Source: an uncultured Hyphomicrobiales bacterium
Lineage (GTDB): Bacteria > Bacteroidota > Ignavibacteria > Kapaibacteriales > UBA2268
Direction: 5' to 3'
Assembly: GCA_964524325.1 (NCBI GenBank)
Contig: CAZGCT010000005.1
Span: forward strand, 61,592-125,591
Length of the DNA stretch: 64,000 bases
Made by a program: the position numbers and the translations under genes. The notes under the pieces were generated by a model. It was not told the DNA's origin. It saw only the letters and a list, made by a program, of their open reading frames with translations, and ran no database searches. Positions 1 through 64,000 of this stretch are shown in pieces (positions within the stretch are counted from its first letter, which is position 1; every line of letters begins with the position of its first letter).

Positions 1-141
1 CACCTTTTAGGTGTACAATAAAACCACCTATTTGCTCATCAATCTTTATTTTTGACATAGAAATACAAAAATTAAAAACTCAAAACTAAATAAAAATTTT
101 TACATAAATGTTAAGCATTATTTGATTTATTTAGCAAAAGC

Positions 142-858
142 TTAATTTTTGCTTGTTCCCCCACCCCCAATTAAAAGCCTTAAATAAACACCATTAACTC
201 CCGTTTCTGGACCACCCGAAACTTTGTTTTCGTCCATAGTCCAATTGCCAGCAAATGGGGTATAAATTATTCCAGCACGAATTCCAACCAGAACACCACC
301 GCGAGTGCTTTCGTTTTTGTCGAAAGAGATTAAGTAATCGGCACCTATGGCAAAATTTAGGACAAAAGATCCAATAGACAGCTCAACATGCCCCTTTAAG
401 CTATCGATAACTTGATCGAAGGTTGGAATAGTTCTTTCAGTTATGCTAAGACTTAAGCCCCCGCCACCAAATCCTAAGATAGGGTAAACCATAAGCCCAT
501 GTTTTTCGTAGAAAATATAGCCTAAGTTAGCGATACCATAACCACTGCTAAGATTAAGCATCCTTTTGTCGGTAGTAATTTCCTTTCCAACTAAACCATG
601 ACCTTCGCCACCGATGATAAAATTAGAAATGATAGCGTGCCCTCCACCACCAAACGAAGTAAAAGAATTGCTAAATTTTGGGTAATTTTTGTTTTCGAGG
701 GAAGAATTAATCTTGCTAATTGATAAGATAGAAACACCGGGCATAAAAAAGCCAACACCCCCAGAAATTTTAGTAACCTTTTGCGAAAAAATCGGGGTAG
801 CAAATAAGCAAAAAACAAAAAACGCAAAAGAAAAAGTTTTCTTGTGAATAAAAATCAT
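142..858 (-). CDS. Exported hypothetical protein, probable outer-membrane beta-barrel
   Basis: N-terminal signal peptide ending ...PIFS-Q; Gly-rich alternating hydrophobic strands (SFGGGGHAII, GYGIANLGY, GVLVGIRAGIIY). Confidence 0.6.
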   Translation of the reverse strand: MIFIHKKTFSFAFFVFCLFATPIFSQKVTKISGGVGFFMPGVSILSISKINSSLENKNYPKFSNSFTSFGGGGHAIISNFIIGGEGHGLVGKEITTDKRMLNLSSGYGIANLGYIFYEKHGLMVYPILGFGGGGLSLSITERTIPTFDQVIDSLKGHVELSIGSFVLNFAIGADYLISFDKNESTRGGVLVGIRAGIIYTPFAGNWTMDENKVSGGPETGVNGVYLRLLIGGGGTSKN

Positions 859-900
859 AAATCACCTATTTAAGTAAATAAAACATAGAATAGATAGATA

Positions 901-1707
901 TCAACCCCTTTTTTTGCAAAGAAATACGAAATATAGTCCAACCAAAATAAAGGGAATGCTCAAAATTTGTCCCATACTTAAAGGCAAGAATTGTTCAAAG
1001 TCGGCCTGTGGTGCTTTTGTGAATTCAATAAAGAAGCGAGCAATAAAAATCAATAAGAAGAGTAACCCAAAAGGTTTGCTTTGTGCTTGGAAAATATTTT
1101 TTTTGTAAAAAATCAAAAGTAAAGCAAAGATGAAAAGATATGCAATTGCTTCGTAAAGCTGTGATGGATGAACAGGTGGAGTAATCCCCACGACTTGTCT
1201 ACCTTGGTAGACATTAAAGATAACTGCCCAAGGTACATCCGTTGGTTTACCAATAATTTCGTGATTGAAAAAATTACCAATGCGAATAAAGGAAGCAACA
1301 AGAGGGGTTGGGATAGCAAGTCTATTAAAAAGCCACATAAGATTGACATTCTTATGTTTTCGGGAGAATATCCAAATAGCAAGGAGTACCCCAATTGCTC
1401 CACCATGGCTTGCAAGCCCACCGTGCCAGACCATTAAAATTTCTATAGGGTTACGGAGATAATAATCTGGCTCGTAAAAGAAACAATGGCCAAGCCGAGC
1501 ACCGATTATTGTCCCAAGAATAATGTAAAAGATAAGGCTATCGAGCTCCTTCAATGGTTTGTTTTCCTTTTTGAAGATATAAACCATTATCTGATAGCCG
1601 ACAATAAAACCTAAAGCAAAAAGGACTCCGTACCAGCGAATAGCAAAGTCTCCGATTTTAAGAATTTCGGGGCTACCAGTCCAATGGAAAAATGAATTTG
1701 GGTCCAT
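901..1707 (-). CDS. lgt: Prolipoprotein diacylglyceryl transferase
   Basis: IRWYG, IIGARLGH, GGLASHGG, RIGNFFNHE, HPSQLYE and RFFIEF motifs. Confidence 0.97.
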   Translation of the reverse strand: MDPNSFFHWTGSPEILKIGDFAIRWYGVLFALGFIVGYQIMVYIFKKENKPLKELDSLIFYIILGTIIGARLGHCFFYEPDYYLRNPIEILMVWHGGLASHGGAIGVLLAIWIFSRKHKNVNLMWLFNRLAIPTPLVASFIRIGNFFNHEIIGKPTDVPWAVIFNVYQGRQVVGITPPVHPSQLYEAIAYLFIFALLLIFYKKNIFQAQSKPFGLLFLLIFIARFFIEFTKAPQADFEQFLPLSMGQILSIPFILVGLYFVFLCKKRG

Positions 1708-1716
1708 AGAAGTTGA

Positions 1717-2604
1717 TCAGTTATTGTTACATTTTGGAGTCTCGTCTATGACGTTTGCAGCCCAAAGAAGTTTTTTCCTAAGAAGGTCGTAGTAAGTGCT
1801 ATTGTTAGGTTTAATTAATTTGACAACGTGTTCAGATTTTCTAATTTTGATAGAATCATAATTTTTAATTAACACAGTGGTTCGACCGTCGGCGACGAAA
1901 TTAGCTTCGCCGGTTGGCGAATAAGACTTTAGTTCTATTTCGTTTGTATCGGGGAGAACAAGCGGCCTGTAAGTTAGGGAATGTGGAGCAATCGGTGTTA
2001 GACAAATTACTTTGGTAGAGGGAGAAAGTATTGGTCCACCACAAGAGAGGGAATAAGCAGTGGACCCAGTAGGTGTGGTGACAATTAGGCCATCGCCACG
2101 ATAGTCTCCAATGTAGTGGTCGTTGGTGTATGCCATAACAGTAATCATTCGGGACGAACCACGTTTTTCAACGACAAAATCGTTTAGTGCGAAATATTTA
2201 TTTTGGGTTACCTCACCTTCGAGGACGCTTCTGTCAACTATGCGGAAGTTGCCTTCCACCAAGTCGATTAATGCTTTATCGAGGTCTTGGATTGAATATT
2301 CTGCAAGGAAGCCGAGTTTGCCGACATTAACTCCCATAATAGGTATATTAGATTTAAGCAAGAGGTTGGCAGCGGAAAGCATTGTTCCATCGCCGCCAAA
2401 CGAGATCAATACATCTATAAATCTTTCGAATTCATTTTCTTCGATTACATTGAATTTTACAGCAAGTTTGGGGTCTATTTTTTCAAGGAATTCTTTCTTT
2501 GCAAAACATTGAACATCCATCTTGATAAGTTTTTTGGCAGTATACTCTGCACAACTAATGGCTTCTGGCTTAGAGTAATTTTCGTAAATACCAATTTTTC
2601 TCAT
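1717..2604 (-). CDS. nadK: NAD kinase
   Basis: GGDGT, GVNVGKLGFL, NDFVV and DGLIVTTPTGSTAYSLSCGGP motifs. Start moved to ATG 2604 (MRKIG) because the ORF-track extension runs through the tRNA and its terminator. Confidence 0.95.
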   Translation of the reverse strand: MRKIGIYENYSKPEAISCAEYTAKKLIKMDVQCFAKKEFLEKIDPKLAVKFNVIEENEFERFIDVLISFGGDGTMLSAANLLLKSNIPIMGVNVGKLGFLAEYSIQDLDKALIDLVEGNFRIVDRSVLEGEVTQNKYFALNDFVVEKRGSSRMITVMAYTNDHYIGDYRGDGLIVTTPTGSTAYSLSCGGPILSPSTKVICLTPIAPHSLTYRPLVLPDTNEIELKSYSPTGEANFVADGRTTVLIKNYDSIKIRKSEHVVKLIKPNNSTYYDLLRKKLLWAANVIDETPKCNNN

Positions 2605-2643
2605 AAAATCCTCAAAATAGAAGTCAAAAATAAAGAAAAAAAA

Positions 2644-2683
2644 CAAAAAAAAAGCCTTGCCATCGGGGGGGTGATAGCAAGGC
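2644..2683 (-). terminator. Intrinsic terminator downstream of tRNA-Gly
   Basis: Minus strand GCCTTGCTATC-loop-GATGGCAAGGC followed by a long T run; the one mismatch is a G-U wobble only on the minus strand. Confidence 0.85.
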
Positions 2684-2723
2684 ATGCAGCATAACGAGGA
2701 AGTAGCGGCTGGGGAATCCGCCG

Positions 2724-2796
<73 letters not shown>

Positions 2797-2822
2797 TTTT
2801 CAAATAACTTTTTTCGGGGATA

Positions 2823-2854
2823 CAAAATTAAAAAAAAATTTTATAAAAACCAAA
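2823..2854 (-). promoter_or_regulatory. Bacteroidota-type primary-sigma promoter of tRNA-Gly
   Basis: Minus strand TTTG (2854-2851), 20-nt spacer, TAATTTTG (2830-2823); matches TTTG-N19-21-TAnnTTTG, ~27 nt before the tRNA. Confidence 0.6.
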
Positions 2855-2867
2855 TTTTCCCCAAATA

Positions 2868-3494
2868 TCAAAACTTTTTTTCAAATAACTCAATACATTT
2901 ATTCTTCACTAAATCAAAGGCAATTTCTATGCCAATTTCTTTAGTAATCGAGGTAACGCCTTTGTTTTGAATTCCGCAAGGCACAATGTAATTAAACTCC
3001 GTTAAATCGTTGCAAACATTAAGTGCAAAACCGTGTGAGGTTACCCACCGCGAGCAGTGCAAACCAATTGCGCAAATTTTACGTTTTTGTTCGATCCAAA
3101 CACCAGTTAGACCATCGATACGCTCACCCCTTAAATTGTAAAAAGCAAGAAGGTCTATTATTGTTTGTTCTATTTCGCGCAGAAACCAGTGCAAATCAGT
3201 TTTGTAGTCGTATAAGTTGAAAATTGGGTAGCCAACCAATTGTCCAGGATTGTGCAATGTAGCATCGCCGCCCCGGTCGTTGTAAATAACTTTTATTCCT
3301 TTCGATTCTAGGAATTCAACCGGGAGTAAAATGTTTTTGTCTGTTCCAGCTCTGCCAATTGTAATGACAGTCGGATGCTGGCAGACGACAAATACATTTT
3401 TGTTCCTTTTTTCAGAGATTTCGATTACCAATTGTTTTTGGCGCTCCCAAGCTTCTATGTAGTCAATTAATCCCCAATCTTGAACTTCTATCAT
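2868..3494 (-). CDS. lipB: Lipoyl(octanoyl) transferase
   Basis: CQHPTVITIG, DRGGDATLHNPGQLVGYPI, KICAIG, HGFALNV and IVPCGI motifs. Confidence 0.96.
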   Translation of the reverse strand: MIEVQDWGLIDYIEAWERQKQLVIEISEKRNKNVFVVCQHPTVITIGRAGTDKNILLPVEFLESKGIKVIYNDRGGDATLHNPGQLVGYPIFNLYDYKTDLHWFLREIEQTIIDLLAFYNLRGERIDGLTGVWIEQKRKICAIGLHCSRWVTSHGFALNVCNDLTEFNYIVPCGIQNKGVTSITKEIGIEIAFDLVKNKCIELFEKKF

Positions 3495-3696
3495 AAGTTA
3501 AAAATATTTAAAGTGCCAAATTAGAGACGACGATCTACCTGGTTTCATTTGCAAAAATGTTTAGGCTATATGCATAATTTAGGAAAGGAAGTATTTGGTG
3601 TTTTCGAATGCAATAAATAAAGAAATTTTTTGAAGAAAAATTGGATTCTGTTAACAAATAGGTTAATAGATAAGTTAATGAAAAGTGTGCAACAGT

Positions 3697-5355
3697 TTAA
3701 ATTTTGAATTCCTTTCTTAACCTTGCAATAGGAATTTTCATTTGCTCGCGATATTTAGCTACAGTCCGGCGAGCAACGTTGTAGCCACGCTTTTTAAGTT
3801 CCTCGACAATTTTTTCATCGCTGAAAGGATTGTCTTTTGGTTCGCTATCAATTATTTCCTTAATAATTTGTTTGATTACTTTTGTAGAAACTTCTTCACC
3901 ATTGTCAGTAGGCAAGGATTCGCTAAAGAAATATTTCAATTCAAAAGTACCATATTCAGTTTGGACGAACTTATTGTTTACAATTCTGCAGACTGTGGCA
4001 ACGTCGAGTCCGGTATCTTCTGCAATATCTTTATAAATCAAGGGTTTCAAGGCAGAATGTCCGTATTTGAAGAATTCTTTTTGTCTTGCAGCGATGGCCG
4101 TCATAACTTTGAGCATTGTGGTCCTTCGTTGGGCAAGAGCTTGCAGAAGGAATTTTGCGTCGTCGTATTTGGCTTTCAACCATTCGCGAGCTTCTTTGTC
4201 CTTTTTGTTCAAAGCAACGTCTTTACGCATTTGTTCGTAGACTTTATTGATTCGCAAAGCTGGAATTGTGCTTTCGTTCAAAGAGACCATTAGTTCGCCA
4301 GTGTCTGAATCTTTTTCAATAATAAAGTCCGGAATAACTGTATTCATTTCTGGTTGATAGTCATCAAGCCCTGGCTTTGGATTAAGCTTCTTAATAAAGT
4401 CAAAAGCAAGTTTAATGTCCTCGCTTTCCCACCCGAACTTTTTTTGAATACTTTGGAAGTGCTTTTTAGAAAATTCATCGTAGGCTTCAGTTAGAATTTT
4501 TAAAGCCTGCAATTTACCTGGAGTTTCATCCTGAAAAGCTCTTGTTTGAGCAATAAGGCATTCTTGCAAAGAGCGAGAAGCAACACCAGGTGGGTCGAGG
4601 CTTTGAATGATTTTCAGCACACGCTCAGCTATTTCGAGTGTTATAGGTGATAGATAAAAGTTTTGGTTTTCCGTTTCCTTTTGATTCAACACAATTTCCA
4701 CTAATGCTTTTGCCTCGGGATCTATAGCAAATTGTGCAGCAGGGTTATTGTTGTTGTAAGCACTAGAGACTATTTTGCTTTTTTGTGAATTAAGTTCCCA
4801 AATGAGTTGGTTTGTATCTTCGACAATTTCTTCCAAAGGTGTTCGCAGATAACCATCTGGGTCAACATTGCCTAGAATTTGTTCGCCAAGGAGTAGCTCT
4901 TCTTCTTTGAGAGGAAGCATGCGAAACTGCTGAATCATTTCTTGAACAAATGAAACGGGCTGTTTAATTGGGTAAGGTTCAAAATCTTCGTCTTCGTAGC
5001 CATCGAAGGAGGTTTTTTTTGTTAATACCTCGTCGTCTTGCCACATTTTTTTAAACAAATCGAATGGGTCGCGTACCTCGTCGATAACTGGTTCTGCAGG
5101 TTGGTATTCAATAAGATCTGTAGAGGTAGAATGGGTATCGGTAGTTGGGGTATCTAAATCATTGCTAATATCAATTGTTTCGTATTCAATTGGTTCATTG
5201 GAATCTATGGCTTCGAGCAGCGGATTTTCTTGGAGTTCCTCTTCGATTTTGTGCTCTAATTGCTGCAAGGGCATTTGCAAAAGTTTAAGATATTGAATTT
5301 GCTGAGGTGTTAATGTTTGGGTTACAGATAAAGTTGTTGTTAATGATGGCTTCAT
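3697..5355 (-). CDS. rpoN: RNA polymerase sigma-54 factor
   Basis: N-terminal Q/L-rich region (LTPQQIQYLKLLQMP...ENPLLE), DPPGVASRSLQECL, RpoN box ARRTVAKYRE. Confidence 0.97.
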   Translation of the reverse strand: MKPSLTTTLSVTQTLTPQQIQYLKLLQMPLQQLEHKIEEELQENPLLEAIDSNEPIEYETIDISNDLDTPTTDTHSTSTDLIEYQPAEPVIDEVRDPFDLFKKMWQDDEVLTKKTSFDGYEDEDFEPYPIKQPVSFVQEMIQQFRMLPLKEEELLLGEQILGNVDPDGYLRTPLEEIVEDTNQLIWELNSQKSKIVSSAYNNNNPAAQFAIDPEAKALVEIVLNQKETENQNFYLSPITLEIAERVLKIIQSLDPPGVASRSLQECLIAQTRAFQDETPGKLQALKILTEAYDEFSKKHFQSIQKKFGWESEDIKLAFDFIKKLNPKPGLDDYQPEMNTVIPDFIIEKDSDTGELMVSLNESTIPALRINKVYEQMRKDVALNKKDKEAREWLKAKYDDAKFLLQALAQRRTTMLKVMTAIAARQKEFFKYGHSALKPLIYKDIAEDTGLDVATVCRIVNNKFVQTEYGTFELKYFFSESLPTDNGEEVSTKVIKQIIKEIIDSEPKDNPFSDEKIVEELKKRGYNVARRTVAKYREQMKIPIARLRKEFKI

Positions 5356-5945
5356 TTTCTTACCCCCGAATTTGGGTCAAATTCAATGGTGGCATTGATT
5401 TCGTTTTCTAGCAAATTTTCGTACCACTTTTGACCAAATCTTCTAATCAATGCATCCTTCAAAGACACAAATAACGGAACATTTTCTTGGATACCTTTTT
5501 CGATAGCTTGTTCGCATTCTGGAATTTTTATATAAACAAGCTCAGAAAAGAAGAAAGAACGTTCGCGAAACGGGAATAGATGGCAAGAAATCGGCTTTCT
5601 AAAGGAAATTTTTCCTTCGTGATAAAGTTTTTCTATAGAACAACGAGCAATTCCGTTTTCAAAAAAGGCAAAAACGCATTCTCGTTTGTTAACAACATTT
5701 GTATAGTACTGACCATTCTTTTTAATCCACCAACCACTTTGGTTAATAACTTCCTTTGACTTTTGGGGAAGAAAGCCCCAAATGAACTTTAGCAAGGAGT
5801 TGATTTGCGAAATTTCGGTATGTTTCAACGGAGCGCCAAGTTCGCCTTCGATAAAGCAACAAGCACCTTTGCATCTTTCCAAATCACATTGAAAAGGTGA
5901 AAGCATGTCTTTTTTACTAAACAAAACTCCGTCAACTATTGGCAT
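5352..5945 (-). CDS. DUF3109 family Cys-rich protein
   Basis: FQCDLERCKGACCFIEGELGAPL, ECVF, CSIE and FRKPISCHLFP motifs; ATGA overlap with rpoN. Confidence 0.8.
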   Translation of the reverse strand: MPIVDGVLFSKKDMLSPFQCDLERCKGACCFIEGELGAPLKHTEISQINSLLKFIWGFLPQKSKEVINQSGWWIKKNGQYYTNVVNKRECVFAFFENGIARCSIEKLYHEGKISFRKPISCHLFPFRERSFFFSELVYIKIPECEQAIEKGIQENVPLFVSLKDALIRRFGQKWYENLLENEINATIEFDPNSGVRK

Positions 5946-6095
5946 CTTTCATATGTATGTATCAACATACAAATTTAAATAAAAAGAGTTTAATTTGGTA
6001 TAGTATTTGATGAAGGAAAGAAATTAGTATAAAGCAAAATGAAATAAAAAAACACAACCAAGTTAAAGCAAAAGAAAGTCTGAAAAGTAGAATGG

Positions 6096-6830
6096 TTAAA
6101 CTAAGGCGAACTTCAAATTGAAATATATACAATCATCCAACTTGCAAGAGCGATTTCGCAAAGAAAAAATACACTTTGCTTCGGAAATTGGTAGGTTAAT
6201 GTTGTAATTCGCTTTCAAAAATTCTACAGTTTCTTCTATAGAGATGTAAGAATCGCGTTTACAGCATCGAGGTGTACCATGCTGAGAAATTCTTTTCAAG
6301 CTATTTGCAACGACGGTGTTGTATTCGTCCCAAGATGATGGGTTCATAGGGTCGAGATTTTTCCAAATTATGAAAAATATAGAAATTCCAAGGGCAGCAC
6401 CACAAGTTCCTAAATGCCAAGAACAGGCAGGGAAAGCGTTTTGTGCAATTGATTCGGCAAGTTCAATTTTCTCTAAAAGACCTTCTTTGTTGCCCGTTAA
6501 ATTTGCCATTGCAGTTAGCAAAACTGCTGGCGTAATAAAGTGGTGCTCTGGACCATGCATTTTAATAGCTGGAGATGACATTATTTCTTTTGCCAAGTCG
6601 ATTGGGTCGATTTTATTCGATTTTAAGCAGATTGTTTTTACAATTTGCTTGGAGTCGAGGTGGGAACATTCCTCGCAAACAAAGTGGTTTTCTATACAAA
6701 CTTCAATGGCTGGAGAGGATTTTCCGCAAAAGGAGCATTGCATATCAACTTGTTTGGTTATGGGAAGAACATCGTTGCCACAAACTAAGCAAACATTTTC
6801 TTTTTCTATGTTCTGATTTTTATTTTCCAT
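6096..6830 (-). CDS. DUF5714-like Cys/His-rich metal-binding protein
   Basis: N-terminal CxxC...CxxC...C..HFVCxxC; MHGPEHH, GTCGAALG and PRCCKR motifs. Confidence 0.7.
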   Translation of the reverse strand: MENKNQNIEKENVCLVCGNDVLPITKQVDMQCSFCGKSSPAIEVCIENHFVCEECSHLDSKQIVKTICLKSNKIDPIDLAKEIMSSPAIKMHGPEHHFITPAVLLTAMANLTGNKEGLLEKIELAESIAQNAFPACSWHLGTCGAALGISIFFIIWKNLDPMNPSSWDEYNTVVANSLKRISQHGTPRCCKRDSYISIEETVEFLKANYNINLPISEAKCIFSLRNRSCKLDDCIYFNLKFALV

Positions 6831-6871
6831 TTTTACAAAATAAGGTATTTTACAAAACGCATTTTACAAAA
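6831..6871. repeat. Three copies of TTTTACAAAA directly upstream of the DUF5714-like start
   Basis: Exact 10-mers at 6831-6840, 6848-6857 and 6862-6871. Confidence 0.7.
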
Positions 6872-7150
6872 AAAGATTATAATATCCAACTAATGTGTCC
6901 ACCCTTGTAATTAAGGAGATGATTTCTGATGCTTTGAAAGTAAATTTAATTTAAAATACCACATGAAAGCTGAATGTTATTTTGTTTAAATGGGTTGATT
7001 TTGCAAAGTTTTTTACTTCAGATTTTGGTTATCAAAATGCAAATTAAACTTAATATGCTAAATTACATTAAAGGAATGGTCAACTTCAAAATATTTCTTA
7101 CAATTATTCGCTATCTTTTTTGTCTTAATCAAAGATAAATTGAAATAAAA

Positions 7151-9073
7151 GTGGAAATTAACTGGGAAAAGTATAGAAATTTAAAAGCAATTAATATTCC
7201 TTCGGACTTGAGGAAACTCAAACCAGAGATTTTGGAATATGTTTGCAACGAACTTCGGGATTACATAATTGAAGTAGTTACAAACGTGGGGGGGCATTTT
7301 GGTGCCAATCTTGGAGTGGTTGAACTTGCGGTTGCACTTCACTATGTTTTCGAAACGCCAAAAGACAAGATTGTTTGGGATACTGGACACCAAGGTTATC
7401 CACACAAAGTATTGACTGGGAGGAGAGATTTGCTTCCCACGATCCGCCACTTTGGTGGACTAAGTGGTTTTCTGAAAAGGACAGAAAGCGAATACGATGT
7501 ATTTGGTGCTGGGCATGCCAGCACAAGTATTTCAGCTGCTTTGGGGATTGCAACTGCTCGGGACTTGCTTGGAGAGAATTACAAAGTTATTGCAGTAATT
7601 GGAGATGGTGCATTAACCGGCGGGCTTGCTTTCGAAGCAATGAACAATTGCGGGTATCAAAAGCGAGACATTATAGTAATTTTTAATGATAATGGTATTT
7701 CAATAGACCCAAATGTTTCTGCAATATCATCGTATTTCAACGAATTGTTTTCGACAAGGACTGTAAGTAGATTGAGGGATAAGATTTGGGATGCAACAAA
7801 TATTATTCCGAGTATAGGAGATCGATTGAAAGAGTTTTTAAGTCGTTTAGAAGGTGGAATTAAATCTATTGTAACACCGGGAATGCTTTTCGAGGCTTTA
7901 GGGTTTAACTATTTCGGACCAATAAACGGCCACAACATTTACAAGTTAATTAAGATACTGAGGCAAATAAAGGAACTGAAAGGTCCCATATTGTTGCATG
8001 TTATGACTGAAAAGGGGAAAGGCTATCCACCTGCGGAGAAAGATTCAACAAAGCTTCATGCAATATCGCGGAAGGAGAAAAAACAACATGAGGCAATTGA
8101 GAAAATCGACCTCAAGCCGCAAGTTCCATCCTATTCGGATGTATTTGGTAATGCAGTTGCCGAGTTAATGGAGAAAGACAAAAGAATTGTCACAATTACT
8201 GCTGCAATGCTTAGTGGAACCGGTTTGTTACCAGTTTCGAAACGATTCCCGGAACGAGTCTTCGACGTGGGAATAGCCGAAGGGCATGCCGTAACGTATG
8301 CCTCGGGAATGGCAACCGAAGGCTTGTTGCCAATATGTGCAATATATTCTACTTTTTTACAAAGAGCGTTCGACCAAATTATTCATGATTGTGCTCTGCA
8401 AAAATTGCACGTAGTGTTTGCTCTCGATCGGGCTGGGCTTGTTGGCGAAGATGGCCCCACTCACCATGGTACTTTAGACATAGCTTATTTACGGCTTGTA
8501 CCTAATATGATAGTGACAGCACCCAAGAATGAGCAAGAATTGCGTAATCTTTTGTATTCTGCTTTATATAAATATCCTGGTCCAGTGTCGATACGATATC
8601 CGAGAGGCAAATCTTTGGGTGTTTCATGCTCTGGCTTTGAGGAAATTCCTTTGGGGAAATGGGAAGTTCTGTTCAATGGTAGGGAGGTAGCGATTCTTGC
8701 TGTAGGAAAGATGGTTGCCAATTCGATTTTAGCTCGAGAATTGTTGACCACCAAAGGTTTAAATCCTACAATAGTAAACGCAAGGTTTATTAAGCCTATC
8801 GATTCAGACTTGCTTCACGAAATCTTATCAACTCACGAATATATAATAACAATAGAGGAAGGGACTATTGTGGGTGGTTTTGGCTCTGCGGTTCAAGAGT
8901 TCATTTCTGCAAACGCATACAATAACCGTTTGCTTAATCTTGGTATTCCCGATAAATTTATTGAACATGGAACTCAAGATGAATTGCTTTCAATACTTAG
9001 TTTAGACCCAAGCGGAATTGCTCACAGTATTGGTAACTTTGTTGGAATAAAGACTGCGCATATTATAGTCTAA
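7151..9073 (+). CDS. dxs: 1-deoxy-D-xylulose-5-phosphate synthase
   Basis: GGHFGANLGVVEL, WDTGHQGYPHK, GHASTSIS, GDGALTGG, IAEGHAV and DGPTHHG motifs. Confidence 0.98.
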   Translation: MEINWEKYRNLKAINIPSDLRKLKPEILEYVCNELRDYIIEVVTNVGGHFGANLGVVELAVALHYVFETPKDKIVWDTGHQGYPHKVLTGRRDLLPTIRHFGGLSGFLKRTESEYDVFGAGHASTSISAALGIATARDLLGENYKVIAVIGDGALTGGLAFEAMNNCGYQKRDIIVIFNDNGISIDPNVSAISSYFNELFSTRTVSRLRDKIWDATNIIPSIGDRLKEFLSRLEGGIKSIVTPGMLFEALGFNYFGPINGHNIYKLIKILRQIKELKGPILLHVMTEKGKGYPPAEKDSTKLHAISRKEKKQHEAIEKIDLKPQVPSYSDVFGNAVAELMEKDKRIVTITAAMLSGTGLLPVSKRFPERVFDVGIAEGHAVTYASGMATEGLLPICAIYSTFLQRAFDQIIHDCALQKLHVVFALDRAGLVGEDGPTHHGTLDIAYLRLVPNMIVTAPKNEQELRNLLYSALYKYPGPVSIRYPRGKSLGVSCSGFEEIPLGKWEVLFNGREVAILAVGKMVANSILARELLTTKGLNPTIVNARFIKPIDSDLLHEILSTHEYIITIEEGTIVGGFGSAVQEFISANAYNNRLLNLGIPDKFIEHGTQDELLSILSLDPSGIAHSIGNFVGIKTAHIIV

Positions 9074-10061
9074 TCCAATCTTTTATAATTTTCTTTTTCG
9101 AAACATAACTTTAAGTTGTGATTCTATTGGTTTTTGGTTGTGAAACAATATTCAATAAATTATTACTCATATATGTGATTTTTATTTAATTAACAATAAA
9201 TTCACTTCAAAGCAAAAAGTAAAACCGCGGAGAATTGCGTTTTGCATAACTACCGAATTAGAAACAAACAAAATTTAGAAATAAGTTGAATAACTTTGTG
9301 TATAGGATAGAAATTCAATGGTTTGTCCTGGCAAAATGTTTGAAAAAGACAAAATAGAAACACATCGTTGTGTATTTTGTTAAAGCTCAATTTAAATTCA
9401 AGTAACAAACTAAGAATAGAAAAGAGAGTTTGGGTAACCTATTGAGGTAAATTGTTCTAATATTTTTTGATGCATCACACTTCAAAAGATCTTGGAAACC
9501 ATTCAGGCTTAAAATAAATCTACACATTAATGTTGCATAGTGTTTTTGAAATATAATTTGTATGGAAAAATTTCTTTTTTAGCATTTAATCTATTTCGTT
9601 TTATAAAAGCAATCTTGCAATAATGCTAGAACCAACCTAGTCAAGTATATGATTTTCGTAATAAATACGTATTATTTGTGATCGAAAGTATGAATAATAA
9701 GTTATTGAAGCTTCTGATTTAAATTATTCTGAATCAGCGGAAGTTTGAAAGTTTTCGTCAAGGTAATCTAGAAAAGCGAATTAATTTGCTTGTTAATTGA
9801 AATTGAGGTAAAGATATTAGGGGAAAATAGTAAAAGGAGTTTTGTAGTTAATGCTTAATATTTGGTCGCAAGAGACAATTGGAAATATAAGAATAGTAGA
9901 AAGCGATGCCATTTTTGTTTTTGCAGTGACTTTGAATACAGTTGCAACATTGTTGTTGGTAAGATAAATTAAGTTGGGGAATATCGTGATACTTACTTAA
10001 TGGAATTTTAATTAATAAAATATACAGATAAGGTCGTCAATCAGTTGTTTTAGAGGCTTTG

Positions 10062-10096
10062 AAAAAGTAAGAGGCGAGGAAGTTATTCCCTCTCTT
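10062..10096 (-). terminator. Possible intrinsic terminator for the ribBA-FKBP operon
   Basis: Imperfect minus-strand hairpin AAGAGAGGGAA-TAAC-TTCCTCGCCTCTT then ACTTTTT, ~130 nt past the FKBP stop. Confidence 0.3.
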
Positions 10097-10225
10097 CTTT
10101 ACGAAATCAGGACATTTTCAAAAAGTGTTATGAATTCAATTCTTAGAAGACCTGATTGTTAAAAAAACAAACAAAAACCTATACAAACCTGACAGAAGAG
10201 TTAGAAAACATAAGCCCCAAATGAA

Positions 10226-10951
10226 TTATAAGTCAATAACTTCGAAGAGTTCTACTTCGAAAATAAGTACAGAATTTGGAGGAATTCTTCCAACAAGTCG
10301 GTCGCCGTAACCAAGCTGGGGAGGTACAAAGAAAACAAATTTGCTACCTTCGGGCATTAAAAGCAAACCTTCTTGAAAACCGCGGATAACTTTATCCAAT
10401 TCGAATTCAACAGGATTACCGCGAGAATAAGAATCGTCGAAAACAGTGCCGTCAATTAATGTTCCTTTATAGTGAATTTTGACTTTGCTAGTAGCAACGG
10501 GTTTTTTTCCAGCCCCAAGTTTCAACACTTTGAATTGTAATCCCGAGGTTGTTTCGTTTACCCCTTCTCTTTTTTTATTTTCCTGTAAAAATGTTTGTGC
10601 TTTTTTCGAGTTTTCTTCTGCTTGTTGTTTTAATTCTTTTTCTTGTTTCTCGGCTTGTTCTTTACGTCGTTTTTCGATAATTGATTGAAGTTCAGCAATA
10701 TAGTTCTGAATTTCAGATTCAGGGATTTGCGGTTGCTTTTGAAAAATTCCGTCGGTGATTCCATCCAATACAATGTTGAAATCAAGGTCGAGAGAGTCGA
10801 ATCGGGCTTGGTTTGCAACGCTTCTTCCAATGTTAAAGCCAATAGAGTAAGAAGAAGAGTCTTTGTGTGTTTTAAATTTTGTTTTAGAAGCGATTAAGGA
10901 ATTTGATGTAAACAAAATAGCAAATAGAATAGCAAAAAGCCGAATATACAT
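10226..10951 (-). CDS. FKBP-type peptidyl-prolyl isomerase with FKBP_N domain
   Basis: Signal peptide; SYSIG, SGLQF, HYKGTLIDGTVFDDS, VIRGFQEGL, LGYG and IPPNSVLIFEVEL motifs. Confidence 0.95.
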   Translation of the reverse strand: MYIRLFAILFAILFTSNSLIASKTKFKTHKDSSSYSIGFNIGRSVANQARFDSLDLDFNIVLDGITDGIFQKQPQIPESEIQNYIAELQSIIEKRRKEQAEKQEKELKQQAEENSKKAQTFLQENKKREGVNETTSGLQFKVLKLGAGKKPVATSKVKIHYKGTLIDGTVFDDSYSRGNPVEFELDKVIRGFQEGLLLMPEGSKFVFFVPPQLGYGDRLVGRIPPNSVLIFEVELFEVIDL

Positions 10952-10963
10952 AGAACCTCCTAT

Positions 10964-12166
10964 TTATTCATCAATATTGTCTAATAGATGACCAAGTTTA
11001 TGCTTTTTTGTATGAAGATATTTATAGTTAATATCATTTGGGGAGATTTGCAACGGAACAAGCTCAACAACTTCAAGGCCGTAGCTTGCGATACCAACAC
11101 GTTTTTTGGGATTATTGGTCAAAAGTTTCATTTTGCGGACCCCTAAATCAGCAAGAATTTGAGCACCAATTCCATAATCACGTGGGTCGGGTTTAAAGCC
11201 AAGTAGAAGATTTGCCTCGACTGTGTCGTAACCTTGTTCTTGCAAAGCATAAGCTTTAATTTTGTTAATTAGACCAATGTCTCTGCCCTCTTGACGCATG
11301 TAAAGAAGCACTCCTTTTCCATCTGCGGAAATTTGGGTGAGTGCGGCGCGAAGTTGTTCGCCACAATCGCAACGCAAGGAGTTAAATACATCACCAGTCA
11401 AACATTCGGAATGGACACGAACTAGGACTGGTTCTTCGGGTTGCCAGCTACCTTTGATTAGGGCGACGTGCTCTTTGTTGTCCACAAGATTTTTATAAAC
11501 TTTAACAGCAAAATCCCCAAATTTAGTGGGCAAGTTGGCAGAGGCTACAGCTTTAACTAATTTATCCCGCTTAAATCTAAAAGCGATAAGGTCTTTAACG
11601 GTAATTATTTTTAAAGAAAATTGCTCAGCAAATTTTTCCAAATCTGGGCGACGAGCCATAGAGCCATCATCGTTTATAATCTCGCAGAGTACACCAGAGG
11701 GAAACAATCCAGCAAGCCGCATTAAATCGACTGCAGCTTCTGTGTGCCCAGCGCGGCGAAGTACGCCTTCTTTTACGGCGATGAGGGGGAAAATGTGCCC
11801 TGGTCGGGCTAAATCCGAAGGCTTTGTTGTTGGATTAACAAGGGCTCGTACGGTTTTTGCCCTGTCGAAGGCGGAAATACCAGAAGTTGTGCCATGGATA
11901 TAATCAACAGAAACAGTGAATCTTGTTCCATGCAACCCAGTTCCTTCTCTTACCATAACATCAAGTTCGAGTTCGCGTGCACGGTCTTCGGTAATTGCAA
12001 CACAAATTAGCCCGCGAGCGTGGGTTGCCATAAAGTTGATAGTATCTGGGGTACAAAGTTCGGAGGCTGCGATTAGGTCTCCTTCGTTCTCTCTGTCTTC
12101 ATCGTCGACAACAATCACCATTTTGCCAGATGCTAAATCGTTCAGAGCTTCTTCAATTGTGTCCAT
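10964..12166 (-). CDS. ribBA: Bifunctional DHBP synthase / GTP cyclohydrolase II
   Basis: [38 protein letters not shown] and TNNP motifs. Confidence 0.98.
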
Positions 12167-12177
12167 AGGAAATCGAA

Positions 12178-12504
12178 TTATTGCTTTTTACCAGCTATAG
12201 CATTTTTTTCAAATTGAATTTTGCAATTGTCAGATACTTGCAAAGTAATAGTGGAGCCATCCATATCGACAATAGTGCCGTGAATACCAGAAGAAGTAAT
12301 TACGCGGTCGCCTTTTTTCAAATTTTCGAGCATCTTTTGGTGTTCTTTTTGTCTTTTTTGCGCTGGGCGTATCATCAGTAGGTACATTATTAGAAAAATC
12401 GAGGCAAACATAATGAGGGTTACGAGCATTCCACTACCACTTCCTTGGGAGCCACCACCTTGGGGTGGAACAAAAGCAAAAAAATTGGCTAAAGATAAAA
12501 ACAT
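12178..12504 (-). CDS. yajC: Preprotein translocase subunit YajC
   Basis: One TM helix, [25 protein letters not shown]; lies next to tgt; AAGGAG RBS. Confidence 0.95.
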
Positions 12505-12523
12505 AATTTTCTCCTTTTTTAAA

Positions 12524-13654
12524 TTAATCCTCTGAAAATTTCAAAATTAAGTCATTTTTCCATAAACGGAATAAATCGGAAAGTATTTTTTCTCTTGCTG
12601 TCGAAACAATCCATTGATAAAAGGCAAGGTTTTGATAGGTGGCAAGTGTTAGACCAAGAATTTCGTCGGTCATAAACAAATGACGAAGATAACCAAGAGT
12701 AAAATTTTGAGAGATTTGGTTGTTTAAATTTGGGTCGATTGGTTCTTTCGAAAATTTGTATTTGGCATTTCTGAGATTAATTTTGCCTCTTGTAGTAAAA
12801 ATTTGACCATTCCTGCCATTTCGAGTTGGTAAAACACAATCGAACATATCGATACCAAGTTCAATACATTCTAATAGGTTTCGTGGTGTGCCCACGCCCA
12901 TTAAATAACGAGGTTTCTCAAAAGGAAGAAAATCGGTGCAAAGATTTGTGATGTCATACATTGCTTCTTCAGGTTCTCCAACGGATAGTCCGCCAATTGC
13001 ATAGCCATGGAAATCTAATTTTAACAAGTCATCTATTGCACGTCGACGCAAGTCAGGAAATGTTCCACCTTGGACAATACCAAAAAGGTATTGGTTTCGG
13101 CTCCAAAGTGCATCGGTTTTATTGAATTCCAGAATACTTCTTTTTGCCCAATTATAAGTCCTTTCGATTGAGTTCAATACTCTCTCATAATCTGCAGGAT
13201 ATTCTACACAATCGTCAAGAACCATCATTATATCGGAGCCAAGGATTCTTTGGTGCTGTATTACAGATTCCGGGGAGAAAAAATGCTTAGAACCATCGAT
13301 GTGCGAGCGAAATTCAACACCAAGGTCTGATAATTTCCTAAAATTTTGTAGAGAAAAAACTTGGTACCCACCGCTATCAGTTAAAATACACTTGTTCCAG
13401 TTCATAAAATTGTGCAAGCCTTTGAAATCTTGGATTACATCCAATCCTGGCCGTAAGTATAAATGGTAAGTATTTCCTAAAATCAATTTAAATCCAAGAT
13501 CAGTTAAAGAGTTATGCATAATTGCTTTGACAGTTCCGTAAGTACCAACTGGCATAAAAACAGGAGTTTGAATTTCGACTCCGTTTAATAAAAAAGTTCC
13601 CGCTCTTGCTTTACAGTCACTTGCAGCTTTTTCTATTTTGAAGAAAGAACTCAT
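12524..13654 (-). CDS. tgt: tRNA-guanine transglycosylase
   Basis: TPVFMPVGT, NTYHL, TDSGGYQV, GIVQGG, RYLMGVG and DMFDCV motifs; start set at ATG 13654 (TAATG overlap with upstream gene). Confidence 0.97.
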   Translation of the reverse strand: MSSFFKIEKAASDCKARAGTFLLNGVEIQTPVFMPVGTYGTVKAIMHNSLTDLGFKLILGNTYHLYLRPGLDVIQDFKGLHNFMNWNKCILTDSGGYQVFSLQNFRKLSDLGVEFRSHIDGSKHFFSPESVIQHQRILGSDIMMVLDDCVEYPADYERVLNSIERTYNWAKRSILEFNKTDALWSRNQYLFGIVQGGTFPDLRRRAIDDLLKLDFHGYAIGGLSVGEPEEAMYDITNLCTDFLPFEKPRYLMGVGTPRNLLECIELGIDMFDCVLPTRNGRNGQIFTTRGKINLRNAKYKFSKEPIDPNLNNQISQNFTLGYLRHLFMTDEILGLTLATYQNLAFYQWIVSTAREKILSDLFRLWKNDLILKFSED

Positions 13655-14040
13655 TATGTCCAATCCAATTTTTTGCTCAACCATTTGCGTAGCATTTTTA
13701 AAAACAAAAGGGAAAAGACAATACCAAGAGAATCTGCAAGCCAGTCGGAAAAATCACATACCCTACCTGGTACAAAAAGTTGGTGAATTTCATCCAAAAA
13801 GGCATAGAAAATACCAATTACCAGCACAAGAAAAGATATTCGTAGGTTGCTTTCAATGGTAATCGTAGCAATTATTAACGAAATACCGAAAAGAAAATAT
13901 AAAATAAAATGCAAGACTTTGTCTTGCCAATCGAAAACATTTTGTGGGATCATTTCATTGGGTATTTGAGAAAGGAAAAATATGCCTATACCAAAAATAA
14001 TAGCTGGCAACTTTAAGTAAAATTTCTTTTTCAACTTCAA
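13654..14040 (-). CDS. VanZ family membrane protein
   Basis: DKVLHF, DEIHQLFVPGR and DWLADSLG motifs. Confidence 0.88.
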   Translation of the reverse strand: MKLKKKFYLKLPAIIFGIGIFFLSQIPNEMIPQNVFDWQDKVLHFILYFLFGISLIIATITIESNLRISFLVLVIGIFYAFLDEIHQLFVPGRVCDFSDWLADSLGIVFSLLFLKMLRKWLSKKLDWT

Positions 14041-15549
14041 TTACAAGACCTCCGGCAGAAAATTGATAATAGACGAAGCAGTCAATGTTTCCATGCCAAA
14101 TTTATCTGCGTACAAGTCGCCAGCCAGAGCATGAACAAAAGCTGCAAGGGAAGTTGCAGAAAGGGTATCTAAGCCACGTGCAATAAATGAAGCAATAATC
14201 CCAGTAAGAACATCACCGCTTCCACCGGAGGCAATACCAGGATTGCCAGCCAAGCAAAGATATGCAATTTCTCCGTCTGTTGTAACTGGGGGTACAGTTT
14301 TTAGATGCATTATACAATTAAGATTCGATGCCCATTCTTTTGCAAGGGAAAAAGATGAATTATCAATACTATTTCTAGGGACATTGATTATTCTAGATAG
14401 TTCACCGCTGTGTGGGGTTACAACAATGTTTTTATTGAGAGACGTACTTAGATCGATTGCTTTCAAAGCATCTGCATCGACGACTATTTTTTTGTTATCC
14501 TTGTAAGCGGAAAGAACTTTTTGGACAAAATCCAATGTTTCGGGATTGTCTGTAAGTCCGGGACCAATAGCAATAGAATCTGCTTTTTCAAGGTCTTCCT
14601 TTAATAAATCTAATGCTTTAACTGAAATCGAACCGGAATTTGTGGCGGGTAGTGGGAATCTAATTACTTCAGGCAAAAGTGCAGAGTGGAAAGAAGTGCT
14701 TGCAAGAATAGTGAGCCCAGCCCCAGACTTAATTGAAGCATTAGCAGCAAGGCAAGCAGCACCGGGGTAGTGTTCCGAGCCAGCAATTATCAACACTCTA
14801 CCATAATCAAATTTAGAGCTAATTCTTTTCCTCGGGGGAATCAAGGTAGTTAAATCAGAATATTCGAAGGCAAAAGTGCGAGCAATGTTTTCAACAATAA
14901 AATTTGGAACACCTAAGTTAGCTATTAAAACTTCGCCTGTGAAATCCGGACCTTGGTTAATAAAAAGACCAAGTTTGGGAGAGAACATAGTAATTGTGTA
15001 ATCTGCATTAAAGCAGAACTCATTAGCAAAGCCAGTTAAAGAATTCAAACCGGTCGGGCAGTCGATAGCAATTTTCAACGAAACGGAATCCTTAATCTTT
15101 TTTAATATGTCTAATGCAAGTCCGTGGATATTTTCGCTACCACCAACACCAATCAAAGCATCGACAATAATTTCAGCATCTAATGAAAGCCCTTCAATAT
15201 CATTTGTGTTTTCCAATTTTTTAGTAGGAATGCCTAAGTTTTTTGCAATTAAGAAGTTGGTATGAGTTTCTGGGCTCATTTTAGATTCTTCCCCAATCCA
15301 ATAGATTTTAACTTCGAACTTGTCGCAAAGATGGCGAGCAAGGGCAAAACCGTCCCCACCGTTGTTCCCGCTTCCACAGAAGAAGACAAACTCTGGTTCA
15401 ACAAGTTCTTCGACCTCTATTATTTGTTGAATAAATGTTGCGGAGGAACGAGCCGCATTTTCCATTAAAACCAAGGATGGTACTCCGAAATGTTCAATTG
15501 CTGTTGAATCTGCTCTCCGCATTTCATCTGGTGTTAGGATGAATTTCAT
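14041..15549 (-). CDS. nnr: Bifunctional NAD(P)HX epimerase/dehydratase
   Basis: LMENAA, GSGNNGGDG, AIDCPTG, IGPG, DAD, TPHSGE and GGSGDVLTG motifs; AAGGAG RBS. Confidence 0.96.
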   Translation of the reverse strand: MKFILTPDEMRRADSTAIEHFGVPSLVLMENAARSSATFIQQIIEVEELVEPEFVFFCGSGNNGGDGFALARHLCDKFEVKIYWIGEESKMSPETHTNFLIAKNLGIPTKKLENTNDIEGLSLDAEIIVDALIGVGGSENIHGLALDILKKIKDSVSLKIAIDCPTGLNSLTGFANEFCFNADYTITMFSPKLGLFINQGPDFTGEVLIANLGVPNFIVENIARTFAFEYSDLTTLIPPRKRISSKFDYGRVLIIAGSEHYPGAACLAANASIKSGAGLTILASTSFHSALLPEVIRFPLPATNSGSISVKALDLLKEDLEKADSIAIGPGLTDNPETLDFVQKVLSAYKDNKKIVVDADALKAIDLSTSLNKNIVVTPHSGELSRIINVPRNSIDNSSFSLAKEWASNLNCIMHLKTVPPVTTDGEIAYLCLAGNPGIASGGSGDVLTGIIASFIARGLDTLSATSLAAFVHALAGDLYADKFGMETLTASSIINFLPEVL

Positions 15550-16213
15550 TTTGCTTCTCCTTTAAAAAACAACTCTCATGATTCATAAGGGTTTTAAACG
15601 CACTTTCACCTGAAGCGAGATAATTAGAAAGAATGGAAGCCTTCTTCTTGCAAATTTTATCAATTGGAGATTGAAAAATTAATTTATTTGCAACATTTGA
15701 AAGCTTGTAAAGTTTTCTTTTATCCAATTTTAATTCTCTAGTAGTTGATTTTTCACTTTCTACAAAGGGGATATGTGGAGCAATGCAATTTTCGAGAATT
15801 TTTCCGAAAGAATAGCCTTTGTTGATATTAATTAATTTTAAAATAATGTTTATATAATCAAAATTAGAACATTTATTTACTTCCAAGAATAAATAATATT
15901 TGCGGACACTTCCCAAAAGGAAAAGGTTTCTGCACATAAATTGAACATCAAAGCTGCACCCGTTGGAAAATTTTAAGATTATTCTATTTGCTTTTTTGAA
16001 AGAATACTTTTTGTTCCCGATAGCGAAGTATATTCTTTCAACCCAATTATTTACAATATCCAAGGAAGCTGGATAAAGATAGACAGGGCAAATGACCACG
16101 TCTACGGCATCCATTACACTTTTTTCTTTGGAAGTATTGGGTTTTGGATTGACTGGACATAATGGAATTAAAACCAAAGTACCTTTAATATGGATATTAA
16201 ACATAATATTCAA
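15524..16213 (-). CDS. Hypothetical protein (no family recognised), 8 Cys
   Basis: 229 stop-free codons in AT-rich DNA, no competing ORF of 60 aa or more on the other strand; overlaps both neighbours; true start uncertain (TTG 16213 or ATG 16204). Confidence 0.5.
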   Translation of the reverse strand: MNIMFNIHIKGTLVLIPLCPVNPKPNTSKEKSVMDAVDVVICPVYLYPASLDIVNNWVERIYFAIGNKKYSFKKANRIILKFSNGCSFDVQFMCRNLFLLGSVRKYYLFLEVNKCSNFDYINIILKLININKGYSFGKILENCIAPHIPFVESEKSTTRELKLDKRKLYKLSNVANKLIFQSPIDKICKKKASILSNYLASGESAFKTLMNHESCFLKEKQNEIHPNTR

Positions 16214-16832
16214 TCAAATGATTGACTAACAGTTTGGCATATTCGACTCCGTCGTCTTCGATAATATCCAACCACTTAACTGCAGGGAATTCGTCTATCA
16301 TTTTATCTTGGAGTTTTCCGGTTATTCCTTTTTCTATTAACTTGGCAAAGAAGTAATCAGCGATTTTTACAAAATCTTCCATTTTGTTTGATAGTCTTTT
16401 GTCGAGCAAGTCACGAAAGTAACGGGACAAAAAAGGAGCTTTTCTTTGAGTTGAAATAGAAATCACAAGGTCGCCACGTTTTACGTATGAGGGCACGAAA
16501 AAAGTTGAGTCGTCTTGCTTGCCAAAGAAGTTTATTAAAGTTCGAGTCATTTTTGCATCGTTTTTCACCTTAAGTTCAATTTCTTTATCCTCTGTTTCGA
16601 CGAAAACTAAATCGAAATTGGCTAGTTCTCCTTCTTGGTATTTTCGGGACTCGTATTCCAGACTGTTGGCGTCGATTATATTTTTAAGTTCTGGAGATAT
16701 TTCGGGAGCAATTATTTTGGGGGAAGCATTGAATAGAAGCAAACTCTTAACTGTGTTGGTAGAGTTTTGCCCGCCACCAACAACAAGAATATTAACATTT
16801 TCTAAGTTAATAAATATTGGAAAATAGCCCAT
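16197..16832 (-). CDS. Precorrin-2 dehydrogenase/sirohydrochlorin ferrochelatase (SirC/Met8, CysG N-terminal type)
   Basis: YFPIFINL, ILVVGGG, FFVPSYVKRGDLVISIST and APFLSR motifs; start set at ATG 16832. Confidence 0.88.
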   Translation of the reverse strand: MGYFPIFINLENVNILVVGGGQNSTNTVKSLLLFNASPKIIAPEISPELKNIIDANSLEYESRKYQEGELANFDLVFVETEDKEIELKVKNDAKMTRTLINFFGKQDDSTFFVPSYVKRGDLVISISTQRKAPFLSRYFRDLLDKRLSNKMEDFVKIADYFFAKLIEKGITGKLQDKMIDEFPAVKWLDIIEDDGVEYAKLLVNHLIEYYV

Positions 16833-16872
16833 AAAAAAAATCAAAAATAATAAATAGAATTATTTAAATTAG

Positions 16873-17388
16873 TTAAAGAGTTAACTTTAATCTTATCTCT
16901 TCGATGTTTTCAACAAAGAAGAAGTTGTTAATTTCAGATTTTTTAAAACCTTTTATGTTTCTATAGAGAAATCTATTGAGTTTTTTCCATTGTTTTCCAA
17001 TGCAAAAAACATTTTTTTGGGAAAGTCTGCGTTTGCTCAAGGCAAGAAGTGCTGCAAATTCAAGCAAAGTCCCGGTTTCACCTTCGAAAATAAAGAATAA
17101 ATCGCCAATTTCTATGAGTTTATTTAGTCTATCGATATAGGAACTAGTCTCGATTATTTTTGTTATGTATTTGTTTACGTTTTGATTGTAATTTTTAAAA
17201 ACAACGCCTATTCTTTGAACACCAGAATAGGAAGCACCTTTTGCGGATGCTTCCATAACACCAAAATAGCCGCCATTTGCAATATTATACCCTTTCTCAG
17301 CAAGAAATTTACCGAGATCGAATGCAGATTTATAAAGCTTAGTTTTTGGGGAGCAAGTCCCACTTCCGAAAATCACAGCCATTTGCAT
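16873..17388 (-). CDS. LOG family (Rossmann-fold, nucleotide-binding) protein
   Basis: AVIFGSG, LGKFLA, NGGYFGVMEASAKGA and GETGTLLE motifs. Confidence 0.8.
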   Translation of the reverse strand: MQMAVIFGSGTCSPKTKLYKSAFDLGKFLAEKGYNIANGGYFGVMEASAKGASYSGVQRIGVVFKNYNQNVNKYITKIIETSSYIDRLNKLIEIGDLFFIFEGETGTLLEFAALLALSKRRLSQKNVFCIGKQWKKLNRFLYRNIKGFKKSEINNFFFVENIEEIRLKLTL

Positions 17389-17445
17389 ACCATTTTACCT
17401 GCTGATTAAAAAATTCGTAATATTGTAATTTATTAAAAATTTTCA

Positions 17446-18387
17446 ATGAAAATTTCAGTTGTAATTCCAACCCGTAACCGAAAAGATATTTTAATCGAGA
17501 CATTAAAAGCATATCAAAGGCAAACATACGCAAACAAAGAAATAGTGGTAATCGATAACTGTTCCACTGACGGCACAAAAGAAAGCATACCAATTCTTTT
17601 CCCAGAAATAAAATATTTCTGGTTGCCAGAGAATTTTGATATACGCTCAATAATACTTGGAGTGTTTTGGTCGACTGGGGATATTATCTGGCGATGCGAT
17701 AGCGATTCGTATCCTGAAAGCGACGACGCATTTGAAAAAGTTGTTGAAATATTTGATAAATATCCTGAGATAGACATAATTGGAACAGAAGATGTTGAAG
17801 TCCGCCGTGGTTATCAAGTTTGGAATTGGTATCCCTTGAAAATAGACCGGAAGAAAATTCCCCCAGAAGGTTTTGTTTCAAACGGATTTTGTGGGACTGG
17901 AGCTGCAATTCGGAGAAAAGTATTCGATGCAATTGGGGGATTCAATGGTTTTGGTTACGAAGAATACGATTTTTCGGCACGGGCTATTATTGCTGGTTTC
18001 AATATTCGGTTTTTTCCAAATATTAGAACCTTACATTTTGCCTCGATTAAAGAAAGGGATATTCCATTTCGTTGGCTTTGTTCGAGCGAACAATTCGTAA
18101 GGTTTAACTGGAAGTTTTTTCCCTTTTTCCGTGCGTTAGGAAGGACTGTGGTAACATTTGTGTTTCAAATCTTGGAAGGAATAGTCCGCCGAATTTCTCC
18201 AATTGTGTTGCTCGAAGGCATACTTTTGATGGCGATAACAATACTCCGAACAATACGAACCGAGAGAATGGTTGCTTCTTCGGATAAGTTGAAGATTATT
18301 ACATTGGGGAAAAGTCTTTTTTCAATGCAGTCAAAATACTTTTGCGAGATGCTTCAGGTTAAACTTAAAAAGCTTTTAAAGCGATGA
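17446..18387 (+). CDS. Glycosyltransferase family 2
   Basis: ISVVIPTRNR, VIDNCSTDGT, DSD, and GFGYEEYDF motifs. Confidence 0.9.
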   Translation: MKISVVIPTRNRKDILIETLKAYQRQTYANKEIVVIDNCSTDGTKESIPILFPEIKYFWLPENFDIRSIILGVFWSTGDIIWRCDSDSYPESDDAFEKVVEIFDKYPEIDIIGTEDVEVRRGYQVWNWYPLKIDRKKIPPEGFVSNGFCGTGAAIRRKVFDAIGGFNGFGYEEYDFSARAIIAGFNIRFFPNIRTLHFASIKERDIPFRWLCSSEQFVRFNWKFFPFFRALGRTVVTFVFQILEGIVRRISPIVLLEGILLMAITILRTIRTERMVASSDKLKIITLGKSLFSMQSKYFCEMLQVKLKKLLKR

Positions 18388-19580
18388 AAATACTTCAAAT
18401 TTCCCCTCAATTTCCTTATCCGCTGGACAGTGGTGGTAAAATTGGAATTTATAATATTATAAAGCAATTAAGTGAATTCGGTGCGGAAATCTATTTGGCT
18501 GCATACTCGAAGGATTTTGTGCCTGAGGAATTTATAAAGCATTTTGCTTCTTTTTGTCATCCGTATGTTATTTACGAAAACACAGCTAATACGTTGCCCA
18601 GGGTTGCATATTACTTTTATAAAAACAAACCAATTTATACAGAAAAATATTTTACCAAAAAGAGTCAAGATTTTTTCTGCAAATTGTTGCAAGAAATTAC
18701 CTTTGATATTATTCATCTGGACCACACTGCTATGTATTCCATTGGGAAATGGATAAGCGAAAAATCTAAAGTTCCTTTTGGTTTGCGACTACACAATATT
18801 GAATGGCTTATTTGGCAGCGATACCTTGATGAGCAACCAAACCTTTCTTTCAAAAGAATTTTTTTTAAACAACAAACCAATTTGCTTCGAGGCAAAGAAA
18901 AAGAAGCAATAAATAATGCGATTGTATCATTTGTTTGTACTGAAGAGGATAGAGCAAGGGCTTTGGAACTTGTGCCTGATGCTAACGTTTTGGTTGCCTC
19001 ACCTGGAGTGGATTTAAACTTTTGGGTAATTGACAACAAAATCGAAAGGAATCGATACGAAATAGTCTTGGCAACAACTTACGATTGGAAGCCTAATGTC
19101 GATGGTTTGAAATGGTATTTAAACAATGTGCATCCATTAATCCTTGAAAAAGAACCAAAAGCTTTCCTTACAATTTTGGGAAAGAACCCTCCTAAATTTT
19201 GCCGAAATTATCCTAATGTGAAAGTGGTTGGGTACGTAGATAAAGTGCAACCATATTACAACAGGAGCAACTTGTTTATTGTTCCACTTTTTGTAGCTAG
19301 TGGAGTGAGAATGCGAATATACGAGGCAATGTCGATGGGCTTACCAGTAGTGTCGACCAGTATTGGTGCAGAAGGAATTGATGCAGAGGAGGAAAATGGT
19401 TTATTTATTGCAAATTCACCAAGAGAATTTGCAGAAAAGGTCTTGTTTTTAATAGAAAATCCGGATGTTTCTAAAATGCTTGGTGGTAAAACCCGAAAAT
19501 ATATCGAAACAAATTACTCCGTAAAGAAAACTATTAGGATAATTTACGACACCTACAGTAAAATTTTGTCGGAAGCATAA
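18384..19580 (+). CDS. Glycosyltransferase family 4
   Basis: FPYPLDSGG, HNIE, PNVDG, GVRMRIYEAMSMGLPVVSTSIGAEG motifs; ATGA overlap with the GT2 gene. Confidence 0.9.
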   Translation: MKILQISPQFPYPLDSGGKIGIYNIIKQLSEFGAEIYLAAYSKDFVPEEFIKHFASFCHPYVIYENTANTLPRVAYYFYKNKPIYTEKYFTKKSQDFFCKLLQEITFDIIHLDHTAMYSIGKWISEKSKVPFGLRLHNIEWLIWQRYLDEQPNLSFKRIFFKQQTNLLRGKEKEAINNAIVSFVCTEEDRARALELVPDANVLVASPGVDLNFWVIDNKIERNRYEIVLATTYDWKPNVDGLKWYLNNVHPLILEKEPKAFLTILGKNPPKFCRNYPNVKVVGYVDKVQPYYNRSNLFIVPLFVASGVRMRIYEAMSMGLPVVSTSIGAEGIDAEEENGLFIANSPREFAEKVLFLIENPDVSKMLGGKTRKYIETNYSVKKTIRIIYDTYSKILSEA

Positions 19581-19637
19581 CCAAAGAATTTTTGGATTTA
19601 GGAAGAGAAACATAAGATTTATTTATTTGCGTTACCT

Positions 19638-19658
19638 GCTTCGAATAATATTCGAAGC
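19638..19658. promoter_or_regulatory. Perfect 10-1-10 inverted repeat upstream of greA
   Basis: GCTTCGAATA-A-TATTCGAAGC, no flanking U-tract; function unknown. Confidence 0.35.
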
Positions 19659-19806
19659 GAGTCTGAAATCGAAAAGTTTTACAAACAGGTTGTTATCTAT
19701 TTTCACCAAAACAAGAAAAAAATAAAAATGGAATGATTCCGTTTTTTTTGGTAAGCCATTTAAAATGGCGACTTTTTTTATTATTAAAAATCAAAAGTGG
19801 AACGCT

Positions 19807-20280
19807 ATGAGCGATGTGGTTTATTTAACCGAAGAGCGTTTTTTAGAATTACAAAAAGAATTAATTGAATTAAAGACTAAGGGACGCAAAGAAGTAGCTC
19901 AAAAGATAGCCGAGGCAAGGTCGCACGGCGATTTGTCGGAAAATGCGGAATATGATTCTGCAAAACATCAACAAGAACTCCTTGAGATGCGAATTTCGAA
20001 ACTGGAGGATACCTTGAGCAAAGCACAAGTAATTCGTCCCGAAGAACTTCCCAACGATAAAATTTATATTTTGTCGAAGGTGAAAGTCAAAAATTTGAAA
20101 ACCAATAAGATTTTGGAATACATTTTAGTTAGCCCAGAAGAAGCGGATTTCGAACGAGGAAAGCTTTCTGTAACCTCCCCAATTGGCAAAGCATTGCTCG
20201 GGAAAAAACCTGGAGATGTTGTCGAAGTAAACATTCCTGCTGGGAAAATTCAATTCGAAATACTCGATATAAAAAGATAA
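19807..20280 (+). CDS. greA: Transcription elongation factor GreA
   Basis: ARSHGDLSENAEYDSAK and SVTSPIGKALLGK motifs; start set at ATG 19807. Confidence 0.97.
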   Translation: MSDVVYLTEERFLELQKELIELKTKGRKEVAQKIAEARSHGDLSENAEYDSAKHQQELLEMRISKLEDTLSKAQVIRPEELPNDKIYILSKVKVKNLKTNKILEYILVSPEEADFERGKLSVTSPIGKALLGKKPGDVVEVNIPAGKIQFEILDIKR

Positions 20281-20286
20281 ATTTGG

Positions 20287-20895
20287 ATGAAGAAGGAAAA
20301 GGATGGAGACTTAACCACCGATCAGGAATTTGCATTAATACAAGAAATTCTTGGTGGGAATATTAATCTTTTTGAAAAGCTCCAAAAAAAGTACCAAAAG
20401 CCTTTAACCCTTCTTGTAAGTCGAATGGTACAAGATAGCGAGGACGTACGCGATATCGTTCAAGAGACCTTCATTCGTGCATACAATAATTTACCTTTTT
20501 TTAAAAAGGAATATTCCTTTCGTTCCTGGTTATTCAAAATTGCTTCGAATTTGTGTATAGATTTTTTTCGCAAACGGAGAACTCAGACCATATCAATTGA
20601 GCAATCCTATTCGATTAATGAAGATGGTCCGCATTTGGATTTTCCAGACAAAGAATCTGATCCTTACCAAAAAATAATTGCTGATGAACGGAAAAAGACT
20701 TTGCATCAAGCAATACAAATGCTACCAGAGCATTACCGCCAAATTATTATACTAAGACATTTTGAAGATCTCGACTATCAAGAAATAGCAAACAAACTTT
20801 CACTTCCTCTTGGTACAGTAAAGGTACATCTTTTTCGAGCCCGAAAAGCTTTATTAGAAATTTTGAAGTTGAAACGTTTTGAATATGGGGTTTAA
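20287..20895 (+). CDS. ECF RNA polymerase sigma factor
   Basis: DIVQETFIRAY, FRSWLFKIASNLCID and YQEIANKLSLPLGTVKVHLFRAR (regions 2 and 4). Confidence 0.93.
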   Translation: MKKEKDGDLTTDQEFALIQEILGGNINLFEKLQKKYQKPLTLLVSRMVQDSEDVRDIVQETFIRAYNNLPFFKKEYSFRSWLFKIASNLCIDFFRKRRTQTISIEQSYSINEDGPHLDFPDKESDPYQKIIADERKKTLHQAIQMLPEHYRQIIILRHFEDLDYQEIANKLSLPLGTVKVHLFRARKALLEILKLKRFEYGV

Positions 20896-20990
20896 ATGAT
20901 GAATTCAAAACTAATGTTTCCTTTCACAGCTTAATTCTAAATATTAAAAATAAAATATCGTTTATAGACATTACAAATTTGGTAACGGCT

Positions 20991-21977
20991 ATGGTTGATA
21001 TTCGTGAGTTGAATGAAAGAATTCAAAAGGAGAGCACTTTTGTGGATATTTTGCTTATGGAAATAAGCAAGGTAATTGTTGGGCAGAAAAATATGGTCGA
21101 GCGGCTTTTGATAGGACTTCTTTGTAATGGGCATATTCTTTTGGAAGGAGTACCGGGGTTGGCCAAGACATTGGCGATTAAAACACTTGCTTCGACTATC
21201 AATGCCTCGTTCAGTAGGATTCAATTTACTCCAGATTTGCTTCCTGCGGATTTGATTGGGACCATGATTTATAGCCAGAAGAACGAAACTTTTACGGTTC
21301 GAAAGGGACCAATTTTTGCCAACTTTGTGCTTGCTGATGAAATTAACCGTGCACCTGCAAAAGTGCAAAGTGCGCTTTTGGAAGCAATGCAAGAGCGTCA
21401 AGTAACCATAGGCGACAATAGCTTCGTTTTGCCGGACCCATTCTTGGTTATGGCTACCCAAAATCCGATTGAGCAGGAAGGAACATATCCATTGCCCGAA
21501 GCCCAAGTGGATAGATTTATGCTAAAAGTGGTCATAACCTATCCTACAAGGGAAGAGGAATTGGCTATTGTGCGGGAAAATCTTGCACAAGAATTTCCAA
21601 GGCCTAATCCAGTAGTAACTCCTGAGGAGATCATTCGTGCTCGTTCCCTTGTCAAAGAAGTATATATGGACGAGAAAATAGAACAATACATTCTCGATAT
21701 CGTATTTGCAACAAGGTATCCTGAAAAGTTCGGTCTAGAAAAAATCAAGCCCTGGATAACATATCCAGCTTCGCCACGGGCTTCAATTTATCTTTCACAT
21801 TCGGCTAAAGCCTATGCATTTGTTAAGCGGCGTGGTTATGTTGTTCCCGAAGATGTTCGGGCCTTGTGTTTGGATGTGCTTCGACATAGGATTGGATTAT
21901 CATACGAAGCAGAAGCCGAGAATGTAACTACCGAGGACATTGTAAATGAAATTTTGAACAAAGTTGAAGTTCCATAA
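20991..21977 (+). CDS. moxR: MoxR-family AAA+ ATPase
   Basis: GHILLEGVPGLAKT, RIQFTPDLLPAD, DEINRAPAKVQSALLEAM and TQNPIEQEGTYPLPEAQVDRF motifs. Confidence 0.95.
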   Translation: MVDIRELNERIQKESTFVDILLMEISKVIVGQKNMVERLLIGLLCNGHILLEGVPGLAKTLAIKTLASTINASFSRIQFTPDLLPADLIGTMIYSQKNETFTVRKGPIFANFVLADEINRAPAKVQSALLEAMQERQVTIGDNSFVLPDPFLVMATQNPIEQEGTYPLPEAQVDRFMLKVVITYPTREEELAIVRENLAQEFPRPNPVVTPEEIIRARSLVKEVYMDEKIEQYILDIVFATRYPEKFGLEKIKPWITYPASPRASIYLSHSAKAYAFVKRRGYVVPEDVRALCLDVLRHRIGLSYEAEAENVTTEDIVNEILNKVEVP

Positions 21978-21986
21978 CAGAAGCAA

Positions 21987-22862
21987 ATGGAAACAAGCGA
22001 ACTTTTTAAAAAAGTAAGAAAAATTGAAATCAAAACGAAAAGATTGTCGCAGAATATTTTTTCTGGACAATACCATAGTGTGTTCAAGGGGCAAGGGATA
22101 GCCTTTAGTGAAGTTCGTGAATACCAAATTGGGGACGATGTACGCTTAATAGATTGGAATGTTACTGCTCGATTTAACCATCCTTTCGTAAAAGTTTTCG
22201 AGGAAGAGCGAGAATTAACGTTAATATTATTGATTGATGTAAGTGGTTCGCAATCATTTGGAACAAACAAGCAATTTAAAAGGGATATAGTTGCAGAAGT
22301 ATCAGCAGTTCTATCTTTTTCTGCTTTACAGAATAACGACAAAATTGGTGCAATACTTTTTTCCAGTGATATTGAGCGGTTTATTCCGCCGAAAAAAGGC
22401 AGAACCCATGTACTTCATATCGTAAGGGAGTTGATTAATTATGAATCTAAAGATAAAAAGACTAATTTAGCCAAGGCATTGAAATTCGTTTTCAATACAA
22501 TCAAGAAGAAAGCAATTGTTTTTATCATCTCTGACTTTGTTGATTCAAATTTCGATGATGCATTGAAGATTGTTTCTCGAAAGCATGATACCATTGCCAT
22601 ACAAGTTGTAGATAGAAGAGAAAGTGAGATTCCAAATGTTGGGTTGATTTATCTGCAAGATGCAGAGACAGGCGAAACTTTTTGGTTCGATACCAGCGAA
22701 ATCCAAGCTTCGAAAAATTATCAAATATGGTGGCACTCCACCCAGGTGCAAATTAAAGATATATTCCAAAGGTGTAAAGTTGACCATATTCAAATTAAGA
22801 CTGGAGAATCTTATATTGAGCCAATAATTGAATTTTTCCGTAAGAGGGGCAAGAGGTTGTAG
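21987..22862 (+). CDS. DUF58 (VWA-like) protein of the MoxR/Bat cluster
   Basis: SVFKGQGIAFSEVREYQIGDDVRLIDWNVTAR, DVSGS and SDF motifs. Confidence 0.92.
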   Translation: METSELFKKVRKIEIKTKRLSQNIFSGQYHSVFKGQGIAFSEVREYQIGDDVRLIDWNVTARFNHPFVKVFEEERELTLILLIDVSGSQSFGTNKQFKRDIVAEVSAVLSFSALQNNDKIGAILFSSDIERFIPPKKGRTHVLHIVRELINYESKDKKTNLAKALKFVFNTIKKKAIVFIISDFVDSNFDDALKIVSRKHDTIAIQVVDRRESEIPNVGLIYLQDAETGETFWFDTSEIQASKNYQIWWHSTQVQIKDIFQRCKVDHIQIKTGESYIEPIIEFFRKRGKRL

Positions 22863-22864
22863 AG

Positions 22865-23809
22865 ATGAAATTTAATAAAAAGCTAGTTGTTATCATATTG
22901 TTTCTCGTACTCAAACCTCTATTTGCGCAGGAAGTTTCACTTCAAGTTAAAGTAGACACGAGCAAAATTTTAATAGGGGACCACGTCGGTTTTGAACTCA
23001 TGGTAAAATCCAGACCTCCGACGGAAATAATTTTGCCCGAAATTAAAGACTCACTTGGGAAGTTTGAAATTATCCAAGTCGGTAAAATTGATACACAAAG
23101 AACAAGCAGTGATTTAGTTTTGAAAAGGAAATTTAGGTTAACTATTTTCGATAGTGGGTACTACTTTGTTCCCTCGTTGACAATTTTGTACCTTAGGAGT
23201 GGAGTTAACCAATATGCAAGCATTCAAAGTGATTCAATCCCAATATATGTGAAGGGAATTGAAATCGATACAACTAAAGACATCAAAGATATTAAAGGAA
23301 TAATAGAAGTTCCCTACACTTTCTGGGACTACTTACCTTACCTAATAATTGTAATTGGAATAATTTTTTTTGGATATTTAGTATTCTTTATTATTAAAAG
23401 AAGAAAGAAAAAAGGGGAAGTTTCTGAAGAATTAAAAGTACCACCGCACGAACTTGCTCTAAAAGAATTAAAGAAATTGGATGCCGAAAAACTTTGGCAA
23501 AAAGGGGAAGTCAAATTATTTCATATAAGATTGACTGAAATTATTCGCAAATATATTGAGAGGAGATTTGCAATTAATGCTCTTGAAATGATAAGTTCAG
23601 AAATTATAGATAGCTTAGGTAAAATTGGTGAAATAGAAATTGGTCTTCTTCAAAAATTACAACGATCTTTTCAGATATCCGACTTGGTGAAATTTGCAAA
23701 ATATCTTCCTTTGCCGGACGAAAATGCATACTGCATGAAAGTGGGTTTTGAATTTGTTGAAATCACCACACCAAAAGAAGCTGTTCAACCAAAGGAAGAA
23801 GCAAAATGA
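22865..23809 (+). CDS. Conserved membrane-anchored protein of the Bat cluster
   Basis: Signal peptide, periplasmic beta-rich region, DIKDIK then one TM, PPHELAL...L, DLVKFAK; usual position between DUF58 and batA. Confidence 0.75.
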   Translation: MKFNKKLVVIILFLVLKPLFAQEVSLQVKVDTSKILIGDHVGFELMVKSRPPTEIILPEIKDSLGKFEIIQVGKIDTQRTSSDLVLKRKFRLTIFDSGYYFVPSLTILYLRSGVNQYASIQSDSIPIYVKGIEIDTTKDIKDIKGIIEVPYTFWDYLPYLIIVIGIIFFGYLVFFIIKRRKKKGEVSEELKVPPHELALKELKKLDAEKLWQKGEVKLFHIRLTEIIRKYIERRFAINALEMISSEIIDSLGKIGEIEIGLLQKLQRSFQISDLVKFAKYLPLPDENAYCMKVGFEFVEITTPKEAVQPKEEAK

Positions 23810-24804
23810 GTATTGGTGGATTTCACTTTGCCAATCCAAACTTTTTTTGGTTGTTAATTATATTGCTTTTGCTTGTAGTCTGGTATATTTTTTTCCACAA
23901 AAAAACGATTGTTCCAATTAAGTTTTCGACTATAGAAGGGTTCAAAAGGACTAAATCGAACTTAAAAGTGAAGTTGCGACATTTGCCCTTTGTCTTACGA
24001 ATCCTTGCTTTAACATTATTTATCATAGCGCTGTCGCGACCACAAACAACGAGCAGCGAAAAAGAAATCGAGACTGAAGGTATAGATATAGTTATCACTT
24101 TAGACATTTCGGGCTCGATGCTTGCAGAGGATTTTAGACCAAATAGGCTGGAAGCAGCAAAAAGAATTACCGAAAAATTCATAGACGGCCGGCCCAATGA
24201 TAGAATTGGTTTAGTTATATTTAGCGCCAAAAGTTTTACCCAATGCCCGATTACAGTTGACCATGCTGTTTTGAAGAATTTATTAAGGCAAATTAAGTCT
24301 GGACTTATCGAAGATGGTACAGCAATAGGTATGGGGATAGCTACCGCCGTGGATAGGCTCAAAGATAGCAAGGCAAAAAGTAGGGTAATTGTACTTTTGA
24401 CTGATGGAGTAAACAATACTGGGATTATTTCTCCGCTTACTGCTGCCGAGCTTGCAAAAAATTTTGGGATTAGAGTCTACACCATTGGAGTAGGAACAAT
24501 TGGCAAAGCACCCTACCCTTTTCAAACTCCATACGGAATTCAATATATGAATGTTGATGTTGAAATCGACGAACCGCTTTTGAAAACAATTGCGCAGAGT
24601 ACTGGCGGAAAATATTTTAGAGCTACAAACAATAAGGCTCTGGAGTTGATTTACAATGAAATTGATTCTATGGAAAGAACCAAAATTAAACAGATAGTAT
24701 TTACGACATTCACAGATAAGTATTTCCCTTTTATTGTTGCTGGTAGCATCTTGATCTTCATCGAGGTACTTCTACGATTGTTAATTTTTCGAAAATTCCC
24801 CTAA
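23806..24804 (+). CDS. batA: BatA VWA-domain protein
   Basis: N-terminal FANP-TM, LSRPQ, MIDAS DISGSM, DRIGLVIF, GTAIG, LLTDG and YFRA motifs. Confidence 0.9.
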   Translation: MSIGGFHFANPNFFWLLIILLLLVVWYIFFHKKTIVPIKFSTIEGFKRTKSNLKVKLRHLPFVLRILALTLFIIALSRPQTTSSEKEIETEGIDIVITLDISGSMLAEDFRPNRLEAAKRITEKFIDGRPNDRIGLVIFSAKSFTQCPITVDHAVLKNLLRQIKSGLIEDGTAIGMGIATAVDRLKDSKAKSRVIVLLTDGVNNTGIISPLTAAELAKNFGIRVYTIGVGTIGKAPYPFQTPYGIQYMNVDVEIDEPLLKTIAQSTGGKYFRATNNKALELIYNEIDSMERTKIKQIVFTTFTDKYFPFIVAGSILIFIEVLLRLLIFRKFP

Positions 24805-24809
24805 AAATA

Positions 24810-25412
24810 ATGCTGAAAAACATAGACTTACTTCTTGTTGGGCTTGGGAATCACGAGAACATATATCTTGAGACAAGACATAATATCGGTTGGATGGTTG
24901 TGAGTGCATTCGTTCAAAAGCACAAAGGGAATTTCATTCCATATTCGCCAAAATATTATCTTGCTAATATTAGATTTGTCGGGAAAAACATACTTGCTCT
25001 TTTGCCAAGAACATATATGAACAATACTGGAGTTGCAGTAAAATCCGCTGCAACGAAATTCAATGTGCCCATAGAAAAGATATTAATTGTATGCGACGAG
25101 TACAATTTTCCACTTGGGAAGATACACTTGAAAGACAGAGGTGGGGACGGAGGGCACAATGGAGTTGCATCTGTTATTGAAAATCTTAACTCAAACAATT
25201 TTATGCGCTTGAGGTGTGGTATTGGGCGAAACTTTGGCCAAAATGAACTAGTCGATTATGTTCTTTCGACGTTCGACCCAGAGGAAATACCTTTGCGAGA
25301 TTTAATGATAACCCGCGCAGTCGAAGCGATTGAATATTTGCTTTTGAAAGGAATAAGCAGGGCAATGAGCGATATCAACTCTGAAAAACTATGGAAAATC
25401 GAACCTAATTAG
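24810..25412 (+). CDS. pth: Peptidyl-tRNA hydrolase
   Basis: VGLGN, TRHNIGW, YMN, GGHNG and RLRCGIG motifs. Confidence 0.95.
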   Translation: MLKNIDLLLVGLGNHENIYLETRHNIGWMVVSAFVQKHKGNFIPYSPKYYLANIRFVGKNILALLPRTYMNNTGVAVKSAATKFNVPIEKILIVCDEYNFPLGKIHLKDRGGDGGHNGVASVIENLNSNNFMRLRCGIGRNFGQNELVDYVLSTFDPEEIPLRDLMITRAVEAIEYLLLKGISRAMSDINSEKLWKIEPN

Positions 25413-25481
25413 AATGCTTCGAACGATCTTTATATAGAATAGTTCGCGAAAAGAATAAAAGTTTAATTCTATAATAAAATC

Positions 25482-25502
25482 GGGTTGGGTAAAAGCCAAC
25501 CC
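25482..25502. terminator. Hairpin terminator between convergent pth and the Cache gene
   Basis: GGGTTGG-N7-CCAACCC, followed on the minus strand by GATTTTATT. Confidence 0.6.
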
Positions 25503-25543
25503 AAATAAAATTATTGAGGATAGTGCTAATTGAATTGCAATAA

Positions 25544-26809
25544 CTAATCTTCCATCAATTTTTTAGCTTTAACGAAGTCCCCACGGCTAATAGCCTCTGC
25601 CAGCTGAGCAGTACGGGTGATAGGTTGGGATATTCTTCGCGAAATTTGCAATGAGAGAAAAATACCCACCACAATGAGGATAATATTAATTACTAACATA
25701 TAGTATATTAGAGAATAAAGTTCATCGGATATTTTATCTCTTACAATGTAAATTTCATCCTCGTAGCTTCCAGCACCGATAACCCAGTCCCATTCTTTAT
25801 AGTAAATGGCAGCAACGATTTTAGTCCGCGGTGCGGGGTCTTCCGGATTTTTCCAATCGTATCGAAAATATAAAATTTCGCCAGGTTTTTCAGTTGTTCC
25901 ATTTACTATTTCTTGGATAAAAAATTTTCCATTTGCATCTTTCGATTCCCAAATGTTTTCTCCGTCTCTTTTTCCATCTTTGGAAATAAGATAATGCCCT
26001 TTTTCCTTGCCGCTACCACCTAAAACATAAACGTAACCAGTTTCACCAATCTTAATAGAATATATAGCTTTACGCAAGCCCTCTTCGATAACTTTTTGAG
26101 GGATACCGACATAAACCATACCAACGATTTGCCCATTAGCAAGTTTCAATGGCGAGTATACGGTAATGTACCACTGGTCTACAACAAAAGCACGACCAAA
26201 ATACTCTTTCCCTTGAAGAATTGTAGATACGACTGGGTTGTCTGTACCGTCTGGATTTTTTGCCGGAATGTATGTTCCGATAGCTCTTTCTCCGTTTTTC
26301 TTTTTTACTGTTGTAGCTATTCGCAACATATCGCCAGCTTGATTCATTTTGACAAATATAGTCGAAGTTGCAGCAGTTAATTTTGAAATTTCATCAACAA
26401 TAGGTAGTTTGACATCGAAACTACTAACTTTTGGAATTGTAGTTCCTCCAAAACTTAAGTTAGGTACGTCCACCTCAATAGCCTCGTTAGTATATTGATT
26501 AATTGCAGTCCAACGCTGCGTACCCTGAATGGAGATGGCCCCAAATCGTTGTATAATTTCTTTGGCGGAATTAATCGATACTGTTAGCATTTTTTTTGCA
26601 AGGTCGTTAGCGGTTTCTGCAAGATAAACAACATTTCGGGAAATTTCAGAAATTTGCTGTCTAGCAGATTTTTCCAGTTCTTCGCTAGAAAATTTTTCTA
26701 TATTGTTAACTTGAAAAGTAAGAAAAATTAAAAATATAACAATAATAGTAGTAACTACTGATAAAACCAAAGCATTAATCCTAAAACCAATACTTTTTGC
26801 CATTTTCAA
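25544..26809 (-). CDS. Membrane-anchored Cache sensor (Cache_3-Cache_2 fusion type) ending inside a HAMP domain, with no output domain; possible truncated chemoreceptor
   Basis: TM1, ATSTIF...GDMLRIATTV...RAIGT...GRAFVVDQWYITVYSP, IGETGYVYV...DANGKFFIQEI...WDWVIGAG, TM2, ISQPI...AISRGDF, then stop. Confidence 0.8.
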   Translation of the reverse strand: MKMAKSIGFRINALVLSVVTTIIVIFLIFLTFQVNNIEKFSSEELEKSARQQISEISRNVVYLAETANDLAKKMLTVSINSAKEIIQRFGAISIQGTQRWTAINQYTNEAIEVDVPNLSFGGTTIPKVSSFDVKLPIVDEISKLTAATSTIFVKMNQAGDMLRIATTVKKKNGERAIGTYIPAKNPDGTDNPVVSTILQGKEYFGRAFVVDQWYITVYSPLKLANGQIVGMVYVGIPQKVIEEGLRKAIYSIKIGETGYVYVLGGSGKEKGHYLISKDGKRDGENIWESKDANGKFFIQEIVNGTTEKPGEILYFRYDWKNPEDPAPRTKIVAAIYYKEWDWVIGAGSYEDEIYIVRDKISDELYSLIYYMLVINIILIVVGIFLSLQISRRISQPITRTAQLAEAISRGDFVKAKKLMED

Positions 26810-26939
26810 CCTACATAAAATTAAAATTTCAAAAATAAGAAATGGGAGTTTAAAAAAAAAGAATATTAAGCATATATTCGATTACAATTAATTTACTTAC
26901 TACCAAAGTTATTATTTTTGTTTTTTTATGGGAGTTGCT

Positions 26940-27722
26940 ATGGAATTTTCAACAGTGATATTCGAGAAGCGAGACAATTTTGTTGTTTTAACATTGAATC
27001 GACCTGATAAGCTAAATGCATTAAATTTTCAACTATTTACTGAATTAAACGAAGCAATTAAGCAAATTGAACTGGACAGGGAGATTAGGGCTGTTATTCT
27101 GACCGGTGCTGGAGAAAAAGCTTTTGCCGCTGGTGCTGACATCAAAGAATTAAACGAATCCGATGAAATCACTGGTATCCACTTTTCGCAGTATGGATCG
27201 AGAGTTATGCTTCGGTTGGAAAGTTTAAGAAAGCCTGTCGTTGCAGCAGTAAATGGATTTGCGCTTGGGGGTGGGTGCGAATTGGCATTATCATGTCATA
27301 TTCTTTTTGCATCAGAAAAGGCAAAATTTGGTCAACCAGAAGTAAGTTTGGGGATAATCCCAGGCTATGGTGCAACCCAAAAATTGCCACGATTGATTGG
27401 ACGTGCCAAAGCATTGGAGCTTATTCTGAGTGGGAATTTGATTGATGCTTACGAGGCGGAGAGAATTGGCCTTGTTAACAAAGTTTTCCCACCTGATGAA
27501 TTAATGCCCAAAACAATAGAGTATGTACAAAATTTGTTGTCTAAAGGAAGTCTCGCAGTGTCTGCTGCTCTGGATTGCGTTCTTTCTTCGGATTTTATGC
27601 CATTGGTTGAAGGATTGGAATACGAAAGTAGGATTTTTGGGCGATTGTGCGGCACCTACGATTTTAAGGAGGGAACAAAAGCATTTTTAGAAAAGAGAAA
27701 TCCAAATTTCAAGGGTATATAA
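26940..27722 (+). CDS. Enoyl-CoA hydratase/crotonase
   Basis: LNRPDKLNAL, AFAAGADI, AVNGFALGGGCEL and PEVSLGIIPGYG motifs; start set at ATG 26940. Confidence 0.92.
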   Translation: MEFSTVIFEKRDNFVVLTLNRPDKLNALNFQLFTELNEAIKQIELDREIRAVILTGAGEKAFAAGADIKELNESDEITGIHFSQYGSRVMLRLESLRKPVVAAVNGFALGGGCELALSCHILFASEKAKFGQPEVSLGIIPGYGATQKLPRLIGRAKALELILSGNLIDAYEAERIGLVNKVFPPDELMPKTIEYVQNLLSKGSLAVSAALDCVLSSDFMPLVEGLEYESRIFGRLCGTYDFKEGTKAFLEKRNPNFKGI

Positions 27723-27748
27723 AAGGTTTAACGGTATTTGAAATAAAT

Positions 27749-29296
27749 TCAACCATTTCTCCAAAATCCGCGGTCGAGGCTACGATATTGTATGGCTTCG
27801 CTGACGTGGTGTGGTTTAATGGTCTCTGAGTTGTCCAAATCTGCAATAGTTCTGCTAACCTTAAGAATTTTGTCGTAAGCGCGGGCCGAAAGCCCAAGCT
27901 TGTTCATAGCTATTTTAAGAATTTCATGGGACTTGTCTTCGAGGATGCAATATTTTCGAATTTCTTTCGAACCCATATCGGCGTTTTTGTAGATGTTCTT
28001 TCGTTCTTTGAACCTTTCTGCTTGAATTTGGCGAGCTCGAATAACTCTTTGGCGGATAACCTCCGAGCGTTCTCCAGTTGATTTATCAGCAAGCTCCTGG
28101 AATTTGACAGCAGGAACTTCTATATGGATATCAATTCTGTCTAAAAGTGGACCAGAAATTTTTGATTGATATTTTTGAATTAGCCCAGGTGTGCAAGTGC
28201 ATTCTTGATTAGGATTTCCATAATTACCACAAGGGCAGGGATTCATAGAACAGACAAGCATAAAGTTCGCCGGGTATTCAATGGTTAACTTTGTTCTGGA
28301 GATACAAATTTTCTTATCTTCTAAAGGTTGGCGTAGGACTTCGAGCACATTTCTGGCAAACTCGGGTAATTCGTCGAGGAAAAGAACCCCGTGATGAGCA
28401 AGTGATATTTCCCCAGGTTTTATTTTGTTTATTCCACCACCAACGAGAGCAGCGTCGCTTATTGTATGGTGAGGCGAGCGAAAAGGGCGAACCGTGACAA
28501 GTGATTCATTATTTTGGAGCATACCAGCGACAGAATGAATTTTTGTGGTTTCCAAGGCTTCGTCGAGCGTTAGTGGAGGAAGTATCGAAGGTATTCTTTT
28601 TGCGAGCATAGTTTTGCCAGAACCCGGAGGACCAATCATAAGTATATTATGCCCGCCGGCAGCAGCAACCTCAATAGAACGCTTAACGTTTTGCTGACCT
28701 TTAACATCAGCAAAATCCAGATTGTAATTGTATTGATTTTCTTCGAAGATTTTAAATTTGTCGACTATTCTGGGACTAATGAATTCATTGTTGTTAAGAA
28801 AATTAACAGCTTGTAGCAAAGAATTTAGCGGGATAACACTGATGCCATCGACAAGAGCGGCTTCGTTGGCATTGCTTTCGGGCAGAGCAATAGAATGGAA
28901 ACCAAGGTTTTTTGCTTCGTAAGCGATTGGTAAGGCACCGTGAATTGGGCGGAGACTGCCTTCGAGAGAAAGTTCACCAAGGAACAAAATTCCTTCTGTT
29001 GCTTCTTGTGGGAAAATGCCCATGGACGAAAGAATGCCCAAAGCAATTGGCAAATCGAAAGCACTTCCTTCCTTTCTCACATCAGCGGGAGCAAGATTTA
29101 TAGTAATCTTTTTTGTTGGAAATGGGGTACCGCTGTTTTTAATAGCAGCGGTGACTCTTTCTTTAGATTCTTTTACAGCGGAATCGGGCAATCCTACGAT
29201 GATGAAGTTTGGGAGGGCGTTGTCGAGATGAGTTTCTATTTCAATTATGAAAGCGTTGATACCAACAACACTTGCGGACAAAATTTTTGAATACAT
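27749..29296 (-). CDS. comM: YifB/ComM Mg-chelatase-like ATPase
   Basis: IVGLPDSAVKES, NLAPAD, GPPGSGKT, RPFRSPHH, LDELPEF, NPCPCG and DRID motifs. Confidence 0.93.
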   Translation of the reverse strand: MYSKILSASVVGINAFIIEIETHLDNALPNFIIVGLPDSAVKESKERVTAAIKNSGTPFPTKKITINLAPADVRKEGSAFDLPIALGILSSMGIFPQEATEGILFLGELSLEGSLRPIHGALPIAYEAKNLGFHSIALPESNANEAALVDGISVIPLNSLLQAVNFLNNNEFISPRIVDKFKIFEENQYNYNLDFADVKGQQNVKRSIEVAAAGGHNILMIGPPGSGKTMLAKRIPSILPPLTLDEALETTKIHSVAGMLQNNESLVTVRPFRSPHHTISDAALVGGGINKIKPGEISLAHHGVLFLDELPEFARNVLEVLRQPLEDKKICISRTKLTIEYPANFMLVCSMNPCPCGNYGNPNQECTCTPGLIQKYQSKISGPLLDRIDIHIEVPAVKFQELADKSTGERSEVIRQRVIRARQIQAERFKERKNIYKNADMGSKEIRKYCILEDKSHEILKIAMNKLGLSARAYDKILKVSRTIADLDNSETIKPHHVSEAIQYRSLDRGFWRNG

Positions 29297-29736
29297 TATT
29301 TTTTTTGCTTATCCGACAAATCTTTGTATAAAAACAGTAATAAATCAATATAGGATACTACTCCGATAAGATTTTGATCGGTATCGACAACTGGAAAACA
29401 TTCGCCCTTTTTCTTAATGAAAAGTTCTAAAGCTTTGAGAATGCTATCTTCGGGAAATAAAGCTGGAATATGACGATTAACCAAGTAATCAAAATCTGAA
29501 ATTGTAGAGAATTCAGCAGCTTCTATTTCTTCCTCAGGATCGAAGATTTTTTTTCGAACATATTCATTTAATCTTTTTTCTTCAATCATTCCGATATACT
29601 TGGTGTTTTCTACGACTGGAACATGTCGGATTTTTTCATTTTTTATAAGGTCAAAAACTTTCTGCAATGTGTCGTTCCAAGAAACCAGAAAAAGATCTTT
29701 CGACATAATTTCTTCGACTTTTGGTAATTTTTTCAT
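29296..29736 (-). CDS. CBS-domain pair protein
   Basis: VEEIMS, IRHVPVV, FPVVD...LIGVVS; TAATG overlap with comM. Confidence 0.85.
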   Translation of the reverse strand: MKKLPKVEEIMSKDLFLVSWNDTLQKVFDLIKNEKIRHVPVVENTKYIGMIEEKRLNEYVRKKIFDPEEEIEAAEFSTISDFDYLVNRHIPALFPEDSILKALELFIKKKGECFPVVDTDQNLIGVVSYIDLLLFLYKDLSDKQKK

Positions 29737-29883
29737 AGCAACCCCAAGTTTGTGTAATGGCAAAATAGAAAAAAAGACCTAAAAGACAAAAGGTTTTTTG
29801 TTTGGGTTAATAAAAATTGGCAAAAACAAGCAATGGAATTTTTTTGTAAATTTGTAATTTAAAAAAAATTATTATTTTAGAAA

Positions 29884-31359
29884 ATGGGAAAATCTATAAC
29901 TGTTCTTTTTGCTTCGAGTGAAATTTTTCCTTATATTAAGTTTGGCGGTGTTGCAGACTTCTCCTATTCCTTCTCCCTTGCATTAAGAGCTCTTGGTCAC
30001 GACGTTCGAGTTACGATGCCTCGGTATGGAAACATTTCCGAGCGAAAGTATCAAATCCACTTTATTAAAAGATTACAAGATATTCCTATTAAAATTGCAG
30101 GAAAGGAAGAGTTAATAACTGTAAAATCTTCTTCTATATGTAACCAAAGGTATAAAGTCCAATCCTATATCACTACAAATTCATTTTATTTTGATCAAAG
30201 GAAAGCCATCTACAATGACCCAGCAACTGGTAAACCCTATCCCGACAACGACGAGCGTTTCATTCTTTTCTCTCAGTCAGTTATTACTACTTGCCTACTT
30301 CTTAATTGGTTCCCAGAAATTATGCACTGTAACGATTGGCATACAGCTTTGATACCTGTTTTGGCAAAAACATTATACCCAAACAAGTTTAAGAAGACCA
30401 AATTTGTACTAACGGTTCATAATTTCTCCAACCAAGGTGAGTTTCCCCCTTCTACCTTCGATAAAATAGGATTGCCAGAAGAAGTAAGAGAAAAACTTAT
30501 TCACAATGGGATGTTTAACTTCTTAAAGGGGGGAATATTATTCTCTGATTATATTACGACAGTTTCCCCAACTTATGCACAAGAAGTTCTCCAAGATGAA
30601 AATCACACAAAAGGTTTGAATAAAATTTTGTTAGACAGAAACAATAGTTTTGTTGGAATACTTAGTGGGATAGATACGTCGCAGTGGAATCCAAAAATTG
30701 ACAATGATATTGCTTGCAAATTACAAAATAGCAATTTCGAGGAATATAAAAAATGCAACAAAGAAGATTTACTTAAAAGAGTATGCTTGGAGCCTAAACT
30801 TGATGTTCCTTTGATAGGGATGATTTCTCACATCGAAGAGAACAAGGGAATCAAATTGTTAATTGAATCATTCGACAAGATTATTAAAGAAGAAGTTTTC
30901 TTAGTACTGCTTGGAACTGGCGACTTAAATCTAAGCAAGAAGTTGCAGAAATTGATGGAGAAATACCCACAGAAGTTTGTTTTCAGAAATGTTTACGACG
31001 AACAGCTCGCTCATAAAATTGAAGCTGGGGCGGATATTTTCCTAATGCCATCGATTTACGAGCCATGCGGATTCAACGCAATGTATTCGATTATTTATGG
31101 TACAGTACCTGTCGTGCGTGCAACTGGAGGTTTGATTAATTCTGTTGAGCCATTCGACCCTAAAACTGAAAAAGGTGTAGGTTTTGTGTTCGACGAACCG
31201 ACACCAAATTCCCTAGTCAAAAAAATTAAGGAAGCAATTGATGCGTATAAAAACAAAGAGTTATGGAAAAAGATAACACAGAATTGCTTGGAAATGCAAT
31301 TTAATTGGAAAGACTCCGCAGAACAATATGTAGAAATTTATCGAAATTTGATTAGGTAG
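29884..31359 (+). CDS. glgA: Glycogen synthase (GT5)
   Basis: SEIFPYIKFGGVAD, HCNDWH, TVHN, TTVSPTYA, PSIYEPCG and TGGL motifs. Confidence 0.88.
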   Translation: MGKSITVLFASSEIFPYIKFGGVADFSYSFSLALRALGHDVRVTMPRYGNISERKYQIHFIKRLQDIPIKIAGKEELITVKSSSICNQRYKVQSYITTNSFYFDQRKAIYNDPATGKPYPDNDERFILFSQSVITTCLLLNWFPEIMHCNDWHTALIPVLAKTLYPNKFKKTKFVLTVHNFSNQGEFPPSTFDKIGLPEEVREKLIHNGMFNFLKGGILFSDYITTVSPTYAQEVLQDENHTKGLNKILLDRNNSFVGILSGIDTSQWNPKIDNDIACKLQNSNFEEYKKCNKEDLLKRVCLEPKLDVPLIGMISHIEENKGIKLLIESFDKIIKEEVFLVLLGTGDLNLSKKLQKLMEKYPQKFVFRNVYDEQLAHKIEAGADIFLMPSIYEPCGFNAMYSIIYGTVPVVRATGGLINSVEPFDPKTEKGVGFVFDEPTPNSLVKKIKEAIDAYKNKELWKKITQNCLEMQFNWKDSAEQYVEIYRNLIR

Positions 31360-31436
31360 CCATTTAGGTTATGATATTTGGATTTTAATCATAAATTCTC
31401 ACTATTTACGTTTTTCCTCTTTATTTTTAGTGGCAA

Positions 31437-32660
31437 ATGGGCTTTGTGAAAAATTTTTTGCTTGGTTTTGTTGCTTTGCTAACTGTTGGAAATTTTTTAT
31501 CCTCTTGCAACGAACTTCCATCGGAAATTACTTATTCTTTGCTTTACGATACAACATCTGTATTGCCGGTTACTTCGGACAGTGTTGATTTTTTTGCTGG
31601 CCTGCAAACAAAATATGTACCTGCAAGAATATTCAACACAGGTTCAATTTTTGTTGGCGGATGGAATGGATATCGTTCGGCATCTTTGCTCCGTTTCAAG
31701 GAAACGAATTTGCCAGATACTTTGCTTTGGCTTACCGAGGACCGAATCGATAAAGTTGAATTAGTACTTCCTTTCCAAAACTATCTTCTTGGTGATAGTC
31801 TCAATTCTAATTTTTCATTTAAAGTATTTTTAATCAATCAATATTGGACAAACAAAATAACATGGGACTCGATATTTAATGATTGGACACCAAAACCACT
31901 AGTTGAACAAATGCCAATAGGCTCTTTCTCGGGGAAAATAGAATTGAAGGACACAATTAATGAACTTTCAATTCAATTGCAAAAAAACTTTGTACTGGAT
32001 TGGCTTAGGAAGAATAAAGATTCTATACCCATTTGGGGATTGCTTATTGCTCCCGACCCAAGTTGCAACATTGTCCATCAAATTGGTGCTCAATATATTA
32101 CCGAGAGCAAAGTTAGCCATCCAAAGCTTGTCGTGTATTACAAAAATCAGGCAGATGAGAACAGAATTTGGTATATAAATTCCGCCATTGATGCATCGGT
32201 AGTAGATGTACCCAAAGTTGACACTTTAAATTCTTTTGTTATTCAAAGTGGTTTTTCGTATAGGTTCTCAGTTGAATTTGATTTGTCGAAATTGCCTAAA
32301 TTTTCGGCCATACATTTTGCACAACTCGAATTAACGATAGACGCAAACAATACATTTTTTGGCAATACTGGGTTGGATTCTGTGTTTTCCGGCGGGTACT
32401 TTGGCAATAATCCGCTTGATAGTGTTCCCTTAGTATCATTTCTTGGTTCTCGGCAAGGCGAAAAGGTGATTTTTCACAAAGTATCGACTCCAATTGAACT
32501 TTGGCTTAAAGAAACTGGCAAAGGTGAATTGATTTTTTATTCTTACTATTGGAACGAAGTTCGAACTTTGAATCGAATATCATTTTATGGACTTAATGCT
32601 CCCGATCCCAGAAAGCGACCCAAATTAAAACTAATCTATTCAAAACGGTTGTTGAAATGA
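31437..32660 (+). CDS. Putative lipoprotein, DUF4270-like
   Basis: Lipobox LSSC at residue 24; follows glgA, as DUF4270 genes do in Bacteroidota (family call is from position, not verified). Confidence 0.5.
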   Translation: MGFVKNFLLGFVALLTVGNFLSSCNELPSEITYSLLYDTTSVLPVTSDSVDFFAGLQTKYVPARIFNTGSIFVGGWNGYRSASLLRFKETNLPDTLLWLTEDRIDKVELVLPFQNYLLGDSLNSNFSFKVFLINQYWTNKITWDSIFNDWTPKPLVEQMPIGSFSGKIELKDTINELSIQLQKNFVLDWLRKNKDSIPIWGLLIAPDPSCNIVHQIGAQYITESKVSHPKLVVYYKNQADENRIWYINSAIDASVVDVPKVDTLNSFVIQSGFSYRFSVEFDLSKLPKFSAIHFAQLELTIDANNTFFGNTGLDSVFSGGYFGNNPLDSVPLVSFLGSRQGEKVIFHKVSTPIELWLKETGKGELIFYSYYWNEVRTLNRISFYGLNAPDPRKRPKLKLIYSKRLLK

Positions 32661-33889
32661 AAAATCTACTTTTGTTTTTTTTGAGTTTTTTATTATTCTT
32701 TATTTCGTTGGAGGCTTTTGCTCAAGGCGGATCAAATTTTTCCATCTATGGTATTGGAGACATAATGCATAATAGCAGTGGCGTCTACGACGGATTGGGC
32801 TCTTGTGCTATTGCTGTACCTAAGGAAAATTCTATTAACTTGGTTAACCCCGCTCTTTGGGGATTTCTTTCCCAAACAAGGATTCGAGCTGGATATCGGT
32901 TTAATCAAAATTTAGTTAAGACTGAAAATTCCAGATTACTGCAAAACAATGGCAAAGTTGATGGCATCATTTATGGTCTTGCTGTCGACACTGGACGGGG
33001 CTTTAGTATTGTTTTTGGTTTTAATGCTTATAGTACAGTGAATTATTACATTTCAAAAAAAGTTCAGGTAGTGATAGATGACTACGTATTACACGGAAAC
33101 AATTATTATCAAGGTAGTGGAGGAATAACCCAAGGATTTCTGGGGTTATCTTTCAGACCTTTTGATTTTCTCTACTTCGGTGGGATGCTTTTAGCAAATT
33201 TTGGAACAATAAATACTTACAATAGAACTCTAGTTTGGGGTAATTATGCTTCCTCGGCAATAACCGAAAAAAATGATTATTTTGTTGGAATGGGTTACCG
33301 CTTTGGATTACTTGTAGAGCCTTTGAATAATGCTTTTGTTGGCCTATTTTACGAAAACAATAACAAGGCAAAAATAAAAAGTTATTCTCAGCATATTTAT
33401 GAACTTTCTCTAGATACTACATTCGAAAGCGAATCAAAAGTCGATATGCCCTCCTCTTTCGGACTTGGTCTTTCGTATCGCATTGGCAGAACATTGCTCG
33501 CTTCTGAGCTGAGTTATAGTGATTTTAGCAAGATGAAATATAATCTTGGACCAAGAACTAATTTAGGTAAAGAGAACAAGTTTGCTTTTGGAATTTCTTA
33601 TTTGGGTAGCAAGTCTGTTTTTACTTCCTTTTCAAATAGAGTTACGTACAATGTAGGCGGTTACTTCAAGCAATTGTATCCCAAATTGGATGGTGGTAAT
33701 ATTAATGAATATGCATTTACGTTTGGTTTTGAGTTCCCCATTGTAGGCTCAGGCACAATGCTTAATTCTGGTTTTGTTTTTGGAGCAAGAATCCCGCAGG
33801 TTGTAGGACTACCAAGTGAGTATTTTGGGCGTATGATATTAGAAATAACCCTTGGTGAAACATGGTTTGTTCCCTTCCGTAGGGAATAA
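32657..33889 (+). CDS. Outer-membrane beta-barrel, FadL/OmpP1-like
   Basis: Signal peptide AFA-Q, SIYGIGD, INLVNPA motif, alternating aromatic strands, C-terminal WFV..R. Confidence 0.6.
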   Translation: MKNLLLFFLSFLLFFISLEAFAQGGSNFSIYGIGDIMHNSSGVYDGLGSCAIAVPKENSINLVNPALWGFLSQTRIRAGYRFNQNLVKTENSRLLQNNGKVDGIIYGLAVDTGRGFSIVFGFNAYSTVNYYISKKVQVVIDDYVLHGNNYYQGSGGITQGFLGLSFRPFDFLYFGGMLLANFGTINTYNRTLVWGNYASSAITEKNDYFVGMGYRFGLLVEPLNNAFVGLFYENNNKAKIKSYSQHIYELSLDTTFESESKVDMPSSFGLGLSYRIGRTLLASELSYSDFSKMKYNLGPRTNLGKENKFAFGISYLGSKSVFTSFSNRVTYNVGGYFKQLYPKLDGGNINEYAFTFGFEFPIVGSGTMLNSGFVFGARIPQVVGLPSEYFGRMILEITLGETWFVPFRRE

Positions 33890-33931
33890 TTTTATTTTTG
33901 GTTTGGCGTATATGTTTATTATAAAATTAAG

Positions 33932-33960
33932 CAAGGGGCTCAAGCAAGCCCCTTGTTTTT
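33932..33960 (+). terminator. Intrinsic terminator of the glgA operon
   Basis: CAAGGGGCT-CAAGCA-AGCCCCTTG followed by TTTTT. Confidence 0.85.
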
Positions 33961-33985
33961 ATTGCGAAAATTGAAGATTAATTTA

Positions 33986-35542
33986 TTATTTCTTATTAAT
34001 GATCTTTTCGCTTACGGATTTGCCTTGCAAGAAGAGCAGCAAGTAGTCTCTCCCGCCAGCTTTAGAGTCTGTCCCACTCATATTGAATCCACCAAATGGA
34101 TGGACATCGACCATTGCACCAGTACATTTTCGGTTGAAGTATAAATTGCCTACGTGGAATTCGTTCCTTGCTCTCTGAAGTTTTTCTCTGTTCAATGAAT
34201 ACACGGAGCCAGTAAGACCATAAATTGTATTGTTTGCAATTCTAAGAGCATCGTCGTAATCTTCTGCTTTGATAACCGCAAGCACTGGGCCGAAAATTTC
34301 CTCTTGAGAAATACGAGCGTTTGGGTCGACATCTATAAATACAGTTGGTTCAATGAAAAAGCCATCCAAACCGGCGACTTTGTTACCACCACAAAGAAGT
34401 TTGCCTTCCTTCTTTCCGATTTCAATATAAGAAAGAATGCTTTGTTCAGCCGAAGAGCTAATAACTGGACCCATTTGAAAATTGTCTTTGGGGTCGCCAA
34501 TTTTGATTTTTTCTACTTCTTCTTTTAACTTTTTGACAAAAACATCATAGACTTTTTTGTCGACAATGGCTCTGGAGCAAGCGGAGCATTTTTGCCCTTG
34601 GAAGCCAAAAGCTGAAACGACAACGCCTTTGACAGCTTCGTCAAGATCTGCTTCAGAATCGACAATAATTGAATCTTTCCCACCCATTTCAGCAACAACT
34701 CTTTTAATCCAAATTTGACCGGGTGAGGTTTTTGCAGCGAGTTCGTTGATTCTCAAACCAACTTCCATCGAACCAGTGAACGAGATGAATCTTGTTTTGG
34801 GATGGGTTACCAAATAATCACCTGCTTCGGCACCACTTGCAACCAAGAAATTCAAAACTCCATCGGGCAAGCCAACTTTCTTGAATGTTTCGTAAAGAAT
34901 CCAACCCATCATTGGGGATTCGGAAGATGGCTTCAAAACGACAGTGTTGCCAGTTACAATGGCTGCAGAAGTCATACCAGTCAATATAGCTAAGGGGAAA
35001 TTCCAAGGAGGTATTACTAAGCCAACCCCTAGTGGAATATAGAAATATTCGTTTTTTTCGCCTTTAATTTTTGTTAACGGTTGTTTTTGTGCATATCGGA
35101 TAGCTTCGCGACCGTAGAATTCGAGGAAGTCGATAGCTTCGCATGTGTCTGCATCGGCTTCGAGGTAATTTTTGCCAACTTCTGAAATCATCCATGCATT
35201 AATTTCGTAACGACGCCGGCGAAATTCTGCAGCAGCCTTGAAAAGATAATTTGCTCGTTCGCGTGCTGGAACATTTTTCCAAAAATTAAAAGCATTAAAT
35301 GCGGCTTGAATTGCTTTTTCGGCATCGTCTTTGCCAGATTTTTGGAAAATACCGATAACTTCATTTTGGTGGGCTGGGTTAATCGATTTTGTCTTTTTTT
35401 CCGAAAAAACGCTTTTACCATCAATAATGTTTGGATACTCTTTGCCAAACTGGGAGCGTACCTTTTCGATTGCTTGTTTTTGCCTTCGCAAAACTTTGGG
35501 GTCGGAAAAATCCAAGTAGGTCTGATTTGCAAAAGGTTTCAT
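33986..35542 (-). CDS. pruA: 1-pyrroline-5-carboxylate dehydrogenase (RocA/PruA type)
   Basis: IPPWNFPLAI, FTGS, AEMGGK, GQKCSAC, EIFGPV and PFGGFNMSG motifs; start set at ATG 35542 (MKPFAN). Confidence 0.93.
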   Translation of the reverse strand: MKPFANQTYLDFSDPKVLRRQKQAIEKVRSQFGKEYPNIIDGKSVFSEKKTKSINPAHQNEVIGIFQKSGKDDAEKAIQAAFNAFNFWKNVPARERANYLFKAAAEFRRRRYEINAWMISEVGKNYLEADADTCEAIDFLEFYGREAIRYAQKQPLTKIKGEKNEYFYIPLGVGLVIPPWNFPLAILTGMTSAAIVTGNTVVLKPSSESPMMGWILYETFKKVGLPDGVLNFLVASGAEAGDYLVTHPKTRFISFTGSMEVGLRINELAAKTSPGQIWIKRVVAEMGGKDSIIVDSEADLDEAVKGVVVSAFGFQGQKCSACSRAIVDKKVYDVFVKKLKEEVEKIKIGDPKDNFQMGPVISSSAEQSILSYIEIGKKEGKLLCGGNKVAGLDGFFIEPTVFIDVDPNARISQEEIFGPVLAVIKAEDYDDALRIANNTIYGLTGSVYSLNREKLQRARNEFHVGNLYFNRKCTGAMVDVHPFGGFNMSGTDSKAGGRDYLLLFLQGKSVSEKIINKK

Positions 35543-35726
35543 TTTTGCCTCGTTTAAGTTTAACAAAAATGCTAATTTAAGCAAAATAAAAATACTTGAT
35601 TGCAATGCTTAATTCCGATTTATTCTAATAGTATTAAAATGTTGCTTGTTCTGTGGTTAACAGATTAAAGAAAAAAGATAATCCACTTTTAGGTAATTTT
35701 GTATTTTTTTACTTTTGGTGGTTCAT

Positions 35727-36995
35727 ATGTTGGACTTAAAATTTATTCGTGAAAATCCCGATTTGGTTTTTAAAAACATTGAGTTGAAAGGGGAAAGTGC
35801 AAAATTAGATGTACTTTTAGAACTCGATGAGCGACGACGTTTGATTATCGTAGAAGTTGAACAATTGAAACATAAGCGTAATGTTGTTTCCAACGAGATT
35901 GCAAGGTTAAAAAAAGAAAAGCAGGATGCAAATGAAAGAATAGAAGAGATGCGTGTTGTTGCAGAGAAAATTAGGCAAATGGATGACGAATTGCGAGAAG
36001 TCGAAGAAGAAATACGTAAAGAGTTACTATGCATACCAAATATGCTTCACGAAAGTGTGCCCCATGGCAAAGACTCCAGCGATAATCTTGTTGTTCGCTC
36101 TTGGGGAGAACCACTTCAAAAGGAAATTCCAAATCATGTAGAAATATCCAAGAATCTCAATATCTTAGATTTCGAACGAGGGGCAAAAGTTTCAGGTTCG
36201 GGCTTTGCTTACTATGTTGGGAAGGGAGCAGCTTTAGAAAGAGCTTTGATAACTTTTATGCTCGAAAAACACATCAATGAGCATAAATACTTGGAATTAA
36301 TTCCCCCTCTTGTTGTAAATGAATACTCAATGGTAGGAACTGGTCAAATTCCTAAACTTGCCGAAGACATGTATTACATAGAAAAGGATGAGCTTTATCT
36401 TATTCCAACTGCGGAAGTTCCAGTTACAAATTATTACTCCAATGAAGTATTGAGTATTGAAGAATTGCCAAAGAAATTTGTTGCATTTACACCTTGTTTT
36501 CGACGAGAGGCTGGTAGCTATGGCAAAGAAACGCGTGGGTTCCTGCGAGTTCATCAATTTAATAAAGTAGAATTGGTTAAGTTTACAATCCCTGAAAATT
36601 CTTATGATGAATTAGAATCTTTGACAAAAGATGCGGAAGCCATTTTGCAAGCGTTGAAAATTCCGTATCGAGTTGTTTTGCTTTGTAGTGGCGACACAAG
36701 CTTCTCGAGTGCAAAAACTTACGATTTGGAGGTATGGTCCCCGGCGGAAAAGAAATGGCTCGAAGTTTCGAGTTGCAGTAATTTCGCTGATTTTCAAGCA
36801 AGGCGAGCCAACATTAGGTTCAAACGGACTCCCAATGATAGACCAGAGTTTGTACATACATTGAATGGAAGCGGGCTTGCAACTTCTCGGCTAATTGTAG
36901 CACTTTTGGAGAATTATTATGATCCAAGGGATGGAAGTGTAACAATCCCCGAAGTGCTTCGTCAATATACAAAGTTTGAAAGAATAGCAAAGTAA
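35727..36995 (+). CDS. serS: Serine--tRNA ligase
   Basis: MLDLKFIREN, LIPTAEVP, FRREAG, GFLRVHQF, EVSSCSN and TLNGSGLA motifs. Confidence 0.98.
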   Translation: MLDLKFIRENPDLVFKNIELKGESAKLDVLLELDERRRLIIVEVEQLKHKRNVVSNEIARLKKEKQDANERIEEMRVVAEKIRQMDDELREVEEEIRKELLCIPNMLHESVPHGKDSSDNLVVRSWGEPLQKEIPNHVEISKNLNILDFERGAKVSGSGFAYYVGKGAALERALITFMLEKHINEHKYLELIPPLVVNEYSMVGTGQIPKLAEDMYYIEKDELYLIPTAEVPVTNYYSNEVLSIEELPKKFVAFTPCFRREAGSYGKETRGFLRVHQFNKVELVKFTIPENSYDELESLTKDAEAILQALKIPYRVVLLCSGDTSFSSAKTYDLEVWSPAEKKWLEVSSCSNFADFQARRANIRFKRTPNDRPEFVHTLNGSGLATSRLIVALLENYYDPRDGSVTIPEVLRQYTKFERIAK

Positions 36996-37888
36996 TGGAT
37001 GATTATCGTAGGTTTCTGCAACCAAGCGTTGTTGCACAATTAAAGAACATCGAACTCAAAGCGCGATTAGTTGTCGAAGGCTTTATAACTGGGTTGCATC
37101 GTTCGCCATACCATGGTTTTAGTGTAGAATTTGCAGAGCATAGGCAATACAATCCCGGTGATGAAATAAAACATATCGACTGGAAAGTATATGGCCGAAC
37201 GGATAAGTATTTTGTAAAGCAATTCGAAGAAGAGACAAATCTACGTTGCGTAATTGCAATTGACAAAAGTGGTTCGATGCGTTACGCTTCCAAAAATAAT
37301 ATAAGCAAGTTTGAATATTCCGCTTATCTGGCTGCTTCGCTTGCATATCTTCTGATGAAACAAAGAGATGCTGTTGGCTTAGCTTTGTATGATGAAATCC
37401 TTCACACTTATTTGCCTCCTCGGTCGAAAACTTCGTATATATCCGAATTACTAAAAGTAATAGACCAAACGGTTCCATCGGAACGGACTGGAACATCAAA
37501 GGCATTGAACAAACTTGCGGAAAAAATTAATCGCCGTGGACTGGTAATTGTTTTTAGCGACTTCTTCGACGAACCTGAGTCGGTTTTGAATGCGTTTAAA
37601 CATTTTAGACATAAGAAGCACGAGGTTATTGCTTTTCAAATATTAGACCCCCAAGAAATAGACTTTAAATTTTCTGGTTCTGTTTTGTTCAAAGATATTG
37701 AAACATCAGAAACATTGCAAACACAACCAATGCAACTGCGAAAGTTTTATAGTGAAAAGGTCCTGGAATTTGTAAATTATATAAAAAAAGAATGTTTCGA
37801 GCTAAATATTGATTACAACATTGTTCGTACTGATGAACCTTTCGATAAGGCACTTAGGCAATATCTTACAAAAAGAGCCAAGATGTAA
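36995..37888 (+). CDS. DUF58 family protein (second paralog)
   Basis: GLHRSPYHGFSVEFAEHRQY, IDWKVYGRTDK, DKSGSM and SDF motifs. Confidence 0.9.
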   Translation: MDDYRRFLQPSVVAQLKNIELKARLVVEGFITGLHRSPYHGFSVEFAEHRQYNPGDEIKHIDWKVYGRTDKYFVKQFEEETNLRCVIAIDKSGSMRYASKNNISKFEYSAYLAASLAYLLMKQRDAVGLALYDEILHTYLPPRSKTSYISELLKVIDQTVPSERTGTSKALNKLAEKINRRGLVIVFSDFFDEPESVLNAFKHFRHKKHEVIAFQILDPQEIDFKFSGSVLFKDIETSETLQTQPMQLRKFYSEKVLEFVNYIKKECFELNIDYNIVRTDEPFDKALRQYLTKRAKM

Positions 37889-37895
37889 CTTGAGT

Positions 37896-40700
37896 ATGAA
37901 GAATTCTATTGAAATAAAAAAAGCATCTACGCACAATTTAAAGGGAATTGATTTACAAATACCACACAAGAAGTTAGTAGTAATTACTGGTGTGAGCGGT
38001 TCTGGGAAATCATCTCTTGCTTTCGACACAATTTATGCTGAAGGACAAAGGAGATTTGTAGAGTCGATGTCTGCATATACACGGCAATTTTTAGAACGAA
38101 TGCCACGCCCAGATGTGGAAAGTATTTCTGGAATACCTCCAGCAATTGCTATTCAACAAAGAACCCAAGCAAAAAATCCTCGATCTACAGTTGGAACATT
38201 AACCGAGATTTACGATTATCTTAGACTTGTTTTTGGTAGAATAGGCAAAACACTTTGCAAAAAATGCAGAAAGGAAGTTCGACGCGATAATCCCCAAAGT
38301 GTTTACGAACATTTACTTAACACAATTAAGGAAGGAACGAAATTTTTAATAACCTTCCCTCCGAGTGAAAATTATAAGAAAATAAATGAATTCAAAGAAA
38401 GGATACTCGAGCAAGGATTTACCAGAATTTACAACCTTAACGAAAAAGAGGTCCTTTCGCTCGATGAGATTAACTTTTCTGATGTTTTGAGTTTTAAAAA
38501 TAATGCAGTTGTTGCCGATAGAATAATTTTTAAATCAGACGAAGAAACTAAGTCGCGAATAATAGACTCGCTTGAAATTGCTTTCAATTTTGGCGACGGT
38601 AGGATTTGGTTAGTATTCCAAGATGAAGAAAGAATAAGCAAGTTCAGCAGCAATTACGAATGTGCAGATTGTGATATTATATACAAGGAACCCGAGCCAA
38701 GATTGTTCTCTTTCAATAATCCCTATGGGGCATGCCCTGTATGCCAGGGGTTTGGTCGGACAATGGATATCGACGCGGATTTAGTAATCCCAGACAAATC
38801 CAAAAGTTTAAGGCAAGGGGCATTACATCCATTTCGTACGAATTCATTCACCAATATTATGAATGAAATTCTGGAGGCAGCAGTTAAAAGTGGAATACCA
38901 ATTGACAAGCCAATTAAAGATTTCACCTCAGAGGAGATAGATTTTTTATGGAACGGGAACGAACATTTCTGGGGTTTGAACGAGTATTTCCGATACCTTC
39001 AGGAGAAAAATTATAAAGTACAAAATCGAATAATGCTTGCTCGTTATCGTGGTTTTACTACTTGCCGTGCTTGTGGTGGTTCAAGAATACGAACGTCGGC
39101 AAGACAAGTTTTTGTTGGTAAGAAAAATATACCAGAACTTGTTAAATATCCCCTTGATAAACTTCTTGAGTTTTTCGAAAATATTGAATTAACTGAATAT
39201 GAAAAAAAAGTAGTCGGGCAAGTTATCGAGCATGTAAAGTGGCGATTGAAACTTCTAATAGATATTGGTTTGCACTATTTAACACTCGAAAGGCTTGCAC
39301 ATACTCTCTCTGGTGGCGAAATGCAAAGGATTTCGCTTGCAAATGCTTTAGGTTCGTCACTTGTGGAAACACTTTTTGTACTCGATGAACCAAGTATAGG
39401 TTTGCATCCTAGAGATACCGACCGCCTGCTCAAGGTGCTTTTTAAGTTGCGCGATGCTGGGAATACAGTAATCATAGTGGAGCACGACCCAGATATAATT
39501 CGTCAAGCCGATATGATAATTGACCTTGGTCCAGGAGCTGGGGATAAAGGTGGGCACGTTGTTTTTCAAGGGAATTACCACGAATTGCTTCAATCAACAG
39601 AGTCCGTAACAGGTTTATATCTTTCAGGACTTAAGAAAGTAAATATTAACAAACGAGTACGAGACGAAGGGCTTGGAATAATTAAAGTTTACAAAGCACG
39701 GCAAAACAATCTGAAAATTGATTATTTGGAAGTACCATTGGGACTGATGACAGTAATTAGTGGGGTTTCGGGCTCGGGGAAAAGTACCTTGCTATATGAT
39801 GTGATCTATAAAGGATTATATAACATCATGATAAAAAACGAGGCATCGAGTTCTGCTTTCGAAAAAGTAGTAGTCGATGGATACTTTAGTCGTGTTGAAC
39901 TTGTCGACCAAAATCCAATAGGAAAATCCAGTCGTTCCACTCTTGCAACTTTTTCCAAGGTCTTCGATTTGATAAGGGAATTGTATTCCGAGACCCCTTT
40001 GGCAAAGCAACTTGGGCTTAAACCAGGGTATTTTTCTTTCAATGTTCCTGGTGGGCGTTGTGAAGTATGCCAAGGAGAAGGATACGTTACTATCGACATG
40101 CAATTTCTGCCTGATGTTCAGCTTGTTTGCGAAGCATGTAAAGGAACTCGATACAAAAAAGAGGTCAGAAACCTACTTTATAAGGGGAAATCAATTATTA
40201 ACATTCTTGAAATGACAGTCGACGAAGCTATAGAATTTTTCTACGAAGAACCTAAAATCGTCAAGAAATTGCAAATTTATCAAGATATCGGATTAGGTTA
40301 TATCAAATTAGGGCAACCATCGACAACTCTTTCTGGAGGTGAATCTCAAAGGATTAAGTTGGCTTCGTATCTTGACCAGCCGGATACGGAAAATGTTGTG
40401 TTACTCTTCGACGAACCAACCACTGGATTGCATCTTGATGATATCTCGAAATTGCTTGTGTGCTTCGACAAACTGGTGGACTCGGGTAATACTGTTATTG
40501 TTATTGAACACAATCTTTATGTAATATCTTCAGCGGACTACGTTATCGACCTTGGACCCGAAGGTGGGGAAAATGGTGGGCGACTTGTATGTTGTGGGAC
40601 TCCAAGCAAGGTTGCAAAAACAAAGGAGTCCTATACTGGCAAAGCTTTGAAAGAATTTTATAAAATAAATAAGACCCAGAAAGTAAAATTAAAAGTTTAG
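37896..40700 (+). CDS. uvrA: Excinuclease ABC subunit A
   Basis: Two Walker A motifs (GVSGSGKS), FSFN..GAC, LSGGE twice, zinc fingers; start set at ATG 37896. Confidence 0.96.
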   Translation: MKNSIEIKKASTHNLKGIDLQIPHKKLVVITGVSGSGKSSLAFDTIYAEGQRRFVESMSAYTRQFLERMPRPDVESISGIPPAIAIQQRTQAKNPRSTVGTLTEIYDYLRLVFGRIGKTLCKKCRKEVRRDNPQSVYEHLLNTIKEGTKFLITFPPSENYKKINEFKERILEQGFTRIYNLNEKEVLSLDEINFSDVLSFKNNAVVADRIIFKSDEETKSRIIDSLEIAFNFGDGRIWLVFQDEERISKFSSNYECADCDIIYKEPEPRLFSFNNPYGACPVCQGFGRTMDIDADLVIPDKSKSLRQGALHPFRTNSFTNIMNEILEAAVKSGIPIDKPIKDFTSEEIDFLWNGNEHFWGLNEYFRYLQEKNYKVQNRIMLARYRGFTTCRACGGSRIRTSARQVFVGKKNIPELVKYPLDKLLEFFENIELTEYEKKVVGQVIEHVKWRLKLLIDIGLHYLTLERLAHTLSGGEMQRISLANALGSSLVETLFVLDEPSIGLHPRDTDRLLKVLFKLRDAGNTVIIVEHDPDIIRQADMIIDLGPGAGDKGGHVVFQGNYHELLQSTESVTGLYLSGLKKVNINKRVRDEGLGIIKVYKARQNNLKIDYLEVPLGLMTVISGVSGSGKSTLLYDVIYKGLYNIMIKNEASSSAFEKVVVDGYFSRVELVDQNPIGKSSRSTLATFSKVFDLIRELYSETPLAKQLGLKPGYFSFNVPGGRCEVCQGEGYVTIDMQFLPDVQLVCEACKGTRYKKEVRNLLYKGKSIINILEMTVDEAIEFFYEEPKIVKKLQIYQDIGLGYIKLGQPSTTLSGGESQRIKLASYLDQPDTENVVLLFDEPTTGLHLDDISKLLVCFDKLVDSGNTVIVIEHNLYVISSADYVIDLGPEGGENGGRLVCCGTPSKVAKTKESYTGKALKEFYKINKTQKVKLKV

Positions 40701-42835
40701 AACTTAATTACCTTTTTTATTGCTTCTATTATGTCATTTGAGTTTGGCAGAATAGCATTTTCATAATTTTTGGCAAATCCCACTGGGCAATCTTTGGAGC
40801 CAACGCGAAGAATAGGAGCATCCAAATAGTTGAAAACATTTTCCGAAATTTTAGCAGCAATTTCACCGCCAAAACCACCTGTAATTTTGTCTTCGTGAGC
40901 GATAACCACTCTGTTTGTCTTTTTTACAGAGTTGTAAACTAAATCCTCGTCCCAAGGTATCAAAGACCGAAGGTCAATTACTTCTACAGAAATACCTTCG
41001 TGTTCCAAATCTTTTGCAGCAATTAATGAAAGATGTACCGCAGTCCCATAAGAAACTACAGTAACGTCTTTACCTTCTCGTCGAATTTTTGCTTTACCAA
41101 AAGGAACGACAAAATCGGGATGAGGCTTAAGGGAATAGGCATTTTTGAAATTGTATAAAAATTTTGGTTCTAAATACATAGTTACCCCTCGGGAGCGAAT
41201 TGCATTTCGCATTAACCCAACTGCATCGTCGGCGAATGCTGGTGTTACAATTCTAATTCCGGGCAAGGTAACAAGAGAACCTTCAATATTTTGCGAATGG
41301 TACAAACCACCTTGAATATACCCACCACTGGCAAGCCGAATCACTATATTTGGGGTGAATTGTCCTTTGGAACGCCAGTAGTCGTGAGAACATTCTACAA
41401 GTTGCTCCATTGCTGGCCAAAAGTAGTCGGCAAATTCTGCTCCTTCAATTACAACACGAATGTCGTCGTTGTAACGACAGAAACCATTTGCAGTACCGAC
41501 AATATTGTCTTCGGCAATGGGAGCGTTGAAGACACGTTCTTTGCCAAACATTTGTGGCATGCCTTTGACCACATTGAATACACCGCCTTTGCCAATATCT
41601 TGACCCCAAAGGAAAGTATTTGGATTTTTTTGAAATTCTTCTATTAAAGTTTGATTAATTGCTTCCCGTAGGGAAATTAATGGTGCATCGGGGTCGGGTT
41701 TGTAATCTTCTGTATTTGAATTTTTGGGAATATATGGTTCTGGAATGATAAATTTATTCCATTGAGAACCGTCGGCGTCTGGTGTTTGTTCAGCTTTGTC
41801 GGCAGCCTCGAAAATAATTTTTTGATTTTCCTCCTCTATGGCTTGTAATTCTTCCTCTGTTGCTAAACCTTTATCTAACAAATGGTAGCGAAATTGTAAC
41901 AATGGATCGCGTTGGGCTACTATTGCCAATTCTTCTATTGTTCGATAAAGTTCGTGATTATCGGAATTGGAGTGAGAACCAATTCTGTCGCATTCTGCAT
42001 GTACAATAGCCGGGCCCTGGCCGCTTTGAACCCAACTAATTGCATTCTGTAAAGCAAGATAGGAATCGAACGGGTCGCGACCGTCGCAGTTAATAATTTT
42101 CAAATTTTTTAGCCCAGAGAAGTTTTCGGCTACGTTAAGATTAGCCATAACTTCGTGAAGAGGAACCGATATTCCGTATTTATTATTTTGTATAACAAAG
42201 ATCACTGGAAGTTTTTCGGTAGATGCACTGCATAAGGCTTCGAAATAGTAGCCTTCGGCAGTTGCAGATTCACCAGTAGAACAGAATACAATTTCATCTC
42301 CGGAATACTTTTTGATGGCTCGACCTAACCCAGAGGCATGTTGAGCGTGATTGCCAGTGCAAGAGGAAACATTTTGAATTCTTATGGACGGCTTTGCAAA
42401 ATGGTTGCTCATATGGCGACCACCCCCGGCAACATCAAATTCCTTGCTTAACCCATTCAGGATAATTTCGTAAGGACTAATTCCAGCAGAAAGACATGTT
42501 AGCATGTCGCGGTAGTAAGGGAACAAAAAGTCCTTTCCAGCCCGGAAGACTTGTCCGAGTGCGAGCTGAATGCCATCGTGGCCACCAAAGGGAGCATGAT
42601 AGGACCAACCTTTTGCCATTTTAAGATAAAGAGCGGCCTTTTCGTCCAATCGGCGACCAAGTTGGTTTAATTTATACCATTTTAGTATTGTTTCTTTTTC
42701 AAAACCAGAAAAGTCGAATTTACTGTAAAGTTCAACTTGGCGTTCTTTGCCCAAGTAAACAATTTTGGTGATTTTCCCTTGGCCGTTTTTTTCGGCTCTT
42801 TTTGTTTTATTGCTTTGCTTGGTTGAATTTTTCAT
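40697..42835 (-). CDS. 2-oxoacid dehydrogenase E1, fused alpha+beta (probably branched-chain type)
   Basis: PYYRD, GHDG, TPP-binding GES...QNN, HSNSD, APIAE, GGLYHSQ and EVIDLR motifs; start set at ATG 42835. Confidence 0.9.
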   Translation of the reverse strand: MKNSTKQSNKTKRAEKNGQGKITKIVYLGKERQVELYSKFDFSGFEKETILKWYKLNQLGRRLDEKAALYLKMAKGWSYHAPFGGHDGIQLALGQVFRAGKDFLFPYYRDMLTCLSAGISPYEIILNGLSKEFDVAGGGRHMSNHFAKPSIRIQNVSSCTGNHAQHASGLGRAIKKYSGDEIVFCSTGESATAEGYYFEALCSASTEKLPVIFVIQNNKYGISVPLHEVMANLNVAENFSGLKNLKIINCDGRDPFDSYLALQNAISWVQSGQGPAIVHAECDRIGSHSNSDNHELYRTIEELAIVAQRDPLLQFRYHLLDKGLATEEELQAIEEENQKIIFEAADKAEQTPDADGSQWNKFIIPEPYIPKNSNTEDYKPDPDAPLISLREAINQTLIEEFQKNPNTFLWGQDIGKGGVFNVVKGMPQMFGKERVFNAPIAEDNIVGTANGFCRYNDDIRVVIEGAEFADYFWPAMEQLVECSHDYWRSKGQFTPNIVIRLASGGYIQGGLYHSQNIEGSLVTLPGIRIVTPAFADDAVGLMRNAIRSRGVTMYLEPKFLYNFKNAYSLKPHPDFVVPFGKAKIRREGKDVTVVSYGTAVHLSLIAAKDLEHEGISVEVIDLRSLIPWDEDLVYNSVKKTNRVVIAHEDKITGGFGGEIAAKISENVFNYLDAPILRVGSKDCPVGFAKNYENAILPNSNDIIEAIKKVIKF

Positions 42836-42934
42836 GTATATAAAATAATTTGTTAAACTAAAAAAAATAGATTGACGAAAAAAACTTAATTTGTTTTTTT
42901 TATTACAAAGTTTGCAATATAAACAAATTCCTTT

Positions 42935-43612
42935 ATGAAGCAAAGAAAAATTGTTGTGGGTGACGTACATGGGTGCTTTCTTACTTTGAAGAATTTATTA
43001 TTCGATGTTGTTAAGATTGGTTCGGATGATATGATTTATTTTTTAGGAGACTTGATTGATAGAGGCCCAAGAGTAAAACAGACCGTGGACTTTGTCATGG
43101 ATTTGTGGAAGAAAAAAAGAGCGATTTCTATTCGCGGCAACCACGAGGAAATGCTTTTGAATTCACTCAAGGATTCTATGGCTTTGAAGAACTGGGAATA
43201 CAATGGATGCTCTACTACTCTTTCTGGATTCAATGTAAATCACCCAAAAGACATACCAGTAACCTACCTGCATTTTTTCGAGACAATGCCTTTATACGTT
43301 GAACTTGAAAACTATGTTCTTGTTCACGGGGATTTGGATTTCGATGCAGATGATCCTTTCAAAAACCCATATTACATGGTCTGGGGTAGAAGCACTAAAG
43401 CCGTGCCTGAAAAGATTGGTATGAGAAAAGTTGTAGTTGGACACACACCTAGGACATTAGATGTGATTATTAATTCTCTTAGCCAGTGGAAAATTTTTCT
43501 TGACGGAGGTTGTGTTTATGCGAATAGTCCATTCCGGCAGAATTTAGGCTATCTTTGTGCTTTGGATCTTAGTGATGAAAAGTTGTATTATATATACAAT
43601 TTAGACTTTTAG
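42935..43612 (+). CDS. Calcineurin-like metallophosphoesterase (Ser/Thr phosphatase family)
   Basis: GDVHG, GDLIDRG, GNHE, VHG and GHT motifs. Confidence 0.92.
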   Translation: MKQRKIVVGDVHGCFLTLKNLLFDVVKIGSDDMIYFLGDLIDRGPRVKQTVDFVMDLWKKKRAISIRGNHEEMLLNSLKDSMALKNWEYNGCSTTLSGFNVNHPKDIPVTYLHFFETMPLYVELENYVLVHGDLDFDADDPFKNPYYMVWGRSTKAVPEKIGMRKVVVGHTPRTLDVIINSLSQWKIFLDGGCVYANSPFRQNLGYLCALDLSDEKLYYIYNLDF

Positions 43613-43738
43613 CGCTAAATGGATTTTGATTTTAAAAGTAACGTAGCCCCAATTTCTATTTTATTAGTTGCATTGGATTAACCAAGTTTCACTATTTTGT
43701 GATCAATTTCGACTGTATGTATTTAAATTATACAATTT

Positions 43739-44440
43739 ATGAGAAGAGTAGTTTTGGCTTTTTTTCTGATCCTGTTTTCTTTATATGCTGTTTATAGCAG
43801 CGATACACTTTTCGCAAAGTACAAAATATTTATTGCGAAACCTATGGCTATCGAAAATTTAAGGACATTGCAAATTGTTGGTGTAATAGTCGACGATAAA
43901 AATGATTCTTTAGAGTTTGTTTTACATAGAATTTTACCCGATACGCTTCGGTTGCAAGTACGATTTGGGCAAACTTATGCGATAACAGTTATTTGCGGAC
44001 AAACTGGCTGGATTGTCGACCCAATGCGTAATATAATCGATCCCAAGGAATTGCACCCGGACGAGGCTTGGAGAATCCGCTCCAACGTATTAAACCTTTT
44101 TTCTTTTATTGATCAAAATATAATAGAACAGGTCAAATCTTGGGATAATGTTAGTCCCGACACAAATTACATCTCCTTTGCAGTAGAAAATTCTACCAAG
44201 GATACAATTTATTATTATTTCAATAAATATAATTATTCAGATAATTACAGAGTAGTTAATTTTTTTCATTTCCCCTATACTTTCAAAATTATTCCCAAAA
44301 GCTTTTTTGCATATAAGGGCTGGTCGATTCCCCGCCAAATTGAAGTATTTGCAAATGAAATCAAAAAAACAATCTTGATCTTAGTAAATATTAATATCAA
44401 CGGTGATATAGACAGAAACCTTTTTTTGTTAAAAAAATGA
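43739..44440 (+). CDS. Exported hypothetical protein, possibly LolA-like fold
   Basis: Signal peptide; beta-rich; GWIVDP segment; family not certain. Confidence 0.5.
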   Translation: MRRVVLAFFLILFSLYAVYSSDTLFAKYKIFIAKPMAIENLRTLQIVGVIVDDKNDSLEFVLHRILPDTLRLQVRFGQTYAITVICGQTGWIVDPMRNIIDPKELHPDEAWRIRSNVLNLFSFIDQNIIEQVKSWDNVSPDTNYISFAVENSTKDTIYYYFNKYNYSDNYRVVNFFHFPYTFKIIPKSFFAYKGWSIPRQIEVFANEIKKTILILVNININGDIDRNLFLLKK

Positions 44441-44454
44441 ATTGTTTATCTTTG
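44425..44454 (+). promoter_or_regulatory. Bacteroidota-type promoter for the E2 gene
   Basis: TTTG (44425-28), 18-nt spacer, TATCTTTG (44447-54), 36 nt before the ATG. Confidence 0.5.
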
Positions 44455-44489
44455 TAATTTTCAATTTTTGAAAATATTTTAGGTGTGAT

Positions 44490-46184
44490 ATGAAAGTCGA
44501 CGTAGTAATGCCCAAGATGGGCGAATCATTGCAGGAAGGGACGATTTTACGCTGGCTAAAGAAAGTTGGCGATCGTGTTGAGCGAGATGAAATGATTTTA
44601 GAAATTTCCACTGATAAGGTCGATACCGAAGTACCTTCGCCGGTCTCCGGTGTAATTGTGGAAATATTATCGAAAGAAAATGAGACAGTTCCAGTAGGTG
44701 CTACTATAGCACGAATTGAAACAGAAGCAACTGAGGCTGTTAACTTTGAAGAAACTAAACCAAAGCAAACTGAAATAGCGGAGGTAGTAGAAGAAAACGC
44801 AAAACAAGAGTTTATCCCACCCCACAAAATAGATGCTTCCGTTGGTAATTTGGTCGACGTAGTAATGCCCAAGATGGGTGAATCATTGCAAGAAGGGACG
44901 ATTTTACGCTGGCTAAAGAAAGTTGGCGATCGTGTTGAGCGGGACGAAATGATTTTAGAAATTTCTACAGATAAAGTCGATACCGAGGTACCTTCGCCAG
45001 TCTCCGGTTTAATTGTGGAGATACTATCGAAAGAGAATGAAACAGTTCCGGTGGGTGCCGTTATAGCTCGAATTGCAACCGGGGAGGTTGCAGCTGTTCC
45101 TACAAAGCCAGAACTATCTACACAAGATGTTACGGAGAAAGTTGCAAAAGTAGATGAAAAAATAGAGATTAAGGAAGAAAGTGAAGAAGAAAAACCCAAA
45201 GTCCGCGAAGGGAAGTATTTTTTGTCGCCAGTAGTAAGAGAAATTGCTAAGCAGGAAGGAATTTCTGAAGAAGAGTTGATGACAATCAAAGGTACAGGAA
45301 TTGGCGAAAGGGTGACCAAAAATGATTTGTTGAAGTATATCGAAGAGAAGAAGGCAAGAAAAGTCGAAAAACCAATTGCCACAAAAGTAGAAGAGAAAAG
45401 AGAAGTTGTTGTTGAACCAGCTATTCCAAAGCCGAGCGTCGCAGAACCAACGGTTGTTACATCTATTGGTCCAGATATTGAAATAATTCCCATGGACAGA
45501 GTTCGCCAATTGATAGCACAGCATATGGTTTATTCGAAACAAACATCAGCGCATGTCACTAGTGTTCACGAAGCAGATGTTACTGGTATTGTGAAATTCC
45601 GAGAAAAGCAAAAAGATGAATTTGAGCGGCGGGAAGGTTTCAAACTTACATATACGCCTTTTTTTGCTAAGGCAGCAGTAGAAGCAATTCGAACTTATCC
45701 GCGGGTTAACGTGAGTGTTGATGGAACCAATATCATTCAACACAAGCGAATTCATCTGGGGATAGCAACTGCCCTTGAAGATGGTAATTTAATTGTACCA
45801 GTAATCAAAAATGCTGATGCTTTAAGTCTTTCGGGTCTTGCAAGGGGAATTTATGATTTATCAACAAGGGCAAGGACTAAAAAGTTGAACCCCGATGATA
45901 TACAGGGAGGTACCTTTACTTTGACTAATGTTGGGACTTTTGGAACCTTGTTTGGAACACCAGTAATAAATCAACCACAGACTGCAATTCTTGGTGTCGG
46001 GGCAATTCAGAAGCGACCAGTAGTTCGATCTGTGGAGGGCGAGGATGTAATAGTGGTGCGATACATGGTTTTCGTCTCGCTTACATTTGACCATAGAGTA
46101 ATTGACGGAATGCTTGCTGGGTTGTATCTCACCGAATTGGTCCGATTACTTGAAATGCAAAACGAAAAGACATTAACCATTTAA
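44490..46184 (+). CDS. Dihydrolipoamide acyltransferase E2 with two lipoyl domains
   Basis: Two STDKVDTEVPSP lipoyl motifs, E3-binding LSPVVR...GTG, TFTLTN and TFDHRVIDG. Confidence 0.95.
   Translation: MKVDVVMPKMGESLQEGTILRWLKKVGDRVERDEMILEISTDKVDTEVPSPVSGVIVEILSKENETVPVGATIARIETEATEAVNFEETKPKQTEIAEVVEENAKQEFIPPHKIDASVGNLVDVVMPKMGESLQEGTILRWLKKVGDRVERDEMILEISTDKVDTEVPSPVSGLIVEILSKENETVPVGAVIARIATGEVAAVPTKPELSTQDVTEKVAKVDEKIEIKEESEEEKPKVREGKYFLSPVVREIAKQEGISEEELMTIKGTGIGERVTKNDLLKYIEEKKARKVEKPIATKVEEKREVVVEPAIPKPSVAEPTVVTSIGPDIEIIPMDRVRQLIAQHMVYSKQTSAHVTSVHEADVTGIVKFREKQKDEFERREGFKLTYTPFFAKAAVEAIRTYPRVNVSVDGTNIIQHKRIHLGIATALEDGNLIVPVIKNADALSLSGLARGIYDLSTRARTKKLNPDDIQGGTFTLTNVGTFGTLFGTPVINQPQTAILGVGAIQKRPVVRSVEGEDVIVVRYMVFVSLTFDHRVIDGMLAGLYLTELVRLLEMQNEKTLTI
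44496..45080 (+). repeat. Direct repeat of ~227 bp encoding the two lipoyl domains (44496-44722 and 44853-45079)
   Basis: Near-identical DNA, e.g. gtcgacgtagtaatgcccaagatggg...ttttacgctggctaaagaaagttggcgatcgtgttgagcg; mostly third-position differences. Confidence 0.9.
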
Positions 46185-46205
46185 AAATTTCAATTATTTG
46201 TTATT

Positions 46206-46239
46206 AAAAAAGAAGGGGGAATTTCCCCCTTGTTTTTTT
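46206..46239. terminator. Bidirectional intrinsic terminator between E2 and the tricorn gene
   Basis: AAAAAAG-AAGGGGGAA-T-TTCCCCCTT-GTTTTTTT. Confidence 0.85.
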
Positions 46240-46278
46240 CTTGTTACTTGTTTTGTATAATGTGATTTGGGAAATTTG

Positions 46279-49200
46279 CTAGCGCTTTATTGGGTAAGGT
46301 GGAACTTTTGGAACCTGAGGCTTTTTGTTAGTCTTAAGTTCTTCGAGAACAATTTCGATTGCCTTGTCCAGTTGTTGGTCGATACCTTGATTTTCGAGAG
46401 CTGGGTCGTTGTCGACTTCAATATCGGGAGTTAATCCTTCCCCTTCGAGAATCCACCGGCCATCGGCACTAAAATTAGCAAATTCTGGGCGCATCAAATA
46501 ACCACCATCGAGGAAAGGCAACGAGCCACGAATGCCAATCACTCCGCCCCAAGTTCGTTTACCAATAACTTTCCCAATTCCAAGCGTTTTGAATTGATAG
46601 GGAAACAAGTCCCCGTCGGATGCAGAAAGCTCATTAACAAGACAGACCATCGGGCCAGTCATAACCGCATCGGGATTTGTAAAAACGACTTCTTGATTTC
46701 GGGCATTTTTGGCAACAACAAGGATTCGACGCAATCTTTCTATTATCATAGGTGAAACATTGCCACCACCATTGTAACGGTCGTCGATTATTAATCCCTC
46801 TTTACGAACTTGTGGGTAGAAATATTTCACGAACTCATTCAAGCCATTGTCCACTCCCATATCGGGTATGTGAATGTAACCAATCCTTCCGTTTGTTTTT
46901 CTTTCGACATAATTTCGATTGTATTCGACCCAATCGAGGTAACGCAAACCAGCCTCGCTGGACAAAGTTTTAACGGTGTATTCTCGTGCTCCTTCTTTTG
47001 TTGGTTTAGAATTCACCTTAACTTTTACATATTTATTTGCTTTGTTAAGGAGTGCTTTGTATGGTGTGTATTCAAAATTTAATGTTATACCATCAATTTC
47101 TATTAAATAGTCGCCTTCTTTTACGTCTACACCTGGTTCGGTGAAAGGAGAACGTGTCTTTTCTTCCCAGTTTCTTCCTTTGAAGATCTTTTTGATTTTG
47201 TAAAATCCGGACTGTGGGTCGAATTGAAACTCTGCCCCAAGCAATCCAACTGGTGTTGGTTCAACTTTTGGCATATCACCGCCACCGACGTAAGCATGAC
47301 CTGCATTTAGTTCCCCAATCATTTCGCCAATTATGTAAGTCAAATCGAAACGATGCCGGCAGTAGGGAAGCAGTTCTTCATATCTTTGCTTCATTGCTTT
47401 CCAATCGACACCGTGCATATTTGGATCGTAGAAGAAGTCTCGCATCTGGCGCCAACTTTCGTCAAATATTTGTTTCCATTCTGCCCTTAGGTCGACGTAA
47501 ACGGTCATATCGGTTAAATCGAGTTTCCCTTTCTCTGTGGTGACCTTATCTGTCAAGTCTGTGATGTAGTAGGATTTATCTTTTTTGAAGATGATCTTTT
47601 TGCCGTCGAAAGAAATTTCATACTGATGGAAATCTCCAACTTCACTTTCTTTTTTCTTTTCTAAATCGAATACATAAAATTTTGGAGATTGGCTTGATGT
47701 TGAGCGGACGAAGTAAAGTTTTTTTCCAATAGAACGAAGGTTGCTGTAATTTCCATTTGTTACAGGGAATTCGAAAATTCGATCAATTATCCCATCGAAT
47801 TCAATGTCCACTCGAACAGACTTGTCTTGGCTAACTTTTTCGGTCTTTTCACCCTTTTTATTTTTAGTTTTTGGTTCTTGTTCTTGCTTAGTTGCTTCAT
47901 CCTTTTTTTGGAGGATTTCATCGTCTAATGCAAAAGGCGACGGTGTGTCTTTTTTTAGAGTAATACCGTAGATTTTGCTCATTTCTCGATATTGGAAATT
48001 CCATTCAAATGCACCGATAGTTGCTTTGAAGGTTCTATCTGAAACAAAGAATAGATATTTTCCGTCGGAAGAGAACTCTGGAGAATAACTCCCAAAGAAT
48101 TCACTTGTAACTTGCTTTATTTCCCCTGTTTCAAGGGAGTAAATGTAAATTACATTAAACTCTGTTTCAAGGTAATCTACAAATGCTACCCACCGACTAT
48201 CTGGGGACCATACGAAATCGGTAATTTCCCATGCTTTAGACTTAAATATGGAAGTGATTTTTTTCGATTCAATATCTATTAAGTATAATTCCATTGTTTT
48301 GTCGGTGCAGAGCAACTTTTTGCTATCTGGTGACCATTTTAAGAAGTAGCGATAGGATTTTGCGTTGTTGGTTAATTGGATTTCGCCAGTACCGTCGGGT
48401 TTGGAGATATATACTTCTGTTTCGCCACTTTTATCGCTAATGTAGGCGATCCATTTTCCGTCCGGGCTCCATACTGGGTTACGGTCGTGGATGTTTGGTG
48501 TGTTTGTAATATTTTTAATCAAACCTTTTTCTGCAGGAAGGGTAAAAATTTCTCCACGAGCCGAGAACAATCCCCTACTTCCATCGGGCGAAATGTCGAA
48601 AGAAATAATTTGGTCTTGAACATTTTTGAATTTTGGGCGGATTTCGGGGAAATCCTCATTGATCTCTATTGTTATTTTTTCAAATTTATCAGTTTTAGGG
48701 TCGAGTAAGTAAATGTAACCACCGTTCTCAAATGCAATGAAATCTGCCGTAGCCGAAGGAAATTTGACATCGTACTTGTCGAAATTTGTTATTTTTTTCG
48801 TTTGCTTGGTTTCCAAGTCGTAGGAGAAAATGTTCATCGTATGGTCGCGGTCGGAAAGGTAATAGATTTTGTTTCCTACCCACATAGGAATAATATCCTG
48901 AGCTGGATTGTTCGTTATATTTTCCAATTTTTTCGAAGCAAAATCATAAATCCAAATATCGTCTGCTTGGCCACCACGATAGCGTTTCCAAGTTCTAAAT
49001 TCTCGGAAAACGCGGTTATAGGCAAGCTTCTTTCCGTCTGGTGAAAGAGATGCAAAACCTGCTCGAGGGAGTGGAAGTTCTTCGGGCAAACCCCCGTCTA
49101 CGGAGACAAAGAATAGTTTACCGCTCCAAGAATGCCACCAATTGGAACGTGAACGGTAGAGGATTTTCTTTCCATCGGGTGACCATCCCATAATTATTTT

Positions 49201-49554
49201 GTCAGGTCCCATTCTTTCTGGAACATTAGGCAAATCCATAGAATAAGTCAATCTTTTAGGTTCACCTCCTTCGATAGGAATAATATAAACATCGCGATTT
49301 CCATCGTATTCACCAGAAAATGCGATTAATTTACCATCGGGGGAAATCCTGGGAAAAAGTTCGAGACCATCTGAAGAGGTTATTCTTCGAGCAACGCCAC
49401 CAATTTTGTCGGCAACATAGATATCTCCAGCATAGACGAAGGTTATTTTGTTTTTGGTTGCATTTGGAAAACGAAGCAAGCGGGCTTCTTCGCTTTTAAC
49501 AAAATGGAAAGAAAAAAGGATAAGAAAAGCGATAAATGTGAATTGTTTGAACAT
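46279..49554 (-). CDS. Tricorn protease (peptidase S41) with beta-propellers and PDZ
   Basis: LLRFP, repeated SPDG propeller blades, GELNAGHAY, IDDRYNGGG, ASDGDLF and RTWGG motifs. Confidence 0.95.
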   Translation of the reverse strand: MFKQFTFIAFLILFSFHFVKSEEARLLRFPNATKNKITFVYAGDIYVADKIGGVARRITSSDGLELFPRISPDGKLIAFSGEYDGNRDVYIIPIEGGEPKRLTYSMDLPNVPERMGPDKIIMGWSPDGKKILYRSRSNWWHSWSGKLFFVSVDGGLPEELPLPRAGFASLSPDGKKLAYNRVFREFRTWKRYRGGQADDIWIYDFASKKLENITNNPAQDIIPMWVGNKIYYLSDRDHTMNIFSYDLETKQTKKITNFDKYDVKFPSATADFIAFENGGYIYLLDPKTDKFEKITIEINEDFPEIRPKFKNVQDQIISFDISPDGSRGLFSARGEIFTLPAEKGLIKNITNTPNIHDRNPVWSPDGKWIAYISDKSGETEVYISKPDGTGEIQLTNNAKSYRYFLKWSPDSKKLLCTDKTMELYLIDIESKKITSIFKSKAWEITDFVWSPDSRWVAFVDYLETEFNVIYIYSLETGEIKQVTSEFFGSYSPEFSSDGKYLFFVSDRTFKATIGAFEWNFQYREMSKIYGITLKKDTPSPFALDDEILQKKDEATKQEQEPKTKNKKGEKTEKVSQDKSVRVDIEFDGIIDRIFEFPVTNGNYSNLRSIGKKLYFVRSTSSQSPKFYVFDLEKKKESEVGDFHQYEISFDGKKIIFKKDKSYYITDLTDKVTTEKGKLDLTDMTVYVDLRAEWKQIFDESWRQMRDFFYDPNMHGVDWKAMKQRYEELLPYCRHRFDLTYIIGEMIGELNAGHAYVGGGDMPKVEPTPVGLLGAEFQFDPQSGFYKIKKIFKGRNWEEKTRSPFTEPGVDVKEGDYLIEIDGITLNFEYTPYKALLNKANKYVKVKVNSKPTKEGAREYTVKTLSSEAGLRYLDWVEYNRNYVERKTNGRIGYIHIPDMGVDNGLNEFVKYFYPQVRKEGLIIDDRYNGGGNVSPMIIERLRRILVVAKNARNQEVVFTNPDAVMTGPMVCLVNELSASDGDLFPYQFKTLGIGKVIGKRTWGGVIGIRGSLPFLDGGYLMRPEFANFSADGRWILEGEGLTPDIEVDNDPALENQGIDQQLDKAIEIVLEELKTNKKPQVPKVPPYPIKR

Positions 49555-49569
49555 ATTGTTTCCTTATAT

Positions 49570-50925
49570 TTACAACATGACAGCAACATTTGGTAAAAGT
49601 TTTTTAATTCTATCGAGTTCATCATCCGAAAATTTGTTTTTTCGGAGCTGGAGTTGCCTTAAATTCACCAACTTTGTAATGTCATCTGGGATTGATGTTA
49701 ATAAATTATTGTTGGCTGCAAGATAAGTAAGATTACCGAGGTTAAATATTTCCAAGGGTAGCTGTTCCAGTTGGTTATTATTTAGGTTAAGGAAATTCAG
49801 GTTCTTCAAATTGCTGATTTCTTTCGGGATAGTTTTTAGTTGATTGTTTGATAAATCGAGTTGCCTAAGATTGGATAGATTGCAAACCTCGAGTGGTAAC
49901 TCCTTCAAATCGCAAGAAGAAAGCTTTAGATTTTCTAAATTAACCAAACTATTTATTCCTTTCAAATTTAGGTTTTTGGTGTTGCTCAAGTTTAATATTT
50001 TTAAAGTTTCGATAGTGAAAATTTCAATTGGGAATTTATCAGCCTGGTTACCGATAAAAGTTAAGTTTGCAAGTACTCTAAAACCACCTTGAACTGTTGG
50101 AAAAGAAGAGATGAAATTGTTGCTTAGGTCCAAAGTTACAAGAGCTTTCAAATTAGCCAGTTGAGGGTGAATGTAGGAGATCCTATTGTTGTTTGCTTTT
50201 AAAAAGTTTAAAAGTTCGAGCGAAGCAATTTCCTTTCCGATAGAATCTATCAAATTGTTAGATATCATAAGCCGACGAAGTGAAGATAAGTTGGACAAGT
50301 TGGCACCAAGTTTCGAAATACGGTTGTTCGATAAGTTTAATGTATGCAACTTAGTTGAGTTTTTAAGTTCGGGCATTTGCTCTAACAAGTTGGAACTAAG
50401 GTCGAGATTTTCAATTTCTGGCATAATGATATTTCGAAACCGTGAAAGTTTATTGGATGAAATATCGAGGTTCTTTAGATTCGGTAAGGTTATTATGTTG
50501 TCTGGTGGGGAAGAAATATTATTTTCCTTCAGATCCAAGTTTTCGAGATTCGGTAAATCTTTCAAAATTTCTGGAAATTTTTCGAAGTTGTTTTTTGAAA
50601 GTTTAAGCACCTTTAAATTTTGCAGCATTGAAATTTCTTTTGGTAGCGAAGAAATTTGATTTCTGGATAAATCTAAAATTTCAAGGTTTTGAAACTTTGC
50701 AATTTCTGGTGGTATTTCCTTGATTTCTTTTCCAGCAAGCACTAAATTCTTAAGTTCTTTTGCTTCTGCTAAAGCAGATTCGAAAGAATTAAATGTTTTT
50801 TGCTGTAGTGGAGGTAGGTGCCTTCTTTTGGCGGTATCATTTTTCTCTGTGTTTACTACTTGAGCAAAAATTGGGTTGTAAATGAAGGTAATTCCGAAAA
50901 GTAAAACCAGAAAGCTTACTTTCAT
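49570..50925 (-). CDS. Exported leucine-rich-repeat protein (~17 LRRs)
   Basis: Signal peptide IFA-Q; ~23-aa LxxLxLxxNxLxxLPxEI repeats; C-cap RIKKLLPNV. Confidence 0.92.
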   Translation of the reverse strand: MKVSFLVLLFGITFIYNPIFAQVVNTEKNDTAKRRHLPPLQQKTFNSFESALAEAKELKNLVLAGKEIKEIPPEIAKFQNLEILDLSRNQISSLPKEISMLQNLKVLKLSKNNFEKFPEILKDLPNLENLDLKENNISSPPDNIITLPNLKNLDISSNKLSRFRNIIMPEIENLDLSSNLLEQMPELKNSTKLHTLNLSNNRISKLGANLSNLSSLRRLMISNNLIDSIGKEIASLELLNFLKANNNRISYIHPQLANLKALVTLDLSNNFISSFPTVQGGFRVLANLTFIGNQADKFPIEIFTIETLKILNLSNTKNLNLKGINSLVNLENLKLSSCDLKELPLEVCNLSNLRQLDLSNNQLKTIPKEISNLKNLNFLNLNNNQLEQLPLEIFNLGNLTYLAANNNLLTSIPDDITKLVNLRQLQLRKNKFSDDELDRIKKLLPNVAVML

Positions 50926-51033
50926 AATACAAAAAATTACTTTAAAAAAATAGTTAAACGAATTTCATTTAATGATATTATTGTTTTTGAATTGAATTAA
51001 CAAAGAAATGAAGTTTTATATGAGGTTTTCTGA

Positions 51034-52566
51034 TTAAACAACTCTCCCTTCCATTTTAATATTTTGCAAATCCTTTCTTTCGACGGCAAGTCGGCGCTCG
51101 AAATATCTTGCAATACGTATGAATGGAAGCCCAAGAAGGAGATAAAGAATTGCCGTTATAATACCAGTTCCAAGGTAGTCGTAGTAGGTAGATGCAATTT
51201 GATTGTAAACTTTTGTCAACTCAATCATAGTAATTACAGAAACCAACGAAGAGTCTTTAAGCAAGGAAATAAAGTCGTTCGTAACTGGAGGAATTACAAT
51301 TCGAATAGCTTGAGGTAAAATAATATGCCATATTGCATGAAATTTAGACATTCCAAGGGAAATTGCAGCCTCCATCTGACCACGTGGTATAGCAAAAAGA
51401 CCTGCACGATATACTTCTGCTTCGTACGCAGCGTAATTCAGACCAAGACCTACGATTGCAGCAAGGAAGGGGGATAGTTTGAGTCCAATTGATGGGAGTG
51501 CGTAGAAAATAATATAAAGTTGGATTAGAAGTGGAGTTCCACGAATGATTTCTATATAAGCGACGGCAAGAGAAGAAAGAATTTTACCACCATAAATACG
51601 AGCCAAAGCAATGATTAACCCTGCGAAAATAGCTAACATCATTGCTAAAAAGGACAAGCCAAGAGTTATTAGTGCAGCTTTAAGGAAAACAGGAAGGAAC
51701 TTGATATATAATTGAATTCTTTCCGATAATTCACTCTTTTTTCTTACTGATTCTACAAAATATTGGTATTTTTTTGGCGGGACATTACTAGGGCTAAAGT
51801 CGTCCAAGTAGGTTGCCATCATAAAGTTCCATAGATTCCAATTCTCTAAAATTTCACGCAATTTTCCACTTTTTTGTAAATAATCTAGGGCAGTATTAAT
51901 CTGATTGAGAAGCAAGGTATCTTCCTTTCTAATTGCAATACCGTATGATATTTCTCCTATTGGTTGACCAACAGTGATGAATTCAGGATTAACCGAAGTG
52001 TAATAAATCGCAATAGGAGCGTCGACGAGAGCAGCTTCTATTCTTCCATTTTTCATATCAATGAAAGCATTGGCTTCGCCTTCGTATGTTAAAACGTGTA
52101 TCCCACCTTTTGCCCGAAGGATTCTTTCGGCAAGCGAATTTTTTAACGCTCCAACTTTTCTTCCAACTAAGTCGGAGAGGCTATTTATGTAATTAACACC
52201 TCTTAATACTACCAATTGTTCATGTGTGATGTAATATGGTTGGGAGAAATTAACTTCCTTCTGCCTATCTTCAGTAATTTCTAAGCCGTTAATAGCAATA
52301 TGATAATCACCACGGTAAAGACCGGGGATTAGTCCATCCCATTGATTTTGCACGAAATGGGCTTCAATGCCAAGTTTCTCTGAAATTGCGTTGACGATGT
52401 CAACTTCGAAACCGATGATATTGGTTGGGATTTTTGGGTCTTGAAAGATGTATGGGGCATTACTTTCTGCGTCTGCAGCCCAGCGCAAGACTTTTATTTC
52501 TTTAGAGGATAAATTATTTGAACAAACCAAAAATAGTGCAACCCAAATTAGATTAATGGTTTTCAT
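51034..52566 (-). CDS. Polar amino-acid ABC transporter, fused substrate-binding protein + permease
   Basis: GFEVDI, WDGLIPGL, FSQPY, then RGTPLLIQ, YEAEVYRAG, GQMEAA and KDSSL motifs. Confidence 0.93.
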   Translation of the reverse strand: MKTINLIWVALFLVCSNNLSSKEIKVLRWAADAESNAPYIFQDPKIPTNIIGFEVDIVNAISEKLGIEAHFVQNQWDGLIPGLYRGDYHIAINGLEITEDRQKEVNFSQPYYITHEQLVVLRGVNYINSLSDLVGRKVGALKNSLAERILRAKGGIHVLTYEGEANAFIDMKNGRIEAALVDAPIAIYYTSVNPEFITVGQPIGEISYGIAIRKEDTLLLNQINTALDYLQKSGKLREILENWNLWNFMMATYLDDFSPSNVPPKKYQYFVESVRKKSELSERIQLYIKFLPVFLKAALITLGLSFLAMMLAIFAGLIIALARIYGGKILSSLAVAYIEIIRGTPLLIQLYIIFYALPSIGLKLSPFLAAIVGLGLNYAAYEAEVYRAGLFAIPRGQMEAAISLGMSKFHAIWHIILPQAIRIVIPPVTNDFISLLKDSSLVSVITMIELTKVYNQIASTYYDYLGTGIITAILYLLLGLPFIRIARYFERRLAVERKDLQNIKMEGRVV

Positions 52567-52568
52567 TT

Positions 52569-53351
52569 TTACTCCTTGAAGAGGCGAACGTAAGCTTCGG
52601 TTCTGGGATCGTTAGGATTTCCAAAAATTTTATCCGGTTTTCCAATTTCGATTATTTCACCATTTTCCATAAAAATAACATAATCGGAGGCAGACTTTGC
52701 AAAGTTCATAGCATGGGTAACTACTACTTGTGTCATTCCTTCGTGGTGTAGATCTATCATAACGTTAAGAACCTCGCCAACCAATTCTGGGTCGAGTGCC
52801 GAAGTTGGTTCGTCATACAACATAACTTGGGGATTGAGTGCTAATGAGCGTGCAATAGCAACCCTTTGGGATTGACCTCCGGAGAGTTGGTATGGGTAAC
52901 GATTTTCGTAACCTTTCAAGCCAACTTTTTCCAAAAGACTCATTGCATTTTCGATTGCCTTTTCTTTTGGTTCCTTTTTAACAACTATCGGTGCAAGTAT
53001 AATGTTTTCAAGAACTGTTAAATGGGGAAATAGGTTTAATGTTTGGAATAGCATTCCAACTTTTTGCCTAATCTTTTGTGCTTTTGCTTCGAAAGTTTCC
53101 TGCTTCTTGTTTTGCCTATGGTTGTTGTTGCAATTGTATTTTTCAATTTCTATGTCGCAAACTCTTAAATAGCCTTTTTGAAAAATTTCCAAGCAGTTGA
53201 TGCAACGAAGAAGGGTGGTTTTGCCACACCCCGAGCGTCCAATAATGGAGATTAGCTCACCTCTTTTAATTGAAAAGGAAATGTTTTTCAGTATTTCCAG
53301 ATCTCCGTAATTTTTGCAAATTCCTTTTGCTTCTAAAATTAATTGATCCAA
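52569..53351 (-). CDS. Polar amino-acid ABC transporter ATP-binding subunit
   Basis: [26 protein letters not shown] motifs. Confidence 0.95.
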
Positions 53352-53538
53352 TTTTAAATTTTTTGCAAAATCAAAACATTAAATTTAACTTTTTTAATTT
53401 GTTTTGCAAAATGCCATTTTAAAAGTGTTTTTTTTAGCATTTCAGCTATTGAATTGCAATTTTTTCTGATATTGAAAAAATTCTTCTTCAGAAAATACAT
53501 TTTTCTTTATTTTTCTAGGGGAGTGTTAATATGAAATT

Positions 53539-54021
53539 TCAGAGCTGTTGCGAGTTCAGTTTGTCTAGAATTTTTTTCAAAGTAGTGCTGGTAGATTTTC
53601 CTTCGATATATGGTATAACAACAACTTTGCCGCCGTTGTTTGCAACATAATCGGCACCGACAATAGTTTCGGGTTTGTAATCTCCACCTTTCACAAGAAT
53701 GTCAGGTTTTACGGACATAATTAAGTTCAAAGGAGTATCATCTTCGAAAATAACAACAAAGTCCACAGGTTTAAGTGAATCTAGAATTACTGCCCTTTCA
53801 TTTTGAGGGTAAATAGGTCTGGTTTCTCCTTTGAGTCTTTGAACAGATTCGTCGCTATTAAGCCCAACGACTAAAATATCCCCAAGATTTTTTGCTTGAA
53901 TAAGGTAGTTGATATGCCCAATGTGTAAAATGTCGAAACAACCATTAGTAAAAACTATTTTTTTGCCCGCATTTCGAAGGTTTAGGCAAATGGTTTTTAT
54001 TTCATCCATTGTAACTATCAT
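53539..54021 (-). CDS. rfaE2: D-glycero-beta-D-manno-heptose 1-phosphate adenylyltransferase
   Basis: [22 protein letters not shown] and LVKGGDY motifs; start set at ATG 54021 (ATGA overlap). Confidence 0.93.
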
Positions 54022-55025
54022 AGGTCTTTGATTGTGGTATTGTTTTTCCGAATAGTTTCGAGCAATTTTTCGATTGTAATAGGAACCACACCGGGGTATT
54101 CGCAAACGGTTCCAGCTGCATAATTAGCAAGGGTTGCAGCCTCTTTCATAGTTGCACCAGTGGAGTAAACGGCTGCAAAAGTGGCAATTGTGGTGTCCCC
54201 TGCACCCGATACATCGGCAACTTTGCGAGCTCGTGTTGGCACAAAAGATACTTCGCTTTCGGATTCGAAAAGTGCCATACCATCGGCCCCAAGAGTAATA
54301 AGAACTGCTTTGGTATTCAACCTTTGCAAAAGCATAATACCAGATTGGATAATCTGGTCCTTTGTTTTGATATTAAAATTTAAGGCTTGCTGTGCTTCTT
54401 TACGGTTTGGCTTGAAAACAGTTGTGTTCTGATATTCGAAAAAGTTTTCAAATTTTGGGTCGACAAATGTAGGAATATCTTTTTCGTTTGCAAGTGAAAC
54501 AAGCCTGTGAATCAATTTGCCGGTGATTGTACCCTTATTGTAATCTTGGAAAATAATACCATCTAAGTCTTTTTCGTTGGCTATCTGCTGAATGATGAAT
54601 TTAGTAGCTTCTTCGGAAATTGGTTCCCGAACTTCTCGGTCGACACGGACAACGTGTTGGTTGTTTGCAATAATTCTTGTTTTAACGGTGGTTGGTCGGA
54701 GTGGGTCGGTGAAGACTCCAGAAATGTCGATGCCACTATTTTTAGCAATGTTAATGAACAAATTTCCGCTGTTATCTTTTCCAATTACACCGCAGAGTAT
54801 GGGAGTAACCCCAAGATTAAGCAAATTGTTTGCAACATTTGAAGCGCCACCAAGATGAGCGGTTTCTTCTTCAAGTTCTACAACTGGTACAGGAGCCTCG
54901 GGAGAAATTCTATTGACAGAACCCCAGAAAAAACGGTCGATCATGATATCGCCCACTACTGCTACCTTTTTCCCTTTGCATTTGGAAAGTAAATACTTTG
55001 CTCTTTCAAGATCAACTTCTAGCAT
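54018..55025 (-). CDS. rfaE1: D-glycero-beta-D-manno-heptose-7-phosphate kinase (PfkB fold)
   Basis: [25 protein letters not shown] and DVSGAGDT motifs; start set at ATG 55025. Confidence 0.93.
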
Positions 55026-55326
55026 AATTAATTTTGATTGTAAAAAAAATAAAAGACGAAGATATTTTAATGTTGTTATTATCATTTGATTTTATTTTCG
55101 AGCAAAAGTTGGCAGAATTGTTGCTTGGTTATGAATTTAAAATATTACAAGTATTCTAATTTATTAGTCATTGTAAAGAAAAATTAAATTACAAATGAAC
55201 TAACTAGCTGGGGGAAAACCACAAAAATTTAGTATTTAATTTAAAGTGAAGTGTATCTATTTTTGCGTCGTTGTCAAAGGTTATTTACAAGTTGAAATTT
55301 TTATAACTCAAACATGTCAAGCAATT

Positions 55327-55611
55327 TCAATCTTTGTTGATCCTTTTTTCCCTAAACAATTTCTTAATAAATTGTTCAGTGACACCAAGTTCACTCGCGA
55401 TTAGTTTGAATGGCTTATTGGAATTTTCTTTAATGTAACGTAGAATAAATTTTTCCAACCTAGCTATTTTAGGAACGTAGATAGACATACCTGCACAGGA
55501 GCGCAACAAAAGCCTAACTGTTTCGACGCCGCAAGCATGTGCAATTAATTTCAAATCGTCAGTTAGGTCTTCCAATTGAACTTTTGCGAAGATGTCGTTT
55601 TGTTTTTCCAT
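55327..55611 (-). CDS. Mor/C-family (phage Mu middle-operon regulator-like) transcription activator
   Basis: LIAHACGVETVRLLL-x-CAGMSIYVPK matches Mor GGGQVYIPR; C-terminal HTH IASELGVTEQFIKK resembles Mor YGVTFNTVYK; 94 aa. Confidence 0.75.
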   Translation of the reverse strand: MEKQNDIFAKVQLEDLTDDLKLIAHACGVETVRLLLRSCAGMSIYVPKIARLEKFILRYIKENSNKPFKLIASELGVTEQFIKKLFREKRINKD

Positions 55612-55638
55612 TTTAATTTACTTTTTCAACAAAAATTT

Positions 55639-55698
55639 CTTATTTTTGTTTTTGTAAGAAATACATAAATTTTATGTATTTCTTACTACAAAAATAAG
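55639..55698. promoter_or_regulatory. 60-bp imperfect inverted repeat with a perfect 16-1-16 core; candidate operator carrying two face-to-face TAnnTTTG boxes
   Basis: CTTATTTTTG-TTTTT-GTAAGAAATACATAAA-T-TTTATGTATTTCTTAC-TA-CAAAAATAAG. Confidence 0.8.
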
Positions 55699-55719
55699 TA
55701 GATTTTGCATAATAAAAAA

Positions 55720-56193
55720 ATGAAAAATTTAAATAAGGAAATTGGTGAAAGAATTCGTTTTGTAAGGTCGATTTTCAACGAGGGGGCAAAACTTTCCGCT
55801 TCTCAATTTGCTCATCTTTTAGGCGAAACTATGCACAAAATTTTGAATTATGAGTTGGGAAGGGCTCAAGTTCCACCATCGTTTTTAGTGGCATTATACC
55901 GCAAGGGAATTAATCCAATTTTCATACTTACGGGCGAAGGAGATTTATTTGCTCCTAACAAGTATGGATTTGAATTGAAACAAAAGCTAGGAGAACATTT
56001 AAAGAAAGAAGGAAAAGAAAAATTTAATATTGATTCCGATGTAGAAAGTCATTTTAAAAATTCAAATGATTTTAGCCAGATAGAAAATTTTTCGGAAAAA
56101 AATATTAAGGAGCTGATTGAACTTGCTCGGCAGTACACAGCTGTTGCCGGTGATATTATGGAAATAATAAAAAGTCGGGGTCAACATGAATGA
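55720..56193 (+). CDS. XRE/CI-type HTH transcriptional regulator with no peptidase domain
   Basis: IGERIRFVR...SASQFAHLLG...ILNYELGR..P and GINPIFILTGEGDLF, the usual end of a phage-repressor N-domain; start set at ATG 55720. Confidence 0.82.
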   Translation: MKNLNKEIGERIRFVRSIFNEGAKLSASQFAHLLGETMHKILNYELGRAQVPPSFLVALYRKGINPIFILTGEGDLFAPNKYGFELKQKLGEHLKKEGKEKFNIDSDVESHFKNSNDFSQIENFSEKNIKELIELARQYTAVAGDIMEIIKSRGQHE

Positions 56194-56746
56194 AGATGAA
56201 AGGAAAAAATTAATTAAGCAGGTAGAAAGAGAAATTCTTTTTGCTCATTTGCATGGGAAGCTTCCGCCTAATTTTGATAAGACCTTAGCTATTTTGAAAA
56301 GTATGAATATTGATCCAGACGAGTTGCTCGATAATGCTTTCTACAAGTTCGATCTGCTTTCTACATTATGCAAAGGTGGGGATGTAGAGCCCCTGCTGCA
56401 AAGAGACTTTGATTTTACTAAATTTAACATATTCGATATTGCTACTCAAAATAAATCTAACAATATTCAAACAAATCACTTAATTTCTTTTACAGTAAAC
56501 GGGGATTCGATGGTCGGTTTAGGCATAAAAGATGGTGATGTTGTGATTGCTGAAGAAGATGATTTTGAGTCTGGTTCGATTTATGTTGTCAGGTTCGACG
56601 ACACTTATTTCATAAAACAAGTTAAGAAATCTGAAAATGGGTACCTACTTATTTCTGCAAATCCGAAGTACGAAAGTGTTGAAATAAGAGAAAACCTGGG
56701 CTTGGAAATAATTGGAAAAGTGAAGTATATTGTGAAAAAAATTTAA
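56186..56746 (+). CDS. S24-family (LexA/CI/UmuD-type) Ser-Lys peptidase with no recognisable HTH
   Basis: VNGDSM (Ser108), IKDGDVVI, FIKQV (Lys144), LISANPKY and IIGKV motifs; 8-bp overlap with the HTH gene, GGGG RBS. Confidence 0.88.
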   Translation: MNEDERKKLIKQVEREILFAHLHGKLPPNFDKTLAILKSMNIDPDELLDNAFYKFDLLSTLCKGGDVEPLLQRDFDFTKFNIFDIATQNKSNNIQTNHLISFTVNGDSMVGLGIKDGDVVIAEEDDFESGSIYVVRFDDTYFIKQVKKSENGYLLISANPKYESVEIRENLGLEIIGKVKYIVKKI

Positions 56747-56894
56747 GATATAGATTACTGAGCATGGAATTAGATCCAAATGAATATTTGCTTTTAATGA
56801 GGCTAATTTTGAGGATATTTTTAAAAATTAAGAGCAAATCAGGTAAATAATTCTTAGCTTTGAAAATTAGTTACAAAATTTATTGGATAAAAAG

Positions 56895-57644
56895 TTACTT
56901 CGTAAGCTTTTTTATAATATTTTGAACAATTGGATCTAAAACCAGCGAAGCTGAAACTTCGGCTTTTAAGTCGAGTAGGTCATCCCAATTTTCTGTTCCT
57001 TCCCAAAAAAGTTTTTTAAGCTCGGTCTGCGATTTGGCACTTCGCTCAATTAATACTTGCAGGAAGTTGTCCAAAAAGTTATCTAATTCTTCGGTGGATC
57101 TGAAAACTTTGTTGTAAAGTCCTTTTTCCAAGCACCAGTTAGCATCGTACCAATCCGTGTCGATTGTCATTTGCACAAAGGCGCTTTTGCCAATTTTTCG
57201 TTCTACAGCTTTACTAATAACGAAAGGACCAATACCAATTGAAAACTCACTTAACCGAACAGATGCAGATTGAAGAGCAACAACATAATCGCATGCAGAA
57301 ACTAAACCAAGCCCCCCACCAACCACCTTGCCATGCACACGGCACACGACAAATTTAGAAGCTTTGCGGATTGCATTGATTACTTTTCCGAAACTTGAGA
57401 AAAAGTTTTTAGCGGTGTCAAAGTCTTTTATTGCAATTAATTCGTCGAAGGATGCACCGGCACAGAATGCCCGATCTCCGTCGCTTTTCAATAAAATTAC
57501 TTTAACTTCTGGTTTTTCAGAAAATTCATTTATTGCATGCTCCATCGAAGAAAGTAAGTATCCGGGCAAAGAATTTCCTTTTGGATGGAAGAAGGTAATT
57601 AGACCAACTGAATTTAATATTTCTTTTTGAACATAACCTTCCAT
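56895..57644 (-). CDS. Enoyl-CoA hydratase/isomerase family (methylglutaconyl-CoA hydratase-like)
   Basis: AFCAGASF, RVHGKVVGGGLGLVSACD and LSEFSIGIGP motifs. Confidence 0.88.
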   Translation of the reverse strand: MEGYVQKEILNSVGLITFFHPKGNSLPGYLLSSMEHAINEFSEKPEVKVILLKSDGDRAFCAGASFDELIAIKDFDTAKNFFSSFGKVINAIRKASKFVVCRVHGKVVGGGLGLVSACDYVVALQSASVRLSEFSIGIGPFVISKAVERKIGKSAFVQMTIDTDWYDANWCLEKGLYNKVFRSTEELDNFLDNFLQVLIERSAKSQTELKKLFWEGTENWDDLLDLKAEVSASLVLDPIVQNIIKKLTK

Positions 57645-57647
57645 CTG

Positions 57648-58502
57648 TTACCTCTTTTGAATTTCGATAATTATGTGGTTAGGTTTGTAAAATAAGTTTA
57701 GAAATGCATCTAGGATTTTCCAAAGTCTAAATGGGAGAAATCTAAGTACTTTATATAATCGTAGGTAACGTACAAAAGAATTGCCAAATTTTCCAAATTT
57801 CCATTGAAATCCAAGCCCAATTGTTTGCAAAATGGAATTCAGCTTGTTTTCGTCAAAAGAATGAAGATGCGCATTTAAAGGAGTTGGCTTATTGCAGTGG
57901 ATGCACAAAGTTTTTCTGATTTTTTCCTTGTATGGAGTGGTAAGAATTATGCTACCGTTTTGTTTGGTAACTCTTATTAATTCTGAAATGAATTTGTCAG
58001 GTTGTTCAAGATGTTCAATTACTTCCGATGCCACAGTGCAATCGAAACTTTCATTTTTGAATGGAAGGTGATAGCCATCGGCAACAATACCAAAGTGTTT
58101 TTCGTCGGGATAAAGTTTCAGAACTTTAGAAACATTTTCAAAAGAGACATCGATGGAGACAACAATACGATCGAGAAATAATAGTTTCTTGGCAAGCCAA
58201 CCTTTGCCACAACCTACGTCGGCAATTATTTTTGCTTTTTGGGGAATTTTAGAAAGGATATATTGATAAATCCTTTGTTCTTCGCATTCTGTTTCGAAAA
58301 AAAGTTCCTCGAAATAATCAAAGCACTCGGAATCTTTTTTATAATGCTCAATATAATTCAAGCTTTTTTTTGGTAGTAATATAGGAATACTTTCGCAAAT
58401 AGAAAATTCACCTTCGTTGGAAACAAGCGTTTGATTTTGCTTGTTAAAATATAGGGGCAATTTTTTTTCTGGGGAAACAATAAGCTGAAAAATGTTACGC
58501 AT
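57648..58502 (-). CDS. Class I SAM-dependent methyltransferase with Trm112-like N-terminus
   Basis: N-terminal SP...L...F.I.ESIPILL; ADVGCGKG, ADGYHLPF, SEVIEHL, LTTP motifs; CIHC. Confidence 0.85.
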   Translation of the reverse strand: MRNIFQLIVSPEKKLPLYFNKQNQTLVSNEGEFSICESIPILLPKKSLNYIEHYKKDSECFDYFEELFFETECEEQRIYQYILSKIPQKAKIIADVGCGKGWLAKKLLFLDRIVVSIDVSFENVSKVLKLYPDEKHFGIVADGYHLPFKNESFDCTVASEVIEHLEQPDKFISELIRVTKQNGSIILTTPYKEKIRKTLCIHCNKPTPLNAHLHSFDENKLNSILQTIGLGFQWKFGKFGNSFVRYLRLYKVLRFLPFRLWKILDAFLNLFYKPNHIIIEIQKR

Positions 58503-59270
58503 TTAACGTATTCCACGTAAAATTGATATTCCTATTTGGAAAGAAAGTAGCTTCAGATTTTCCTGTTTAGTTAAATTGAATAGCGGAAGTTGAATTGAAA
58601 TACTCGGACTTGCATATATTCCAGGAAAAACTGTGGCATCGTATCCAAAGGTGGCTTTGGGTATAAAGAATAATAATGATAAGTCCGTTAGCCTACCTTC
58701 CACAATCTTTCTTCTTTGCGAATTATCAATGAAATGATATTCGGGAGGAGATTTTACTAGTTCGTAAAGTTCGTATTTTGTCGAAAGTTTTATACCAATC
58801 TCCAGATTGAATCCAAGATAGAAATTTGTTGAAGCAATTTTGTGTTTAGCTCCAAAATCAATTGCAATGAAGCTGTAATCCATAATTAGTTCGTTTTCCA
58901 CTTTAACAATTTTGGGGATATTTTTGATTTGAACTGGAAAAGAATCACCCTCAGTAATAAAGTTGGCTTTGGAGTTTTGGAAGATGAAAGCTGCGCTTAG
59001 GGCGATATTAGGTTTGTACCAGTGCTCTCCTTTGAAACCGAAAGAATTAGAATAGCCAGAGCCTTGGGAGAATTTTCCGCAGTTATAAAAATTTTCGAAT
59101 AATGTAATAGAACCACTGTAATTGTTTTTTGAAGCGCTTCCAGCAACACCAATGTATGTTGTAGGAATAGAGAAGGGAAGTCTTGGGGACAATTCCCAGT
59201 CGAAACCTTGGGAGTAGCCAAGAAAATGAGAAAATAGAAACAGTACAACAACAAAAGAAAATTTTTTCAT
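58503..59270 (-). CDS. Exported hypothetical protein, probable outer-membrane beta-barrel
   Basis: Signal peptide GYS-Q; alternating hydrophobic strands; C-terminal FQIGISIL. Confidence 0.6.
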   Translation of the reverse strand: MKKFSFVVVLFLFSHFLGYSQGFDWELSPRLPFSIPTTYIGVAGSASKNNYSGSITLFENFYNCGKFSQGSGYSNSFGFKGEHWYKPNIALSAAFIFQNSKANFITEGDSFPVQIKNIPKIVKVENELIMDYSFIAIDFGAKHKIASTNFYLGFNLEIGIKLSTKYELYELVKSPPEYHFIDNSQRRKIVEGRLTDLSLLFFIPKATFGYDATVFPGIYASPSISIQLPLFNLTKQENLKLLSFQIGISILRGIR

Positions 59271-61570
59271 TCGGTTCTAACAAAATGTTTGACTTCCCGA
59301 AAAATCCCAGAACTCATCTGAATGAAGTATACCCCAGTTGGTAAATGTGAAGTGTTGAAACGAACGTAATATTCCCCTGGTTTTAGCACATTGTCGTGGA
59401 AGTTAACAATTAAATCACCATAAGAATTGAAGATAGCAACTTTGGTATGAGTTTCGAAAGCGACGGTAAATTTAAACATTAATTCATTATCTGTGGGATT
59501 TGGAGTTGGTTCACCAAGGCTAAAGAAACCACGATTACCATCAAAAAGTTTAAAATTAAGACCGCAAAGTGAGTCCAATCGCACAAAGCTGGACTTAGTT
59601 ACCGGCGTCAAAGCACGCGAGCAAATTCCATCGCCAAAACGAGGTGAAAGGAATTCTATAGGGGTTTCAACTTCGTTTCCAAGATAGGTATTGAAGTTCA
59701 GAACAATTAAAGAGTCTGAAGGTTGGAAGAATTCGTTCCATTTTGTCGATATGTTAATAGAAAGTAAACCTTGGGAAATTTCCTTTATATTGATTTCATT
59801 TGCTTTGATAGATGCAGTTCCAAGATTTGAACTACTAGTGAATTCTAATATTTGAGGATTATATTGCAAAGTATCCTGATATTCTTTAACACGGGGTATT
59901 CTTTCTTTTTGAACAAGTATGGGGATTGAGATTGGTGAACCCGGTTTAAATCGAATTTCTTCGGGGAAAGCAACATTTATTGGGTCTGGCAAAACGCCGT
60001 TGGCTTTTAATTTTATGCGTAAAGTGTCGCGAATTTTTGAGAAACTTGAAGTTAAAACAACATGGGCTTCGTAGGATCCAGTAGTACGTGCAGTAGAGTC
60101 AAAGACAATTCTCAAATTTTTGTTAGAAAAAGGAGGAATTTCAAAATTTTCCTCAAAAATCTTAAAAGGAGTTTGTGGATATTCTGGCTCGATACGAACA
60201 TTTCTTACTTGGAGTACGTAATTTCCAGAATTGGTTAAACGAATTGATGTATCCCTAATAGATGGGCAACCTTCTGCATTGTTTACTATAATGTTCCCAA
60301 AGTCAATGGAATCGACTTCTGCAGACAGTTTTGGAGCTAACCCAACACCACGTATGAAAAAAATAATTTCTTTTGCATTATCGGGATAGCCAAATATTCG
60401 TCTGTTTGAAATGTCGCTTGTTAATTTTATTCTGGCAAGAAAAGTGTCTCTTTGTGTTGGTGTAAAAACAACAGTAAAAGAATCGATTTGAGTAGGAAGT
60501 ATTTGCTTACCAGCACCCAAAGAATCAAGGAAACGAAAGCCGCTCGAAGGGGTATTAGTGAAGAAGTTGAGTATTTCTTGTTTAGTAGCTCTAAAAGCCA
60601 AGTTGCCATTATTTTGCAAGTATATTTTAATTACTTTTGATGTGTCGATGGGGACAGAACCCAGGTCGATGAAGTTACCAATTATTTCAGCATTTTCAAC
60701 TTTTTGTATTTCAATCTTTTGCGTTACACCAACGCCGCGAATTATTGTTTGGACAGTTAGCGTAGTGTCGGGATTGCTAGGGGGACGATATAAAAAACGA
60801 ACCAGGGCTGTATCGCGGCCAAGATTTATGGGATAATAGGAAATTTTCCATCTTTGTCGTTCATCGCCAGAACGATACTCTGCGAATGTTAAAGGTAATT
60901 GCTTACGTTCCAAACGAATTTCAGCATTCAAAGAACGAAAAAAGATTATGCTATCAAGGGAAAGTTCATTGCGAGAGTTATTTTGTACGGTAAGAACTTT
61001 GTAAAGTGTATCTGTAGGAGGAACCCAGACCGAGTCGAAGTCTATTAAATTTTCATAAACGTCAAGTTCGTTAACACTTTTTCTTGCTACTAGAACGAAT
61101 TCGCGACCCTTAAGGATTTGGGATAGTGAAGTGGGAGGATCGCTGATTCTAGGGTCGAACAAACCAACCCAAAGTTTAACGATTTTTTTCCCAGGTGGAA
61201 ACAACGGAGATGGTGCAAAAGGAATGTATTTAACTGGAAACAAATAATTTTCATTTGTATCGATTAAACGAGGGAGGTCCCTTGGTCCAAAAAATTCAAA
61301 GAAATCCAAATTGTTTGGGTCATCCACCCCACGCCCGATTAGGAACGTGTAGTCGTTTCCACCGATCTTTAGGATTTGTCCACTGAAATTAATTAGATTG
61401 AAAAGAGTTTCTAGAGAATCCCCAACAACACACATTCCCATATCAACTGTATCCGATGAAGTAAATTCATTAAAAATTAATATGGGACCTTGAGAGCGTA
61501 ATGTGTAGTGCCCACACAATATGCTCAAAACCAAAAACCAGATAATGAAAATCCTTTTCAAAATCATCAA
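59267..61570 (-). CDS. T9SS-secreted protein with tandem Ig-like (ASH/choice-of-anchor-D-like) domains and a cohesin-like domain
   Basis: Signal peptide; repeated IDFG/DLG..V...I.L.N.GN..L.V modules; C-terminal EPTPNP...IFNSYG...GEY...LPTGVYF sorting domain. Confidence 0.8.
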   Translation of the reverse strand: MMILKRIFIIWFLVLSILCGHYTLRSQGPILIFNEFTSSDTVDMGMCVVGDSLETLFNLINFSGQILKIGGNDYTFLIGRGVDDPNNLDFFEFFGPRDLPRLIDTNENYLFPVKYIPFAPSPLFPPGKKIVKLWVGLFDPRISDPPTSLSQILKGREFVLVARKSVNELDVYENLIDFDSVWVPPTDTLYKVLTVQNNSRNELSLDSIIFFRSLNAEIRLERKQLPLTFAEYRSGDERQRWKISYYPINLGRDTALVRFLYRPPSNPDTTLTVQTIIRGVGVTQKIEIQKVENAEIIGNFIDLGSVPIDTSKVIKIYLQNNGNLAFRATKQEILNFFTNTPSSGFRFLDSLGAGKQILPTQIDSFTVVFTPTQRDTFLARIKLTSDISNRRIFGYPDNAKEIIFFIRGVGLAPKLSAEVDSIDFGNIIVNNAEGCPSIRDTSIRLTNSGNYVLQVRNVRIEPEYPQTPFKIFEENFEIPPFSNKNLRIVFDSTARTTGSYEAHVVLTSSFSKIRDTLRIKLKANGVLPDPINVAFPEEIRFKPGSPISIPILVQKERIPRVKEYQDTLQYNPQILEFTSSSNLGTASIKANEINIKEISQGLLSINISTKWNEFFQPSDSLIVLNFNTYLGNEVETPIEFLSPRFGDGICSRALTPVTKSSFVRLDSLCGLNFKLFDGNRGFFSLGEPTPNPTDNELMFKFTVAFETHTKVAIFNSYGDLIVNFHDNVLKPGEYYVRFNTSHLPTGVYFIQMSSGIFREVKHFVRTE

Positions 61571-61872
61571 TTTCTTGTTCTTTTAGATATACAAATTAAT
61601 AAATTCAAATGTGTTAAAAAAAACTGACAATTTCAAATAGAAATTAGAAGACTTTTCTGATATTTTGGAATTTTATTTTTTATTGACAGAAATATTATTT
61701 ATTTATTTATTTCAAATTTTATTTTATCCATTCAAAAAATTTAGAGAGTGGCTTAGGGGTAAATCTAAAATTTTGGAATTATTGAAGTAATTCTATACAG
61801 TAAACAAAAGTATTGTTAACAATTTTATTTTTAGATATTCTTAATTTTGTTTTTTTGTTTTAAAAGTTTATT

Positions 61873-63138
61873 ATGCAAGGAACACCTAAATCACTTAGAA
61901 TACATATTGCTCTTGTGGGCAGAACTAATGTTGGAAAGTCCAGCTTTCTCAACTTTATCACCAACCAAGATGTGTCGATTGTTTCGCCAGTTCCGGGTAC
62001 AACGACAGATATTGTAGAAAAGCCAATCGAATTACTCCCCGTCGGCCCAGTTAACATCTTGGATACTGGGGGCTTAGACGATACTTCTATTCTTTCCGAA
62101 GAGCGTATCAAGCGAACTCAAAAGATTTTCGACCGCGCCGATGTTGTTGTTTTGATAACCGAGCCGAACATTTGGACAGATTTTGAAACCAACGTTGTCG
62201 AAACAACAAAGAAGCGCAGCCTTCCTTTGATTGTTGTTGTTAATAAAATTGATTTAGCAACTCCCAAAGTGGACTTTCTTACTACAATAAACAAGTTTTC
62301 CGATGCAATTCTGTATATTTCGAGTTTGGACAAATCAAGTTATAATAAAAAGTTAGATGAATTTAAAGGATTATTATTAAAAATTACCAAAGACATACAA
62401 GGCTCCGAACCTATACTTCTTGGCGATTTACTTCCAAAGGATGGCTTTGCGATTTTTATTGTACCTATCGATAGCCAAGCTCCGAAAGGAAGGATAATAC
62501 TTCCCCAAGTGCAAGCAATTCGCGATGTTCTAGATAGCAATTGTGCTGTTTTGGTTGTGAAAGAAACAGAATACAAGAAATATTTAGACTCCTTGGGGAG
62601 AAGACCAGACCTTGTTGTCTGCGATTCTCAAGTAGTTGATAAAATGATTGCTGAAACACCAGAAGATGTGAAATGCACAACTTTTTCCATCCTATTTTGT
62701 AGATTCAAGGGTGATTTGATGACAGAAGTAATTGGAGCAGCACATTCCGAAAAGCTGGAAGATGGTGACAACATATTGATTGCAGAAGCCTGCAGTCATC
62801 ACCCAATGGAGGATGATATTGGTCGAATTAAAATTCCTCGATGGTTGCAACATTATCTAGGTAAAAGATTCAATTTCGATTTGGCTGTTGGACGCGACTT
62901 TCCCGAAGATTTGACCAAATATAAATTAATAATCCATTGTGGTTCTTGTATGCTTACCCGTCGAGAAAAACTTGTAAGAATCCATAAAGCCTTGGACACT
63001 GGTGTACCCATAACAAATTATGGGTTAATTATTGCCAAAAGCAAAGGAGTTTTGGAACGAGTGCTTTCTCCATTTCCAGACATATTAAAGTCTTACAGAA
63101 ATGTTTTATGTTCTAGCAAAAAGGTTTTAACTTTGTAA
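61873..63138 (+). CDS. hydF: [FeFe]-hydrogenase H-cluster maturation GTPase
   Basis: GRTNVGKSS, GTT, DTGG, NKID, GRIILPQVQ motifs; FeS ligand motif EACSHH...HCGSC. Confidence 0.95.
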   Translation: MQGTPKSLRIHIALVGRTNVGKSSFLNFITNQDVSIVSPVPGTTTDIVEKPIELLPVGPVNILDTGGLDDTSILSEERIKRTQKIFDRADVVVLITEPNIWTDFETNVVETTKKRSLPLIVVVNKIDLATPKVDFLTTINKFSDAILYISSLDKSSYNKKLDEFKGLLLKITKDIQGSEPILLGDLLPKDGFAIFIVPIDSQAPKGRIILPQVQAIRDVLDSNCAVLVVKETEYKKYLDSLGRRPDLVVCDSQVVDKMIAETPEDVKCTTFSILFCRFKGDLMTEVIGAAHSEKLEDGDNILIAEACSHHPMEDDIGRIKIPRWLQHYLGKRFNFDLAVGRDFPEDLTKYKLIIHCGSCMLTRREKLVRIHKALDTGVPITNYGLIIAKSKGVLERVLSPFPDILKSYRNVLCSSKKVLTL

Positions 63139-63141
63139 CTT

Positions 63142-63507
63142 ATGAAATTATTCAAGAAAAATAAAAAAAATTTTAACTATTTGGAAATGCATCCGTATCG
63201 AAGCTATCAATATGAAATCCGAAGCGATGGCTTAGTGGATGTACTTGTTCCAAAATTCACAAGTAGGTTTGCAAGGAAGTACATTCTGCCAAGAATGAAA
63301 AATCCTTACTTTCGAGCAAATATGGATGCATTGGGAAGTTATCTCTGGCTCAATATTGACGGAAAGACAAAAGTATCAACTCTTATCGATAAAATGGTTG
63401 AAAGGTTCGGCGACCAAATTCAACCAGCAACTGAAAGAGTACTATTATTTTTAACGCAACTTTACAACGCTGGTTTTATCAGTTTTTTTGAATTAAAAAA
63501 GGAGTAA
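63142..63507 (+). CDS. PqqD-family (RRE-like) small protein
   Basis: VLVPKF...MDALGSYLWLNIDGKTKV..LI...F...LLFLTQLYNAGFI matches the PqqD-like winged-helix pattern. Confidence 0.7.
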   Translation: MKLFKKNKKNFNYLEMHPYRSYQYEIRSDGLVDVLVPKFTSRFARKYILPRMKNPYFRANMDALGSYLWLNIDGKTKVSTLIDKMVERFGDQIQPATERVLLFLTQLYNAGFISFFELKKE

Positions 63508-63509
63508 AC

Positions 63510-64000
63510 ATGGGAAATATTCTTGGGAATCTGGAACCCAAAGTAGTTTGGGAAATTTTTGAGGAAATTACTCAGGTGCCTCGACCATCCAAGCGAGAGG
63601 AGAAAATTATTGCTTGGGCGATTGATTTTGCGACCAAGCATGGTTTGGAGTATAAGCAAGATAAGCTTGGAAATTTAGTTATTCGAAAGCCTGCTACTTC
63701 GGGTATGGAAAACCGCCAAGGAGTTGTTATTCAAGGACACTTGGATATGGTTTGCGAAAAAAATGCAGATGTTGTGCATGATTTTTTGAACGACCCAATT
63801 AAGCCATATATCGATGGCGATTGGGTAAAAGCTCAGGGGACCACACTTGGTGCTGATAATGGTATAGGTGTTGCCATGGGGCTAGCTGTATTAGCTACCC
63901 CAGACGTTGCACATCCAGATATCGAAGTCTTGCTCACTTTGGACGAGGAAACTGGACTTACTGGTGCACAACAACTTGGAACCGACCTGGTAGAAAATAG
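63510..64000 (+). CDS. pepD: Aminoacyl-histidine dipeptidase (M20C), 5' part, runs off the window end
   Basis: Translated by hand (not in ORF track): MGNILGNLEPKVVWEIFEEITQVPRPSKRE...QGHLDMVCEK...TTLGADNGIG...DEETG; AAGGAG RBS. Confidence 0.93.
   Translation, partial: MGNILGNLEPKVVWEIFEEITQVPRPSKREEKIIAWAIDFATKHGLEYKQDKLGNLVIRKPATSGMENRQGVVIQGHLDMVCEKNADVVHDFLNDPIKPYIDGDWVKAQGTTLGADNGIGVAMGLAVLATPDVAHPDIEVLLTLDEETGLTGAQQLGTDLVEN

Follow-up and report, generated by a model that had tools for sequence, protein, structure and literature searches.

Several described systems have a repressor that is cleaved by a separately encoded protease, among them the pairs DdrO/IrrE (PprI), ImmR/ImmA and CapH/CapP. 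DdrO is cut near its C-terminus, and the proteases of the IrrE, ImmA and CapP type are COG2856-type metallopeptidases. Convergent, face-to-face promoters are used by the switches of phages P2 (Pe/Pc) and 186 (pR/pL) (PMC1904263, PMC3675496, PMC7498355), and the Ecl18kI restriction-modification system has divergent genes whose promoters face one another, with one intergenic operator (PMC2760811). In Bacteroidetes, the non-canonical LexA proteins (COG2932) join a cI-like HTH to an S24 domain and bind dyads of 4-N5-4 geometry; their operators, CTAA-N5-TTAG and GGA-N5-TCC, are located in the regulator's own promoter (PMC8565304).

The locus analysed here shares with λ OR and P22 OR a cI/c2-type HTH protein, three phased operators of about 17 bp between divergent regulator genes, an Ala-Gly cleavage motif and, presumably, repressor autoregulation. 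It differs in that its promoters are face-to-face instead of back-to-back, the repressor lacks an S24 domain of its own and a Mor-like gene takes the place of a Cro-like partner; the module also lies outside prophage, between housekeeping genes. With P2 and 186 it has in common promoters that converge over a short overlap, regulator sites in and around it and a regulator gene at either flank. However, P2 C and 186 CI are not linked to S24, both systems are phage switches, and the starts predicted here are merely ~31 bp apart. The similarity to non-canonical LexA comprises a related lineage at phylum level (both in the FCB group), a cI-like XRE HTH, S24 chemistry with a Ser-Lys dyad, an Ala-Gly motif and dyad-N5-dyad operators; those regulators are single polypeptides that control SOS genes, whereas here there are two genes and the motif is TGTA-N5-TACA, with no sites outside the module in the ~0.5 Mb examined. 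As in DdrO/IrrE, ImmR/ImmA and CapH/CapP, inactivation of an XRE-type repressor would be delegated to a neighbouring protease gene, but this gene encodes an S24 serine peptidase, and the motif is the classical Ala-Gly of LexA and cI. Ecl18kI resembles the locus in its divergent genes, facing promoters and intergenic operator; there the regulator is the methyltransferase itself, the operator is single and the biology is unrelated.

We consider it probable, though by no means assured, that the intergenic region is an autoregulatory switch with face-to-face promoters, three phased operators and an HTH repressor, which, more speculatively, would be cleaved by the S24 protein. The window, i.e. the whole 64-kb stretch of DNA analysed, contains the module as follows.

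55327 to 55611, minus strand: Mor-like small regulator of 94 aa with a C-terminal HTH, the putative leftward target of the control region.
55612 to 55719: intergenic region of 108 nt, between the leftward Mor-like gene and the rightward HTH gene.
55654 to 55686, no strand: perfect 33-bp palindrome that holds most of the operator units O1 and O2 (below); its arms are conserved and its central 5 nt free in orthologs.
55720 to 56193, plus strand: candidate cI/c2-type HTH repressor of 157 aa, with an N-terminal DNA-binding domain, a disordered linker and a C-terminal Ala143-Gly144.
56186 to 56746, plus strand: S24 peptidase of 186 aa, with an N-terminal three-helix bundle and a LexA-CTD/UmuD'-like core (Ser108, Lys144).

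The right limit of the intergenic region is set by the ATG at 55720 and not by the mechanically listed TTG at 55705, as all orthologs back the former as the start of the HTH gene. The palindrome, GTAAGAAATACATAAA-T-TTTATGTATTTCTTAC, had been pointed out in a sequence-only reading of this DNA, and the letters at 55654-55686 bear it out. No other perfect arms in the window come near its 16 nt, the runner-up having 10 nt; the maximum arm in 40 Markov-1 simulations of the window's composition was 8-12 nt, and 16-nt arms appeared in one of 40 runs of 64 kb of simulated intergenic-like sequence at 20% GC. Neither the GTAAGAAATACATAAA nor the TAAGAAATAC half-site has a second good match in the window. 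The same reading described 60 bases as one inverted repeat, with outer arms CTTATTTTTG (55639-55648) and CAAAAATAAG (55689-55698). These sequences are present as described, but they are placed asymmetrically, the left one 5 nt and the right one 2 nt away from the core, so the 60 nt are not one continuous inverted repeat; ungapped extension of the palindrome is 81% complementary over 32-nt arms. There is a second palindrome at 55628-55650, which we left out of the system because its conservation stops at the closest relatives.

In 14 distinct orthologous intergenic regions from Kapaibacteriota/Ignavibacteria MAGs, whose encoded proteins are 50-70% identical, the palindrome has kept both its place and its sequence; one locus of the collection, L001, is the contig of the window itself. 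In these regions the arms and the two TAnnTTTG boxes hardly vary, unlike the centre and the flanks. The 16+1+16 symmetry is perfect in the window copy only: the orthologs keep arms of ~14 nt around a free 5-nt centre. By this comparison the arms are under purifying selection. The outer arms behave differently, with variable positions that are unpaired in 6-10 of the 14 orthologs. To judge from this pattern they are two independently conserved -7 boxes, not a maintained inverted repeat, and they look alike because both are -7 boxes and nothing more.

A strongly AT-rich region (GC ~0.29) might contain such a palindrome by chance, or the palindrome might be a terminator or be left over from a mobile element. 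Orthologous conservation refutes this explanation, to which we assign practically no probability: the palindrome is found once per locus and in the same place in 17 fetched loci of differing genomic context, it lies between divergent genes with neither terminators nor sigma-70-type promoters called there, it is absent from the viral contigs of IMG/VR, and simulations seldom reach 16-nt arms. A phage or other mobile origin of the module was likewise rejected, with no relatives in INPHARED or IMG/VR and housekeeping flanks in differing contexts; the database searches with the HTH family covered both collections, and the Mor-like protein has no relatives in INPHARED.

Each side of the palindrome carries a box that matches the Bacteroidota promoter element.

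55641 to 55648, plus strand: -7 box of P_R, TATTTTTG (TAnnTTTG), with a predicted +1 at ~55653-55654.
55689 to 55696, minus strand: -7 box of P_L, TATTTTTG (CAAAAATA on the plus strand), with a predicted +1 at ~55684 (A).

The two boxes point towards each other, and no alternative consensus box in the region would allow a back-to-back arrangement. In all 14 distinct orthologous regions TA..TTTG (for P_L, CAAAAnTA on the plus strand) is unchanged; the nn positions and the flanks vary. The assignment of the boxes to sigma-A promoters of the Bacteroidota type, which have TTTG at -33 and TAnnTTTG at -7, is consistent with the RpoD and promoters of Chlorobi, which resemble those of Bacteroidetes (bioRxiv 10.1101/172254). 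Upstream of genes of this clade (155 upstream regions), TAnnTTTG occurs 79 times in sense and 47 times in antisense, against ~16 per strand estimated from base composition; in the window, its density is 2.3 times higher in intergenic than in coding DNA. The -7 box spans positions -12 to -5 in Flavobacterium (PMC9723704), a rule by which transcription would start at ~55653 (+) and ~55684 (-), at the core or within it; the transcripts would overlap by ~32 nt at their 5' ends. The sequence-only reading had arrived at the same boxes and at starts within the core, and had called the -33 boxes merely approximate. They are indeed weak in the window copy, where neither promoter has a TTG 16-23 nt upstream of its -7 box; among the 14 orthologs such a TTG is present at 19-20 nt for P_L in 12 and at 16-23 nt for P_R in six.

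With starts inside the palindrome, the function could be sought in RNA: 5' hairpins may govern mRNA stability or translation, or the 32-nt complementary 5' ends may pair as antisense, with no operator involved. Both predicted 5' UTRs begin with a 13-15-bp hairpin, as had been anticipated from the sequence, and both hairpins are stable (MFE -16 and -16.8 kcal/mol; z = -5.6 and -5.2; 0/200 shuffles fold as well). We nevertheless think this explanation very unlikely. The covariation that the sequence-only reading proposed to look for is absent in the 14 orthologs (score 0.059, equal to the shuffle mean of 0.059; 221/500), where changes in the arms are mostly one-sided and break pairs, and Rfam returns no credible match (best E=0.16, 19 bits against a gathering score of 94). 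Furthermore, a hairpin does not account for the short dyads that O3 and the units of distant loci form at a constant distance from a -7 box. An effect at the RNA level could exist alongside the operator function.

We scored 63,984 positions of the window with an operator PWM trained on distant loci only, and it resolves the region into three units.

55651 to 55667, no strand: O1, TT-TGTA-AGAAA-TACA-TA, spanning ~-3 to +15 of P_R (rank 1/63,984, 13.5 bits).
55673 to 55689, no strand: O2, TA-TGTA-TTTCT-TACT-AC, spanning ~-5 to +12 of P_L (rank 25, 4.1 bits).
55695 to 55711, no strand: O3, TA-AGTA-GATTT-TGCA-TA, overlapping the TA of the P_L -7 box and the spacer (rank 2/63,984, 11.4 bits).

Successive units are spaced by exactly 22 bp. 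O1 is present at the same offset in 14/14 orthologs. The outer half of O2, TACT in the window copy, is TACA in most orthologs, where the unit scores 8-14 bits. O3 reaches at least 3 bits at its offset in 12/14 orthologs; in L040 it reads as a perfect TATGTAATAATTACATA. With the exception of one match that overlaps coding sequence, PWM matches in the 14 orthologs are confined to offsets -38, -16 and +6. The arrangement recurs in more distant relatives, whose DNA-binding domains are 50-60% identical and which have single 17-bp TGTA-N5-TACA palindromes as well as 22-bp arrays: a TGTA-N5-TACA unit adjoins the leftward -7 box in 24 of 27 distinct distant regions, which makes the position of O3 the family-wide anchor, and 13/13 further relaxed units are found at ±22 or -44 bp.

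The sites are also specific to the module. In ~496 kb scanned, 64 strong sites fall in module intergenic regions and four elsewhere, all of the latter directly upstream of a Mor-like gene in rearranged loci. Every strong site in these ~0.5 Mb of related loci belongs to the module, with no sign there of a wider regulon; SOS-type sites next to DNA-repair genes were looked for in the 64-kb window and ~430 kb of flanks (~8-16 kb per genome), and no strong site was found outside the module. Within the window, further half-sites or operator units do not rise above chance.

O1 and O2 are inverted copies, and this is what produces the long palindrome: judged by these sequences, it most likely represents two predicted repressor sites from an evenly spaced set of three between converging promoters. 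The sequence-only reading took the whole 33 bp as one operator, with half-sites of 14-16 nt (GTAAGAAATACATA), on which a single symmetric dimer or tetramer would shut both promoters, O3 being separate or irrelevant. In its favour, all 14 nt per arm are conserved in 13/14 orthologs, the AGAAA 'spacer' included, and pair 5 of the arms has changed symmetrically in L040, from G-C to A-T. On the other hand, the PWM built from distant loci alone finds 17-bp units at O1, O3 and, more weakly, O2, in exact 22-bp phase, the distant relatives use the single palindromes and arrays described above, and a c2/434-type HTH dimer covers ~17 bp, not 33. A single operator hence appears rather unlikely. The 33-bp core itself is real, but it is more likely, on the sequence evidence, a pair of 17-bp units within a three-unit array phased at 22 bp, with the third unit outside the coordinates first considered. 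Against the three-unit reading, O2 is weak and both promoters lack a -33 TTG in the window copy, and AGAAA is invariant in O1 and O2 in 13/14 orthologs, although O3 and the distant loci place no constraint on their N5. Such invariance is as compatible with a longer 14-nt half-site, or with a second binding protein, as with indirect readout.

The likely binder of the units, from modelling, is the 157-aa HTH protein. Its N-terminal domain is predicted by AF2 with a pLDDT of ~90, and its best Foldseek match is the N-terminal domain of P22 c2 on its operator (TMt 0.81-0.84, rmsd 1.4 Å); the N-terminal domain of CapH is also among the matches. Residues I41, N43, Y44 and E45 of helix 3 are invariant in the homologs. 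Searches of solved structures by sequence, with the HTH profile and the Mor-like protein, gave marginal matches only, PADLOC gave no match and NCBIfam no equivalog name.

The other candidate is the product of the leftward gene. It scores 14.4 bits with Pfam Mor (E=0.039), under the gathering cut-off of 24.9; it matches PHROG 836, 'late transcriptional activator' (E=5.5e-5), and its orthologs carry the Mor family name at NCBI and a precomputed PF08765 match. Since the Pfam score is under the cut-off and the other support is weaker, we restrict the name to 'Mor-like'. The sites might be bound by this protein, or both regulators might compete for them as a cI/Cro pair, instead of the XRE-type HTH protein acting alone. 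The Mor-like protein has a C-terminal HTH, operator units stand upstream of its gene in the rearranged loci L020, L054 and L026, and a second protein could account for the conservation of AGAAA in O1 and O2. Phylogenetic profiling cannot separate the two candidates, because the Mor-like protein co-occurs with the sites everywhere. Of 58 related loci, nearly all contain its gene and the HTH gene as a pair. Yet a Mor-like gene that is the repressed target would account equally well for the sites in rearranged loci, and the c2-like fold and invariant recognition helix of the HTH protein match the TGTA/TACA dyads. In addition, Mor of phage Mu activates its target promoter from a site upstream of it and does not sit over transcription start sites. 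Binding by the Mor-like protein, alone or in competition with the HTH protein, is, in our estimate, distinctly unlikely.

In the switch that we propose, two Bacteroidota-type sigma-A promoters would face each other and three 17-bp TA-TGTA-N5-TACA-TA units, 22 bp or two helical turns apart, would occupy the transcript overlap and its border: O1 on the P_R start, O2 on the P_L start and O3 on the -7 box of P_L and its spacer. The cI/c2-like HTH protein would bind as dimers on one face of the DNA, probably cooperatively, so as to shut P_L and with it the Mor-like gene, and to autoregulate P_R, from which the HTH and S24 genes would be read rightward as a two-gene operon. Induction is more speculative: the repressor may be cut in trans at Ala143-Gly144, by the co-transcribed S24 protein. 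Such a cut would strip the last 14 residues and leave a C-terminus that ends in Ala, as in the N-terminal fragment of LexA. The analysis establishes the anatomy, conservation, phasing and module specificity of the sequence, together with the homologies of the proteins; the identity of the binder, the start sites, cooperativity and cleavage are inferences.

The putative cleavage site (codons at 56146-56151) is well conserved. A143 and G144 are invariant in 30 HTH homologs, and the Ala-Gly motif is present in 48/50 HTH locus proteins, in a helix (AAG) that AF2 models with low confidence. It aligns with the IAAGEP site of P0120, a fused cI-like relative that is colinear with HTH plus S24.

The S24 protein matches Pfam Peptidase_S24 (E=2e-19) over profile positions 30-115 only and aligns with LexA 113-178. 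S108 (in GDSM) and K144 (in FIKQV) are invariant and align with S119 and K156 of LexA. The AF2 model (pLDDT 85.6) matches LexA CTD and UmuD' structures at an rmsd of 1.3-2.1 Å, and the scores with TIGR00498 (lexA, 38.6 bits) and PRK10276 (UmuD, 47.6 bits) are below the cut-offs of 110.95 and 110, respectively. The protein has no canonical Ala-Gly, and none is conserved upstream of its catalytic core; it retains a remnant loop, G65...P69, which could occupy its own active-site cleft.

Unlike in LexA and cI, the DNA-binding and S24 catalytic domains are encoded by two genes, which overlap by 8 bp in different frames. This state is kept in 12/12 close genome loci. A programmed frameshift that fuses the two was discarded, since the junction differs from one ortholog to the next and ranges from small overlaps to gaps. 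Three observations speak against the cleavage step: the low-confidence helix around AAG, the remnant loop of the S24 protein, and the lack of an adjacent S24 gene for 24 of the 50 HTH proteins, 23 of which retain the AAG motif. In the literature searched we found no description of a split HTH/S24 repressor, or of LexA in Kapabacteria.

It is possible, if doubtful, that the module is a two-polypeptide descendant of cI/LexA turned chromosomal stress switch, perhaps sensing DNA damage, in which the repressor has retained no more than its DNA-binding domain and the Ala-Gly substrate motif, and the S24 subunit cuts it in trans and thereby releases the Mor-like activator through the three-operator array and its face-to-face promoters. 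Such a split switch may range over Kapaibacteriota, Ignavibacteria and Chloroherpeton-like bacteria, with the S24 gene adjacent in about half of the lineages. If true, a dedicated S24 subunit that cleaves in trans would give the classical protease-repressor pair a new wiring. Self-cleavage of LexA and cI would then be splittable into a substrate-repressor and a separate S24 enzyme, in parallel to the metalloprotease pairs DdrO/IrrE and ImmR/ImmA, and the story of phage-derived 'non-canonical LexA' in Bacteroidetes would be extended. If cleavage fails, the region would still be a clean, conserved autoregulatory operator array, of an ordinary kind. The region offers a directly testable map, with two promoters, three operators and a candidate repressor, for Kapaibacteriota/Ignavibacteria, a lineage without experimental promoter or operator data.

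Some loci (L014, L034 and L047) have CGTA in place of TGTA units. We compared them with the residues of the recognition helix and dropped the comparison as too thin, helix 3 being identical in both groups. The sole change between the CGTA and TGTA groups is IFNEG to IANEG, seen in L014 and L047.

The control region is a 108-nt gap between a minus-strand 94-aa gene, encoding a Mor-like protein, and a plus-strand 157-aa gene, encoding an XRE-type HTH protein. A Peptidase_S24 gene follows, overlapping the HTH gene by 8 bp. We place the HTH start at ATG 55720, where all homologs begin aligning; a mechanical ORF list gave TTG 55705. In the window, the flanks of the module are housekeeping: an rfaE-like kinase and an enoyl-CoA hydratase. 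At 53539-55085, an rfaE/HldE-like enzyme is encoded as two genes, for its PfkB kinase and cytidylyltransferase halves. Their longest ORFs overlap, the gene call shows a 4-nt overlap only, and the pair adjoins the module in several close relatives too.

Genes, outer arms and predicted operators of the module. Bits and ranks are those of the operator weight matrix.
55327-55611, minus strand: Mor-like protein, 94 aa; Pfam Mor E=0.039 (below cut-off), PHROG 836 'late transcriptional activator' E=5.5e-5
55639-48: left outer arm, CTTATTTTTG, read directly from the sequence
55651-55667: predicted operator O1, 13.5 bits, rank 1 of 63,984, covering the predicted rightward start
55673-55689: predicted operator O2, 4.1 bits, rank 25 of 63,984, covering the predicted leftward start
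55689-98: right outer arm, CAAAAATAAG, read directly from the sequence
55695-55711: predicted operator O3, 11.4 bits, rank 2 of 63,984, covering the leftward -7 box and spacer
55720-56193, plus strand: XRE-type HTH protein, 157 aa
56186-56746, plus strand: Peptidase_S24 protein, 186 aa; Pfam E=2e-19, profile positions 30-115 only

The perfect 33-bp palindrome described from the sequence alone, GTAAGAAATACATAAA-T-TTTATGTATTTCTTAC, is present at 55654-55686. Its 16-nt arms are the longest of any perfect palindrome in the window, the runner-up having 10 nt; the maximum was 8-12 nt in 40 Markov-1 simulations of window composition, and 16 nt was reached in one of 40 runs with 64 kb of simulated sequence at 20% GC. 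A scan of the 64-kb window found no further half-sites above chance. Other notable palindromes lie at 19638-19658 (GCTTCGAATAATATTCGAAGC, 10-nt arms), 33932-33955 (GC-rich, CAAGGGGCT...AGCCCCTTG) and 46213-46231 (GC-rich, AAGGGGGAATTTCCCCCTT). The sequence-only reading had extended the symmetry to a 60-base inverted repeat. The core is indeed perfect, but the 60 nt are not one continuous repeat: the outer arms are offset unequally, 5 nt from the core on its left side and 2 nt on its right, and the ungapped extension is 81% complementary.

The outer arms are alike only because each contains a TAnnTTTG box, the -7 motif of Bacteroidota-type sigma-A promoters. We compared 14 distinct intergenic regions, colinear with the window, whose HTH proteins are 50-70% identical. 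In all 14, left TA..TTTG and right CAAAA.TA are invariant, as expected of the -7 boxes that had been proposed, and the 5-nt and 2-nt offsets to the core are retained; the nn positions and flanks vary. As parts of an inverted repeat the arms fare badly, the variable box positions being unpaired in 6-10 of the 14 by a formal pair count. TAnnTTTG is enriched in 155 upstream regions of this clade, occurring 79 times in sense and 47 times in antisense orientation, against ~16 per strand estimated from base composition. In green sulfur bacteria, RpoD and promoters are Bacteroidetes-like (bioRxiv 10.1101/172254).

Applied to these boxes, the Flavobacterium rule that the sigma-A box occupies -12 to -5 (PMC9723704) predicts a rightward start at about 55653 and a leftward start at about 55684 (A, minus strand). 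The predicted transcripts would overlap over ~32 nt, their 5' UTRs being 67 and 73 nt long. Read directly, the control region contains no consensus box giving back-to-back promoters. The -33 boxes had been called only approximate; in agreement with this, the window copy has no -33 TTG for either promoter; in the orthologs it lies at 19-20 nt in 12/14 for the leftward and at 16-23 nt in 6/14 for the rightward promoter. The rightward -7 box is also overlapped by a second palindrome at 55628-55650 (AACAAAAAT-TTCTT-ATTTTTGTT, arms of 9 nt), which would add another hairpin to the predicted leftward 5' UTR; the closest relatives retain it only in part, and all others have lost it.

The palindrome arms GTAAGAAATACATA / TATGTATTTCTTAC are nearly invariant across the 14 regions, and the central 5 nt vary freely (AATTT, TTTTT, TCTTT, AGTTT, ACTTT, ATTTT, GATTT). 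The selection suggested earlier from intact symmetry thus holds for the arms, but the perfect 16+1+16 form was seen in the window copy only, locus L001 being the window's own contig. A search of the orthologous loci for the palindrome found exactly one copy of AAGAAATACATA-N5-TATGTATTTCTT, always in the same position, in each of 17 fetched loci, and no IMG/VR contig has a match to it.

Distant loci carry single TTATGTA-N5-TACATAA-type palindromes upstream of the HTH gene. A position weight matrix trained on these loci only, and scanned over 63,984 window positions, ranks O1 and O3 first and second; O1, O2 and O3 are spaced by exactly 22 bp. The 33-bp palindrome consists of O1 and O2, which are inverted copies of a single asymmetric unit, and is an elaboration of the close group. 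Where one operator had been proposed earlier, the matrix and the 22-bp phasing predict three. In all 14 orthologs, matches are confined to three fixed offsets, bar one site overlapping the start codon. In the window this site is AATGAAAAATTTAAATA at 55719-55735 (8.8 bits, rank 5), 24 bp from O3; its recurrence probably reflects the conserved first codons. Among 27 distinct distant regions, 24 have a TGTA-N5-TACA unit immediately next to the leftward -7 box. The 13 relaxed units beyond these all fall at +/-22 or -44 bp, and the rightward boxes are situated 34-48 nt to the left of the leftward one, so that the face-to-face layout and the position of O3 are family-wide. Across ~496 kb (window plus loci), 64 strong sites fall in module intergenic regions and four elsewhere. 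In all four cases a rearranged locus has the site just upstream of its Mor-like gene; one locus, L020, holds two of these sites, 22 bp apart. From this distribution the circuit looks local, with the Mor-like gene always under operator control.

It is possible that the 5' hairpins add an RNA-level effect to a protein-binding array. As the sequence-only reading had claimed, each predicted 5' end can form a hairpin, of 13-15 bp, with MFE of -16 and -16.8 kcal/mol, matched by 0/200 shuffles. However, the palindrome shows no covariation across the orthologs (score and shuffle mean both 0.059, 221/500), and most arm changes are one-sided and pair-breaking; an Rfam search of the region gave no credible match. 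What favours a protein-binding array is that the sequence is conserved but lacks compensatory changes, and that short dyads sit a fixed distance away from a -7 box. With three refinements the earlier interpretation appears largely right: the predicted operators number three, the outer arms are promoter boxes and not repeats, and RNA covariation is absent.

For the HTH protein, AF2 predicts a five-helix N-terminal domain with confidence (pLDDT about 90), then a disordered linker (105-124) and a low-confidence C-terminal helix. In Foldseek the top match is the N-terminal domain of the P22 c2 repressor on its operator (TMt 0.81-0.84, rmsd 1.4 Å), with 434 repressor, C-proteins and CapH next. Helices 2 and 3 hold the invariant residues Q29, F30, I41, N43, Y44, E45 and R48, which match the conserved dyads; we infer that the HTH protein is the candidate binder of the TGTA/TACA units. 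Bacteroidetes 'non-canonical LexA' proteins, which are cI-like, likewise bind dyads of the 4-N5-4 form (PMC8565304).

The AGAAA / TTTCT spacers inside O1 and O2 (55656-55660, 55680-55684) are invariant in 13/14 orthologs, and those of O3 and the distant units are free. This invariance could stem from indirect readout, start-site context or a second protein. Indirect readout is known for P22 c2 and 434. The Mor-like protein could also be a binder or co-binder of the units.

The HTH protein ends in a (V/A/L)-A-A-G or A-V-A-G motif, within the low-confidence helix. A143 and G144 (window codons 56146-56151) are invariant in 30 homologs, and the Ala-Gly motif is kept in 48/50 distinct locus HTH proteins, irrespective of linker length. 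The S24 proteins, whose fold matches LexA-CTD and UmuD', keep catalytic Ser108 (GDSM) and Lys144, aligned with LexA S119 and K156. They have no conserved Ala-Gly: the loop retains G65 and P69 only, and its Gly is preceded by M, S, I or G. In a profile search against 1.84 billion proteins, most members of the HTH family stood alone, with lengths of 115-165 aa. The search further returned a fused relative, P0120 (243 aa, HTH_19 + Peptidase_S24). Its first 128 residues match the HTH protein of the window at E=1e-15, with its canonical IAAGEP over window AVAGDI, and its catalytic half aligns with the S24 protein (E=4e-6). The two window genes (55720-56746) are therefore colinear with one cI-type repressor, apparently broken between cleavage site and catalytic core. 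Such colinearity suggests that the S24 subunit would cleave the HTH repressor in trans at the Ala-Gly motif. Cleavage may expose a LexA-like C-terminal ...VA/...AA end; the ...VAA end of LexA is a ClpX signal.

Of the 50 HTH proteins, 24 have no adjacent S24 gene, and 23 of these retain the motif, either as the target of a protease encoded elsewhere or in another role. They include those of L013, L015, L017-L021, L023, L026-L029 and L062, and end ...(V/A)AAG(K/D/N)(I/M).... Some family members, among them P0099, P0089 and P0094, have very long Lys/Glu-rich linkers (60-110 aa) between the HTH domain and the conserved VAAG motif, and P0099 an additional 80-aa Lys-rich tail beyond it.

The predicted phased 17-bp operators and the cI/c2-type domain resemble the lambdoid OR array, and the predicted face-to-face promoters the P2 and 186 switches (PMC1904263, PMC3675496) and the Ecl18kI control region (PMC2760811). 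The putative assignment of repression and proteolysis to separate proteins recalls DdrO/IrrE, ImmR/ImmA and CapH/CapP. Unlike the single-polypeptide LexA/cI repressors, this candidate is spread over two genes. Membership in the LexA or UmuD equivalogs was rejected, as scores fell below the cut-offs. In the literature available for searching, no description of such a split HTH/S24 pair was found; the main interest lies in this predicted split repressor and in the predicted promoter/operator map for an unstudied lineage.

HTH homologs occur in Kapaibacteriota, Ignavibacteria and Chloroherpeton-like MAGs, with an identical protein on metagenome contig GCA_900098825.1. Neither the HTH nor the Mor-like protein has relatives in INPHARED phages, nor the HTH family in IMG/VR. 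Among the loci fetched (33 genome, 25 metagenome), almost all with sufficient flank pair a Mor-like with an HTH gene, nearly always divergently. All close relatives, and roughly a dozen of the distant loci, have an S24 gene immediately after the HTH gene. The surroundings vary by lineage and are housekeeping, not prophage. Distant loci have an extra ~97-aa ORF between operator region and Mor-like gene (L062:7564-7857, minus strand), without Pfam or PHROG match, and gaps of 340-520 nt occupy the equivalent position in L013-L033; with this ORF the leftward promoter would drive a two-gene operon. At L010:4467-5016 the S24 gene falls into two reading frames, the first of 134 aa and the other seen as a second tblastn match, through either a frameshift or an assembly error. 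L060 and L061 have identical HTH proteins and otherwise equal gene order, one assembly having a restriction-modification pair inserted a few genes from the module (L060:4101-5932, N6_N4_Mtase and a HinfI-type endonuclease). In one distant lineage (L062:8637-16399) the module lies beside genes for a superfamily-1 helicase, RecJ, a Ham1-like NTPase and an SMC_N/AAA_23 (RecN-like) protein, a single case suggestive of a DNA-repair neighbourhood.
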